Positions 1-64,000 are shown, numbered from the stretch's first letter. The stretch: 64,000 bases of DNA from Protoeuglena noctilucae (GCA_958009085.1 OY253669.1:62001-126000); one strand, 5' to 3'. The notes: generated from the sequence alone by a model not told the origin. Numbers and translations are program-made.

Positions 1-57
1 AATTTACCTACGACAACCCCGCTGCGCCTGACCCCGGGCCTTTCCGCACGCCCGCAG

Positions 58-3000
58 GTGCGCGCTGACGCCATCGAGCGTCTGCGGCAGGCCGCCGGGA
101 CGCTGCAGACGGTGCGCGTGGTGCTCCCGTACCTGCCGGAGCTTCTCAACTTCCTCATGGGCCTCGTCATGGACCCCAACTTCAAGGCGAGGGCCGACGA
201 GACCGCAAAGACATCGAGCGCAGCTCTCTCCCGCACCACCGCGCGCGACCTGTCCCCCGCCGCCCCGTCCGCAGATCAGTTTGACGGCGATGCAGATCCT
301 GGGCCAGCTCATTGGCAAGCTGGGCCGCGCCGTGCAGCCCCACCTGGCCACGGTCATGCCCGTGCTGGTCGACAAGCTTTCCGACAACAAGATCGTCGTG
401 CAGCAGGCGGACGTGAAGGCGAGCGATGCGAATTAGATGTCCTCAAGCGACAACCCAGCGCATAACGCCTCTCATGCAGCTGCGTCACGCCCCGCGCAAC
501 ACGCTACTCGCATCCCCTCATGCCCGCATTTCACGCCCCGCATCTCCCTCGCGCCTCCCCAGGTCCTCCAGCGCATGCTCTCGAGTCTCTCCGCGGAGGT
601 CGTCCTGCCGCACCTGGCCCAGGCCTTCCACGCCCGCCACGCCCGCGCACGCGAGGAGGCCGCCTGTTTGGTGTCGTACGCCCTCCTGTCCACGCCCCAG
701 GGCCTCTCCGACGCCACCGATTGGGACGCCCTCGTCTTCGCGCTCTGTCTCCTCGTCGACGATCGCGAGAGCCGCGTCGCGGGGGCTGCGTTGGACGCCA
801 TGGCGCTCTTGCAAAGGCGACTGGGGACCTCGCGACTGGCTGACGCCATCCACGCCGCCGCGCCCGGGGCCGCCGTGCTGCACCGCGTCACGGCGCGCCT
901 CGCGGACCCCGCGCTCCCGGCGCTCTCGCCCTCCGGCGCCGTCGAGGGGACGTACGGGCGGGGCAGCTCGCGGGGCACGCCCGACAACGGCACGGCGGGG
1001 CTGGTGCCGGGCATCCTGGCCGCCACCGCCAGCGCCTCGGCCCGGCAGATAGCGGCGGAGCGCGTGGCGGGGGAAGGCGCGGGGTCGACGGCGGCGGCGG
1101 AGGGGGCGGCGTGGGGGGCGCGGACCGGGCGCCGGGGCCCTGCGAGCCCTCCCAATCCCGCACTCGGCCTGGCCACGGCGCCGCCGGGCACTGCGGGCGT
1201 CGGCACCCCCCGCGCCGGGCGCCGCGCAGGGATGGCAACCGCTGGGGCTCTCATGGGTGCGGGTGCGGGTGCGGGTGCGGGCGGCAACCCCCTCCTGTCC
1301 CCCCGCATGTCGCCCCCACGCGAGAACGCCAGGCGAGACGGATTGGGATGCGGATCGAGTTTTTGTGCAATCGCTACGCCAGTATTGCAACAAGCAACCC
1401 TGTGCATGACTTCCCATGCTTTTTTGCCTTTCACTCGCCACCCCAGCTGTACCCCATCTCGCCTGCTGCCCCATCTGGGTGACTTAGTTAGCCCCTCTCT
1501 CTCCTTTCCCTGACTCAGGTACCTGGGCGCGGGCGTCCGTGACTCCCTTAATGAGACGGCCGGCCCCCACGCCCTGCAGCTGCCGGCGCCCCAGTGGCCG
1601 GCCGAGGAGCCCCAGGGGCCCTACAGCCCCACGGGGATGGGCGATAACTATCCGAGCATGAATAACACCTCCTACCAGCACCACGCAGACGCCGTGGGGT
1701 CGCTGCCACGACTGCGGGCCAACGGCGGTGAGCGACAGCGGCCTCCTCTGGCACAGTCATCATCCAATACAGTTAGCCTCTATAATTGTGCTGCAAACAT
1801 AGAGACACTATCATTTTCACTGCTCCTGTGCCGCTATGCAGCACTCCTAGCAGAAAGACACATTTCTGCTACCAAAGCCCACCCAACGCACCCCACCAAC
1901 CACGCCCCCCCCTCGCTCCCTCCCTCGCAGGTACCGCCACCTTCACTGGCACCGCCCCCGACCCCCGCACCCCCCGCTCCCTCGCCGCCACCTCCTCGAC
2001 ACAATCAGTCGTCCGCAGCCTGAGTGACACCGCCCGACAAGACGCCGACGCCCTCCCCGCCCCGCCCCCCGCCCCGCCCTCCCCCGGCCCCCGCTCCCGC
2101 AGCCAGCCGGGCCTCTCGCTGCCGCCGCCGGACCCACCGGCCACCGCCCCTCACCACCCCAACCCCGCCTCGCTGCCCCCCGCCCCCCGCCTCGACATCG
2201 CTACACCCGACACCATGGGCTTAGAGCCTGGCTCACCCGGGCCACGCTCGGCCTCCGCCGCGTCATCCAAACTCAGCATCCTCAAGGAGCGCAACGCGCA
2301 GTGGCGCGCGCGGCAGCAGCGGCCGGGGGGCAGCGTGGCGGCCAGCAGGGGCGACGACACGGGGGACCTGGCGGCGGAACTGGCGGGGGCGGGGGTGGGC
2401 GCGAGGGGCGGGGCGTCGAGCAGCGCGCCGCCGGGAGACGTGGGGCGCGCGCGGGGTGGCCCGGGCGGCCCGCGGCCTGACCCGGTGCGGGACATGGGGC
2501 TGCCGCCGGGCGTGGGGGGGGAGGAGGGGGCAGAGGCTAGGGGAGGGCCGCGGCGTGACTTGCTCGCGTCGCTGGGTCGGCGCAACCGCGGGAAGGGGGG
2601 AGAGGGAGATGTCGCGGGGGAGGAGGTGGCGGGGGTGGCGCAAACGGCGGGGCGTGTGGGGAGGGGCGGTGCTACTGGGGTGGGGATGGGCGTGGACAGT
2701 CCGCGCCGCTTGGCGGGTGGCGGGAGCTCCGGGGGTGAGAGCCCCCGCAGTCGCTCCAGCGTGGGTGGCAGCGGGACGGGCGGGTCGGGTGCGGGTGCGG
2801 TGGCGGAGGTGGGGACGGCGGACCTCACGCCTCTGCCTAGCCCCGAATCGGACCTGCGCCGCGCGTTGGCGGAGCTGGAGGCGGCGAAGGTGTCCGGCCG
2901 CAAGGAGCTGGACTGGGTGGGTCAGTTCGACGCGTTGAATGTGGTGCGGCGCGCGGTGGTGCACGACCCAGCCGTGGTGGCGCCGCACCTGCGGGCGCTG

Positions 3001-4947
3001 AGCCTGGCGCTGGTGAGTTGGGGAAGGGTGGGGGTGTGCGTGAGTGTGGGTGGGTGGGGGGTGCGGGTGTGTGTGTGTGTGAGCAAGCCGGAACCCGGCT
3101 TGCTCTCACTATCTCATCAACCCCACACAGTATGCTCACAGTGACATCCCTTGTGTGTCCCCCCAGGTCCCGGCCGTCGACTCTTTGCGGTCATTGACCG
3201 CCAAGACAGCCATGATGGCGGTGCAGGAGATGCTCATATCCCTGGGAAAGGCCATGGATGGGGAGTTGGAGCACCTGGTGCCCGTCTTGTTGAAGGTGAG
3301 AGGGAGTGGGGTTATGTGTTGTGTAGGGGCGAATGCGTGTCTGGGGGCATGTGGGGTGGCGGTGGGCATCGCGGCTGCCCCCGCACATCTATATCAACAG
3401 ACGTACACACTTTCGTGCACAGACACACATGCACATCCATAAACACGCACCCACCCACCCACACCCACACGCACCACACCATCCACCAACGCGCATCACT
3501 GCGCCACCCCCCCTCTACCCCCCCGCAGCGCGCGGGTGAGGTGTCCGTGGCTGGCCGCGAAAACTTCCTGGCACTGGAGGCCGACGCCGCCCTGAGTCAG
3601 GCGGTGGCGCGCACGAGCGAGGGGAGGTCGGCAGCTGTGCTGCTGGCGCACCTCAGCCATAAGGCGAGGAGGGGGGCGTGGGGTTGTTTGTTAGGGCATG
3701 CCTGCACACACAGTGCGCTCGCTTGTCACCGCGTGTGTGTGGGGGTGGCACGCGATGTCGCAGGGACCATCGCCACCCCGCGCCACGTTTCACCCCACCA
3801 CCCCTCTCCCACCCCCACCCCTCTTCCCCCCCTCACTCATCCCCCACCTCTTTCTCTCATCCCAGAACCCAGCAGTCCGCACCAAGGTCGCCGCCAAATT
3901 AGATGAGCTGCTGGCGGCGCACGGATACCGCATGCTGGGCAACCGCCCCTTGCTAGAGGCGATGGTGGGCGCGGCGGTGCGGCTGGTGGGGGAAGCCGCA
4001 CAGGACACACGCACCTTCGCCAAACGCATGCTGTGGGAGGCGCGGCGGCTGCTGGACGCATCGGGCGGCGACTTTGCGCGCGTGCTGGGGGCAAAGGCCG
4101 ACGCGCGCGCGAGGGAGCTGGTGCTTCAGATGTTTGCGAAGGAGGGGGGGGCCGCCCGCCGCGCCGCGCCCCACCACCCGCGCGGTCTTGACGCGCAACA
4201 ACAGCGGGGGCGCGGGCGTGGGGGCGGGGGCGGGGGTTGCGCCGTCGACGGCGCCGGCGATGGTGGGGGAGGAGGGGCGGGGGGGCAGGGCGGTGCGCAG
4301 GTGCGAGGTGGATGCTGGGAATGGTGGACACGGATCAGTTGTGGTTGCGATCTTTCTCATTTCGGTGCGTGTGAGAGTGAGCCATGGCTCCCTCTGCATA
4401 ACAGACAACAAACACTAACCAACACTCATCAAGCCTTTTGTTAGTGTCACTATCATGTCATCCACTCGTCTTTGCTTACAGGCAGCCGTCCCGCACCGGC
4501 ACACGCGCTGGCATGGGCCCCACCACCCCCGCACCCGGCATGGGTGTCGGTTTAGGTNNNNNNNNNNNNNNNNNNNNNNNNNNNNNNNNNNNNNNNNNNN
4601 NNNNNNNNNNNNNNNNNNNNNNNNNNNNNNNNNNNNNNNNNNNNNNNNNNNNNNNNNNNNNNNNNNNNNNNNNNNNNNNNNNNNNNNNNNNNNNNNNNNN
4701 NNNNNNNNNNNNNNNNNNNNNNNNNNNNNNNNNNNNNNNNNNNNNNNNNNNNNNNNNGCGCGGAAAGCCCCGCCCACCGGCCCCGGGCGCCCCCGGCCCG
4801 GCAAGTGCGAGAGATGAGGACCCTGCACAACATTCCGCGGAGGCAGGGGCGGCCGGGGGGAGCGCCGCCGCGGGACATGTTGGGCAAGGCGGGGAGTCCC
4901 CAAGCGCACCCGCGCGTCGGTGGGGGGGTGGCAGGCGAGACAAATAA
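58..4947 (+). CDS. TOG/HEAT-array microtubule regulator, TOGARAM1/crescerin (FAM179)-like; 5' part lies outside the window; multi-exon, spans an assembly gap
   Basis: Spliced exons 58-186, 275-418, 563-1332 read ...DPNFK|ISLTAMQILGQLIGKLGRAVQPHLATVMPVLVDKLSDNKIVVQQADVK|VLQ..., resembling crescerin TOG1. A second TOG domain at ~2850-4130 (DWVGQFDALNVVRR...VPAVDSLRSLTAKTA...LVPVLLK|RAGE...ENFLALEADAAL...SHK|NPAVRTKVA) follows a low-complexity linker. The 3' end needs a frame change in a G-run near 4145 and crosses the N gap. Confidence 0.75.
4558..4757. other. Assembly gap (200 N)
   Basis: Run of N in the sequence. Confidence 0.99.
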
Positions 4948-5557
4948 GAAATGCACGACAGGTGGTGCACATTCCGGGCCGCATCGCCCCCCGGGTGGAA
5001 GTCGGGGGGTCACCTGGTGGAATGCGGGTACGTACTCGTGCTCCGGGGCGCCAGCTGGCCGCGGCATGGCAATATGGGAGCAAGATGGGCCCGACCCGGC
5101 CCCGGCAATGTCACACTGGTGGCCGACGGCCAAACGTGAGCGAAAGTGGCCCCCCTGCTCCTCTTCCAGACAACCAGCGGGACCTCTGTTGTCACTCACA
5201 TGGATGTCATGGCCCGCGTCCTCCGTCGGGGCCCTTGGACGCCCTCTCGCCGCGCAACTGGGGGGCATGACCCGCCAGTTGGACTAGAGCACGCGAATGG
5301 CCCGAGGACGATGCTCTCCGCCACAATTGTATCTGAAAAGGCGCAGGGGGCCTCCGGTGCGAGGATGCGCTGCCTGGCTTGCACGAACGGCCCGCTACCG
5401 ACTACAACGTCCTGGTTGGAGATCGCCGCGTCTGCCGCATCAATCTGATGCGAGTAGAATCGATTCGAGTGCCTGAAGGTTCGATCAGCGACGCGGATTG
5501 TTGACAATCGGAGGGAGATTTTCTTGCGTCAGTAGCAGGTGTCAAGGTGTGTCGAGG

Positions 5558-5710
5558 ATCATCGGGAAAACCCGGCGATTTGACGTCACTCGGATCAGAA
5601 GGATCGCGGGAATCACTGGATTCATCTCAGTGATCCCCGGGAATCGCCGGGATCATCCCCGTGATCCCGGCGATCCCCGCCACTGCCGCAGTGATCCCAG
5701 CGATCCCGGG
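5558..5710. repeat. Left TIR plus GGGATCATCCC/GATC-rich subterminal repeats
   Basis: Recurrent GGATC/GATCCC motifs. GGATCATCCCCGTGAT is also present inverted at the right end. Confidence 0.75.
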
Positions 5711-6251
5711 CCGCGGCCCTGACGCGCGTGCGCGCCCCCGCGTTTGCTCAGGGGGCTCGAGAGGAGGCGGAGAGACCGCACATTTGCTAGTTGGTGCTAA
5801 TGACTGCCTCGGAGGCCCCTCTCGCGTCCTAAAGCTTGCTCCAGCATGCAGACGGGGGCCGTCGACGCATCCGGGGTCCGCTTCCCCTGCGCCGCCGCTG
5901 TTCAACGTGAGATGTCCATATCTATGCGATGAGCGGGAGCTCGCGGGCTCGCCGGGCCCCCGGGGGCGCCGGGGAGGTCCCCGTGCTCGACCAGGCCTAC
6001 CGCCGCCGCGGCCGCGATCGGGCACGCAGCGCTTGGCCTATGGATTGAGGTGACCTAAATCTCGCTAGCTGCGGCGCCTTTGCCGGCTACGCCGCACGGA
6101 GGTGGCTGCTGCATGGGAGGTGAGCCGTCCCCGCCGTCATGGCGCTGCGGATGGGGGCGCGGGGCTGGCTTCGGAGAATTATCTCGATACAGATGACATC
6201 GCCGGCGTCGGGGACCTGGCACCGCGAGCATCGGGGAGCTCCTGGGGTCAC

Positions 6252-9200
6252 CTACTCCTCGCCGCCGCTGGCGTGGTGCTCCCAGACCTGCTGCACGTGG
6301 CCGCAGTGAAGAAGCTTCCCAGCAACTTTCACGGCGTGAAGCTGCCGCCGAAGGTTGCGGAGGGGCACGCACTTCAGAGCCTCGCCCTCCGCAGGCTCCA
6401 GGAGCGACAGCTGGGGAGGCTGCAGCGCTCCCAGGTTGGTGTAGAACGACAAGCACTGGTTGGACAGGTACCTCAGGTCAGGTACCTCAGGTCGCATGGG
6501 GCCCTGTGCACCGGGGCCACCAGGGCGCAGAGGAAGGTCCCGGCACCGGAGCTGGTCTTCGCCTCAACCCCGCACACGACCCTGCCCGTCTGCAGCGTGC
6601 CCCTGTCCGGGAGGTACTCGACGAAGGACAGGGTCTCGTCGGTGGCGAAGATCCTGGCCCGGTCCCCGCTGGCCGTCCCGATCTCGACCGTGGAGGTCAG
6701 CGCGACCTCGCCCAAGACGTGGCAGGGAAGCCCCGCGCCCTTGAGGGCGTTCAGGAGGTCCGCCTTAGAAACGAAGTCTTCCGCGCGTCCCTCGCTGCAC
6801 AGGTCGTTCTTCTTCAGGACGGTCTTCACGCCCTTCACTTGGTCCTCGGGCTGGGACGGGACCGGCTGCTCCGCCCTCGCCCGGCTCTTGATGACGGAGG
6901 CCGCCCTCTGAGAGATGACGCTGGTGCTCGCCTGCGACAGGGCTCGGGGGTCAGTCCAGCGCGGCTCAGCATGGCACGCGGGTCGAGCGCCGTGCGACCG
7001 CATCGAGACGTGTGAGTCGCAAGAAACGCGTCCTGCGTGGGCTTCCCCGCGTCGCCTACGCTGGGCGGCGCTTCATGCCTGTACCTGCACGTCGCCCTTG
7101 CCGTTCGTGCGCGCGTTGGCAATGGGCTTGTGCATGCGCTCGGCGTCGTTCATGCTGCCCAACATGATGGAGCCGTTCCTCGCCACCACTGCAGGGAAAT
7201 GCGAAAGCGCGTGGCACTTCTGGCTGTTCTCGATCTTGCTGAAGAGGGGCTTCTCCGTGCGGACGATTTCGTGGCCACGCAGCAGCGTCTTGAGCACGAC
7301 CTGCGGCGACACGGCAGCGACAAGGCTTCCAGAGTGAGTAAGGGGCAGCGAACGGTGGGGCTGGTGTTGGAGAAGGCCTCACGTGGAGGACCTTATTCAG
7401 CTGCGCGTCCGCCGCCTGCGCCCCTGCGATGGTGGCGCTCTCCAGGGACCATTCGGCATAGAGCTGAAGGCATGCCAGGGCTACGGCCACGAGCCCAACC
7501 CTCTCGTCGTGCACGTCTTTGCTGCCCGTAGGCTCTGCAAGGGATGTGGTGGTGGGGAAACACTCCCGGGGTTCCCCGGCCCGCATCGCGATACCCGCAG
7601 CTCCTCCCGATGCCCTCGCAGCGCTGACTGTCGGCCTCGCCTCGAGAGAAGAGCTCGACGAGGGCGAAAGGCAGAGCTTGGATCAAGAACCTCGCCTCGT
7701 ACGCCTTTATCTTCCCAAACGGGTCCACGAGGCTCAGCACGATCTGGAAGGTCTCGCCCCACGGACGGGCGTGGATCCATGCCGGGGCCTGCGCTCCACC
7801 CACACGACGATGGACATGCCAGGTGAATACCGAGCAGCTGCGGCGCCACTGCAGGCAACGCACGCCATTGCCTGACCTGCAGCTCACCTTGGCATCCGCA
7901 ATGATCGATGCGAACGCAGCCAAGAGGGCGTTTGCCTTTGTCGCAGACTCTCCTGCTGCCGCGTTGTTGTAGAGGACGGTCAGTATGCAGAAGGGAACAG
8001 TCTTGCCCAACATTCCCAGTTCCACGGTGTGCATGGGGTCAGGTGCTTGGCCCTGATACAAGTCCGACCCGAACTCGTCCCAGTACGACAGGGCAGGAAC
8101 CACAGGATGAATTTTGCTCTCCCTGGCTTGTTCGTTGGCCCTGGCCGTCCCCACGTCCCTCCTCAAGCGCAGGATGTGCTGCACCTGGAGGCGATGCAGC
8201 GCGACGGTGCGAGGCGTGCGGCAGTCATCCTGGAGGCACAGCGGGCACGACCTGACGGCCAGCGTGGACGAGTTGGCCATCATGTCGTTCAGCTGCGCCG
8301 CCAAGACGGGAAAGACGATGACTCTCCCGACGTCGGGGAGGGTCATCCACACCCCACCGGACCTCGCCACGCCAATCAGCTGCCGGTCCACGGCAGCCAG
8401 CCGCCGCTGGATGGCCTCTCTGTTGTTCAGGTCTGCCTGTGACCCCGGAGTGATCCCGGACACCTGCGGGGGCCTCGAGCGACAACTCATACACGCGGCG
8501 TGGTGGTGGACGTGTGGGCTGCAACGCCGGCAATCCTCCTCTCGCCTTCATGGACTCGACGGTGGCCACGGTTCGCGGCGTCCCTGTCCTCACGGCCTTG
8601 CAAGGCGACAGGAGGTGCATGTGGATGGGCGTCGTCGATGCGCCCTTGGTCATCTCCACCCCGTCGATGCTGTACGCGACGGGCACGAGGAGCAGCCGGG
8701 CGTGCAGCTCGGGGCGGACTTTGCCAGCGACAGCCTCGGCTATGTCGCTATACCCCTTCGCCCGGGAGAAGGTGAGCTTCTCGTGGATGCTGGGATGCGT
8801 CTCATGTGGTCTCGCCCGCGCCTGGCGTGACCGTTCCCGTGCCTCGCTGAAGTCTCGCATCAACTTAACGAGCGTCTTGGGCTTGATCTGCTCCGCGTGC
8901 ACCAGCATGTCCCTCAGCACCGTTATCGTTTGGTAGATGATGGTTGTGCTGCCCTCCTCTTGCAAAACCTGCAGGCCGTGCGTGCACTGGTTGGCGTCAG
9001 CCCCCTCGGCCGCGTCCGAGGCCCTCGACACAAGCGGCACCGCGGCGTGACGCACCTCGTACTGGCCATGGATGCTGTTGAGTGAGGTGTGGAACGTGCG
9101 GTGGGAGCGCCCGAGGTCGAGAAGGTCGTCGCGGATGTCGGGGCGCAGCTTCACGAAGCAATCGAAATGCGCTGCCGTCAGCGATGCCATGAACTGCGCC

Positions 9201-9769
9201 CCTGCTTCAAGTTGGCTCAGGTACTCATCGTCACTGTCCCTGCTCCTGGCCCGCCATGCCTCCAGGTCCTCCGGCAGCTTCAGCGGTTCGTACTCCCCGG
9301 GCGCAGGAAGGTAGGAGACTCCAGGAGCGTCCTCTTGGGGCGCATCATGCGCTCCGGCGCTCTCGGGCGGTTCACCCCTCTCCGAGTCAATGTCCACGTC
9401 CATGTCCACGTCCGTGTCGGCGTAGTGGAGCCACGCGAGTCCTACATCTTCGCTCTCGCCATCACTGCCCGCAGCAACGTCCGCCGTCCCGTCTTCCTCC
9501 CGCAGTTCTTGGTCTGGTCCCGCGCTGGCGCTGTCGCGTGCCAGCCCGTCCGAGCCTCGCAGAGACGGAGAGACATAGTGTTCGTGTGGGGCGGCGGGGC
9601 GGGGTGCTTCCTGGCGGCTCTCCTCGCCATATCTCCAGCCCCACAGCGCAGGGCATCTTTGCTGATGCCGGGCGAGCTTGGCTGGGGTATCGAATTGCGT
9701 TCCACACGCGTCGCATTCGAGCATGGTGAGCTGCAGCGCAGGTTGCGATGCAGGGTTCAAGGCGGGCAT
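6252..9769 (-). CDS. Plavaka-type DDE transposase with N-terminal C2H2-like Zn finger, ~6 introns
   Basis: CDAC...HQQRC zinc finger; LVPVAYSIDGVEMTKGASTTPIHMHLLSPCKAVR (first Asp region); IVFPVLAAQLNDMM...CPLC; APDPMHTVELGMLGK (DxxH); KCHALSHFPAVVARNG...DAERMHK (Glu region). The ORFs join in frame through GC-AG intron 8464-8545 (ESMK|VSGITP) and further introns. The last exon join is less certain. Confidence 0.75.
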
Positions 9770-10984
9770 GGTGAGGGCGTGGAAGCGGAGGTGAGGAAAG
9801 TCCAGCGCGCGCTCTGTGGGTCAGGCAGGCTCAGGGGTCGTCAGTCCTCCAGGCAAGCGGGGGTGGATTGCAGGGCTGCAGCGACAGCACCGCGCACAGG
9901 CGAGGCTCGGCGCTGCTGGTGCGAACAGCGCTGGATCATCGTCCCTCTCTAGGGTGAGAGTGCAGCCTGCTGCTGAGCCATCTGCGAGGTGTGCTGACGT
10001 GGCTGGGGAGGGGAGGGGCCAGCTCCCGTGAGGTGAGATGCAGCATACGCATGACTAGATCAGGTCGGACATTGTCGCTGTCCCCGAGGTGCGCGGTTGG
10101 TCTGCTGCGCTACCGGTGGGGTCTGCGACACGGTCAGGTGTGCAAGGGGGGGTTGGTTGGCTGGGAGGGACGAAGGGCTGGTCCGCCAGCGTGGTATCTC
10201 TGTACTTGCTTACTGTACCTGGCACCGTGCCTGCACTCTCTCACCCCGAGACTGACTCTAACTTCGCCTAACAAGCACGCAGGCGCACGTGCCACCTCGT
10301 CCCAAGTTCCGGCGCTGGTCGGGTGCTGGCCGGGCCCGCCATGGCTCGTCCGCCGACCCATGCCCCTTGTCTGTCGTCTGGCGTCCGCGGCGCCCCGCAG
10401 CGGTGGTCATCGACTCCTGGGGCGGCCGTCGGCACGGCGGAGTCGCGCACGCCACCATCTCCCGAGTGCCTGGCCCGAGTGCCGGAGCGCCGCTCCCCGA
10501 TGGAGCGGCAGCGTCCGGAACAAGCGGTCGGTGCCTCTGGCGGTGGTCGCTGCGCGCTCCCGTCGCGCCTGCGGCCGCCCGAGTCCGGCTGCATGTGCGT
10601 GCATGAGTGCGTTGCCTAGAGCGTCACGGATGGTCATGTAACCTCGGCGTAGGGATTGAAATACCAATAGCTACGCTAGGGAGCGATTACGGGCCGAACG
10701 GAGCCCCCCGGGCCGCGCGGGCCCCGGAGCGCGCGTGCCCAAAAGATGCGTCCGATCGCGATCAAGATAGGTCTGATCGCGGCCGAGAAGGAAGATAGGC
10801 GGCGGGATAGCCTCGGCTAACGCTTCCGGCGCCGCTGCGCTCCCGAGTGGGCCCCGCTCCCCGCGATCCCCGACCACGACGAAATGCCGCGAAACTGCTC
10901 CCAGCGGCCTCTCGCATCCCGGGTGCGCCGTGGCCGTAACCGCGCCGCGTAAAACGGCCTCCCCAGGGAGATCGGGCGCGCGGC

Positions 10985-11148
10985 TGGAATCACTGGGCTC
11001 AATGAGGGTTTACATTACAGTCTGTGTCGTCAGTGGGATCACTGGGATGATCCCTCTGATACCCCGGGATCAGCGGGATGATCCCCACGATTCCTGGGTA
11101 TCACGGGGATGATCCTACTGACGCCAGACTCGCGGTTTTCCCGATGAT
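10985..11148. repeat. Right GGGATGATCC subterminal repeats plus TIR
   Basis: GGGATGATCC x3 and GGGATCA motifs at 11035-11115, followed by the TIR at 11134-11148. Confidence 0.75.
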
Positions 11149-11568
11149 GATTGGCGTCCTGGCCGCGTCCCCGCCCTCCAGGCGGACTCATTGGCAGCCC
11201 CTGCGGCCGGGGAGAGTCCTGAAGACACAAAGCCGCTACGCTTGGCTGGATTCCATCTGGTGCAGACCCGTGCGATGCGCATGGCCAGCCAACCTGCTGG
11301 TTTCTACCGAAGACTGGACTTTGTGCCTGCACGCACAGTGGAAGGGGGGCGCGTCGCCGTCGATGAGCTCGCGCAGGTGGGGAGGGGAACGGCGCAGCCA
11401 GGGCGCGCGTTGACCCCGGCGGCGCGAGGCGATATGCGCGACGAGCGCGGGCGTGGTTGACATGTTACAGTCGAGGACTGTCACGCGCCCTTCCCTTTCC
11501 AGGCGGAGGACGGCGGCGACGGCGCGGCGAACCCGGCGGGCTTGCTGCTGCGAGAGGGCGTGAGCGTC

Positions 11569-14500
11569 ATGCAGGTGCGCTGGCCCCCGCCGCTCGGTAG
11601 TGCGCGTATTCGTCGGGACTTTTCTCGCGCGCAGGTCGCGCCGGCCGGCCCGGGGGCGCCCCGAGGGGGCACGGCGGGAGGGGCGGCCCTGCGCCCTTGT
11701 TTCCCCGCTCCGGGACCCCGTTCCGGCCCCGGACTCCCCGCTCGCAGCTTTCCCGGGAGGAGGACATTCCATCGCGCTGGAAGAGCGCGCGGCGGGTGGG
11801 CGCCGGGTACGCCAACCTGGGCAACACGTGCTTCATGAACTCGGTCATGCAGTGCCTCACGCACTGCCCCCCGCTCGCGGAGTACGTGCTGTCTAGGGAG
11901 ATTCGGCCCACGAGGTGAGGTCCAGGTCCTGCGCGGGGCCGAGCTGGGCCGCAGCGGCCGCGTTCAGGCCCCATCACTGCCGCACTCTGCCCCGCCCCCT
12001 CATCACTGCCCCCACCTGCCCTCCGCACTGCCCCTCATCTGCTTCTCTCCCCCGCAGCGCGTCCTTCTGCCCCGTGCAGGCGACGGCGGACCACATCCGC
12101 AGCGCCCTGGCGCAGTCTGGCAAGATCATGCGCCCCGTGGGCCACGCGCGCAACCTCCGCCACTTCAACCGGGGGTTCCGGCTGGGGAGGCAGGAGGACG
12201 CACACGAGTACCTCAGGCGAGGAGTTATGTGGTGCATTATAGAGCAATCACGATGAACATGTTGATGATGATGGTGGGGACGCCCACGAGTACCTCAGGC
12301 GAGGAGTCTCACATACAGCACGCCCTCACTCATCTCCCCCCACGGTGTTTCCTGAACTCGTTACGCCCAATTCAGTACCAGTCTCACCCCTCTCATCTCC
12401 CCCCCCCCCAAGTGTCTCCTGGACTCGTGACACTCAACACCGCCCCAGTCTCACTTCTAACCCCCCTGCTACCCCCACCCCCCCAGGTGTCTTTTGGATT
12501 CGTTACAGGAGGCGTGTCTCAAGGGCCTGCGCCCGCGCCCCCCCGTGCCTGTCCAGCTCACCACGTGGGTCTCCCGCATCTTTGGCGGCACGTTGCGCTC
12601 CGAGGTGCGCTGCCTCTCCTGCCGCCACCCCTCCCGCACCTTCGACCCCGTGATGGACCTGTCGATCGACATCCACCGGGCGTCCACCCTCGCGGACGCG
12701 CTGGCGGCCTTCACGAGGCCTGAGACGCTGGAGGGGGACAATGCGTACCGGTGCGACCACTGCCGCAAGAGGGGCAGGGCGGAGAAGAGGTTCACGATCG
12801 AGGCGCTGCCGAGGGTCATGACGGGTGAGGGAAGGGGTGGAGGGAAGGGGTGGTGGTGGTGTGTTGGGTGATGACGGGTGAGGGGTGGTGCAGGGAGGTT
12901 GGTGGTGGTGGGGGGGGGAAGTGGGGGTGATGGTACATGCACACGCTGCTTAGGGGTGCAGACGGGTGAGGGGGGAGGGGTGAGGGGGTGCAGATGTGGT
13001 GAGGTAGGCAGGTGCATGCGAGCGTCTGGGTGTGGGTGCGACCAGAGGCAAAGGGTCACTGCTGTTGAGTTTCCACCCCTTTTAAAGGGTTCCATGTCAA
13101 CTCTTTCCCAACCCTCCCCACCCCCCCAGTTCACCTCAAGCGCTTTGAGTTTGGTGGGTATGGCACCAAGATATCGCGATTTGTCGAGTACCCAGAGACC
13201 ATCGACATGAGGCCCTACACCAGCGGTGAGGGGAGCAGTGGATGTTTAGTGTATGCATGGCACGGTCGATGTGTCGACATGCATCACCCACGCCATCTCG
13301 CCCCACGTGGCCCCCGCACCCACCCCACCCCACACCCCCGCCCCCCCGCAGACCCCTCCTCCTGCGGCCCCCAGATCTACCGACTCTTCGGTGTTTTGGT
13401 CCACTGGGGCAACTCCGTGCACAGCGGGCATTACTACGCGTACGTCCACGCACCCAACGCCCTGTGGTATCGGTGTGATGACTGCCACGTCGCGCCCTGC
13501 GACGCCCGGCAGGCGCTGTCGCAGAAGGCCTACCTGCTCTTTTACCTGCGGGAGTCGGCGGGGGTCGAACCCGCGACCGGCGGGGGAACGGCGGCGGGGG
13601 AGCGCCACGGGGCAAAAAACCGGCCGGGGGGGGATGGGGCGGCGAATGGCACCGCCAGCCGAGCTCGCGCATCGCAGCCGCAGCCGGCATCGGCATCGGC
13701 GCCATCGCAAACGCAGTCGCGGGCGCCCCATCCCCCCCGCCCCTCGACCCCGGCCGCGGCTCCGACACGGACGCCTCTGACACCGGCCACTCTGACACCA
13801 GGCACTCTGGCACCCCCGAGGTCAGCCCCGGCCGGCCCCGCCAGGACAGCGGCCCTCTGTACAGCTTCGCGTCCCTCTCCCTCTCCCGCTCCCGTACCGA
13901 CGCCGTCCCAGGCCGGCCCGTCGCATCGGCACGCCTCGCACCCTCCACCTACACAAGGGGTGGGGGTGGCGGCGGGGGTGGGGGTGGAAGCATCGGGGGC
14001 AGCGGAGGGGCATCTTTGGGACCGGGCATTGCGAGGGCCCTCTCCCAGCGGAGGGGGCGGTGATGGGGGGAGGGGCGAGGGGAGACGGGGGTGGGTGGGG
14101 GGTGCGAGGAGGTGAGGGGAGGGGGTGTGAGAGTCAGAGGGTGTGAATAAACATGTCGAGATTCTGTTCACATCCATACAAATCCACCAATGCACACCCA
14201 CCCACGCACCGGCGCACCCATGCATCCAACCCAACCCCCCTACCCCCTCACCTTGCCTCTCCCCCCAGATTAACCCTCTTGGGTCCCCGTTTCCCCCACG
14301 CCCTGTCATGGGTCGGTCATCGCGGCATGCGTGGTGGCCGCTTGGTGCCACGGGCGGTGCTGGAGGAGAGGCTGGCGGCCAAGATGCTGGCGAGGGTCAA
14401 GGCGAGTAGTGGGGGGAGTTATGTATTATATTTATGGGATATACTACTGATGTGTTTGTTGGCATGGTTGTGCTGGTGGAGAGGCTAACGGCCAAGATGC

Positions 14501-15886
14501 TCTCAGTACTACCCATCGCATCTCATACCATCGCCTATCAACCAATACTAACTGCAACATCATCTATGCCCCTCAACCCCCCAGGGCGGCGACCTGTCGA
14601 GTCTGGAAGAGGCGAGGGCAGACAGACTGATGCGATTGCTGCGTTCCGTCGCCAAGAGGAGGCGGGAAGGGGAGGGGGTGCGGGAGGGAGGGGCGGTGGG
14701 GGCGGGCGAGGGTGGCGGTGGGGTGGGGGGTGGCAAGAGGGGGGGAGCGAAGGGGGTGGGTGTTGGGAATGGGGGAGGTGGGGTGGATGAGCCGGTTGAG
14801 AGAGCGGTGATGGCGAATGGGGGCGGTGACAGTCATGTCGCGATGGCCAAGACAGTCAAGAAGGCAGCGGTGGCAGATGGCGATAGTGGCGACGGTCACG
14901 GCCTGATGGCCAATCCAGTCAAGTCGACAGAGATGGCGAATGGCGACGGTCATGGCAAAGTGTCCAAGCCAGCCAAGGGAGCAGCCAAGGGAGCTGCGAT
15001 GGCGAATGGGGGGAGTGGCGACGGTCACAGCACTAACCCAGTCAAGGCGACAGCGATGGCGAATGGAACGAGCAAGGGGGGTGGCAGCGGCCGTGATGCC
15101 AACGCTCCCGGCAGTATCTCTGGCACTCGCTCTCTGGCGCGTGGGTCTGCGGCTGCGGCTCTGCTGGCTTCCGGGTCTGCGTTTGCGCCCGGGGGGTGGG
15201 GTGGGGATGGGGAGGGGGCAGAGAGGGCGGCGGTGGAGCGGTGAGTGGGGGGTTGGGGGTGATGTGCAATGCTGCCTGTCATGCTGGGAAATGAGGGATG
15301 CGGGGTTGGGCGTATGAGAGTCATAGGGAGGTGCGGGAGCGGGTGATGCGGCGTTGGGTGACAGGCGATGCGATGCGATAGTCATCCTCAATATGAGAAT
15401 GATCATCGTTCCGTGCTATCTCCCTCTCCCCCAGTGCCCTATCGGACCGTGCTGCGAGGGATGGCGCCCCCAAGCGCACCCGAGAGTACGATGAATGGGA
15501 CGAGGAGTACGATGCGGGGAGGGTAAAGAAAGTGAGGAAGAAGGATGGGGAAACGGGGAAGGGGCCTGGGAGGGAGAGGCTGGAGGAGGCGTGGAGAGAG
15601 CGCAGGAGCGGGGGGGGTGGGGTAGGGGAAGGGTTTGGGGGCGGGGGGGGGTGGGGACAGGTTTGGGGGCGGGAGGGGGAGAGGTGGGGGGTTTGGGAGG
15701 GGAAGGGGTGGTGGGGGCTTTGGGAGGGGGAGAGGGGGTGGCAGGGGCGGTGGTGGGAGAGGCGGGGGTAGGGGTGGCGGTAGGTTTGGCGGGGGCAGGG
15801 GCGGTGGTGGGTTTGGCGGTAGGGGTGGGATGGGGCGCGGGGGCGGGCGTGGGGGGTGGCGCGGGGGTGGGCGCGGGCGCGGCTGA
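11569..15886 (+). CDS. Ubiquitin-specific protease, USP36/USP42/UBP23-like, with C-terminal RGG (GAR) tail; start uncertain
   Basis: Cys box [18 protein letters not shown] (~11805); [23 protein letters not shown]; His box [23 protein letters not shown]...DD...AYLLFY (~13380-13550); [14 protein letters not shown] (~15500); RGG-rich end, reached by a frame change in a G-run near 15645. Confidence 0.9.
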
Positions 15887-16082
15887 GGTGCCGCGAGTGT
15901 CAAATTTGCGTGTCAGATCCGATCTCTTGGATGGGTGGGTCGCTGGGCCGTCTGGCGAGCGTGCGGCGTCAGAGCGCCGCGTCGCTGGGCCCATGCCCCA
16001 AGCACGAGTGGGCTCATGGCCAGTCGCTAAGCTGGATAGAGTTTGAAAAGAGTATGCATTGCCACCTGCCCTTTGATATGAA

Positions 16083-16087
16083 TGTAA
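16083..16087 (+). promoter_or_regulatory. Putative TGTAA polyadenylation signal of the USP gene
   Basis: TGTAA ~200 nt after the stop; this is the known chlorophyte poly(A) signal. Confidence 0.4.
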
Positions 16088-16239
16088 AAGAGCGTGTCGC
16101 CAGCTGCAGTTCGGCACAGTGTTTGTGAGAGTGACTGTTCAAAGCGCCAGGCGCATTTGCAAGCTGCATCATCCCACATCTACCCTCCAACCGCTCCCCC
16201 TGCCCCCCCTCACACCTCCTTGCCCCCATATCTCTCCCC

Positions 16240-19200
16240 TCACTCCCCCTTCCCCCCCTTCTCCTCCCCCTTCCCCTGCGGTGCCCTCGCCCCACGACCC
16301 TCGCCCCCCTTCCCACGCACGGCACCCCTGCGAGAGACAGACAGGCACACAGCATGTTTTGTGAAATGTCAACGACAACCCTCAGTGCCTCAATGCAATG
16401 GAATTGAACAACAGCAGATGTGCTGAGACGCAAACGTTACCACCACAGCCCACCACTTCGCCCACTATCACCACCACCCCTCACTCCACTCTTACCACCA
16501 TCACTACCACCACCATTCCCCCCTCCCCCACAACACTCGCCTTTTCTTGTTCGTCCCCACCGCCGCCACCACCACCGCAGATACCGCCAGCACATGACCC
16601 CACGCATACACCCTCCCGATGGCCACCCTCGCGCCCTCGAGCGTTAACAACGCGAACGCTGTGCCGCAGTGGGTGTTGAGAGCCTGCCCCAATGCCCAAT
16701 TGGCCACTTGCAGGGCTCTCTTGGTGGGGGGGGGGGCGGACTGGGAAAGGCGATAGAGGGACTGGGGGGAAGAGGGGAGAGGGAGATACGTATATTTGAA
16801 ATAGATATGTTAGTATTGTAATAATACTGTTGATGAGAGCAAACGATGCCCTGCCTTGCCACAAATACAAACACAAACAAGGGTTGCGACTGTGTATTGA
16901 CACCGACACTGCGCCCGTCCCGTCAGGTCCCCGGTTCGACCCTCACCTTCCCCGCGTGCAGGTAAAGGATCGATGACAGGAACATGACGAGGTATCCCAC
17001 GTCCAGTCCGTGCCATATCAGGCTGACCACTTGCGCAGCTGCCAGGCTCAGGAAGGTGGGGCGGCCGTCATGGCTTAGCCACACGCGGTCGTAGACGTAG
17101 TGGCGGAGCCAGGCGCCGGTCTGAATGTTCTGAATGTGGATAGAAGTGGGGAGGGGGTGGGTGAGTGGGTGAGTGAGAGTGAGTGGGGGTGGGTGAGTGG
17201 GAGTGGGTGGGGTAGTGAGGAGTGGGTGGGTGGGGGTGTGGGTAAGGGGTGCAGATGGCAGGGATGAAGGGCGGGCGAAGCAACAGAATCGATCCTCTCT
17301 CATCCCTATTTACAATCATCGTCACCCCCCTGCTACCCTCCACCCCTCACCCAGTTAGCAGCGATGGTGTTGGGGCTGCTGGCCAGCAGGACCACAGACA
17401 AAGGGCGCACGTTCTCAAAGGCATCCCTGCGATGGTGAGAGGGAAAGATGATTAAATGGTGGAGTCACACGTTTGCATGGACATACATGCAACTGCATCA
17501 GTCGCAAATGCCACTCTCGCACTCATGCAAGCACTTGCACACCTCTATGAACCCCATCACCCCCTTCTTAGTATCCATCACTCACCAGTACAACCCCCTC
17601 TCGTTGCCACGCACGCACCAGCACACCCAGTGCACTACCTCTCTCTATCCAACACTCACCAGTACACTCCCCTCTCTATTAATCCCAATCACTCACCAGT
17701 ACACCCCCCCCTCCCTCTCCGTTTTGGATATCCCCGCCGCCGCCATCCCCGCCTCGGCCCACGACCACACGCAAAAGTACTTGGGGCACGTGCCCAGGTA
17801 CATGGCATGCGGGGGAAGATGGGCAGAGCACGATCGATGATTGCATGGAGAGATAGATAGCACGATCACGACAGGATGGAGAAAACAACAGCACGATTGC
17901 AAGACGCCCACACACGGCCGCCGTGACTTGACAGCCCCCAACCCACCCCAATCTCCCACATACACAACAACCCCTCTTCTCTCACCCCCGCCATGTACAG
18001 CTGCCTCTGCCAGAAACTCCACTCCGCGAACCGCTCCGTCAGCACCAGGTGCGGGTTGAAGCTGAGCCACGCCCACGTGGGCGGCAACGTGCGATAGGCC
18101 ACCTTGCACGCCACCTGCAGCCCCGCCCACACGCACCCCTGGGCGAACTTGGCGCCCACGCGCCCCCACTGCGACTCGCGGCGCACCTCCACGGCTGGGG
18201 GGGTGAGGAGTGGTGGGGTGGGAATGATGGAGTGAGAGTGGGAATTGCTGTGGCGGCTGACTCTCACCAGTCCCCTTGTCGCCACCCTCACATCTTCACT
18301 CATAACACCCGCATTGCCATCCTCTCACCCACCCCACCCTCAAACCCACAACAACACCCCCACCCACACACCCGCATGCCACTCCTGACACACCCCCACC
18401 CCACCCCCAACACCCCCACTTCACAACACCCACAACACCCTCACCTGTCCTCTTGTCGTCCCACACCCCCTCCCCCCTGCAGTAGTCGAGGTAGCTCCTG
18501 ATCTCGGCACACGGCCCCGCGAGGTTGTTATTCACCATGGTGCAGTACCCCAGCATCTCCAGAAAGGTGGGGGGAGCGGGGATGGCGCGTGCGTGGCGCT
18601 TGCCGGAACGATAGTCGGCGTAGTTGGCGGCCATGGAGATGACCTTAAGGACCATGACTGGGTTAGAGATGGATGAATGGTCAGGTTGTCAGCTATGTTG
18701 ATTGCCGATATGGGTGGAACATGTGACTGCTGTAGTGAGCGTAGTCGGCATCAACCGTAGTTGGCATCGACATGCGTGACATGGGTTGTGACATGCGTCG
18801 TCCACATGCACTCACCCATGATGACGGCCGAATGGTCGTGCTGCCCGGCGCGGAATTGGATCTGATTGGAGTGCAGGGTGTGTCTGCGAGGGTGCACGGG
18901 GGGTGCAGAGGGTGGGCGAGGCTAAGTGACAGATGCTGTGGGCGAACCACGTGCTGCGTGCTGTGAACTTGGCTGCATGTGTCGGATACCGACCCTCGCT
19001 CATTGCGCATGCGTGTGATGCATCTCATGACCACACTCAGTCATGGGCTGTGCTAGTTCTTGCATGCTCTGCCATGCACGCCAACATCCCACATCAGGGA
19101 CTCACATGATGAGGTAGCCGAAGTTGGTGAGCCACGCCACGAGGACACAGTGATCGGGGACGTAGAGCATCGAGAGCCACGTCAGGATGGCTGCGGGAAG

Positions 19201-19715
19201 AGAGGGGGAGAGGGGGAACGAAGTCGCAGGCGTCACGGATGTCCGGCTACTCGCGCGCGCGATGGAATAGTGTAATGCTTAATTAGCTGCTACAACAAAA
19301 TCGAGGAGGCGGAAACGCGCAGGCCGCTCGCCTGGGACGTAGGTGACGAAGGCGGGGGCACCAAAGAGCGTGAAGATCATCGCGGCGCCGACGAGCGTCG
19401 AGTAGGCGTGGCGCGCTGCGTGCAGGTGTAGGAAGCGAATCGCCTCGCGGTTGCGGCGGGAATGGCGCGGGTGGTCCCGTCTGAAAGAGGCACGTGTGTT
19501 TTGAAGCGTCCCGGCCGCTCACCCGTGCCCCGGGGACACCGGCTCCACAGGTATCCCAGCGGGATGCCCGCAGCGAGGAAGGCGACGTACTTCACCTCCG
19601 ACTGCGAGAGCCCGATGAGCCCATTGAGGGCCGGGATGTCGACGCCCGCCAGCGACACGGAGATCGCCGGGGCAGCGGGCGAGGAGACCCCGCCGATGGG
19701 AGCGGAATGGACCAT
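16240..19715 (-). CDS. MBOAT-family lysophospholipid acyltransferase (LPLAT/LPCAT-like)
   Basis: Hydrophobic exons; MVLKVISMAANYADY; PTFLEMLGY...AGP; KYFCVWSWAE; W|NIQTGAWLRHYVYDR; SLIWHGLDVGY (catalytic His); Lys-rich C-terminus ...EKGGKGE*. Confidence 0.9.
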
Positions 19716-20399
19716 CGGAACCGGTGGCGAAGATTTGGGGAGCGTCGGCCCTCGGTGCGCGCGGCGAGGAGGCCCACGCAGGTGCCCGAGCGTGGCTCGG
19801 AAAGCGGTGCGGCCCAAGCTCCGATCTCCGCGTCGCGACCTTCGACGGGCCCGTGGATCGAAAAGCGTCGCGACGCGGCCACCCCGCTCTCAGGCGCGTC
19901 CTCCTTTGCACGGCGCAAGGGCGGGCGCGAAGTTCAACGCCTGGCTGATTGTCCCAGCGGACTGCGTAGACGCCAGACAGACTGGTGATGGACGCGTGCA
20001 GATGGGAACGAGTCAATGGCGAACCGCTTTCGCAACGCGGGTGCAGAGGCAGAGATGCTGGCGCTCGCTGCCAGTCTAGGGCTTCGATTCAATTCTAAGA
20101 CCCGGTCGACCCCCTTGCGGTGCCCTATTCCTCCACTGGCGCAATAAAAGCATCGACACGCGTGCAAAGGGGTCACATAGACAACGGGCGGCCCGCTTTC
20201 GCGCAGGTATGATGGACAACGATGCTGGTGCTTACTGCTGCGCCAGCCCGTGTGTGATGAAACCTCGTATGTGGTATTCATCTGAATTGCCAATAGTCCA
20301 GATATGTCCAGATATGCGCCTGCCAGAAACACCGTCACTCCCACACCCCATAGGAAACCAGCCTGCGTGGGCAGGATAACACGCTGGTTTGCATGAAAT

Positions 20400-20860
20400 T
20401 GCCACGCACAAATCATGCTACTCAGTGTGCAACTCGCATGCAGTTTGCGCTCGGCCATGCTACTGCAATTGGACCAAAGACACCTTAGGAGCACCAAACT
20501 CACCAGACAGAGCAGTAAGACACCGAACATCATGGCGTCCCACCTGTATTGCCACAGCCACGAGCACCGCCTGCATTCGTAGCCCCCGCGCGTGTTGACG
20601 CAGCAGTCGTTCCCGCGGATGCCCGGCTGCTCCCTGCACTCGTCGATGTCCAGGCACGTGAACCCCTCGCCCCGCCTGTCACACGACGCCCTCCCCCGCA
20701 CAGCCCCGCCAGGCACTGACATTCGTACCCCCCCTCCGTGTTCCTGCAGCACCGTCCCCCGCACGCGCCCGCCGTCACCCTGCAGTCGTCCACGTCCGCG
20801 CACTTGCCACCCACCAGCTCAAACCCCGCGACGTGACGGAGTACGGCGGTGAGACCGGTG
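20400..20860 (-). pseudogene. Partial duplicate of the EGF-TM module of the neighbouring receptor gene (frameshifted; boundaries approximate)
   Basis: GFELVGGKCADVDDC...YECQC, then a frame change near 20695, then ...FTCLDIDECREQPGIRGNDCCVNTRGGYECRRCSWLW followed by a TM segment (MMFGVLLLCLVSLVLL). 20551-20609 is identical to 22298-22356. One EGF Cys is replaced by Arg. Confidence 0.55.
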
Positions 20861-21073
20861 CTGTTGTGTAACTGTGACCGTGCTGGGGCATCCCTCGACT
20901 CGCCCAGCGCAGGCAGGGATCGGCAAGGATGGGGATCTCATGTCTTTGGGTGTGGCCAACACGGTCTGGGCTGGACTGGTCTCTGCCTCATCCCAAAGCA
21001 CCGTTCGGCAAGCGGGCCACCAAAAATTCTTCAGCACAAGCGCGACAACGCGGTGACGCTTTGAGTAGACTCC

Positions 21074-24000
21074 TCAGCATCTCCACAGCTTGACCGTCTC
21101 GTCATCGGACCCGCTCGCCACCCACCGCCCGTCGGGGGAGAACGCCACCGAGTTCACCCCATACGAGTGCCCGGACAGCGTGCGCACGACCTCCCCCGTC
21201 GCCGCGTTCCACAGCTTGACCGTCTCGTCATCGGACCCGCTCGCCACCCACCGCCCGTCGGGGGAGAACGCCACCGAGCGCACCCAGCCCGAGTGCCCGG
21301 ACAGCGTGCGCACGACCTCCCCCGTCGCCGCGTTCCACAGCTTGACCGTCTCGTCATCGGACCCGCTCGCCACCCACCGCCCGTCGGGGGAGAACGCCAC
21401 CGAGTTCACCCAGCCCGAGTGCCCGGACAGCGTGCGCACGACCTCCCCCGTCGCCGCGTCCCACAGCTTGACCGTCTTGTCACCGGACCCGCTCGCCACC
21501 CACCGCCCGTCGGGGGAGAACGCCACCGAGCGCACCCCATACGAGTGCCCGGACAGCGTGCGCACGACCTCCCCCGTCGCCGCGTTCCACAGCTTGACCG
21601 TCTCGTCATCGGACCCGCTCGCCACCCACCGCCCGTCGGGGGAGAACGCCACCGAGTTCACCCAGCCCGAGTGCCCGGACAGCGTGCGCACGACCTCCCC
21701 CGTCGCCGCGTCCCACAGCTTGACCGTCTTGTCACTGGACCCGCTCGCCACCCACCGCCCGTCGGGGGAGAAGGCCACCGACTTCACCCAATACGAGTGC
21801 CCGGACAGCGTCCGTGGCACGAGACCTTTCTGCAGGACGACCCCGAGAGACATACAGGTTCCCGCGCTTTTAGCCTTTTAGACGCGCTCGTCTGGCACAT
21901 GATGACTGCAATGCACGCACGCATCGCAAACTCCCATGACCATCCCATGGGCTGCTGTTCATGGTTCACATGAGTAGGCCACTCAGCCGCATCTAGCCAC
22001 TCCCCTCACTCACCATCACCATGCTCCACGTCGCCACACCAGCAGCAACTGCACCAACGGCAACGACCGCCACCACCTGTGTGCGAGTTTGGTGATTCGC
22101 AGTGGTGTGACGGCATGACACCCTCCCCTCACCAAGGACACTCGGGGCTTGCGGACCATTGAGAAGCTCTGAACAGGCAGCTGCGGCACCCATGCCAGCG
22201 CTCCTACTCGCGCTGCCACAAGCACGCATGGATGCCGTAACGGGAGCCATGGAGGGCCGACTCACCGGGAACATCCAGCCCATTTGCAAGAGCCCACGCC
22301 ACAGCCACGAGCACCGCCTGCATTCGTAGCCCCCGCGCGTGTTGACGCAGCAGTCGCCGTCCCCGCAGATGTCTGACTGCTCCCTGCACTCGTCGACGTC
22401 CAGGCACGACGCCTGGCCCCACGACTGCCCCAGCCGGTAACCGGCCATGCACTTGCACGTGTAGCTGCCAGCCGTGTTGCTGCATGTCCCGCCATCCCCA
22501 CACGCATGGCTCCCGTCGGCACACTCGTCGATGTCCACGCACTGCTCGCCGTCGAACGCGTACCCCGCCTTGCACTTGCACGTGTAACCCTTCTCGCCCT
22601 GCCTCTGGCACTCGCCCAGAGCCCCACATTGCTTCGGGTCACACGTGCACGTGTAGCTCCCAGGCGTGTTCCTGCACACGCCTGCAGGGCCGCACGCCTG
22701 GGGGTCCAGGCACTCGTTGACGTCCACGCAACGCCCCTGAGCGTGCCGGAAGCCCTCCCGGCACCGACACTCGTATCCCCCCTGCTTGTTCACGCACGTG
22801 ACATCCCCCGCACCGCATATCCCCGGCTGCTCCCGGCACTCGTCGATGTCGACGCACGTACCTCTTGACGGCTTGTACCCAGCGGGGCAGACACACGTGA
22901 AGCTCCCCGGCAGGTTCTGGCACGTCCCCAGAGGACCACACTGGTCCAACCCCAGCTTGCACTCGTCCACGTCGACGCACTTCCCGTCCGCCAGCGTGTA
23001 CCCCTTGCCGCAGCCCACGTACGTGTTCCACGCCGCGACGACCGGCTGGATCGTGGCCACAGACAGGTAGCCCGTGCGGGAGGCTGCGGGCTCAGGATGG
23101 GCTGGCAGACGTTCGCGACGGTGATGAGCGAGGCATCACATGGCCTGCCTGTGTGGACTTGTGTCGCCATGCCACGGACCTAGGGCCCAGGCGAGGAGCA
23201 GTGGGACGACGGCCAGCGCGACGACCACGAGGCGATTGCCGAGGGCGAGAGAGACTCGCGAGAGCACGCGGCCCACCTGCAGGGTGGAAGCGGGGTAGGG
23301 TCAGTTGCAACACGCTCACAGCAGGTGCCAATTCATTGCAAAGCGACGTCTCGTGTGCTTGCCTGGGCATCCGCTGCAACATGCCTCTCCTCCTCCGCCC
23401 CAGCTCTCGGCTGCTCGCCCCTCACCGGCACCGCCGGCGCGTCCCCCACCCACTCCCCCAGCAGAGGGTCCGCCCTCAGCGCCTCCCACACCGCCCGCCG
23501 CTCCCCCTCCGCCACCTCCCGCACCAGATACTCCGCCACGCGCTCCTGCGCCCACCGCCGCTTGCCCTGCTCGAACAGCTCGATCGACGCAAAGACGTTC
23601 CCCGGCCGCAGGCTCCTCGCGCAGCCCCGCACGTGGCCATGCACCTCAGCGTGCGGAAACACCCCGAAGCACCACCCGCAGATCTCCGCCCCGCACCCCT
23701 GCCGGTCGCTGCACTTGAGGGCCAGGCACTCGCCCTCGCTCTCCCGCTCCACAAACGCCCGCCCGCACCGCCCGCACTTGGGCGTCACCGCCTCCGCCAC
23801 CGCCAGCTTGTGCCGCACGATCCTCTCCTCCCGGCTCCCCGCCCGTGCACGCGCCAGCTCCCCCCGCAGCCGCTCCACCTCCGCCGCCAGCTCCTCCGCC
23901 TCTCGCGCCCGCGCCCCGGCTGCCACGTTCGACATGAACTGCCTCGCGTCCGCGTCCTCCAGCAGTGCCACGATGCCGGCGCTCGCGAACGTACCCCCGC

Positions 24001-25337
24001 ACGCGTGACCCAGCTCGGCGCACGGCACGTTCCCCAGGTGCCTCTTGAACCACCCCGCCGGGTTGTCCGCATGCGCCGCCAGCATCCCGGCCAGGTGCTC
24101 GTCACACAGGTAGTGCACGCCGCTGCCCCCGTTGCACCCCACCGCCCGCTTTCGGGGCACCGGCCCCATGCATGTCCCACACTCCACCTCGCCCCGCGTC
24201 GTGTCCGCGGCTTCCAGCACACGCCTGCGGCACAGGTGGGAAGCTAGGTACGTCAGCATCACGCTCCTTCATCCTGACTACCCACTGCCCTCAGCCGTCC
24301 CCACAGCCCCGCCCCTCGCCTGCACTCCTTCGCCGCCGCCAGCATGTCCGCCACGCTTGCGCGCCGTGCGGGGTCCTTCTCCAGCGCCCGCAGCGCCGCC
24401 GACCGCAGCGGCTCCGGTACGAACTCTGGTATCGCCGGTTTAGCCCCATCCACGCACACCGCGAACACGACCTGCGCCATCCTCTGCCCCGCGAATGGCT
24501 CCTGCCCCGTCGCGAGGTGCGACAGCGTTGCCGCCGCCGAGTACGCGTCCGACAGGGGCGTGATCTCCTTCTTCGCGTCGTACTGCTCGGGACTCATGTA
24601 CCCAAACGTGCCCCACGCTTCCTGGCGCAAGGTCACCCGGCTGTGGCGCTGCGTGCACAGGGCCGTAACGCATGGCATCGCCGGCTTGTCATGGACGCAA
24701 GCAACGTGCCCCGCCGCCAGCAATTAGCGCCCTCACCCCCATGGACGCCCGCTCCTGCGATATCTTGGCCAGGCCGAAGTCCCCCAGCAGCACCGTGCCA
24801 CGCCGGTCCAGCAGCAGGTTGTGCGGCTTGACGTCGCAGTGCACCAGCCCCGCGCGGTGCAGGTGCGCCAGCCCCTCCAGCATCTGCTCTGCCACGTCCA
24901 CCAGCTCCCCGACCGGCAGCCCCGTCCCCAGCTCCCGCACCCGCCGCGCCAGCGACCCGCGCTCGGCCAGGGGCATCACCAGGTGCAGCGCGCCGTCGAT
25001 GATCGACGTCCCCAGCACCCTGCGGACGCCAGGGAATACCACGTGATCCCCGCAATGCCAGCCACTCCAATGCGCCCCCGCCCCAGCTGCGGCATGCATC
25101 TCACCGGCACACGTGGGCGTTGTTCATCGCTGCCTGGGCCAGCCGCTGCACCTCCTTCGCCGCCCGCTCGTTTGCCCCCGCCTCCGCCCCGTCCGTCAGC
25201 CGCTTAACTGCGACATCCTGCCCCCGCCACAGGCCCCGCCACACCTCGCCCTGGTTGCCCTCCCCGGCCCCCAGAACCTCCCCCAGCACTATCTCGCGTG
25301 CTGGAATAGCCGGAATCTTCAACGCCCCGAACTCCAT
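21074..25337 (-). CDS. Multidomain two-pass membrane protein, ~1125 aa: Ser/Thr kinase (non-RD) - RING - Rcat/IBR-like - TM - cbEGF x5-6 - TM - WD40 x6
   Basis: Exons 25337-25105, 25019-24737, 24648-24320, 24224-23426, 23276-23180, 23083-22266, 22076-22014, 21829-21074 total 3378 nt. All 7 introns have GT/GC...AG ends and keep the frame. Motifs: VAVK, HCDVKPHN, DFG, GTFGYMSPE; CGTC...C...HYLC...C...C; CGRC...GECLALKC...C...CGWC...H..HV..C; LVVVALAVVPLLLAWAL; D[VI][DN]EC repeats; VVAVVAVGAVAAGVATW; GH...W[DN] repeats. Confidence 0.75.
21080..21815 (-). repeat. Six near-identical 126-bp tandem units encoding 42-aa WD40 repeats
   Basis: Unit RTLSGHSxxVxSVAFSPDGRWVASGSxDxTVKLWxAATGEVV, repeated at near nucleotide identity. 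Confidence 0.97.
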
Positions 25338-26126
25338 CGGGCCGCCACGCGCCGCGCGCGTCCGAGATGCCGGCGTACGGCCAAGCACACTCTGCGGACG
25401 CCTGCGTCGCGCTGCGGGGGCGCGGCACAGTGGCATGCGAGTCACACGACACGCATTGATCCCGTCTGCGCGATACAAGCCGCACGCAGCCCTCCCGGGC
25501 GCGCTTCGCCATCGTGCTCTCCCGCCGTGATCATACGCCTCCAGCCCCTTTCTTCGGCGGCATGCTGCTTCTGCTGCATGACGCAGTCCATGTACTCCTT
25601 TGAGACTGGCAAACCTCCCCGATCGTCCTCCGCAGCTCACCTGAAGCGGCCTTTCGTGGTGGGCAGTGTTCACGATGCTACCTCACACAGCAGAGGCTTT
25701 TTGCACTTTCGTTCGTGCAGAACCACTGCAGGTCCATTAAAGTGGTCGTGCGGGGGGTTAGGGGCGACGAGTCAGGCCCTGCGTGACTTCGTCGGCCCTG
25801 GGTGCCAGAGATGCACAAGAGAACGTGGCTCGGCGCTCCATCGATAATACATTAAAGAGTGGCCATGATTTTGCGGAAGTCGGTTGGAAACGAGCTGGGC
25901 ATGGGGCCGCCCGGCTCTGCAGGCTGACTGACTCCAAAGCAACAATATTTCCCACAAAGACCGATTGTATTGTGGCACTGTGCGCTCAATTATGTGCATT
26001 TCAACAAGCTTCAACAAGCCTGGAGTAAAACGCGACCTGCTTTCTTAAAACATTCGCGCAGGTACGATAGACAACGTTGCTGGTGCTGGCTGCTGGACAG
26101 GCGCAAACTAAAACGCGTCTTCCCAT

Positions 26127-27344
26127 TCACTTCCTGAAGGGATTGGCATTCTCGAGGAGCGACACGTCCCACAGCTTCCTGCAACGCACAGCAGCGAATC
26201 CAGCGTGTTGTTCCCAAGCAACGGTCGCCTTTCCAACACCCCTCGCCCCCGACCCCCCACCTGGCGTCCAGTCGAGACCTCCTAATAAATTCCTGGTATT
26301 TCCTTTGCATGTCCGCCCGGTCCGCCGAGCTCCACACCTCCACCTCCACCTCTTCGCCCTGACCCGCCCCCTCCGCGCCCTCCCGGTCCCCCGCACTCTC
26401 GTCCCCCGACTCCTCCTCCGCGCTCCACGCCCGCGCACGCGCCTTCTCGCTGGAGGACAGCGCCGCCCTCACGCGCGCCTGCAGATTAGTGATACAAGCC
26501 CGCATCGTAAGCATCGTCATTAGCCCTCACTGTTCACAAGACGCACACCTGCCCTCGCGCATCACCCACCCGTTGCTGCTTCATTCTATCTCTCCGCTCC
26601 GCCATCTCCGACTCCTCCTGCACCCGCCGGTCCTCCACCCTCCGCTCCTGCCACTGCGCCTGCAAACAGCCGAGGCAGCATTCGTGCATCGTCTTGCAGA
26701 CGGCCAGCGACAGGACCCCTATTCCAGCAGCAAGAGAGCGAGCTGATGTCGTTGTACTGCCATACACACAGCCTCGTCTCACCAGGGGCCCCAGGACCAG
26801 CAGAAGCGCCGTGAACGCCGCCGCAGCTGCCGCCGGCCACAGCGGCACGTGGCCCGCCCCCGGCATGCGCCGGTGGAGGGCCGCCCTCGCTGGCGGACCG
26901 CTCGCCGGCACCCATAGCACGCTTCCCGGCGACAGGGCGCTCGCGGAGGCCCGGGGATTGAAGCCCGCGATGTCCTGGCGAGAGATGCGGTAGGCCGTCG
27001 CCACGTCGTCGATCGTGTCGCCGATCTGCACGACGTACATGCTGAGAGCACGACGCGATAAGATAAAGAGTTAATGTCGGACGGCGGGCGGGTGGCGAGG
27101 GCCGCAGCGCCGCGCGCGGCGGGCGCACACACACACACCGCAGCGTCCGGTCCGTGCTGGGCCGGGAAGTGGGCTGGAAGTAGACCTGGCCGAAGGAGTA
27201 GGTCGGACTTCCGCTCGTGCTCGCTTCACCGCTCGGTCCCGATCCCCCTCTCGTGGCGGAGATCGGGCGCGGGCCCCTCTGCACGGAACGCGCGACAGGT
27301 GCGCGTGAGATTCGGGCGCCGAGCATCGGAAGGGAGGCGGCCAT
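26127..27344 (-). CDS. LysM-domain membrane protein, probably plastid-targeted
   Basis: Ser/Arg/Ala-rich N-terminus (MAASLPMLGARISRAPVARSVQR); LysM YVVQIGDTIDDVATAYRISRQDIAGFNPRASASALSPGSVLWVP; TM segment; charged tail ending ...YQEFIRRSRLDAR|KLWDVSLLENANPFRK*. Confidence 0.75.
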
Positions 27345-28306
27345 GCACCGTCGATCAGCGGATAGAATCTCAAGGCGGGACGGCCCTTTGCCTGGCCGCC
27401 CGGCGCGCCCTCGGCGCCCGCACTGCATGACATGGGGTAGTTGGCGCACGGACCCTGCGCGCGTCCCCGCGACGAAGCGCCGGACGACCGCGGCGGGGCC
27501 GATGAGCTCATAACACATGAAGACAAGGAAGCCAATGCCCGGGGCCTATCGAGGAAGGCGGGCGACGCGGGGCAACACCGTTGTCGCACGCGAGGCTGGC
27601 GGGCCGTGGATGGCAATGCGATGGCCGTTGCCAACGCGCAGGGACTGTCGGTCCATGCAGCGTCGAGAACGCGGCGCGGTGAGGTCACCTGGACCGCAGC
27701 GGGTCCTGCGCACGCCCGCATTCTCCCTGTCGCCCTCCCGCACGTGATGTCAATGCAAACGCCTGCGGAACGATCGGGCCGGCGAGAGGGGCATCGAAGG
27801 AATCACAGCAAGTGCCCGCAACGGCCGCGCGGGCCGCAGGGGAGAAGGTGAAGGATGCCCTTGTCAGAAAGCAGAACGACCGGGGATTGGCGCCCTGGAT
27901 ACGTCCTGCCGCTGTGCGATCTCATCTCCTGGTCAAAATCGACAAATCCTCGCGCTTGTCGCTTTCTCTGCAGCGCTATCGAGCAGTTCTCAATCGCGAG
28001 CCGCAGGGCCGCTGCAGGCCTGTCGCGCCAATTGAATCAGGAGGCGCTTGCATTCTCTGCACTATCTATTCGCAAGGTACGCGACGGATGCCTCGTGGCT
28101 TAGCCATGGCTGTTTGCTTAGCCAGGAAGGGCTGCTGCGGCGTGCCGGCTAGGCATGGGCCTTCTACAGCTGCCGGAGCGCGGGACTGCCCGCGCTGGTT
28201 GTCTCCGCGGTATTCCGTTGCTCGTCTGCACGCGCACTCCATTCCCGCGTGGCCCCGACCGCAGGACGGGCCGCGGTCGCGGGGCAGGGCGGCAACTGGC
28301 GCGCCG

Positions 28307-31300
28307 ATGCGGGGCGGGGCCAGGCGAGCGGCTTGGCTTGCCGCGATGGCGGCTGTCGGTATCTACGTCAAGTACTCTTCATAGTCTACAATAAGCTGTC
28401 TTTTCCCGCTCCTCGCAGCCGCGGGCGTGGCAGGGGTCGCGGGCGCGGGCGTGGGGGCGGCTCTGGTCGAGGTCGGGGCGGCAGTGGGCGCGGCCGGGGC
28501 GGCCCGCGCTTGCCGAGCAGCTTGAGCGACGAGGTGGGCCGCTCCGGCGCCCGTCGCGAGCGGGTATCTCGCCCCACATCGGCCGCGGACTTTTTCGAGG
28601 CCGAAGAGGACCTGGCTTTGGAGGACCGCCACGCCGAGCGATTCGACGATGTGTCGGATAGGTGAGGGACGTGGGTGTGCGTGGCGTGTGTGGTGTGTGT
28701 GGTGCTGATGCATGTGTGGGGGTGCATGTTGGGGTGACAAGTGGGTGGGAGCGTGGGGCGCTGTGACGGCGAGCGGATAGCGATTGCAAGGGACCTGCCC
28801 TGCTCTATCAGTGTGACTGCACAATGCTCGACTGCCTCTGTGTGACCTGCTCGATGCTCTACTCAACTGACTGTGACCTACTCGACACCTGTGTGCTCGA
28901 CACTTGTGTCACCTGCTTGCCCCTCTCAGGGAGGACATGATGGGGAGTGACTTTGAGGACGAGGAGATCGAGGAGGACGAGGCATTTGACTCGGAAGACG
29001 AGGCCATGTTCGATCACATGTTCGCCAAGGGCAAGAAGGGGGGCAAGGGGGACGTGGGCAAGGGGGGGGGGGGCAAGGGGTCCACGGGGGCAGAGACGGA
29101 GGTGAGGGGGGCGTGGATGGGAAGAGGGGATAGGGGTTGATGGAGATGGGTAGCTGCTTGATGGCATGGGGGTGGGTAAGTGTTGGTGCGTGTGTGCGTT
29201 CGTGTATATAAAGGGCTTTGCCGTGTCTCTTCAATATAGCCGTTTGCTCTTCCCATGTCTCCAGGAGGTGGATCTGCTGGAATCGGACTCTGGCGCATCG
29301 GCGTCGGAAACGGACGATCCGGAGGCGGAGTGGGAGGGCGGGTATGACCCCGTGCTAGATGCATTGGACGCACAAGACGAGGGGAAGGATGCAGCAGGGT
29401 CTAAGGGAAAGAAAGGGGACAGGGGGGGCGCGAGGGGGGGAAGCGAGAAAAGGGCTGGTGGGGCGGGGAAGGGGCGGGAGGTGGGGATGAGTGAGAACGA
29501 GAGCCTGAGTGAGAGTGGGAGCGAGAATGAGGGCGGGAGTGGAGGCGAGAGTGAGGGCGACAGCGAGGGCGGGAGTGCGTCGAGTGACGATCCGTTTGCG
29601 ATGCTGGGCGTGGGTGACGAGGGGGACTCTGAGGGAGAGGGGCAGGAGGGAGGGAGCGAGGAGGATGGAGAGGGCGATCGTCACGCGCGTTTCATGGCGG
29701 ATGTGGTGGGGGCGGTGGGTGGGGGTGCGGGCGAGAGTGCGGGTGCGGGTGCGGATGGTAATACGGGTGCAGGTGTACAGCGTGGTGGGAAGAGGGAGGG
29801 CCGCGTGCGCAACGAGGCAGTGCCAGAGGGGGAGTTCAACGCTGCGGCGGTGGGGGACGCGGGGGGTGAACTCACAGTCAGGCGAGTGGGGTGGCGAGTG
29901 GGGTGTTGGGGCACGGTGCAGTGCGGCGCGGTGGGTGCAGCACGTTGCGTGGAGAGCACTGGGGAAGGCATGAAAGGCATTGCATGGCGTGGCGTTGCAC
30001 GGGCATTCATAGCTCTGTACTACAAAACGCCACTCACCCCCCACTTCCCCAACATCACCCCGCACCACACCACCCACCTCTCTCCCCGCAGCGACCTGCT
30101 CAATGCCCTCGGCGACCAGTCCGCGACGCTGGGCAGGGCGCGCAAGGACCTGGAGCGTCTGGAGAGGCGTGCGTCGGCGTTGGATGCCCCGTTGCCGCGG
30201 GTGGCCAAGGAACGCATGGAGAGGCAGGAGGCGTACAAAAAGTCGAAGGAACAGGTGATGGGGTGGAGAGGGGGGTGTGACTAATCTGGAAGGAGTAGAG
30301 GAGGTCGAGAGAGCAGGTGAGTGGATGGGATGCATGGAGAGGCAGGAGGCGTACAAGAGATCGAAGAAACAGGTGTGTGAATGGCAGAGAGTAGCGTAGG
30401 GTGCCATGATTATGACCCCCCAATGTCACCCCGTGCTCTCACACATCCGTGCGATACTTTGCTGATACACATGTCGTCATCCGTTTCTAATTCCTCGTCT
30501 CTGCCCCCGTTCCCCAGGTCTCCGATTGGCAGGCGGCGGTGAAGGCCAACCGAGAGGCGCCCACCCTCGACTTCCGCGACAAGCGGACCCAGGGGTCCCT
30601 CAACAAGCCCACCACCGTAGGAGCGCTCGCGGCCAACTTCCGGCCCAGCGAGGGCGGGCTCGAGGCGAGTGGCAAAGCGTGGAATGGGTTGTGGGATGCG
30701 TGTGGGTGGGACAGCTTTGGGTGTCGCGATGGGAGGTGCTGCGGGACGTGCTGTGGGCGTCTCAGCGCTTCCAATGTGCATGCTTTGAATTCCATGAGGG
30801 CTGGTCTCAATGTCTCTGTTCGCTTTAACCACCCACAGGCGGAGGTGGCGGAGCTGCTGGTGCGTGCCCGTGCCCACAACACCCGCGCGGTGGAGGAGGC
30901 GGAGGCGGCGCTGGCGGCGAAGGAGATGACGGTGGAGGAGGCGAAGGAGAGGAGGGACAGGCGAGGTCCCGGATGGCCGTGGCCACAGCTTTCGCCCGGA
31001 TGCGACCCACGCAGTGCAGCAACACGCGTACCCGCGCCCCGGCCCGCAGGCTGGTGCGCGTGCGCAACGCGCTCTTCTACCACGAGCAGAAGATGCGGCG
31101 TCTGAAGAAGATCAAGAGCAAGGAGCACCGCAGGCACTTGAAGCGCGCCGAGCGGATGAGGGCCATCAAGCAAGGGGCGGGCGACGGCGACGGTGACGGT
31201 GAGCCGCGCGATCGTTGCGTAGTTGTAATAAAAAGGGAGTTGTGCCCCCGCTGCGGCGCTCGCTTAGCGTTTGACGCGCATCCTGCGCGCTTTGTGATGC

Positions 31301-34300
31301 ATCGCTGCGGCCCTTTGCTGCGAGTGCCGGAGGTCCCGCGCCGTCCGATATCAAGCCATCGACGTCGAGTATCTCGCAACAAACCGCAGCGATGGATCCG
31401 GAGGAGGCGGAGCGCCGCGAGCGAGCGCGCATCGAGGAGCGCCTCACCCTGCGCCACAAGGGCACGTCCAAGTGGGCCAGGCGGGCGCAGCACCGCGGCG
31501 CGGCGGTGATGGACGCGGGGACAAAAGAGGCGCTGAAAGAGCAGCTGCGGCTGGCGGAGGAGCTCAAGCGGAAGGTCGAGGGGGCGCGGGGGAGCGACAG
31601 CGACGCGAGCACCCAGGTGGGTTTGGAAGGAAGCCTTTTATTTTATAAAGCCAGCAGGTCAAGTGTTGGCTTAGGCGCATTGCGATAAGTAACCCATCAG
31701 CCCGTTCCCTCCGCAGTCCGAGTCCGGGGAGAGCGACGGGGAGGGCGCGGGTGCAGCGGACAAGCACGACGGGATGAGCCGCAAGCTGCGTACTGCGGCT
31801 CTGGACATTCTGGAGGGGCAGGCGGACGACGCGGTGAAGGTGAGGGGAGAGTCTGGGTGGCGCGTACAGGGGATGGGGGATGGGGGATGATGGTTCTGGA
31901 TGGAGAGGGAGTGTGACGGTGGTGTGGTGTTGCCATGATGCGCTGGGATGGGATGGGTTGAGAAGGTAATGCAAGCGTTACTCGACATTAACCCTTATCA
32001 ATGCGTTCCTGTTCGTCCCGTATCATCGCAGGACCTGGCCGGCAGCAAGCGCGGTCTGTTTGCCATGCCCTTCATGCGCCGTGCGATGGAGCGGCAAGCG
32101 AGGGAGGCGAAGGGCGAGGCCCGGAGGGCACTGGGATTTGAAAATGGAGACGCGGAGGAGGAGGGGGGCAATGCAGGGAGGATGGTGTTTGGGGGGATGG
32201 GTGCAATGGGGGGCGCGAGTGATGGGGTGGGGTACGGTGGGGGTGATGGTGCGGATGGGGTGGGGATGGAGGGTGGGGAGGAGGATGGGGGTTTGAATGA
32301 GGTTCAGGGAGAGGGGCTGGTACGGATGTACGGGGGGGAAGAGGAGGGGGTTGGGGCGGGGAGGAGGTGAGGGGGGCGGTGCAAAAGGGTCATGTGTGCT
32401 ATGCTATTGGGTGGTATGGCTGTGGCTGGACATGCAAAGTGTATATGGTGTAAACGGCAGTACTTATAAGTGGACAGGAATCGTGCTGCGTGGTTCGCAG
32501 TGGGGACGGGGAGCGTGAGGAGCTGCGCAGGCGGGTGGGGGAGGCGAGGAGAGAGATTGCGGGGGAGGGGAGGGCCATGGGGGATGAGGGTGCACATGCA
32601 AATGCGAATGGCGCTGAGAAGGGGAAAGGGCGGCGGGGTGCGACGGTGCGGGTGGTGGCGACGGCGGGGGTGGTGACGGTGGGGGGTGGGGCTGGGGTGG
32701 CGGCGATGGAGGGGCGGGGCGGGGGTGGCGCGGGGGCGAGCGGTGGTGGGGGCCCAAGCGGGTTTGTGCCGGTGAGATGCGAGGGTGGGGGTATGTAATT
32801 GGGGTGATGATAGCTAGCTGCCAGCAGCACAGCACACACTAGAAGTGCAATCGACAAAATCCTGGCTGTACCTTCATCCCACCCGCAGTCGAAGTCCTTT
32901 TCCGGCGCGCGCCCCGGCTTCGCCTTCCGATCGGGTCCCCAGGGGGTGGGGTATTACCCCGACTCAGCGCCAGTGGGGCAAACCCCACATGCGGGTACTA
33001 TGTCAGAAAATGCGGGGGCGGGGGTGAAGGGGCGGAGACGTGGGAAGGGGCAGGAGGGAGAGGGGAGCGGCGGTGGGAAGGGGGAGAGGAAAGTGGAGGG
33101 GGTGGGGATTGCAGGGGGGATGGCGGGGGGTGAGGGGTCTAGGGTGGTGGGGGTTGCGATGGGTGCGGGAGAGGGGGTGCGGGGGAGTGGGGAGAAAGGG
33201 GGAGTGGAGGGGGGAGAGGGGGAGGGGATGATGGCGCTGGTGGCAGAGGGGGCGGAGCAAGCAGCGCTGATTAAGGCGAGGGGCGGGGGGTGGAGAGACG
33301 AAGTGCTTGGGGCGTCTTGCTGCTTCGCTTGTGCTTTTTACATCTTTGTATTATCATCTACACCTGTCCATGCCTCTCCACTGGTAGCATCAGCATCAAC
33401 ATCAACCAATGTGATCTAACTCTTTCTTCTCAATCCATGACAGGCCGCGTTCGCTGGCGATGACGTGGAGGCAGAGTTTGCGGCGGAGAAGGCCAGAGAG
33501 GTGGCGCATGAGCTGCCCAAGGTGGACGTGCCGGCCGTCATGCCGGGGTGGGGGAAGTGGTCGAGCGAGCAGAGGGAGCCGAGGCGAGTGGATGGGTGGG
33601 AGTGGATTAGTGGATTTAATTGGAACCATCACGTTCATCTTTGGTTGGAATTTGGTTGCGAGTGCCATCACGTTGGTCAAGTGGTGTCTGGATGGGGCAA
33701 GCAGTCAAGCGAACAGGGTGTGCTTGTATTTGCGTTGCAGGTGGATGGCGGTGCAGAGGGAGAGGGCGGAGAGAATGCAACAGGAGGCGGCAAAGGTGAG
33801 ATGAGCTAATGGGACAGTCCACGCTTACATTCACCCTCATTGCCACCCTAACGATCACCCATTCCCTCACTCCCACCCCCACTCCCACCCTCACCGCCAC
33901 CCCCACTGCCACCCACACCCGCCCCCCCCCCACACCCCACCCTCACACCCCACCCCCAGCGCCGCCGCGACGCCTCCCTGCGTCACGTGGTGATATCCGA
34001 GAAGTTCGACAAGAAGGCATCCAAATTCCACGCCGAGTCGGTGCCTTTTGGGTTCGACAGCAGAGAGACCTACGAGCACAGCGTGCGGCAGCCGGTGGGG
34101 AGGGAGACCAACACCGACGCCGCGTTCCGGTGAGGGGATAAGGGATAAGAGATTGGGGATATGTGATGTGGTCTTAACAATATGCGACATGATATGATCT
34201 GATTGTGAGCGGTGGTGGTGGTATGGTGTGAGTTGTGTGTGGCTGCCGGTGGCATGACAGCAAACACATTGCACACCTGCATTGATACTCACCACCCACC

Positions 34301-34512
34301 CCCACCCCTCCCCCCCCAGCAACCTGACCCGCCCCGCCGTGCTGAAGGACGCGGGTGTGGTCATCGATCCCCTGCAGCGCAGCAGAGGGAGCAAAAAAGA
34401 CAAGGACAGCGGGCGGGGGGTGCGGAGCGGGGGCGGGCTGCAGGCGGAGGGGCCGAAGAGGAAAAGGGCGGTGGCGGGGCCGCTGGGGGTCAAGAGGGTC
34501 AAGGCGCAGTGA
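28307..34512 (+). CDS. UTP14: U3 snoRNA-associated protein 14 (SSU processome)
   Basis: PLPRVAKERMERQEAY...W...VKANREA; RNALFYHEQKMRRLKKIKSK; RIEERLTLRHKGTSKWAR; GLFAMPFM; AFAGDDVEAEF; MPGWGKW; RRDASLRHVVISEK...VPFGF...YEHSVRQPVGRETNT; GVVIDPL. About 14 introns, 6 with GC donors. Confidence 0.93.
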
Positions 34513-34934
34513 ATGGGAATGGATTTGGGGTAAAGTGGGGGGTGATGGGAGTGATGGTGGGGTTGGTGCGGTGGTGGGTTTGATGGCAATCAATGGCTTT
34601 TTTTGCTGTTTCACGGCTCATTTGCTTCCTCTCGCTTCAGTTACCGGCAGCTTTTGTTAGTGAACGGCTCTTCGCTTGAAAACGGCAGAGGCGCGCGGCA
34701 GGCGTGGCGGCGTGGGGCAAAAGCGGCAAAGCGCAGCGAACGGCGGCGCGTGGTGCTGGGGTTGCAAGTGTTGCAAGAGTTGCTGGGGTGCTCGCGCAGT
34801 GATCGCCCATTACAGCCCCATGCAACGACCAACACGCCTTCCCCACTGCCACCACATAGCTCCCCTTGATTGCATTGCCGCGTGATGCCTTGCGCTTGCT
34901 TTGATGTGTCATGTGGTTGGTTGCTGGCGGGGTA

Positions 34935-34939
34935 TGTAA
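34935..34939 (+). promoter_or_regulatory. Putative TGTAA polyadenylation signal of UTP14
   Basis: TGTAA downstream of the UTP14 stop. Confidence 0.35.
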
Positions 34940-35296
34940 TGAACAGGGAACAGGGAGACCCGCTTGGTAGGTCCGCGAAGTGGGAACCGAAAGGGCGAGA
35001 ATGCGAGGCGAGTGACATCAAGTGTGTGACAAGCGGGCAAGAGGGGTGGGGTGGGGTGGGGGGGCGATGTGCGACAGCACAGAGTGCGGCGTCGATCACT
35101 TACCCAAAACCCCATGAAAACGTGATGTGACATGATATGATGCGATGCACTGCGCGCGAGAGCCGCAGCGAGGGTGGCAGGTGACGGTGCATGCGGTATG
35201 AAGCGCGGCAAGGAAGGTGCCGCCAGGTGCGGCTGATGAGGGGAGCAAGTGTGGGTGCAAATGCAAGTGCGGGTACGGGGTGCAACTGCGAACGAG

Positions 35297-38200
35297 TTAC
35301 AGGGTGGCAAACAGCGCCATGCTGCGGCAAGCTGTCATAACGCCACCCCACCCGCACCATCACCCCATCCCGCCGCTCACAACCCCCGCACACCCCATCC
35401 CACCACCCCATCACACTGCATTGCTCACGCGGGCATCCAAGGCCGCCCCGTTTGCTTTGCCCGCCCCTCTGCCCGCACCCCACCCGTCACCCCCGCCCCC
35501 GCCCCCCGCACGCCCCCCACCCGCAGCCGCCCATCCCTCGCCATCCCCACCACCCCACGCAGCTTCGGCGTTTGCAGGGGCGGCACCGCTCTGCCGTCCG
35601 CGCAGCTGTGCAGGTCCTTGGCTAACCCATCCTTGCCCTTCCCCTCATCTTTGCCTTGGTCTTTACCCTCATCTTTGCCCTGGTCTTTACCCTCATCCTT
35701 CCCCTCATCTTTGCCTTGATCCTTGCCCTCGTCTTTCCCTTCGTCTTTGCCCTTCTTTGGTTTGGGTACGGCCGGGCCCACGCCAAGCTGTGGGGAGAGG
35801 GGAGGGGAGAGGGCGAATGGGTGTCAGGGAAGGGACGGGCAAACCGGATTGACATGGGCAGTATTAACAATATGAATAGCAATGGAGTGGCCCCGTGCGT
35901 TCACTCAGCTCCCTCACTGCCACCCCCACCACCCCTGCACCACCCCCCTCACTACCCCACCCTCTCCATTACACCACCCCACCCCACCCCCTTCCCCCCC
36001 TCACTTCCCCTTTTACTACCACCATCACCCCCCTCCCTACCCCACCCTCGCCACTCCCCCCACCTACCCCACCCCATCACATCCCCCCCCTTCTTCACCT
36101 CCGCCAGCCTCTCATCGGCCACGCTCCACGTCAGCGGGTGATGCGGCGTCCCATACACGCGGTACTCCCCATCCTTGTACACCACCCCCCACGCCCCATC
36201 CACTGTTTCCTGACTCAGCACCACGCTGGCGCTGATCTTTGAAAAGCGGGGGTGATTGTGGATGTCAGAACCAGAGGAGAAGAAGGAAGAGCAGGACTGG
36301 TCCTTCACGAGCCAGACTGCGTTAGTGAGGGGAGGGGGGTGGGGTTGAGTGAATGGGAGTGAAGGGTAATGTGTGTTTGTGGGGTGAGGGGGAGCACAGG
36401 ACTGGTCCTTGATGAGCCAGACTGGGGGTAAAAAGTAAGAAAGTAATGGGGTTAAGTGAAGCACGATGTGCGTGTGTCCGTCCCATTCCCTCACCCCTCA
36501 TCCTTTTCTCCATTGAACATAACCAATTCATCCAAACCCCTCACCCTCGTCCGCCGTGAACGCTTCCCCGTCCTGGTTCCTGTGCCACTGCCAGTGGGCG
36601 TGTGTCGCGTTCACGAAATCCAACACCCCATGGCCGTAACTGGGCTCACGCACCGCGGACCAGTCGGGCTGGGGCTCCATGTACTGCAGGGGGGAGGAGG
36701 GTGGTTGTATTTGTATTCATATTAAATATTATAACTATAAACTATATAACTAGTTTATAACTATATAAACTATATATATTGGTAATTATAATCAAATGTC
36801 GACATAAGCAAGTTTATATCAATTATTAACATCGACATCGATAATGCTGATATCAGTTCCAATATCTAATGGTACACAACGGACACGCTGCACCTCTCAC
36901 CCTCACCCCCCCTCATCCCACACCACCACCACCCCTCCCCCCCCCCCTCACCCGCCACCCCCCTCACCCACCCCCTATCACCCCTCACCTCCACCGCCAG
37001 CCCCTCCCTGTTCCCCCCATCCCCGATGTTCACAAACGCCGGCCCGCAGGCATCGCCCTTCCCCTGCAAGACCCTCTCAATGCGCTCGTAGGCGTGCACA
37101 TGGCCGGAGAACACCACGTCCACGCCGTGGTCGTAGAGGATCTGTTCGAAGGAATCTTTCATGCCAAAGCTGGAGAACTCGTTCTGATGCGCCTCATTGG
37201 AGTTGTACCAGGGGGCGTGAAGCCCTACAACGACCCAGGGGGTCACTGGGGTTAAGGGGGGAGGGGGGGGTGGGGGGGGGGTGAGTGGGTGGTGAGGGTG
37301 AGGGTGGGTGGGTGGTGGGGTGTGGTGGTGAGGGTGAGGGGGGTGATGAGAGGGGGTGAGTGGTGAGTGGGTGAGTGGGGGTGGGGTGAGTGGGAGGGGG
37401 GGTGGTTGGGGAGTGGGAGAGAGGGGCTGTGCGTGTGAGTAGAGCTAGATGCATCGTCATCACCCAGCGCATCCCATCCATCCAAACCCAATAACAATAA
37501 GACTTACCGCGCACAGTTGCAATCACTAATCACCATCCGCCACCCCTCACCCGTGCGGTCGATGGATGCGAGGTCGGAGGTGAGCCACATGTGTTGGGGC
37601 GACTGGTGGGTGAATGCGTCGTAGCTGCCGAGCATAATAGCATGCACGGGGCCGACCTGGGGGGAGAGGAGGGGTGGGGTTGAGGGGTGGTGGAGGGGGG
37701 TAGTGACCGTCGCGTAAATGAGAAACGAGACAAGACAGGTATGTATTGATACATTTGGTATTTCTTATGTTTATGCATATTCTATCAATATGCAACACTG
37801 CCAGTATTAACATATAGTAAATAGCTACAACTATACGTATTGCCAGTCACTCGCCTCGTAGGAGTAGAAGAGCTTGCTGGGCGACCTCGACGCCTTGTGC
37901 GGCACCCAGTACCTGGTTTCATACGCCAGAAACGGCATCGATTCCTTGATCAGCTCCATCTCGTGGTTGCCCTCGGTGACCATCCAGGGGCGAGACGTGG
38001 CGTAGGGCTGTGTGGGGGAGGGGGTGTATGGTGAAGGGAGGAGATGAGGGGGGAGATGGGGGGGGGGGGGGGGGGGTGTATGGTATGGTTAGTGAGAGAT
38101 GGGAGGGGGGGGGGGGTGTATGGTTATTGGGAAATGAGGGGGGGGAGGTGTATGGTTTGGTTGGTGAGAGATGGGAAGGGCTGAGATGGGGGTGGGGATG

Positions 38201-40303
38201 AGAGCCAAGAAGGTGAGAGGGGGCGGAGATGAGTGTTGAGATGGGGGTGGAAATGAGAGGTAAGAAGGGTGGGAGATGAGAGTTGAGAAGGGGGGGACAT
38301 GACGGGAGAACTCCGCAGTCAAAGGGGGCAAAAGAGAGGGGGCGCTGTCTCTCTTATGCCCTCTTTGACCACGCATCCCTCCGTCATCTCCCCCATCTCA
38401 GCTCGTGTTGGATGTGAGGAGGGGGATGGGGGAGTGGGGATGCATGGTGAGAGGGGGATGAGGGGATGGGGGAGTGGTTGCGTGCTGAGCCAGTCCCATC
38501 TCTGCTTTTTATGCACTCTACTCATGCATCTGTCTATCATCTCTCTCTCACCTGCACCAGCTGCGCATACGAGTCCCATCTCTGCTGGTCCGTGTCTGCG
38601 TACGACAGATCCCCCACCAGCATGACGGACTGGGGACTGTTGGCATCCAGGTGCTCCAGGGTGTGGAGGGAGTTCTGCGATTGGAGATAGGATGAAGTGG
38701 AAATGAGTCACTGAGATTTGTTTAAATTTCAAATCAAGTCACCGTGAAATGAGAGTGCGATGTGGGTGCGGAGCGGGCCTGGTTAGATGGGAAGTGGCAG
38801 AGAGGGCCTTTGGTCTCGAGAGATATTAAAGATATGAGAAGAGAGTCGCATGCCGAGTGGGATAGGCACAAATTGATGAGATGAGATGAGCATTGTGTGC
38901 GCACATGCACACACGCCATCGCACACATGCCATCGCTCGCCTTGGTCTGCCCCAGGTCGCCCACTAGGCCCAGGCGGTAGGGAAAGGCGCCGGGAGCCGG
39001 CTGAGTCACGAAACTGCAGAGATTAGGAGATTAGAGATAAGCATGGTGAACATGGCACGGCGCACACCACTGCACCACCACTACACCCATCGCACGTGCG
39101 CATCACGGCATCTCCAGATACCGCATATGTTCACTAACCACGCCAGCAGCCGCCTCGGCAAACATCGCTTCTCGCCACCCACCTGAACTCGTCGCTCCAG
39201 TCGGCATCGTCGCTGCCCACGATGTAGTACACCGTCGTGCCCGGGGCCAGGTCGCCGCAGGCCACCGAGTTGTGGTAGAAGAGTCCCGATTGGTAGTCGG
39301 GAGTCGCGTAGTAGGACGGCGAGGTGCAGTGGCGCTCCGTGTAGCTGCCGCTGTCCGTCCCCCAGCGCACGCAGCCCTGCTGGCCGCTCAAGTCCACCTT
39401 GTCGAAGGTGCGGGGGTCCACCCAGCTCACTGCGGCGCGGAAATGAATCCAATAAAGCGTCGCGGCGGTGCGGCGGGGCGAGCGGCCCGCAGGACGCGCG
39501 CAGGCGCGGGGTGCAGCGCTGCAACGCGACCCGCTCGCCTTCGATCGTGCCACCCGCCCCCAGCGCCAGGTGGACCTGCTCCGGGCCCGTGTGGTGCGTG
39601 TTCGGCGCGGGCGTGTGGTGCTTGGAGACGTCACGCAGCGTCCGGGAGCACTCGGCGGGCCTGCAGTGGCGGCGCAGGGGCGGGGGATGGAACCGCGCGG
39701 GGGCGCGGCGCGGCGCTCGGAGCGGGCGCAGCGCGGAACGAGGGGAGCGCGTAGGTATATTTTGAAGAACGCGCCGCCCGATCGCGGGGCCCGCCGGCCG
39801 ACAATTCGCACAAAGCATCTTTTTGACTGGCCGCCTGGGCATGGCCGCGGACGCGCGGCGGCGGCCGGTGCGCCGCACTCGACGCACACGCGGGGTTTGA
39901 ATGGCAAACGAGGCCCCGGGGAGCGGAATGCGTGGGCGCGGGGGCACGCGATCGGGTTGGGGAAGATGCTTTCGCGCCGCCCGACTGCTCGCGTCCCCGC
40001 GCGCCGCACCGCGTCCGGCCCGGCGCCGGCCCGGCGCGCGGAGGCACGATCGCGATCCGTTATCGCTGCCCGATGGCGCAGCGGGCCGCACAGGCGCGCG
40101 CGTCCCGGCTCCCGCCCTCACCCGCAGGATGCCCCATCACGCAGGCGCCGCGCGCGCGAGAAGGCCTCGTGGTCCAGCGGCAGGGGCTCATCCGGCGGAG
40201 GTCGCGTCACCATGCGCGTGACTCCCGCGCGCGCTCCGGACGGGAGGCTCGCCCCGCCCAGGACGGCCAGGAGGGCGGCCACGGCCAGCCCCCGCTGCCA
40301 CAT
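35297..40303 (-). CDS. Secreted purple acid phosphatase (FN3-like N-domain + metallophosphoesterase) with C-terminal extension; 3' end approximate
   Basis: Signal peptide MWQRGLAVAALLAVLGGA; PEQVHLAL; all five PAP metal-ligand motifs GDLG, GDLSY, GNHE, VGLH, GHVH; GDGGNREG; REPSYGHG. Confidence 0.92.
35630..35755 (-). repeat. 12-bp tandem repeat encoding (GKDE/GKDQ)n
   Basis: ORF 35425..35781 reads KGKDEGKDEGKDQGKDEGKDEGKDQGKDEGKDQGKDEGK. Confidence 0.9.
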
Positions 40304-40916
40304 CCGCTACCGCTGGGCCCGCGTTCCCGGCCGATGGCCCTCCTTTCAGTGCGTCTCGCGATCGGGCGTGTTTAACGAAGCGGATACTCGCGCGGAGATG
40401 TGCCCGCACGCCGGCGCCGGGGATGCTTTGGGGCGCGTCCCGGGGCGGGCACAGGCGGGCGCCTGACGCGCCTCTGGCAGACCAACGCGACCGGCGCGGC
40501 GGGCCGATGACGCGGGGGGATTTGGAGAGAGCGGCCATGAATCTGTAGATGCAGCAGCTGCGCTGTCCGTCCTCCGCGATAAGCTGCTGCTTGTAGGGTG
40601 CGCCCGGTGCCCCTGCCATGCGCGCGTGACGCCCGGGGCAGACGCGACGGCACGGGACGCACCGCTTGCGAGCGGGCGCGTCTAAGAACTAGGGAGGCCC
40701 CCGCTGCGGTGAACTGAGGCGAGGCGCGCGGTGGAAGTGGGCCGAAAGGGGTCGACGTTGGACCAACGCAGCCCAGACGGCGTCCGGGAGCGTTTTCGCC
40801 ATCTCCGCGGACTCATCGAAGGATTCCAATCGAGCGCATGAGTTCGCATCGACCGAGCGGATGACAGTCGCGCGCGCGAGACCTTTGTTGCCCGCTCCCC
40901 ACCTGCGCAGGCTTGG

Positions 40917-43521
40917 ATGCCCGAGGACGGCCACGACCGGGGCCCCGGGGAGCCCTCGAGCTCCGTGGCGGCCAGGCACTCCTTCACGCCGCGGCAGACC
41001 GCCAAGCTGAAGCGCACGATGCAGCCCGTGCTGGCGAGCATCCTCCACCCGCTGCGGTGCGTCCCGCCGCGCGCGAGGGCCACCGCCCGGGCCCGGACGC
41101 CCTTTCTTTGCATAGTTTATGACTTTCTCTACATCGTGACGTCTCCGTGGCCCGCCCGCGCAGGACCCTGGGCGACGCGGACATCGACATGCTGCAGACG
41201 CAGACGCTCGCGAGCCTTTCCGCGCAGCTGCAGGACGACCGCGGCGTCGATCGCGGATATCGGTGAGGTCGTTACATATTCCCTATCGCCGCGCTGCCGG
41301 GACGCGAGAGGCTCGCGGTGGGGCGGTGTTGCGACGCGACCCGGCTTCTGCACATTATACTCGCTCCGCGCCCCACCCCCGCAGCGTCCCCGGCGATGTC
41401 CTGGTTGCGGAATCGGCCGTGGATGGCATCCGCGCGTCCTTCACCGCCGTCGGGCCCCTGTCGCTCGACCCCGGCCGCCACTCCCTGTCCGGACGCCTGC
41501 CCCCTCTGGTGAGTTATGATTGCATGGCTTGCGTCAGCCCCTCTTGTGTGTGTCTGTGTGTGCTGTGCGGCATTGCGATTGCGCTGCCACGCTGTCTCTC
41601 CACCTCTCCAGCCCTCCATCTCCCCACCCCCACACCAACCCCCATTCCACTCTCACTTCCCACCCCCCACTCCCCTCCCTCTCCCCCCCAGCCCTCCATC
41701 TTCCCCCCCACCGGCCTCCGCTTTTCCGACGTCGCCGCCTCCCGCGACGCCCCCCCCATCAAAGAGATCCTCGAGTCCGCACTCAACCAGCCGGGCATAC
41801 CCCACGTCATACCCCCCCAGAACCCAGCGCTGGCCTGGCGAAGGGCGGAGATGAGAGACGCGTCTACACAGGCGGATTTGGTGGCTGGGGTGGGGGCGGG
41901 GGTTGCGACGGCCAATGCAGCGGTGGGGAATGCGTCAAGAGTAGGCACGACGCAGTCATCGGGATTGGGAGTGGGGGTGTCTGCGCCCATTGCCGTGCCT
42001 GGGTCGCCGGTCGGGGCGCAGAGCGACGGGGGGGCGTCGTCGGAGGTGAGGGGAGAGGTGGTGGTGGTGGTGGTAATATGTGTTAAGGGGTGTTGTAAAG
42101 TGCAAGGAGAGAGACTGCAGTGCATGGGATGGGTAGAGTGACTGGTGTGACGGATGGCAACACGGCGCTTTAACTTACCCCACCCGCTCACCCCACTCTC
42201 TCACCACCCCCTCTCCCGCTCTCCCACCCCCACCCACTCTCACCCCATCCACCCCACTTACAAACCCCCCTCTTCTCTCCCGCCCAGCGCCCCCCCGGCA
42301 GTCCCTCCTCCTTCACGCTCCCCCCCCGCTCCCCGACGGGCCAGGGCAGCTGGGGCGCCACCACAGATAGGGACCGCATGCCGTCCCCCAATGCGAGGGG
42401 CAGGGAGCGGAAGCTGAGCGAGTTTGTACGCACGAGGTCGTCTGCTAGGGAAGGGGATGGGGAGGGGAGGCCGGCGACGGCGGAGGTGAGGGGTGTGGAT
42501 GAGAGAGGGGGTGTGGATGTGTGGGTGTGGATGTGTCTGTGTGTTTGTGTGTGCACAGTAAGAGTGTTACTGCGGAAGTGAGCGGGGGAGTAATGAAGGG
42601 TGTTCGCCCACCCCCCACTCACCCCCACTCTCTTGCACCCCACTCGCCCCACCCCACTCATCCCTCCCCACCCACTCACCCACCCTCCCCACCCCCCTCC
42701 CCTCCCCCCCAGGCCCTCTCCTCTTCCCGCACCGGGCCCCCCACCCGCAGCTCCCGCCTTCGCCCCAGCACAGAAGCCGGCCCTGCCCCCACCTCCCCAC
42801 GCCACACCACCCGCCCCTCCACTGTACCTGCCGAGGTCGCCGCCGTTTCTGACAGGCTCACTCCCACCAGAAACAGGATGGGAGCCACGGTATCGGGTCC
42901 TTTAGCAGAGAGGGCGATTGCGGAGGAGGGGGGGGAGGGGTTAACGGCAGGGGTGGGGGTGGCGGCGCATGTGGGGTTGCCGGCAGCGGTTGCGTGGGGT
43001 GCGGATTCGGAGATGGGTGATAATAACAGTGGTAATGCGGGTGCGGATGCGGGTGTGGGCGTGGGTGCGGCGAGGGGGAGGAGGGCGACGTTGGCGTCGA
43101 GGGGGGGGGATGGGGCAGGGGCGGCGGATGAGATATTGATGGCGCAGGTGAGAATGGAAGGGGGGTGTTAGTGTGTTGTGAGTGTAGTTCATGGATGTAT
43201 GGTTTGTAGCAAACGAGGTATGGGTGGCGCAGGTGAGGGGGTGTTGGGGTGGATGGTGGGTGTTGTGGGTGTGTGAGGAGTGGGGCTATGCAATCATAAA
43301 CCTACACTCACATTCGATCATACTCTATAATTCTCAATACCCCACTTATAACCGCAGGAGGCCTTCGAGTTCAAATACGCCGACATGCAGGAGGAGCTGG
43401 TGGGTGCTCGCCGTCGCATTGAGGCATTGGAGGCAGAGTTGGATGTGGTGACCAAGCTTCACAACGCGATGCTGGAGGAGCAAGCGAGGACGGCGCAGGA
43501 CATGGGGCTGGGGAAGGTCGA

Positions 43522-43556
<35 letters not shown>

Positions 43557-46500
43557 TGTGTGTGTGTGTGTGTGTATGTGTGTGTGTAAGGGGGGGGGTG
43601 TGATGGTGTGGTTGCTTTGGGTGCAGTTTGTCATGTGGGGTGTGGGGTATGGGATAATGCATAACCCCTATTTCATTACGCACATCTCATCGCACTTTAC
43701 CCCCACTCATGTCACATGCATTATGTCACTCTGTTAATGCTACTTCATCCACTATCCACCTCTCCCCCCCCCCCCCCCCCAGCCTGGGCGACCCCATGCT
43801 CATGCTCCGCGCGAAGGAGATGTACGAGACGCGCATCGCCAGCCTTCGCGAGTCGGAGGAGGGACTGGGGAAGGACAATCGGCGATTGAAGGAGCAGCGG
43901 AAGGATCTGCAGGACGAGGTGTCCCGGCTGACCAAGAGGCTCAACACGGAGGTGTTTGCGCGAGATCAGGTGAGAGACGAGGGGTGGGGATTGGTAATGA
44001 GGGATGGGTACGGTTTGTAATGGAGCCCTTGAGGTGTTTGCCATCGCTCGCGCACCCCCACCCATTCCACCCACACCACCGTTGATAATGACAGCTCACA
44101 GCATTGACGTTTGCGGTATCGCGAACGCAATCCACTTTACACCAAAACCCTAACCCTACACCACCCCCCCTCTCAGGCCATCAAGCGCCAGGAGCACTAT
44201 TGTGAATCGCTTACCCTATCCCACTTTTCCAAAACACCTCCCCCTCCCCTTTCAGGCCATCAAAGCTCACAAATGGGTCCCTGTGCCTTTACGCTAGGTC
44301 ATTGCTCACCCACCCCACTTTACCCAGTCCCATGTCACCCCCCCTTCAGGCCATCAAACTGCTGAAGCACGTTTCACTCACCTGTCCGACCCCACTTTAT
44401 CCATTCCACCCCCCCCCTTCAGGCCATCAAGCGCCTGGAGCACGTCCGAGAGACGTTGAAGGGCCAGATCGAGACCCTTAAAGCACAGATTGAGGAGCTG
44501 ACGGGGTATTTGAAGCAGAGGGACGAGGAGAGGGTCGACATGAAGCGGCAGGTGAGGTGTTGGGGGGTGGGTGGTGGGTGGGGTAGTATGCGTTGGAGTG
44601 AGCTTGGGTGGATGGGAAGAGCGGCTGGTGTGGGGGGGAGTGTTCGACGCGCCCATACGTCATTTTTGATAAATATTGATAGTTTGTAATATCAGTACCA
44701 CTAATGAACTCGATATTAAAGCATCCCGTCCCCTCCTCCCTTTGCAGCTGGACAAGAAGGACAAGGACCTTCTCACTTCCGAGATGGAGCGCCGTGCTTT
44801 AAAGGACGCCCTGGAGAAACAGCGGAACGCCACCGAGCACGCCGAGCAGGAGGTGTTGCAGTTGAATGGGAAAATGCAGGAGGCGATCAACGAGTGGAAG
44901 AGCAAGCTGGATGAGCAGATGAGGAACTTCGAGGCCGACATGCAGGAGTTCACGCACATGAAGGAGACCTACGCCGAGCTGCAGACCGAGGCGAGTGGGG
45001 GGGGTTGTTTTGAAATGGAAATTGGGGTGTGGGGAGGATGGGTCAGCTTACTTTAAGACGCGCTTTGTGATTATTGTTTAGTAATAACTGGTCATGTTAT
45101 TGGTAATGTTGATACCATTGATGTTATTTATCAGTATTTATGTAATTTTTTTATTTTATAGTTTTATTATTTATAATTGATATTGATATTGATATTTTTT
45201 ATTATAGTTATTGACCTGATCCCCTTTCCTCTTCATCCCCACAGCGCCGTGCTGTCCAGGATCTGTTTGAGGCCGAGACCAAGTCCACCGCCGAGCTGCG
45301 GCACCACGAGAGGGTGCACCTGATGCGCATACACGATCTGGAGGAGCAGGGTGAGTGGGGAGTAGATGAGAGATGAGAGTAGATGAGATTGGGATGATGG
45401 TGAGAGAGTGTACATTTTACTAGTGGTGCAACCACCTGTCCATACAAGTGGCAACAACCTTCCTCCCTCTCACCCCCTGCATCGTCTCACCCTCACTTAC
45501 CCCACCCCAACACCCGCACACCCACTCCTCCCCCCCAGTCCGCGTGCGTGACGACGAGATCACTCGCCTCAAAGCCCTGGTTGCCAGCCTGGAGAGACGC
45601 GTGCAGGAGGACGGCGTGATCATCGACGGTCTAAAAGCGGTGGCCAGGGAGAAGGAAAGACTCGAACGCGCGCTGGCGGAGGAGAAGGAGACGTCGGCCA
45701 AGCGATACCAGGCATTGGTGGCGGAGGCGCGCAAGGTGACGGGGGGGCGGCTGGATGGGGGTGGAGGGGAGGAGGGGAGGGGGCGATTGGTTCGAGGTTC
45801 GACGGGGGTTTGGTCGTGCTGTCGGCTTTTCACTGGGTGATCACGACACTGTTGGTAATGATGCGACCCTGTGGCTAGTAACACCACCTTTCAAATAACT
45901 CCCCCTAATTCTCTCCCCCCTCAGTTCGAGGTGGAGTGCACGAGGCTGGCCCGCATGCTGGAGGACGAGCGTCACGAGGCGACATTGGCAAGGGCCGACA
46001 TGGAGGACGCACGCAGCACCGCAGACCGCTTAGCCGCGGAAGCAGATCTGCTCAAGGGAATGCTGAAGGCCACGAAAGATGAGCTGGCGCAGGCTCAGGC
46101 CAAGGCGAGCCGGTTCGAGTCTCTTTGCGCGGAGGCGAGAGGGGACGTCCACGCGGCGCAGCGGCAGATGGGGAAGCTGATCGAGGAGAACGAGGAGCTC
46201 AAGGAGACGAACAAGGCGAGTGGTTGTTAGTTATTGGATGGGAAGTGGTTTATCATTACCACGACTGTGTTGCAACCTTGGCACGCTCTTGTCGCCCGTC
46301 CCTCGTCGTCCCTGCCCCCGCACTCATCCCTCTCCCCGCTCTCTATCGCCCGCTTTCTTCCCTCTCCCAGTCCCATCGCTCTTACCCGCACCTGCAAGCT
46401 TCAACACACCCCCATACTCCTCTCTCTCTCTCCCCCGCCCACAGTCGCTCGTGCACCGGGTGGAGGCGCTCACCCAAGAGCTGGAGGAGCTGCGGGAGAT

Positions 46501-49500
46501 GCACTACAAGATCAAGGGACAGTACGCGGACATGGAGGCGGAATTTGAGAAGTTCCGCGAGCAGAGCCGCAGGGAGCTGGAGGAGCTGCAGGGGGAGAGG
46601 CGCGACCACGTGGGGCACGTCGAGGCCCTCAAGGCCAAGGCGAGCGCGACGCACGCGGCGTTAGATGCTCGCGAAATGTCATTTTTACTTGCTTATCGAT
46701 AGTCGCGCATAGCTGCGCGGAATCGCGCACCCTGCGCTGTGTGCCAGTCGACGTCTCTGCGGTCAGGACGCCGGGCGTTTGCGCGCGATTCTGCCGCCTC
46801 TGCGCTGCGGCGAGGGCTTGGTGCATATCTACATATCATTTGCGTTCTCTTGGATTCTGCGCTGCGGCTGCTCTCGGCTTTTCCAGGCGCAGGGACCTGC
46901 CTGTGCCCCTGCGCCGTTCCCCCGCCATGCATCTCCTTCTCCTTCCCATCGCAGGTCCGGCAGCTCGCGCCGCTCCCGGAGCAGCTGCGCGAGACGAAGG
47001 AGGAGCTCGAGTCGGTGCGCAAGGCCCTGGAGAAGCTCCGGGCGCAGCACGCGGCGCTGTCGACCGAAAAGATCGACGTCGACCGCAAGCTCCGGGAGGT
47101 GAGGGCTGTTATTTACGCTGCTGCGATGGGTGCGGGCGACGGTCTTTGCAAAGCATCGCAGTCTCGAGATGCCGGGGAACAGGAACTGCACTGCAGCTGT
47201 GTTGCTGCGTCCGTCGCCGGCAAATGCGCCAGTCTCGCAGTCTCCCTTTCACAGCGTGCCTCGCCTGCCCCACTGCGATGCGCTGCGTCTTGCATCTCAT
47301 TAATCCATTGTGCATCCTTACCGCAACCCCAGGTCCAGCAAGAGCGCGACGTTTTCGAGGGCGAAGTGCGTGGACTGCAGCGTGACAAGCAGAACCTCGA
47401 AGATCGACTGGCGGAGGCCCAGGCGCAGATCGCAGACCTGCAATCGGACGTCCAGGAATTAGAAGGACAGGCGAACGCGCTGCAGGACCGTTTTGACGAG
47501 CTGCAGCGGCAGCACGACGCGCTGACAGCGGCGCATGCCAGGCTTGGGGCTGACCACGAGGAGTTGCTCCGGGAGCACGCGATGCTGCAGAGGGTGCACC
47601 AGAGGTGAGTTCGGGGAGCGAGTAAATGTCTCTTTGGTATCTTTGTTACACAAAGGTGCCAACAACTGAGGGTGGTGTTGTGTTGATGACGGCGTGCGAC
47701 GGCAGGGTTGCGAGGAGGGTGGTGGCACTGCTGCTCCGGTCTGCCGCATCCTTTCGCAATGACCACCAACGAACCTGTACGCAACTCAACTCCCAACTCT
47801 CAATTCTCTACTATGTCCAAAACTGACTCTCGAACTCATTCAGTCGCAAGCCACCACCCCTCTACCCCCCCAGGCACGTGGAGGAATCTGACGAGCGCAT
47901 CCGCGTTCTGACGTCGGAGCGGGACGAGGCGCGCGAGGAGCGGGACTACCTGCGCAGCGTGGACGGCCCCAAGAACAAGCTGATCGAGGGACTGAAGGAG
48001 AGACTGGCCAAGCCGCTGGAGATCCCGGAAGTGAAGGCGCTCGTGGACCACATTCGGCAGGTGAGGGTGTGATGGGGTGTGTGGTGGTGCGTGAAGTGGG
48101 TGGGTGCATGATGTGAGATGGCGCATGATGATTGTGGGGTGGTGCAGGAGTCCTGAAGTGTGTAGATGGTGTGGGCATGCGGTGTGGAGCGGCAAAGCGC
48201 GTGTGTATATCTGGTATGTTCGGCATTACCACAGCAATACCCAGGCCTTGTGCGTCACGAACGCTCTCCCAACACATATCGTGTTCCCTGCACCACACAG
48301 AAGCTGGAGGAGGAGACCAAAGCACGGTTGTTCCGCGAGAAGTACGCCAGCACGCTGCAGGCCAAAGTGAAGGAACTAGAAGAGCGCATCCGGCAGCTGA
48401 CGGCGCCGGGGGTGCGGCAGCCGAGGCACAGGGCCGTGCAGGTGAGGGGGAGAGGGAGAGGTGAGAGGTGGAGGTGAGGGACGGTGCAGGTGAGGGAATG
48501 GAGGGGTTGAGAGGAAGAGGAAGAGGAACAGGGCAACACTCAGCCCTCACCACCTCCTAGCCCCACTCCACCCTCCCGCCCTATCACCACCCGCCCCACT
48601 CACCACTATCACCACCACCACCACCCACTTCACCACCACCACGCGCCCCACTCAGTCCACTCCACCCCAACCACCACCCCTCCCCCCCCAGGTCACCCCG
48701 ACCGATCTCTGGGACGACGAGATGGCAGCGGCAGCCAGGGACGCATCCGCCGCAGCTGAGGTGGTATTACCCACTCTCCAATCCCGCGCCACCAGTCCCT
48801 TACGATTCTCACGGCCGAGCACCCAGCAGCGCACCCGCACGCCCTCCCCCTCGCCCTCGCCCCCGCCACCCCCGCCCGGCCCCTTCCCAGGCGCCGACTG
48901 GGTCTTTGATGTGTTGATTGAGGCGGGGGCGGACGCAGAGGGCGCGGCGCGGCAAGCGGCGATGGTGGGGACGCCGATTGGAGCGGGTGGCAGAGCGGTG
49001 TCACCTGCGGGTGTGAGGTCGCCATCACGGTCGCCACCCCGCACCCCCGGGTCGCCTGGGAGGGGTGGGAGCCGAGGGGCGGCGGGGGAGGCGCGCGTCA
49101 TGACGCCACAGGCTGTGATGGATGTGATTTACGAGGTGAGGGAGTGGGATGGGTAGATGTTTAGGTGAATGGGTGGGTGATTCTAGGTGCGGTGGGTGAT
49201 GTGCGCTATGTGTTGTTAGCTTGTAATGGACATACAACTCAAATCTCATAATCGATGTTGGTAATAGCGCGTGTCCTCACCCATCCCATCCCAGGTGTAC
49301 AAGGAGAAGGTCAAAGCGGACATGGCCAACGCGAGATGGGGCGGCGCGCCCCACTCCCTGAAAGCCTTCACTTCTCAGCTATTCCACCTTCGATACTCGG
49401 TGCGATCGGTCGCGCTGCGGCAATTGCGGGACCTGGGGCACAACGTCAGGCGGTACCGCCACTTGCTGCCGGTTGCCAAGTTCGGCCTATCGTGCGGTTT

Positions 49501-52500
49501 GCTTGGGGAGGAGGAGGTGTCGGGGGAGCTGAGGACCGTGACGGAGTTCCCGAGAGTGGGGGGTGAGTGGGGGTGTGGGTGTGTGGGGGTGTGGGGGTGT
49601 GGGTGTGGGTGTGGGTGCAAAAGTGGGGGTGTTCATGGGGCTGGACAGGCTCTGTTTTCACTAAAACGTATTCTGTATCACCTCTGCTCGTCCAAACCCA
49701 CCCAATGTCACTCCTTAACCCACTTGCCCAACAAGCATGTACACCCTCATGCCACGCCCCCATTACCAACGCTCCCTTAACCCCGTCCCCTCTCCCTCCC
49801 CGCAGTCTCCACGGACGCGGCGCTCGCCTCGACCGCTGCATTCCCATCCACAGCACATTCCGCGGCGCAGTCCACAGCACACTCCACCTTCGAGCTGTCG
49901 GCCACTGGCGTTTCGCCCGACGCGGGCGCGCCGCCAGAAACGGGGCCGCTGTCGGCGTCGGGCGCTCTCCCATCGCTGCGGGACAGCTTTGCGGAGAGTC
50001 GATCCGCCGCGGTCAGCCGCAGCGGCTCGCGGGTGGTGGGGGTGCAGGGCGGAGTGAGGCCGGAAGATGCGGGGGCGGCGGCGGCGGGGGCAGTGGTGGC
50101 GGGGGTGGTGGGCAGGCCGGGGACGGCAGAGGTGAGGGGGAAGTGGGGAGTGAAGGGGTGGGGGACGATGGGGATGTTAGCTGGGTGCGTTCAGCGTCTT
50201 ACACCTACCCTTGCCCTGACAGCCATGCATGGAAGATGGAATCCAACTTGTTACTCAACTCAACCGTGTGTGACGGTCCACATCCCCCTCCCCTCCCCCG
50301 CAGCCCCGCCCTCCCTCGGCGCTCTCCCCCACGCCGCGCAACGCCTCGCCTCTCCCATCCGCCGCCCCTGCCATCCCCGGTGCCGCCATCGCGCCCGGCA
50401 ACGCACCCCAGGCGCACGTCCGCAGGCAGTTCATCGACCCTTACTCGGGACTGCCGCTCCCTGTGCAGTGGCGCGGCATCATGACTGGCATCGGGCTGTC
50501 AGAAACGCCGCCAGGCACTGCGAACGCTCTTGCGGGTGGCGCTGCGGGCCGCGCGGGCGCCGATGCTGGTCTGTCACATGCAGTGGTGGCTCATGCGACC
50601 GCTAGCGCTGCCGGGGTGACTGGTGGGGACAGTGGGGGTGACGGTGCGGGGGCGGCCGGGGATGCGGTGGACGGGTTCACGAGTTTCTGGCAGCCGCGTC
50701 TGCAGCCCCGGGCACCGCCGCGCGTCGAGGTGAGAGCCGGGGACAGGTGTGCGATGGGCGGTTGTGTGGATGTTTGTGTTTGGAATGCGAACAAGCCTCT
50801 CATGTGCCTCTCGCTTCCCACCCTCACCCACCACCCCCTACACTCCTCTGCCACCTTTGTCCATCCCCTTAGTGTCTCACCCACTCCGCCACCCTCACTA
50901 CCACCTCACACCCCTCCCCCTTCCCCCCCCCCCCCCCAGTCCCTCGTGCACCCCGCCACCCTCAAAGCCACCCGCCACCTCATGTCCCTGCCCAACGCGG
51001 GCAACATGCTCGAGTACCTCGCGTCCCCCGACTTCTTCGCACAACACGTCCCCAAGCTTGATTTGGGAGTGCCCGTCACGGGCAGGCAGGTCCCTCAGCT
51101 CTACCGCATGTTACACGACGTTGCGCTCATCTTCCACCTCAACCCCGCCAGGCTGCCGCAGGTGAGGAGCAGCAGGGATATATCTGGTTGGTTTGTTGTT
51201 ATTGCAACATTGCTGGTAGTGCTAGTGCTAGTGCTGCTACCCTTATCACTCTGCACGACCGTCGACAACAGCTTGGCGCGACCCGATGCTGCAGACACAA
51301 CGACGGATCTGGGCGTGACTCGTTCTCATCCATCCAACGCACACGCATATCTTCTCGTCCCTATCCGCAGGTGTACGTTCGCCCGATGCGATCGGCGGAC
51401 GTCTACTACCTCTGCCTGCCCATGTCCATGTCTCGCGCGACCAAGAAGATGCCGCCGGGGCTCAAGACGGGGCTACCGAAGGGGGACGCGCACGGAGCCG
51501 GCAGGGATCGATCGCCGGACCACCCGCAGCGGCAGGCGTCGCCGCCCCGCGCGCCGGCGCTGGCCGTGGGGGGTGCTTCTGGAGACGCCGCTGCGCTCGA
51601 GGGTCCCCCGGCCGGGCCGCACGGGTACGGGCCGCTCGCGCCCCCAAAGGCCGGCGGTAACCTCAACAAGATTCGAACCGAGGACGTCGTGGTCGTCCCG
51701 GACCTGGACCCGGAGGTGGCCGACCTCAAAGTCACTGGGCGCGGGGCGGGCGATGCGCTGTTCGGGCGCGCCCCGGGGGAGAACTTCCACCACTGCCTGG
51801 TCATTTCGAGCGGTCTCCTCGATCTGCTCGAGCCGGGGGAGGTCCGCGCGGCGCTCGCGGGGGCTTTGGTGAGCGGCAGCGTGGCGGGTCGTGGACGCGT
51901 GATTTCTCTTGATCTGGCCATCGCTGCGGTCGACCGACGTCGCATGCAGTTTATTTACGCTGTAAATATCATGCAATTGCTATCCTGCGTCCTCCCTCAT
52001 CTCCCGTCCGCTCGCTGTGACTTGTCCATTCTGACGTGCCAGCGCACGCCTCCCTCTCTCCCAGGTCCCCTTCCTGGCCCACCGGCAGCTGCACCAGGCC
52101 GAGGACGGCGGGCGCAAGAAGTCCGCGGAGGCGTCCGCCCACGCCCGCGACGCCGTCGTCATCAAGTGGCTGCCACAGGCGAGGGATCATGGCGATGCTC
52201 ACGTGCAGGCACTGCACCGTCAGGGTTGTTGCCGTATATCGGGACGTCCGTATCGGCACATCTCATGTGTTGTGAGAGCCTGTTCTCGACATTCTCTGCC
52301 ACTCTCTCTCTCTCTCTCTGACCCTCACTCTCGCCCCCTCTCCCCAGGTCGCCACGGCCGCCTCCCTCGCGGAGCTCTCCCCCCGCGTCCTATCCGACCA
52401 GGTCAACGACGGCATAACAGGCGACACGTACGGGGCGGTGGTGGGTCCGGCCATCGACGTCTGGCGCAGGGCCCACGGGCTCTCCGAGGACCGGGGGGCG

Positions 52501-53039
52501 CTCGCGGCAGCGCAGGTGACGGTTGGCATTGGTTGGCTCGGAAACTCAGGAAAGGAAAGAGTGGCTTTGAGACACGGTTGATGTAATAAATTGCGGATAG
52601 AAGGGTTACGATCCACGCCACCTTGGCATATGGAGTGCCGGTCATGGTAGCCATGACTCGCATCCCACCTTCTCCCCCACTCTCCTACCTTTCCCCCAGA
52701 GCGTGCCGGTCATCTCAACTCTTAATAAGTCTCCCCCACTCTCCCCCCCAGAGCGTGCCCGTGGTGGTCTCCGCGATGCTCAAGGCCGCGACCGAGAGCT
52801 CCGTTTTAAGCAACGAGCTCAACCCAGCCGCGTTGATGGAGCTCGCGGACCAGACAGACGCGCAGAGGGTAGAAGACAAATGGGACAAGGAGCCCTTCAT
52901 GCCCCTGACTGCGGTGGGGCATTCGATGGCGGTGCTGCGGGCGCGGGAGCTGAGGCGGTGGGCGGGGGGGGCCGAGTTCCGGGAAATGTTCCGGGACGTC
53001 AAAGCCAAGGTTTTTTTTCTGAGCGAGGAGGGGTGGTAA
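40917..53039 (+). CDS. Very large coiled-coil protein with a TSNAXIP1-like helical segment and a C-terminal degenerate M48-peptidase-like domain (~20+ exons)
   Basis: Heptad-rich exons at 43360-48440. VYKEKVKAD...LKAFTSQLFHLRYSVRSVA...FGLSCGLL at 49294-49560. In-frame joins checked through 49806-50131 and 50304-50729. M48-like segments VTGRQVPQLYRML...PQ|VYVR, LVISSGLLDLLEPGEVRAALA, WRRAHGLSEDRGALAAAQ, VVVSAMLK, HSMAVLRARELRRW. Upstream joins were not all checked. Confidence 0.6.
43522..43587 (+). repeat. (TG)n microsatellite at an intron 5' end
   Basis: Interrupted GTGTGT run directly after a GTGAG donor. Confidence 0.95.
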
Positions 53040-53375
53040 ATGATGGGATTGGATCCGGGGACCTGTTGGGGGGGTCGGTGCTGGTTGTTAGGGTTTAGAT
53101 GATGTGGTTGCGGATAGACATGTCGTCCTCTGCTTTTGTAGTGACGCGTGATGGCCGATGTAGCGCAAGCTCTGTAGGGCGTGCCTCAATTAGAAACTCC
53201 ATCCATGCCCTTCAAACGCATATAGAGCCCAACCAACATCTCGACACATGGCAACCGCACCGCACCCATCGCTCCACCCGCGCCCCTCCCGCACCCTCCC
53301 CATCGCAACAGCTGTGCCGATCATTGTCAACTATGTAGCATCAAATATCGACACACCAATCATTATCCCCTCTAA

Positions 53376-56300
53376 TCACTTCCCCTCTGCCTTTCCGTAC
53401 CGCTCCCACCCCTGCGCCTCAAGCGCTTGCGCCTTGCCCAGCACTGAGGAACAGAGAGCACAAGGGCGATACTCAATATATACAGTATCGATGTATTCAT
53501 AGAGCGTATGAATGAATGAGATTGACAGGTGCCACAACACAACACAACGCAACGCACCACAACACAACACACCGCAACACTCCAACGTAACCCAACACAG
53601 CCACCCCGTCCTCTCTCACCCGTGCTCTCCATGTCCGCCTGATATACCATCATGCTCTCCCCACACCTCATCCCATACACCACATCTCATGCATTCTTAT
53701 AACCCCACCTGTAGTCTCCCATGTCCGCCTGATAGGCCCCAACACAACACAACACCATAACTTCACGCAACAACACACTGCTCACCCGTGCTCTCCATCT
53801 CCGCTTGATACGCCATCATCTTGTCCCTCAATGTCTCGTCTGTCCCCGCCATCATCCGCACCGCCAGGAGACCCGCGTTGGCCGCATTGCCAATCGCCAC
53901 TGGGAGTGGAGGTGGAGCGAGTGAGTGAGTGAGTGGTGATGACGAGTGAGCGACGAGTGATGGTGCACCGTGAGTGCAGCACCTGTCTTGCTCAGCCGCA
54001 TACTCCCTCCCACATGCCCAGTCCCTCACTCACACAACATACAAAACTCCACCCCACATGCCCCTCTACTCCCCCTCTCACCCGTCGCCACGGGCACCCC
54101 CTTGGGCATGCACACGATGGACAACAGCGCATCCATCCCATCCAAGGGATACCCCTTGGGGATGCAGGGAACACCGATCACGGGCAGCGGAGTCATGCTG
54201 GCCACCATCCCCGGCAAGTGCGCCGCGCCGCCCGCCCCCGCAATGATGACCTCCAGTCCGCGAGAGTGGGCGGTGCGGGCGTACTCCATCATGCGGGCGG
54301 GGGTGCTGGGGGTGGGAGGAGGGGAAATACGGGTATGTATATGTGTAATGAATGTATATAGTGACTGCATATAGAGTGGATGGGCAGTGCAGTATGGGTG
54401 GCTATTGGGCATTGTCAATGCAACTCGGCAGACATGACCGTCACACTCAACACCACCCACCATGACCCATCCATGACATTTCATCTCTCCATCACACCCA
54501 TTCCACTTCTCCCACTCTCGACTCATCATCCATCTCTCCCTTCCCTCACCGGTGCGCCGACACCACCGTCACTTCGCACGCCACCCCGAACTCCCGCAGC
54601 ACCTCTGCCGCCCCCGCCATCGTGGGCAGGTCCGAGTCGCTCCCCATGATAATCCCCACGCGGGGGGCGCCGGGACTCGAACCCGCGACCTCTCGGTGCA
54701 CAGCCAGGCCCGCCTGGCTCGCCCGCGCGTCGCTCTCTCTCAGCAACGCCAGAGCCGTTGCGCTGATGTCCCCCAACCGACGCCGGGCCTCGTCGCGAGA
54801 CCCCGCGCTGCGAGCGGAGCGACGCATATCAAGCATATTTGATTGAGAAGAGGTCTCGGTTGGCGGTGGAAGCGGTGCGAGAGGGCCGAGCTGCTTTTGC
54901 ATTGTTAACACCCCCGCCCAACTCCAACCACTCTCCCACCACCCCGCATGTGTATATCCCACCCTTGCCCTCACCCCCACTTTCATCCCCACAGTCCCCC
55001 TCCCCACCTTTCAACCCCACCCTAACTAAACACCCAACACCCCACCCCGGACACCCCCCCCCCCCCCACCCCACACACACCCCCACCCCCGCTACCACAC
55101 TCCCCCCCCCCCCCCCCCCCCCCCCTCTCTCACCACACCGTCACGTGCCCGACCTTCCTCGCTTTGTTCACCCCCTCCTTCCCATACCAATGGAACTTGG
55201 CCCCAGGAGCCTCCAATGCCTTCCTCATATCACGATGAGCCGCCCTTACCCCCGCCTCGCCATCTGCCTCACCCAGGATGTTGAACATGATGGCACTGCC
55301 GCAGTGGAGGGAGGGGTCGCCCAGGGGCCAGCCGAGCACGGCGCGGAGGTGCTGCTCGAACTGTGGGTGGGTGGGAGATGGGGTGGTGGGTGGGGGGTGA
55401 GTGGGGGTGAGTGGGGTGACAGATGGGGTGGTGGGTGGAGTGTGGGTGAGGGACATTAGAGACGAACGCACAAGGGGTGCGGTCGGATAACCAACCCCTA
55501 TGATATCTGTGACTATCACCATAATCAAATCTCCACCATCACCCCCCTCGCATGTCTCCACCACCACCCCTCAATCAGTCACCAATGACCATCACCCCTC
55601 AGTCCATCACCTGCGACGTCCTGCACGCCTCGATCGTGTAGTGCCCCGAGTTGTGCGGCCTGGGCGCCACCTCATTGAGCAGCACAGTCCCGTCACTCAG
55701 CCAGAACATCTCCACGCCAAACACCCCCGCGCCCTCCAGGCTCGCCACGGCGCGCATCGCCACCTCCTGGGCCCTGGGGGGGGGAAGGGGTGGGGGTGGA
55801 TGGGGTGAGGGGAGATGGGGTAGCCACTCATGTCGCACCCGCCCACCCTTACATCCGTACATCGCATGCCCTCACATCGCCCATCGCCCATCGCAAGTGC
55901 CCCTCACTTGTCCGCCACTCATCCCACACCCCCACATCCTCACATCGCTCATCACATCACCCACATCCTCACATCGTACACCCTCACACCCCCACACACC
56001 CCCACCACCCACCCCCTCCCCCTCACTTGTCCGCGACCGCCCTCGGCACCGCGGCCGGGCACTCGGTGACGAGGCAGATGGAGTCGGCATGCACCGTCTC
56101 CACTAAGGGGAACGCCACCACGCGACCACTCCCCTCCCGCGCCACCATCACCGCCAGCTCCTTCACAAAGGGGGCCCACTTCTCTGCGTACAGGCCCTGG
56201 GCTGCGGGGGGGGGGGGAAAGGGGGTGTGGGGCTGTGTGGGGTGTATATATGGAGTCATTGTATGGATCGCCAATGCAAACCCTGGCAGCACTCACAACC

Positions 56301-58025
56301 TCTTGCTTACCCTCACCGTACCCCCCAGCTACACACCCACTCTCCCCCATCCTCACCGTACCCCCCCAGCTGCTCCACTCCCCTCTCCAGGTCCTCTGCA
56401 CTCCGCACGGCGTAGTTGCCACGGCCGTCATATGCCAAACGCTTGGCCTGCGATGTGGGACGGGATGATGAGATATGAATGACGGCATGGGGAGGCGAAT
56501 GGCGGTGTTGATGTTAATGCGTGCTGGTATTGATGGTTTGGGGGTGCAAGCATAGATGCGTGAGTGGTGCTTTGGCAGGTGGGTGTGGGTGGTGGTGCGG
56601 GTGCGGGTGCGGGTGCCAATGCTCCACCCCTCCCCTCGCCCATCAACCACACCACCCATCCACCCTCAAACACTCGCCTTGAGCATCAAAGGGAACCCAA
56701 ACTCCCCCGCCGCCTCCATCAGCGCCTCTTTGTCTGGGATGTCCTTGAATTCTGGCAGTGGCACGTTGTGATTGCGGAAGTGGACCTTCTGGGCATACTT
56801 ATCCTGAATAAAACTGGGGGAGAGGGAGGGAAAGAGGCAGCGATGTTACACGGTAGTGCACTGCTAATGACTGAGAGTGGCGCATGGTGTGGCAGCACAC
56901 TCCCCCATGCTACCCCACCCACCACATCCACACCACCCCCACCAACCCACCCCACATCGTCACCCCCCCCATCCCCCACCCCACCACCTCCCTCACCGCA
57001 GCGTGGCGGGCGCCGGGCACACGGGTACCCCCGTCTCTTTGGATGCCGCTTCGAGCGCATCCACATCCACATGCTCAATCTCGACCGTCAAGACGTCGCA
57101 CTGACGGGCCAGCTCCACGATCTTGGCGGGGTCGCGGAACGATCCTTTCTGGGGATGTAAAAGGGGGGAGGTCAAGGGATCGAATCTCGCCGGGAGGTGG
57201 AGAGGGGGCAGGGGGGGTAGACAGGAAGGGGCGCAGTCCGGCATTGGGCTTTAGTGTGCTGCAGAGAGGTATCAATCATAAATCCCTGCGCAGGGGGATG
57301 TGTGGCGCATCGCCGCATCATGCCGACACGCCGCGAATGCGAATGGCAGCGTCAGCGTTTGGCGGCGAATGGCGCATTGGCTGTGGGCAGACCCATGACC
57401 CCGCGCGGCCGTGGGTCAGAGCCGGAGGGTTCTTTTACATCTGCCGAATGCGAGAGAGATCGAGATGCGGGGAAATGCGCATGGTTGATTGGATTGGGGT
57501 CAGATGTATACAACACATGGCTCGCAGTCTGTTCGTCTCCTCACCAGTTGCTTCGCGGCCACCGCCGCGGGAGCGGGGTCGGAGGGGTCCAGGACGATCA
57601 CTTTGACGTCCATGTTGCCCGCCGCGAGCGCAAACATGCGGCCGAGCTGCCCCCCGCCCAGCACGCCCACCGTGGCGGTGCGGGGGAGGCCCCCGTCGCT
57701 GCGGAGAGCGCGCGGTGGATGACGCGGGTTTAGCTGGAGTCGGATTGCGCAAGGAGAGGCTCGCGCGGCGGGAATAGGCGACATCGCGCGAGGGGCAGCC
57801 AGCCGCCGCAAAGACCACGCACCTGACGGACTCGGGGGCAGACTCCGCGGCCCGCACGCGCAGCGAGGGGCGCGTTTCAGACGGATTCATACTCGCGAGC
57901 CGACGGGGAGCCGAACGGAGATCTCGGCGCAGCGCCTGCGCCCTCCACAGCGTCGGCACGGAGCGGATGTGGGGCGCCCGGCACTGGGGCAGGGCCTCCA
58001 GGGCGCGCAAGGAGCCCAAGCTCAT
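53376..58025 (-). CDS. ADE2: Bifunctional phosphoribosylaminoimidazole carboxylase (PurK-PurE, ADE2-like) with plastid transit peptide
   Basis: [121 protein letters not shown]. Confidence 0.95.
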
Positions 58026-59030
58026 CTCCGAATGTTACAAAACTTGACGCGGGACTATAGTGGGGTCACGCGCGAAGTGCGGGCGCGGGCGGCGGAGGGA
58101 AGGTGCGTCGGAGTGGCTGGCGCCGGTGCGCGCGTGCGTGGCTCGGATGGGCCCAGCGGGTCGACGAGCGGGACCGGGGAGATAAGAACATGGCAGGCAG
58201 CCTGCGTTACTGCAGAAAAAACGCCTCCGTCCGGCGCGCAGCGTTGCCCTACAGCTCATTCCTACATAAGCGCCGGCGAACCCATCGCGCCTCCTCTGTG
58301 CGTCAAAACTCCCATGATCCTCAGTCGTTGTAATATCTGACCATCCGTGTAGCGGGAGCCGGCGTTTGCATTGCAACTCATTCTTTCCCTCGCACGCGCC
58401 GTCTGGAGGAGGCCGGGAGCCGGGATTGGGCTCAGTGCGTAGCAACGTGTGGCAGCAACCAGCTCGCCAGGCCGCTGCCCCGCCTCCGCGTGGGTTCACG
58501 CGCGGATGAGACGCCCCAGCGCGGGACGGGGCTAGCACGGCAGTCCGAGCGTCGAGGGGCGTCATCCGGTGGCGTGCCCAGCTAGGGCTGGTCGACTCCA
58601 CAAGCGGCTGACGTCGCTTCTCGGAGAGGCGGGCCACGATGATTGTCGGTGAGCCCCGCGGCAGTGCGCAGCACCCTCGCTTCCACGCCGACGCTCTCGG
58701 GGTCCAGCAGAAATGCGAATGCATTCTTTACACTGTCCTTAAACGCATGGCAGACTTCCGCGTCGCGAGGTGTTCGGGCGCGGCTGGGAGCCCGGGCGTC
58801 GCAGCGTGCAACATGCCAGCCCCCCTCGCGCGGCCGCTGCGCGTTCCGGGGCTCGCGCGCGCCCGCCGTCTGTATCATTATTGGATTATTGCGCACAGTC
58901 GTCCTGGCCCCTCGCGGCTCCACCCACGACGCAAACCGGGGCTCGATGACTTGCCCCGCTGCCACGCACCGCGCGACGTCGCCCGTGACCCGCAGACGAC
59001 GGGCTGCACCGCGAAGTCAATACTAATTTA

Positions 59031-62000
59031 GCGAAGCAGCTGCTGACGCCCGTCACGGACGAGGAGCGCCTCCCCACGGCCCGGACGGGGCGCAAGGGAT
59101 GGGACCCCGAAGTCGTGGAGAACGCGGCGGCCACGGCGCGCATGGGTGAGCGAAGAGCGTTGGATTTTTTCTATCTACCTCGCAAACGAAGCCGGCGCCC
59201 GATGCGCGGACGCCGTAGATGAGCGCGGCGGGAGATGAGCGTGCGCGTGCGCGTGAGATGGGCGGTGCGTTGCCAGCTTCCCACGCCGCCCTCCTCGCCC
59301 GCGCGCAGCGAAAGCGACGGCGGCGGTGCTGAAGGCGGCCCGGAAGAAGCCCCCGCCCGCCACGGCTCCCGCTGCGGCCCCGACGGCGGGCCCTGCGGCA
59401 CCTGCCCCCACATCCCCAGGCCGGGGGACGCGCGTCAGCACTTCGCCCAACTCACGGCCTGGGTCGTCCCGCAAGCGATGGGGGGTCAGGCGAGTCGAGG
59501 ATTGGGCTCGCTAAGAGTGGGACTGGATGGGGTGTTGTCATGTGTGGAGGCAGGGGTGCGAGTGTCGTTTGCCGGCCACAGCTCGGTCTGTGTCTCTACC
59601 ATTAAGTCAGGCCATCGGGTCTCAGATACTCACTTATACTTGTAATATGCTCATCTATACTAATGCCATACTCCTGTCACTCGCAGCGTGGCCCAGCGCG
59701 AGTCCCCGATGGTCTCCCAGCTCAAGGCCCTTCGCACAGTGAAGCTGGAGAACGAGGACCGGAGGATCAAGGTGTTTCTGGCGAAGGAGGCGCAGTACAG
59801 GCGAGGAGCTCATAATATACTTGCACGCTATACCCGCACCCACCCGCTCTCTCCCCCGTCGCCCTCACACCCCACCCCTCCCTCACCCCTCCCTCTCACC
59901 CCCCACCCCTCACCCCTCACCCCTCACCCCTCACCCCCACCCCTCCCCTCCCTCTCACCCCTCACCCCTCCCTCTCACTTACCCACCCCTCTCACCCCTC
60001 TCACCCCAACCCCCACCCCTCACCCCTCACCCACCCCACCCCTCCTCCCTTAACAACCCAGGAAGATGAACGAGGAAAAGGAGGCGGAGGGCGACCGCCT
60101 GCGCCGGGAGTGCGCCGCACGTCGGGAAGAGCAATTCACGCAGTCGATGAAAGCGGTTGCGGACGGGATGGAGGGCCGCATCGCTCATCTGACGCTGGCT
60201 GACGAGCACGTGAGGTTTCAGGAGGAGTGGCGGAGGCAGAAGAGCCGGGAGATCCACGCCGAGTGGGAGCACAAGGTGTACGACAAGATTGCACAGGTGA
60301 GCAGTGGGTGGGTGGGGTGTAGTGAGCCAAGTTGCACAGGCGCACTCTCTCGTCCGCACCCACACACACACACTCACTAACACCCACTCACTCTCATCCC
60401 ATCCATCACTTTGCCCCAACTCCAGAAGATCAAGGACGAGTCCGACATGCGTCACACCGAGCGCATCACACGCAGCGGCCTGGGGTTCGCCAGGCCACTC
60501 TTCAAAGACACCTACCGGCCATCAGCGACCACGAGGTCGTCCAATGCCAAGGGGTGAGGGGGGTGGAGAGTGGTGGGTGGGTGAAGCACAGTTCTTTGCA
60601 CAGCACGATTTTTCGATGAGAAGGGGTGAGGGATGTGGATGGGAGGTGGGCGAACATTGTTTGCGCAGTGTGTATTTGTGTGTTTGGAGAGTATACACAC
60701 CCATAACCACCCACCCCCACCGCACACCAACCCTCACCGCGCACCCCTCCCACTCTCTTCCCCCCCCCCCAGCGCCCGCGACCCCGCCGTCACCCTCCCC
60801 GACCCCATCCGCGTGGATGTGGTGGTAAAGGATCCCATGAAAAAGGAACTGGTCAAGACATTACGCGAGAAGCAACTCTTGCAAAGCTTGTTGAGAGGTC
60901 ACATGGAGCGTGATGTGGATGTGGTGGCGCTGGGGAGGCTGTTTGAGGTGGATCGCGGTGACAGGCTGGATGTGGCCTGGTGGGACAAGGTGGACTCCAC
61001 GCCCTACGGGTACACGGTGGCCGAGAAGGACCCGGGTGAGTGGATGGTGATGATGGGTATAATACATATATTATTTGTTGTATGGTTAATGGTTGACAGT
61101 ATATGTAACGAGTGATTTCTGTGATGGGTACACGGTGGCCGAGAAGGACCCGGGTGAGTGTGGCTGGGGACGGTTATTGTGTAAAAGTTGATAATGCTGG
61201 TGGTAGATGCTAGAATTAAGGATAGTGGATGACATTAATGAGGTACACCCGCCCCCAACCCCCCGCAGCCCTGAGCCGCATCACTCGTTCAGCCGTCAAG
61301 GTGGATCACTGGGACTACCCCCGCGGCGCCGAGGGCAATACCTACGCATTGAAAGAGCACAAGATGGGGGCGGCCAAGCGTCGGGTGAAGGCGCCAACGC
61401 GGATGGTGGGGGCGACGTTTGCGGACGTGGTGCAGCAGACGGACGGAGGAGTGAGCCACGATGAGTTGAAACGCATGAACAGGACGGCAGGTGAGGGGTG
61501 ATGGGTCGGGGGGTGATTGGGGTGGTGATAGTGATGGTGGTGGTGATAGTGATAGTGATGGTGATAGTGATGGGGGAGTGAGCCACGATGAGTTAAAGAG
61601 GATGAACAGGACGGCAGGTGAGGGGTGGTGAGGGGGGTAGCAACAGGGGTGGTTGGACCTATTAGTAATATCCAAAATTCATATCTAATAGTTCTATCAA
61701 CTATCACCCCCCAATCTTCCAGGCGACTGGTGGCTGGAGGCCAAGGGCAAGCGCGCGATTACAGGCGTGGAGGCCACGCTCTCCGATCTCTATCAAGTGG
61801 TGCAGCCGGAGGGGCGGGTGGGGGAGTCTGCGATGGTGAAGCGTGATCTGTGGATTGAAAGGAAGGGGAGGAGGCACGTGCCGGGGCCGGAGCAGAGGCG
61901 CAACCGGAGCAGGCGAGGAATGGGGTGGGGGTGTTGAGGGGTGTTGAGGGATGGGGTGGGCTGTCGTACACAGCTGCAACCCCAGGCCCTTCCTTAACCC

Positions 62001-62574
62001 TCATAGCCCCTTCCCCATTGCTAAACCTGACCTTAAAGCCTCAAAGCCTCAACCTCACCCTCACACTAACCCTCCCCACCCCCCTCTCTCCCCCCAGCCT
62101 GTTCCCGATCGTTCAGCCCGCCGGCCGCATCCCCGACCCCTACCAGGACGGCAATGCCCTGGGAGATGCCTTTTTGGAGCAGATATGGTATCAAGGTCGC
62201 AGGGCACTGCAGCCGCCCCCCACGCTGCCGGGGGAGACGCTGTGGGAGACGCTGCACCACCACGAGCCGCCCAAGGTGAGATGGGGTTGATATTGATAGG
62301 TGCGTGGTTTAATACTGATAATGGTTAACAGTGGTTGGTAGCGGTCTGTTTGGCGTAAGCTGCACGGTCATTGCGTGCGTCAAAACAAAGTGTTTCCTTT
62401 CCTTTGCAGGGCTGGAGCACGCAGCCTCTCCCCAAGCCCAAGCCAGGCCGCGTGGACTTCAGCGCCACGGCACAGGGCACGGGTGCATTTGCAGGAGCAA
62501 GTACAGCACATGCAGGGGCATTGGGTGTGATGGGGACGCTGGATGGCAGCGTGACGCTCAACCCCGACGCCTGA
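59031..62574 (+). CDS. Uncharacterised multi-exon protein with a weak FAM228-like segment; start not resolved
   Basis: Coherent spliced exons (e.g. EAQYR|KMNEEKEAEG..., RQKSREIHAEWEHKVYDKIAQ|KIKDE, KDPMKKEL, WDKVDSTPYG). The family resemblance is from memory only. Confidence 0.5.
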
Positions 62575-62769
62575 AGCACGAAGCACACAGCAGCGAGGGG
62601 AGGGGCTGACTTGACACTACTAAGTTGCGTGAAACGCGTTCAAAGGCGACAACACCAACTCCGTAAATGTATCAGATTAACAGGGCATGACATGGTGGAC
62701 TAATATTCGTTGCGTCAGCCCAGGCCCTGCAAACCCCCACGTCACAACTGCAACCGCTCCCACACTGAC

Positions 62770-64000
62770 TTAGTAACCGTCCGACACAGATCGGGAGCGG
62801 GAGGGGGAGCGGGAGCGGGAGGGCGATGGGGAGGGCGTAGGGGACTTGCTTGCCCCGCCCCGCCGACCCCGCCGCTCCTCACCCACCCGCTCCCTGCCCC
62901 GCTCATCGTCCCGCTCATCGTCTCGATCGCTTCCCCGCTTCCTGCCCCGCTCCTCTGCCGTGGCGTCATGCCCATTCGTGCGCTTGCCACCCTCATTCTC
63001 CTCATCCCTGTCCCGTGCTGCACGCTTGTTGTTGTTATCGTCCGCACCCGCGCCGTCCTCACGCTCGCGCTTCCGGTCGCGACCCGCCCTATCGCCATCC
63101 CTGTCTCTCTCTCTCTCTCGCTCCCTCTCCCGCTCCCTCTCTCGCTTCCCATCCCTCTCGTCACCCCTCTCCCTCTCTTCGCCCCTGTCCCGCTTCCCAT
63201 CCCTATCGCCATCCCTCTCCCTGCTCCTCTCCCTCTCTTTGTGACGTCCCCCATCCCTCTCCCTCTCCCTTCCCCGCTCACCATCCCTGTCCCTCTCCTC
63301 ATCCCGCCTTCCATCCCTCTCCCTCTCCCTCTCCCTCTCCCTCTCACGTCCCCCATCCCTACCCCTCTCCCTCCTCTCATCCCTCTCCGCCTCCCACCAG
63401 CCCCTACGCCGCTCGCCACCTCTACCATCCCCACCCCTAGCATCTCCACCCCTCCCATCCCCGCCCGGCCCTCGGACGTCCCACCGCCGGCCACCCCGCT
63501 CCTCCCGCCCCCTCTCTTGCACCCCGCGCCCCCGGTCATCCCAGCGCCGACCCTCGCGCTCCCCACGACCCCTCTCCCTCTCCCTCTCCCCATCCCTCTC
63601 ACGACCCCTCTCCCTCTCCCTCTCCACAACCCGCTCCCTCTCCCTCTCCCCATCCCTCTCCCCCTCACGCCCCCGCTCCCCGTCACGCCGCCACCCCCCC
63701 TCGCCACCGCCCGCCTCCCCACGCCTGTCTCCGTCCCCAGCCCTCCCGCCCCAGCGCCCCTGCACCTCGTTACGAGCTGGCTCGATGGCCGGGGGGGGGC
63801 CGGGCAGAGGGGCGGCAGGCGGGGGTGGCAGGGACTGATTGGCCGGCTGAGGCGCGGGCGGGAAGTCGCGAGGCGCGGGCTGCGGGTAGAGAAAAGGGTT
63901 GACCGTGCTAGGAGAATCGCTGTTATGGCACATGGCGTTGCAAGCAGGGCACCCGCATTCTCACCATGCCCATCTGGTCGAGCATCCGGCGCTGCGGCTG
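62770..64000 (-). CDS. 3' end of an RE/RD/RS-rich protein (likely nuclear RNA-processing factor); continues beyond the window
   Basis: Pro-rich segment, long RERERD tract and terminal SPSPSRSRSPSRSRS. Last exon ~63879-62770, upstream exon ...QRRMLDQMGM|GT. Confidence 0.65.

Follow-up and report, generated by a model that had tools for sequence, protein, structure and literature searches.

A minus-strand locus probably encoding a single-pass membrane protein with a non-RD kinase, an RBR-like module and EGF domains

A sequence-only reading of the window, the whole 64,000-nucleotide stretch of DNA analysed here, proposed that one spliced gene fuses a non-RD kinase, an RBR-type E3 module, an EGF ectodomain and a WD40 array. 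Which of these modules does the locus join in a single chain? All four are present in the window on the minus strand, where the open reading frames (ORFs) comprise a protein kinase in three pieces, a Cys-rich ORF, and Pfam matches to five EGF_CA (E 5.9e-48) and six WD40 repeats (E 6.9e-94). No paralogue of the kinase, RBR-like, EGF or WD40 module was found in the window outside 19900-25400, after filtering of self-hits and matches within 21000-25400. We consider it probable that the locus is a single minus-strand gene of a GC-rich marine eukaryote, probably a haptophyte, and that the message observed from it codes for a single-pass membrane protein of 874 aa. In the supported product, six cbEGF domains with 36 Cys follow a non-RD kinase, a RING1-helix-Rcat module of RBR-like type and a single TM helix (Table 1). 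The kinase, RBR-like, TM and EGF parts of the proposal were thus supported; the WD40 array, skipped by the transcripts seen, was not.

Transcript support and kinase exons

The transcripts are public RNA contigs and a public protein, P0151, which derive from environmental samples and not from the sequenced strain; the contig comparison left out the interior of the WD40 array and 19000-21699 (long repeats). The seven introns proposed earlier all have GT/GC..AG ends and leave an open frame of 3378 nt (1125 aa), of which only part is backed by transcripts. That model had overlooked the 5'UTR intron, a 59-bp repeat, and the last intron together with its stop codon. No ATG opening a long frame was read in the 5'UTR exon, and the ATG at 25337 is the first past the 5'UTR splice.

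Table 1 Features of the locus, by position in the window or by residue of the 874-aa product
Feature	Position	Strand	Evidence
5'UTR exon	25641..25711	-	exact RNA contig X4 record 28 covers it and joins 25411; 5' end not defined
5'UTR intron, 229 nt, GT-AG	25412..25640	-	joint 25411/25641, CT..AC on + strand, contig with 0 other letters
CDS exon 1, start ATG 25337; N-lobe of the kinase with Gly loop and VAVK	25105..25337	-	PK_Tyr_Ser-Thr 0.0019; VAVK residue 42
Intron 1, 85 nt, GT-AG	25020..25104	-	joint in X1 record 6
CDS exon 2, catalytic loop HCD, DFG	24737..25019	-	Pkinase 8.4e-19; HCD 138, DFG 158
Intron 2, 88 nt, GT-AG	24649..24736	-	approximate joint 24638/24739 in relative's contig, 12 other letters
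CDS exon 3, kinase C-lobe	24320..24648	-	Pkinase 1.6e-07; PK_Tyr_Ser-Thr 9e-06; SPE at 191
Intron 3, 95 nt, GC-AG, predicted	24225..24319	-	frame kept; exact contig X4 record 27 stops at 24320
CDS exon 4, RBR-like module: RING1, then a helical hairpin, then Rcat bearing the catalytic Cys	23363..24224	-	profile, AF2, Foldseek
Intron 4, 86 nt, GC-AG	23277..23362	-	joint 23275/23362 in X1 (position free by up to 4), side 74, depth 2.8
CDS exon 5, 97 nt, single TM helix (signal-anchor), without ATG	23180..23276	-	hydropathy, GC3, P0151
Intron 5, 96 nt, GT-AG (donor GTCCGT)	23084..23179	-	P0151 reads ...LLLAWALASRTGY... across, 302/302 identical
CDS exon 6, six cbEGF-like domains; last 59 nt = repeat copy R-B (22298-22356)	22298..23083	-	EGF_CA 5.9e-48
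Segment missing from transcripts, 1,747 bp, holds 'TM2' and WD40 array	20551..22297	-	P0151; X1 record 1
'TM2' exon of the sequence-only reading	22014..22076	-	GC3 0.62 over 21 codons; no joint seen; unsupported
WD40 exon/ORF, six near-identical 42-aa repeats, stop 21074-21076	21074..21829	-	WD40 6.9e-94, TRF
Remains of about 2.3 EGF units, split between two frames, upstream of R-A	20610..20830	-	ORFs 20530-20937, 19934-20818
Repeat copy R-A (20551-20609) and 7 nt of exon (..QY R)	20544..20609	-	repeat comparison, P0151
Last intron, 181 nt, GT-AG (donor GTGGGA)	20363..20543	-	P0151 tail ...QYRLVSYGVWE needs removal
Last exon, with 8 codons, the stop (20335-20337) and a 3'UTR reaching about 20080	20080..20362	-	P0151
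Non-RD kinase, cytosolic	about residues 1-270
RBR-like module of exon 4, cytosolic	about residues 290-540
Signal-anchor helix	residues 585-601
Six calcium-binding-type EGF domains, exoplasmic, then 11-residue tail	C-terminal end

The kinase carries VAVK (42), HCD (138-140), KPHN (142), DFG (158) and SPE (191). It has the beta3 Lys, the HxD loop with Asn and the DFG of the Pkinase family (PF00069), and HCD stands in place of HRD, leaving no Arg before the catalytic Asp, so that the non-RD assignment was upheld. Its third exon scores 31.4 bits against Pkinase, just below the cut-off of 31.7, and 25.6 bits against PK_Tyr_Ser-Thr, above the cut-off of 23.1. The PDB matches are generic (GCN2 at 1.5e-14, Chk1, RIPK1). 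The product lacks a signal peptide, as had been proposed, its N-terminus (MEFGALKIPAIP...) being non-hydrophobic.

Intron 1 appears as a joint in a contig from a ~93%-identical relative (15 and 13 other letters), and it is also kept in exact contigs of X2 and X3. For intron 2 the relative shows an approximate joint that includes 12 other letters, and two contigs begin at 24738 and 24739. No spliced joint for intron 3 was seen in the RNA contigs. Two further joints, 22582/22831 (side 29) and 24354/24869 (side 25, GC..GC), were treated as repeat or paralogue artefacts. Depth differs between the kinase and EGF parts across runs; the idea that this points to separate transcripts was discarded, contig depth being unable to rank gene parts.

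An RBR-like module and its family

The Cys-rich ORF of exon 4 has no Pfam match, and the IBR and Rcat models stay below threshold. A profile of the module nevertheless matched parkin (1.1e-6), the Cullin-9 Rcat (5.9e-4) and the Ariadne RING2 (3.4e-3). RING1 is covered by an alignment of profile positions 12-101 with parkin 92-181 (i-Evalue 1.3e-4), and the AF2 model (pLDDT 87.8) places short strands and a helix at residues 12-50. The C-terminal part aligns to the Rcat of Cullin-9 (22.7 bits) and to that of parkin; here lies the sole conserved C-terminal Cys cluster of the alignment, with C150, C153, C166, C171, C177 and C182, the catalytic-Cys column among them, invariant in all 37 rows. Between the two zinc modules, where an IBR would be, AF2 predicts helices at 90-127 and 131-145. 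Because the IBR zinc module is missing, we call the module RBR-like and not a canonical RBR. The top Foldseek rows shown are nearly all RBR ligases (RNF216, parkin, HOIL-1, HHARI, HOIP; best E 3e-3). The proposed RBR-type E3 module is therefore borne out by the parkin and Cullin-9 profile matches, the invariant catalytic-Cys column and Foldseek, and these data support an RBR-type ubiquitin-ligase module for which catalysis is predicted. Like parkin, HHARI/ARIH1, RNF216 and Cullin-9, the module combines a RING1-like and an Rcat-like zinc module with a conserved catalytic-Cys column; it differs in its long helical hairpin at the place of the IBR and in being fused behind a kinase and ahead of a TM helix.

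The locus points to a large family, unannotated and with no Pfam model (352 representative clusters), in which the domain usually lies C-terminal to kinases or ZNFX1-like helicases, and the majority of relatives stop right behind it. Among the 150 relatives listed, a TM helix directly follows the domain in four (P0115, as a tail anchor, P0032, P0118 and P0077), and WD40 repeats do so in two. One of these, P0033 (845 aa), encodes Pkinase (36-256), the RBR-like domain (351-595) and WD40 (613-845) in one ORF; in the other, P0009, WD40 comes after the domain (Pfam 1.8e-15). Leaving out the EGF block makes the window collinear with both proteins. The D[IV][DN]EC motif occurs in none of the 150, so that the EGF fusion has no precedent among them. 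With the Cys-rich ORF as query, a search for longer homologous proteins found none and a near-homologue search returned only P0271, the window's own unspliced ORF; a metagenome contig scan with the Cys-rich exon gave no match. The homologue P0002, used as an Atlas query, returned clusters from Haptophyta and Nucleocytoviricota and IBR/Rcat families at scores of 0.88-0.92, which serve as leads only.

Membrane helix, EGF array and 3' end

The sequence-only reading had placed the fourth intron at 23277-23425. Its acceptor was right; the donor in the observed joint is a GC at 23362 (one contig, depth 2.8, matched at minimum likeness 90). With intron 4 removed, the reading frame continues from the Cys-rich exon into the TM exon of 97 nt (...AADAQ/VGRVLSRV). 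The next junction, TM to EGF, was reproduced exactly by P0151 over 302 of 302 residues. The hydrophobic exon thus links the RING/Rcat part to the EGF array as proposed, being spliced to both neighbours (X1, P0151). The TM exon has a GC3 of 0.84 (0.87 in the EGF exon) and encodes the only TM helix of the 874-aa product (Kyte-Doolittle maximum 2.61 at residues 585-603). With three K/R before the helix and one after it, a topology with kinase and ligase in the cytosol and the EGF array outside would agree with the flanking charges; the further suggestion of a second TM helix and a cytosolic WD40 propeller is unsupported. The EGF_CA (PF07645) matches cover five stretches, with five D[IV][DN]EC motifs and 36 Cys after the helix.

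Neither the TM exon nor the EGF frame before the fifth EGF contains an in-frame ATG, and the EGF array could hence be translated only from the kinase start. Candidate start codons for an independent EGF product (23170, 23141, 23137) were rejected, being out of frame or meeting a stop at once. Since the TM exon is spliced to both neighbours and the EGF exon lacks an in-frame ATG before the fifth EGF, kinase, RBR-like module, TM helix and EGF array in one chain is the most economical reading. Against it, no single contig spans kinase to EGF, the two relevant contigs sharing the 97-nt TM exon alone, and introns 1, 4 and 5 are also retained in exact contigs. Retention of intron 4 (X2 record 9) leads to a stop at 23333-23335 and a 578-aa product, and that of intron 5 (X1 record 1) to a stop after 15 codons and a 615-aa product. 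In E. huxleyi, PMC4028052 gives 56% of curated junctions as GC-AG and 478 of 535 introns as having intronic reads; the GC donors and retained introns at this locus fit that pattern.

P0151 (302 aa, contig 1164 nt, source 'jgi') is identical to the window exons at 302 of 302 positions. Its exons, 23267-23180, 23083-22298, 20550-20544 and 20362-20338, match only with 23084-23179, 20551-22297 and 20363-20543 removed; its ORF is open to the 5' edge of the contig, without a start codon. The message that it supports ends ...WLWQYRLVSYGVWE*. Exon sequence between 23267 and 20080 adds up to 1164 nt, which is the length of the contig, and we therefore place the 3' end at about 20080. The skipped segment is bounded by a perfect direct repeat of 59 bp within EGF-coding sequence (22298-22356 and 20551-20609, 100% identical), and its cut can slide inside the repeat, for example to 20571-22317 as GC-AG. 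A second transcript, X1 record 1 (1167 nt, 0 other letters over 879 nt), leaves the genome at 22298, the repeat edge, and presumably continues into 20550-20082. Upstream of the distal copy, the EGF remnants have GC3 values of 0.87-1.0 in shifting frames and an EGF_CA match (1.9e-05) below the cut-off. A metagenome contig scan with a 30-nt piece of the repeat gave no match. The WD40 cassette may be either a strain-specific insertion/deletion or a long intron; we lean somewhat towards a transcribing population that carries an allele without the 1,747-bp segment, over a long GC-AG intron.

Alternative products and possible roles

The WD40 domain itself is real. Its 126-nt tandem array (21082-21811) has 5.8 copies with 94% matches (TRF), the variable codons of units 2-6 are nonsynonymous in six of six cases, the AF2 single-sequence model reaches pLDDT 95.2 and pTM 0.90, and an in-frame ATG lies eight codons upstream of the ORF (about 21853). 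The sequenced strain might make an all-in-one chain of kinase, RBR-like module, TM, EGF, TM2 and WD40 (1125 aa; the GC donor would make it 1146 aa), with the environmental transcripts stemming from an allele that lost the segment. The frame is open across all exons, the donors at 22265 and 22013 are strong (GTGAGT), the acceptor at 21830 resembles confirmed ones, the array is intact with a GC3 of 0.94, runs of organism A (library type unknown) contain 0.82-0.94 of the sampled words of 21000-25700, and P0033 and P0009 join the RBR-like domain to WD40. However, the introns proposed at 22077-22265 and 21830-22013 occur in no transcript: P0151 and X1 record 1 bypass the WD40 exon, leaving the genome at 22298, ahead of both donors, and none of the RNA joints listed enters 22076 or 21829. 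The 'TM2' exon also gives a weak coding signal (GC3 0.62 versus 0.84-0.97 in the other exons), and the propeller would begin six residues past the membrane helix. We regard this chain as unlikely. Reading 22077-22265 as a coding stalk was rejected, its GC3 in the EGF frame being 0.40-0.60. Except for one 32-nt match diverging at both ends, 21861-22182 lacks RNA contig cover; such holes prove nothing.

A little more credible, although still improbable, is an additional isoform in which exon 4 runs directly into the WD40 exon at 21829, both in phase 0, giving an 820-aa cytosolic kinase-RBR-like-WD40 protein. By skipping the TM and EGF exons in frame it would reproduce the order of P0033 and P0009, and it is compatible with the 874-aa reading. 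That architecture is found in just two of the 150 listed relatives, though; no listed RNA joint leads from 23363 or 23426 to 21829, and an allele without the 1,747-bp segment could not make it. Least likely of the three is a pair of products, a kinase-RBR-like protein (578 aa, ending at 23333, or tail-anchored, 615 aa, ending at 23136) and a separate EGF protein, secreted or in the membrane, that would use the hydrophobic exon as signal peptide. Exact contigs keep introns 4 and 5, most relatives stop just past the domain with P0115 tail-anchored, the exon resembles a signal peptide (...LLLAWA/LA), and no contig links kinase and EGF. Yet neither that exon nor the retained upstream intron supplies an in-frame ATG, nor does the EGF frame before the fifth EGF; P0151 shows no start codon, and one contig has the RBR exon spliced in frame to the hydrophobic exon.

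Should the 874-aa chain exist, it would be a receptor-like protein in reverse order to plant and animal receptor kinases, with the kinase and a parkin-type ligase both cytosolic, and surface sensing could then connect directly to ubiquitination. The EGF array might sense a ligand or contact and alter how the cytosolic part clusters, or its conformation; the kinase might then switch a normally auto-inhibited RBR-type ligase, or mark its substrates, and membrane substrates would become ubiquitinated. Non-RD kinases are linked to pattern recognition; the immune or allorecognition function suggested by the sequence-only reading is conceivable. More speculatively, and in our view improbably, the locus could be a modular surface-to-ubiquitin sensor of a module-swapping family, whose C-terminal module differs by strain and whose WD40 cassette toggles between an EGF-receptor and a WD40-terminated form. 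On this view the cassette between the 59-bp repeats would exist in the sequenced strain and be lacking in the transcribing wild population. The locus would belong to a large uncharacterised family of kinase-RBR-like proteins, spread over haptophytes and further protists and matched by similar-looking giant-virus clusters, that would exchange what follows the domain (nothing, a TM anchor, WD40 or EGF) in the manner of innate-immunity or allorecognition receptors.

A full-text search of open-access papers and preprints found no paper describing the kinase-RBR-like-TM-EGF architecture. Plant WAKs consist of an EGF ectodomain, a TM helix and a kinase, and resemble the window protein in having extracellular cbEGF repeats, one TM helix and an intracellular kinase of Ser/Thr type. 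The window protein has its kinase at the N-terminus and its EGF array at the C-terminus, unlike type I receptor kinases (WAK-like RLKs, animal RTKs); it also differs from WAKs in having no signal peptide and an added E3 module. Its orientation is that of the bacterial PknB-type PASTA kinases, which have an N-terminal cytosolic kinase, one TM helix and a C-terminal extracellular repeat array, but the gene is eukaryotic with introns, EGF domains replace the PASTA repeats, and the RBR-like ligase module is extra. Fungal HET-E/HNWD proteins carry arrays of near-identical 42-aa WD40 units, which the six window units resemble in length and in differing at few codons, all nonsynonymous here; in contrast, the array numbers only six units, is unjoined in the transcripts seen, and accompanies no NACHT, NB-ARC or HET domain (no Pfam match in eight ORFs scanned), unlike HET-E/NWD-type NLRs. 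The MEGF8-MGRN1 receptor-like E3 complex (10.1101/2020.05.25.113944) likewise pairs a single-pass membrane protein bearing EGF domains with a cytosolic ligase of the RING superfamily that acts at the membrane; that complex comprises two proteins, whereas this locus would place an RBR-like ligase and a kinase in one chain. For a lineage of bloom-forming algae, the WD40 cassette bounded by perfect repeats is a concrete example, accessible to PCR, of a gene that has either varied in structure or gained an intron.

Transcript support for the gene model

The modules of the locus lie in separate stop-to-stop open reading frames (ORFs), and Pfam was run on eight of these. G+C content in the window is 55-71%. 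In the kinase, HRD is replaced by HCD; VAVK, DFG, SPE and the catalytic Asp and Asn are all retained. The sequence-only reading had joined the frames through seven introns into one minus-strand gene encoding a kinase, a RING/Rcat part, a transmembrane (TM) helix, EGF domains, a second TM helix and WD40 repeats. As a description of the DNA this is correct: all intron ends are GT/GC..AG, and the joined frame is open for 3378 nt (1125 aa). The transcript-supported model is 874 aa long, comprising the non-RD kinase, an RBR-like module, one TM helix and six cbEGF domains.

Features of the locus, in window positions
Feature	Positions	Strand	Remarks
Kinase ORFs	25101-25682, 24689-25123, 24259-24723	minus	Pfam Pkinase 8.4e-19 on middle piece
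Cys-rich ORF, 311 aa	23333-24268	minus	matches zero Pfam families
EGF array ORF	21993-23135	minus	Pfam EGF_CA 5.9e-48, 5 stretches
WD40 array ORF	21074-21877	minus	Pfam WD40 6.9e-94, 6 stretches
126-nt tandem repeat under WD40 array	21082-21811		5.8 copies, 94% matches
5'UTR intron	25412-25640		GT-AG; RNA contig, 0 other letters
Intron 1	25020-25104		joint in contig from ~93%-identical relative
Intron 2	~24649-24736		joint in same relative, 12 other letters there
Intron 3	24225-24319		GC-AG
Intron 4, as spliced	23277-23362		GC-AG
Intron 5	23084-23179		P0151
Proposed "TM2"	22014-22076
P0151 exons	23267-23180, 23083-22298, 20550-20544, 20362-20338		302/302 identical in translation
Stop codon of P0151-type message	20335-20337
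59-bp perfect direct repeat	20551-20609, 22298-22356
Segment missing from transcripts	20551-22297		1,747 bp
Candidate intron	20571-22317		GC-AG
EGF remnants	20610-20830	minus	~2.3 units, GC3 0.87-1.0
43-nt direct repeat	20198-20240, 26053-26095		88% identical
Upstream neighbour gene	25994-26526	minus	exact RNA contigs over 25994-26181
Neighbour-gene intron	26178/26179-26259/26260	minus	~82 nt; RNA contig, 0 other letters on listed piece

Sampled words were present at 12-37% in four marine metatranscriptome runs from one single study; for organism A, 82-94% of sampled words were present in four runs. Contigs of the four RNA runs were placed on 21700-26500 at a minimum likeness of 90, with the tandem array excluded. 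The 5'UTR joint places the transcript start above 25711, the first ATG being at 25337. Introns 1 and 2 of the sequence-only reading are supported by the relative's RNA contig and intron 5 by the public protein P0151. Intron 4 stands in part: the splice to the TM exon is seen in one contig (depth 2.8, side 74; joint 23275/23362, slide up to 4), but its donor is not the one proposed. Read as a GC-AG intron, this joint takes ...AADAQ to VGRVLSRV... in frame, so that the TM exon is spliced onto the Cys-rich exon from the GC donor at 23362 rather than the GT at 23425. The spliced form of intron 3 was not seen in the RNA contigs of the four runs, one exact contig stopping at 24320, the edge of this plausible intron. 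We also observed introns 1, 4 and 5 read through unspliced in exact RNA contigs, which fits a lineage of pervasive intron retention. The ~65% G+C, GC-AG introns and retained introns of the locus, together with the taxa from the Atlas look-up described below, suggest a haptophyte lineage. They resemble Emiliania huxleyi, for which PMC4028052 gives 65% genomic G+C, GC-AG ends in 56% of 241 curated junctions, and intronic reads in 478/535 introns.

P0151, matched by the EGF ORF search (source "jgi", 302 aa, from a 1164-nt contig; 99% identity in local alignment), begins within the TM exon (VLSRVSLALGN...), reads ...LLLAWALASRTGY... over intron 5, thereby confirming the proposed TM-to-EGF splice, spans all six EGF domains and terminates ...RRCSWLWQYRLVSYGVWE. 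The exons from 23267 to 20080 total 1164 nt, the length of its contig. Past the last EGF, this message resumes at 20550 instead of 22297, and the crossing point is the 59-bp repeat, itself embedded in 111 nt of 92% identity. In run X1, contig record 1, 1167 nt long, follows 22298-23176 without a single differing letter, the fit ending exactly at 22298; its remaining 288 letters show no listed joint within 21700-26500, and we infer that they continue like P0151, as 7 + 281 nt ending at ~20082. The two further introns proposed to lead from the EGF array through "TM2" to WD40 are unsupported, the sole two records past the last EGF bypassing both, and "TM2" has a GC3 of 0.62 over 21 codons versus 0.84-0.97 in the other exons.

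Contigs from the kinase and EGF sides overlap in the 97-nt TM exon only, and none spans kinase to EGF. The TM exon sequence contains no ATG, the sole ATG run in the retained intron upstream of it is ATG AAT TGG CAC CTG CTG TGA, and the EGF frame has no ATG ahead of the fifth EGF. The ATGs at 23170, 23141 and 23137, tried as EGF starts, are out of frame or meet an immediate stop. The EGF exon bears clear marks of coding sequence, with a GC3 of 0.87 and 36 ectodomain Cys, six for each EGF domain. Its translation can therefore only begin at the kinase ATG and run through the TM exon. We consider it likely that kinase, RBR-like module, TM helix and EGF array are made as a single chain. Retained introns probably also give truncated products, one of 578 aa (to 23333) and a tail-anchored one of 615 aa (to 23136).

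The RBR-like module and its relatives

An exhaustive HMMER search with the Cys-rich module returned 352 representative proteins at E <= 1e-3, 38 of them at E <= 1e-10; in most of the 150 representatives listed, the match sits C-terminally. When Pfam was run on 45 chosen longer relatives, Pkinase lay N-terminal to the match in 20, AAA_11/AAA_12 helicase domains were found in five and a sub-threshold IBR_1 in three, while 17 matched zero Pfam families. The window exon was aligned with 36 of the 150 listed relatives, selected for shortness. Six Cys columns are invariant in this alignment, and W184, C185, H195, H197 and C201 almost so. Its profile matched parkin (1.1e-6, covering the RING1 region and IBR/Rcat), the Cullin-9 Rcat (5.9e-4) and Ariadne-1 RING2 (3.4e-3), with the invariant Cys of "D/E-G-C" falling on the Rcat catalytic position. 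In the AF2 model (pLDDT 87.8), two zinc modules, the first of them small, flank a long helical hairpin, and the second is followed by a helical tail. Foldseek with this model gave zero matches at E <= 1e-3, and RBR ligases make up nearly all of the best rows, in the order RNF216 (3e-3), parkin, HOIL-1, HHARI, ARIH2 and HOIP. Taken together, profile matches, model and Foldseek rows uphold the proposed RING/Rcat assignment, and we name the module RBR-like because no IBR lies between the two zinc modules.

Two groups of clusters came out of an Atlas look-up via the homologue P0002, which is a lead only: unnamed ones that occur most often in Haptophyta and Nucleocytoviricota, and IBR/Rcat_RNF216 ones scoring 0.88-0.92. 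The five helicase relatives (P0045, P0050, P0094, P0122 and P0147) are long SF1 helicases ending in the RBR-like module, P0045 also having a ZNFX1 domain; as a lead, antiviral-type sensors may share the module as an output. P0008 and P0003 carry the Rcat-like half in two tandem copies.

The 150 listed relatives were also scanned for motifs and hydropathy. The motif D[IV][DN]EC occurs in 0/150, and among these relatives and the window the EGF fusion is unique to this locus. Four (P0115, P0032, P0118 and P0077) have a hydrophobic helix <= ~25 residues past the domain, that of P0115 being a C-terminal tail anchor, and two have WD40 repeats directly past it: P0033 (845 aa), with kinase, domain and WD40 within one ORF, and P0009 (WD40 at 1.8e-15). 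Thus both membrane anchoring and WD40 repeats recur past the module. The window is collinear with P0033 and P0009 once the EGF block is omitted. The RBR-like exon and the WD40 exon, both phase 0, join in frame, making an 820-aa kinase-RBR-like-WD40 isoform possible, although unseen in the RNA contigs.

Topology and proposed function

Three Arg precede the helix at residues 585-601 and one follows it. By this distribution the kinase and the ligase are cytosolic and the disulfide-rich EGF array faces outwards, and no other arrangement would suit both the zinc fingers and the folding of the EGF domains. RBR-type ligases are auto-inhibited by default. The most likely working model would be a receptor-like sensor, in which the EGF array would bind a ligand or surface, the kinase would gate the RBR-type ligase, and the ligase would ubiquitinate membrane targets. 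Kinase, RBR, EGF and WD40 are each a known kind of module. What is new is the type-II-oriented receptor-like chain that combines a kinase with an RBR-like ligase, how large the unannotated RBR-like family is, and the repeat-bounded WD40 cassette; such an architecture was not found described in open-access papers and preprints.

The WD40 segment and flanking repeats

The WD40 array of the sequence-only reading looks functional and concertedly evolving. Units 2-6 of its six 42-aa units vary at six codons only (13, 14, 16, 32, 34 and 40), 6/6 nonsynonymous, synonymous differences being confined to unit 1; the exon has a GC3 of 0.94 and, folded alone, a pLDDT of 95.2 and pTM of 0.90. The array and the EGF remnants lie within the segment that is missing in its entirety from the transcripts seen. 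We lean towards a presence/absence allele arising by recombination between the 59-bp repeats. That the segment is instead a GC-AG intron (CAG/GCGGTG ... ATGCAG/G) is a serious, somewhat less probable alternative: confirmed donors at the locus include the poor GTCCGT and GTGGGA, but pyrimidines make up 40% of the last 20 nt of the candidate acceptor, versus 60-80% for supported acceptors. It seems improbable that a strain retaining the segment makes the full chain of the sequence-only reading by splicing from donors 22265 and 22013, both GTGAGT.

Eight codons ahead of the WD40 acceptor, an in-frame minus-strand ATG at 21853 (MSLGVVLQ, then KGLVPRTL...) would allow a stand-alone six-blade WD40 protein of 259 aa. 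The EGF remnants, between the WD40 stop and the downstream repeat copy, are in two different frames, so that the frame shifts by 1 nt near 20700-20720. They may represent a decayed section of an EGF array that was formerly longer, or exons belonging to an isoform not seen here. The 43-nt repeat has one copy within this gene's 3'UTR and one within the 3' portion of its upstream neighbour on the minus strand, and may be a shared 3'-end element.
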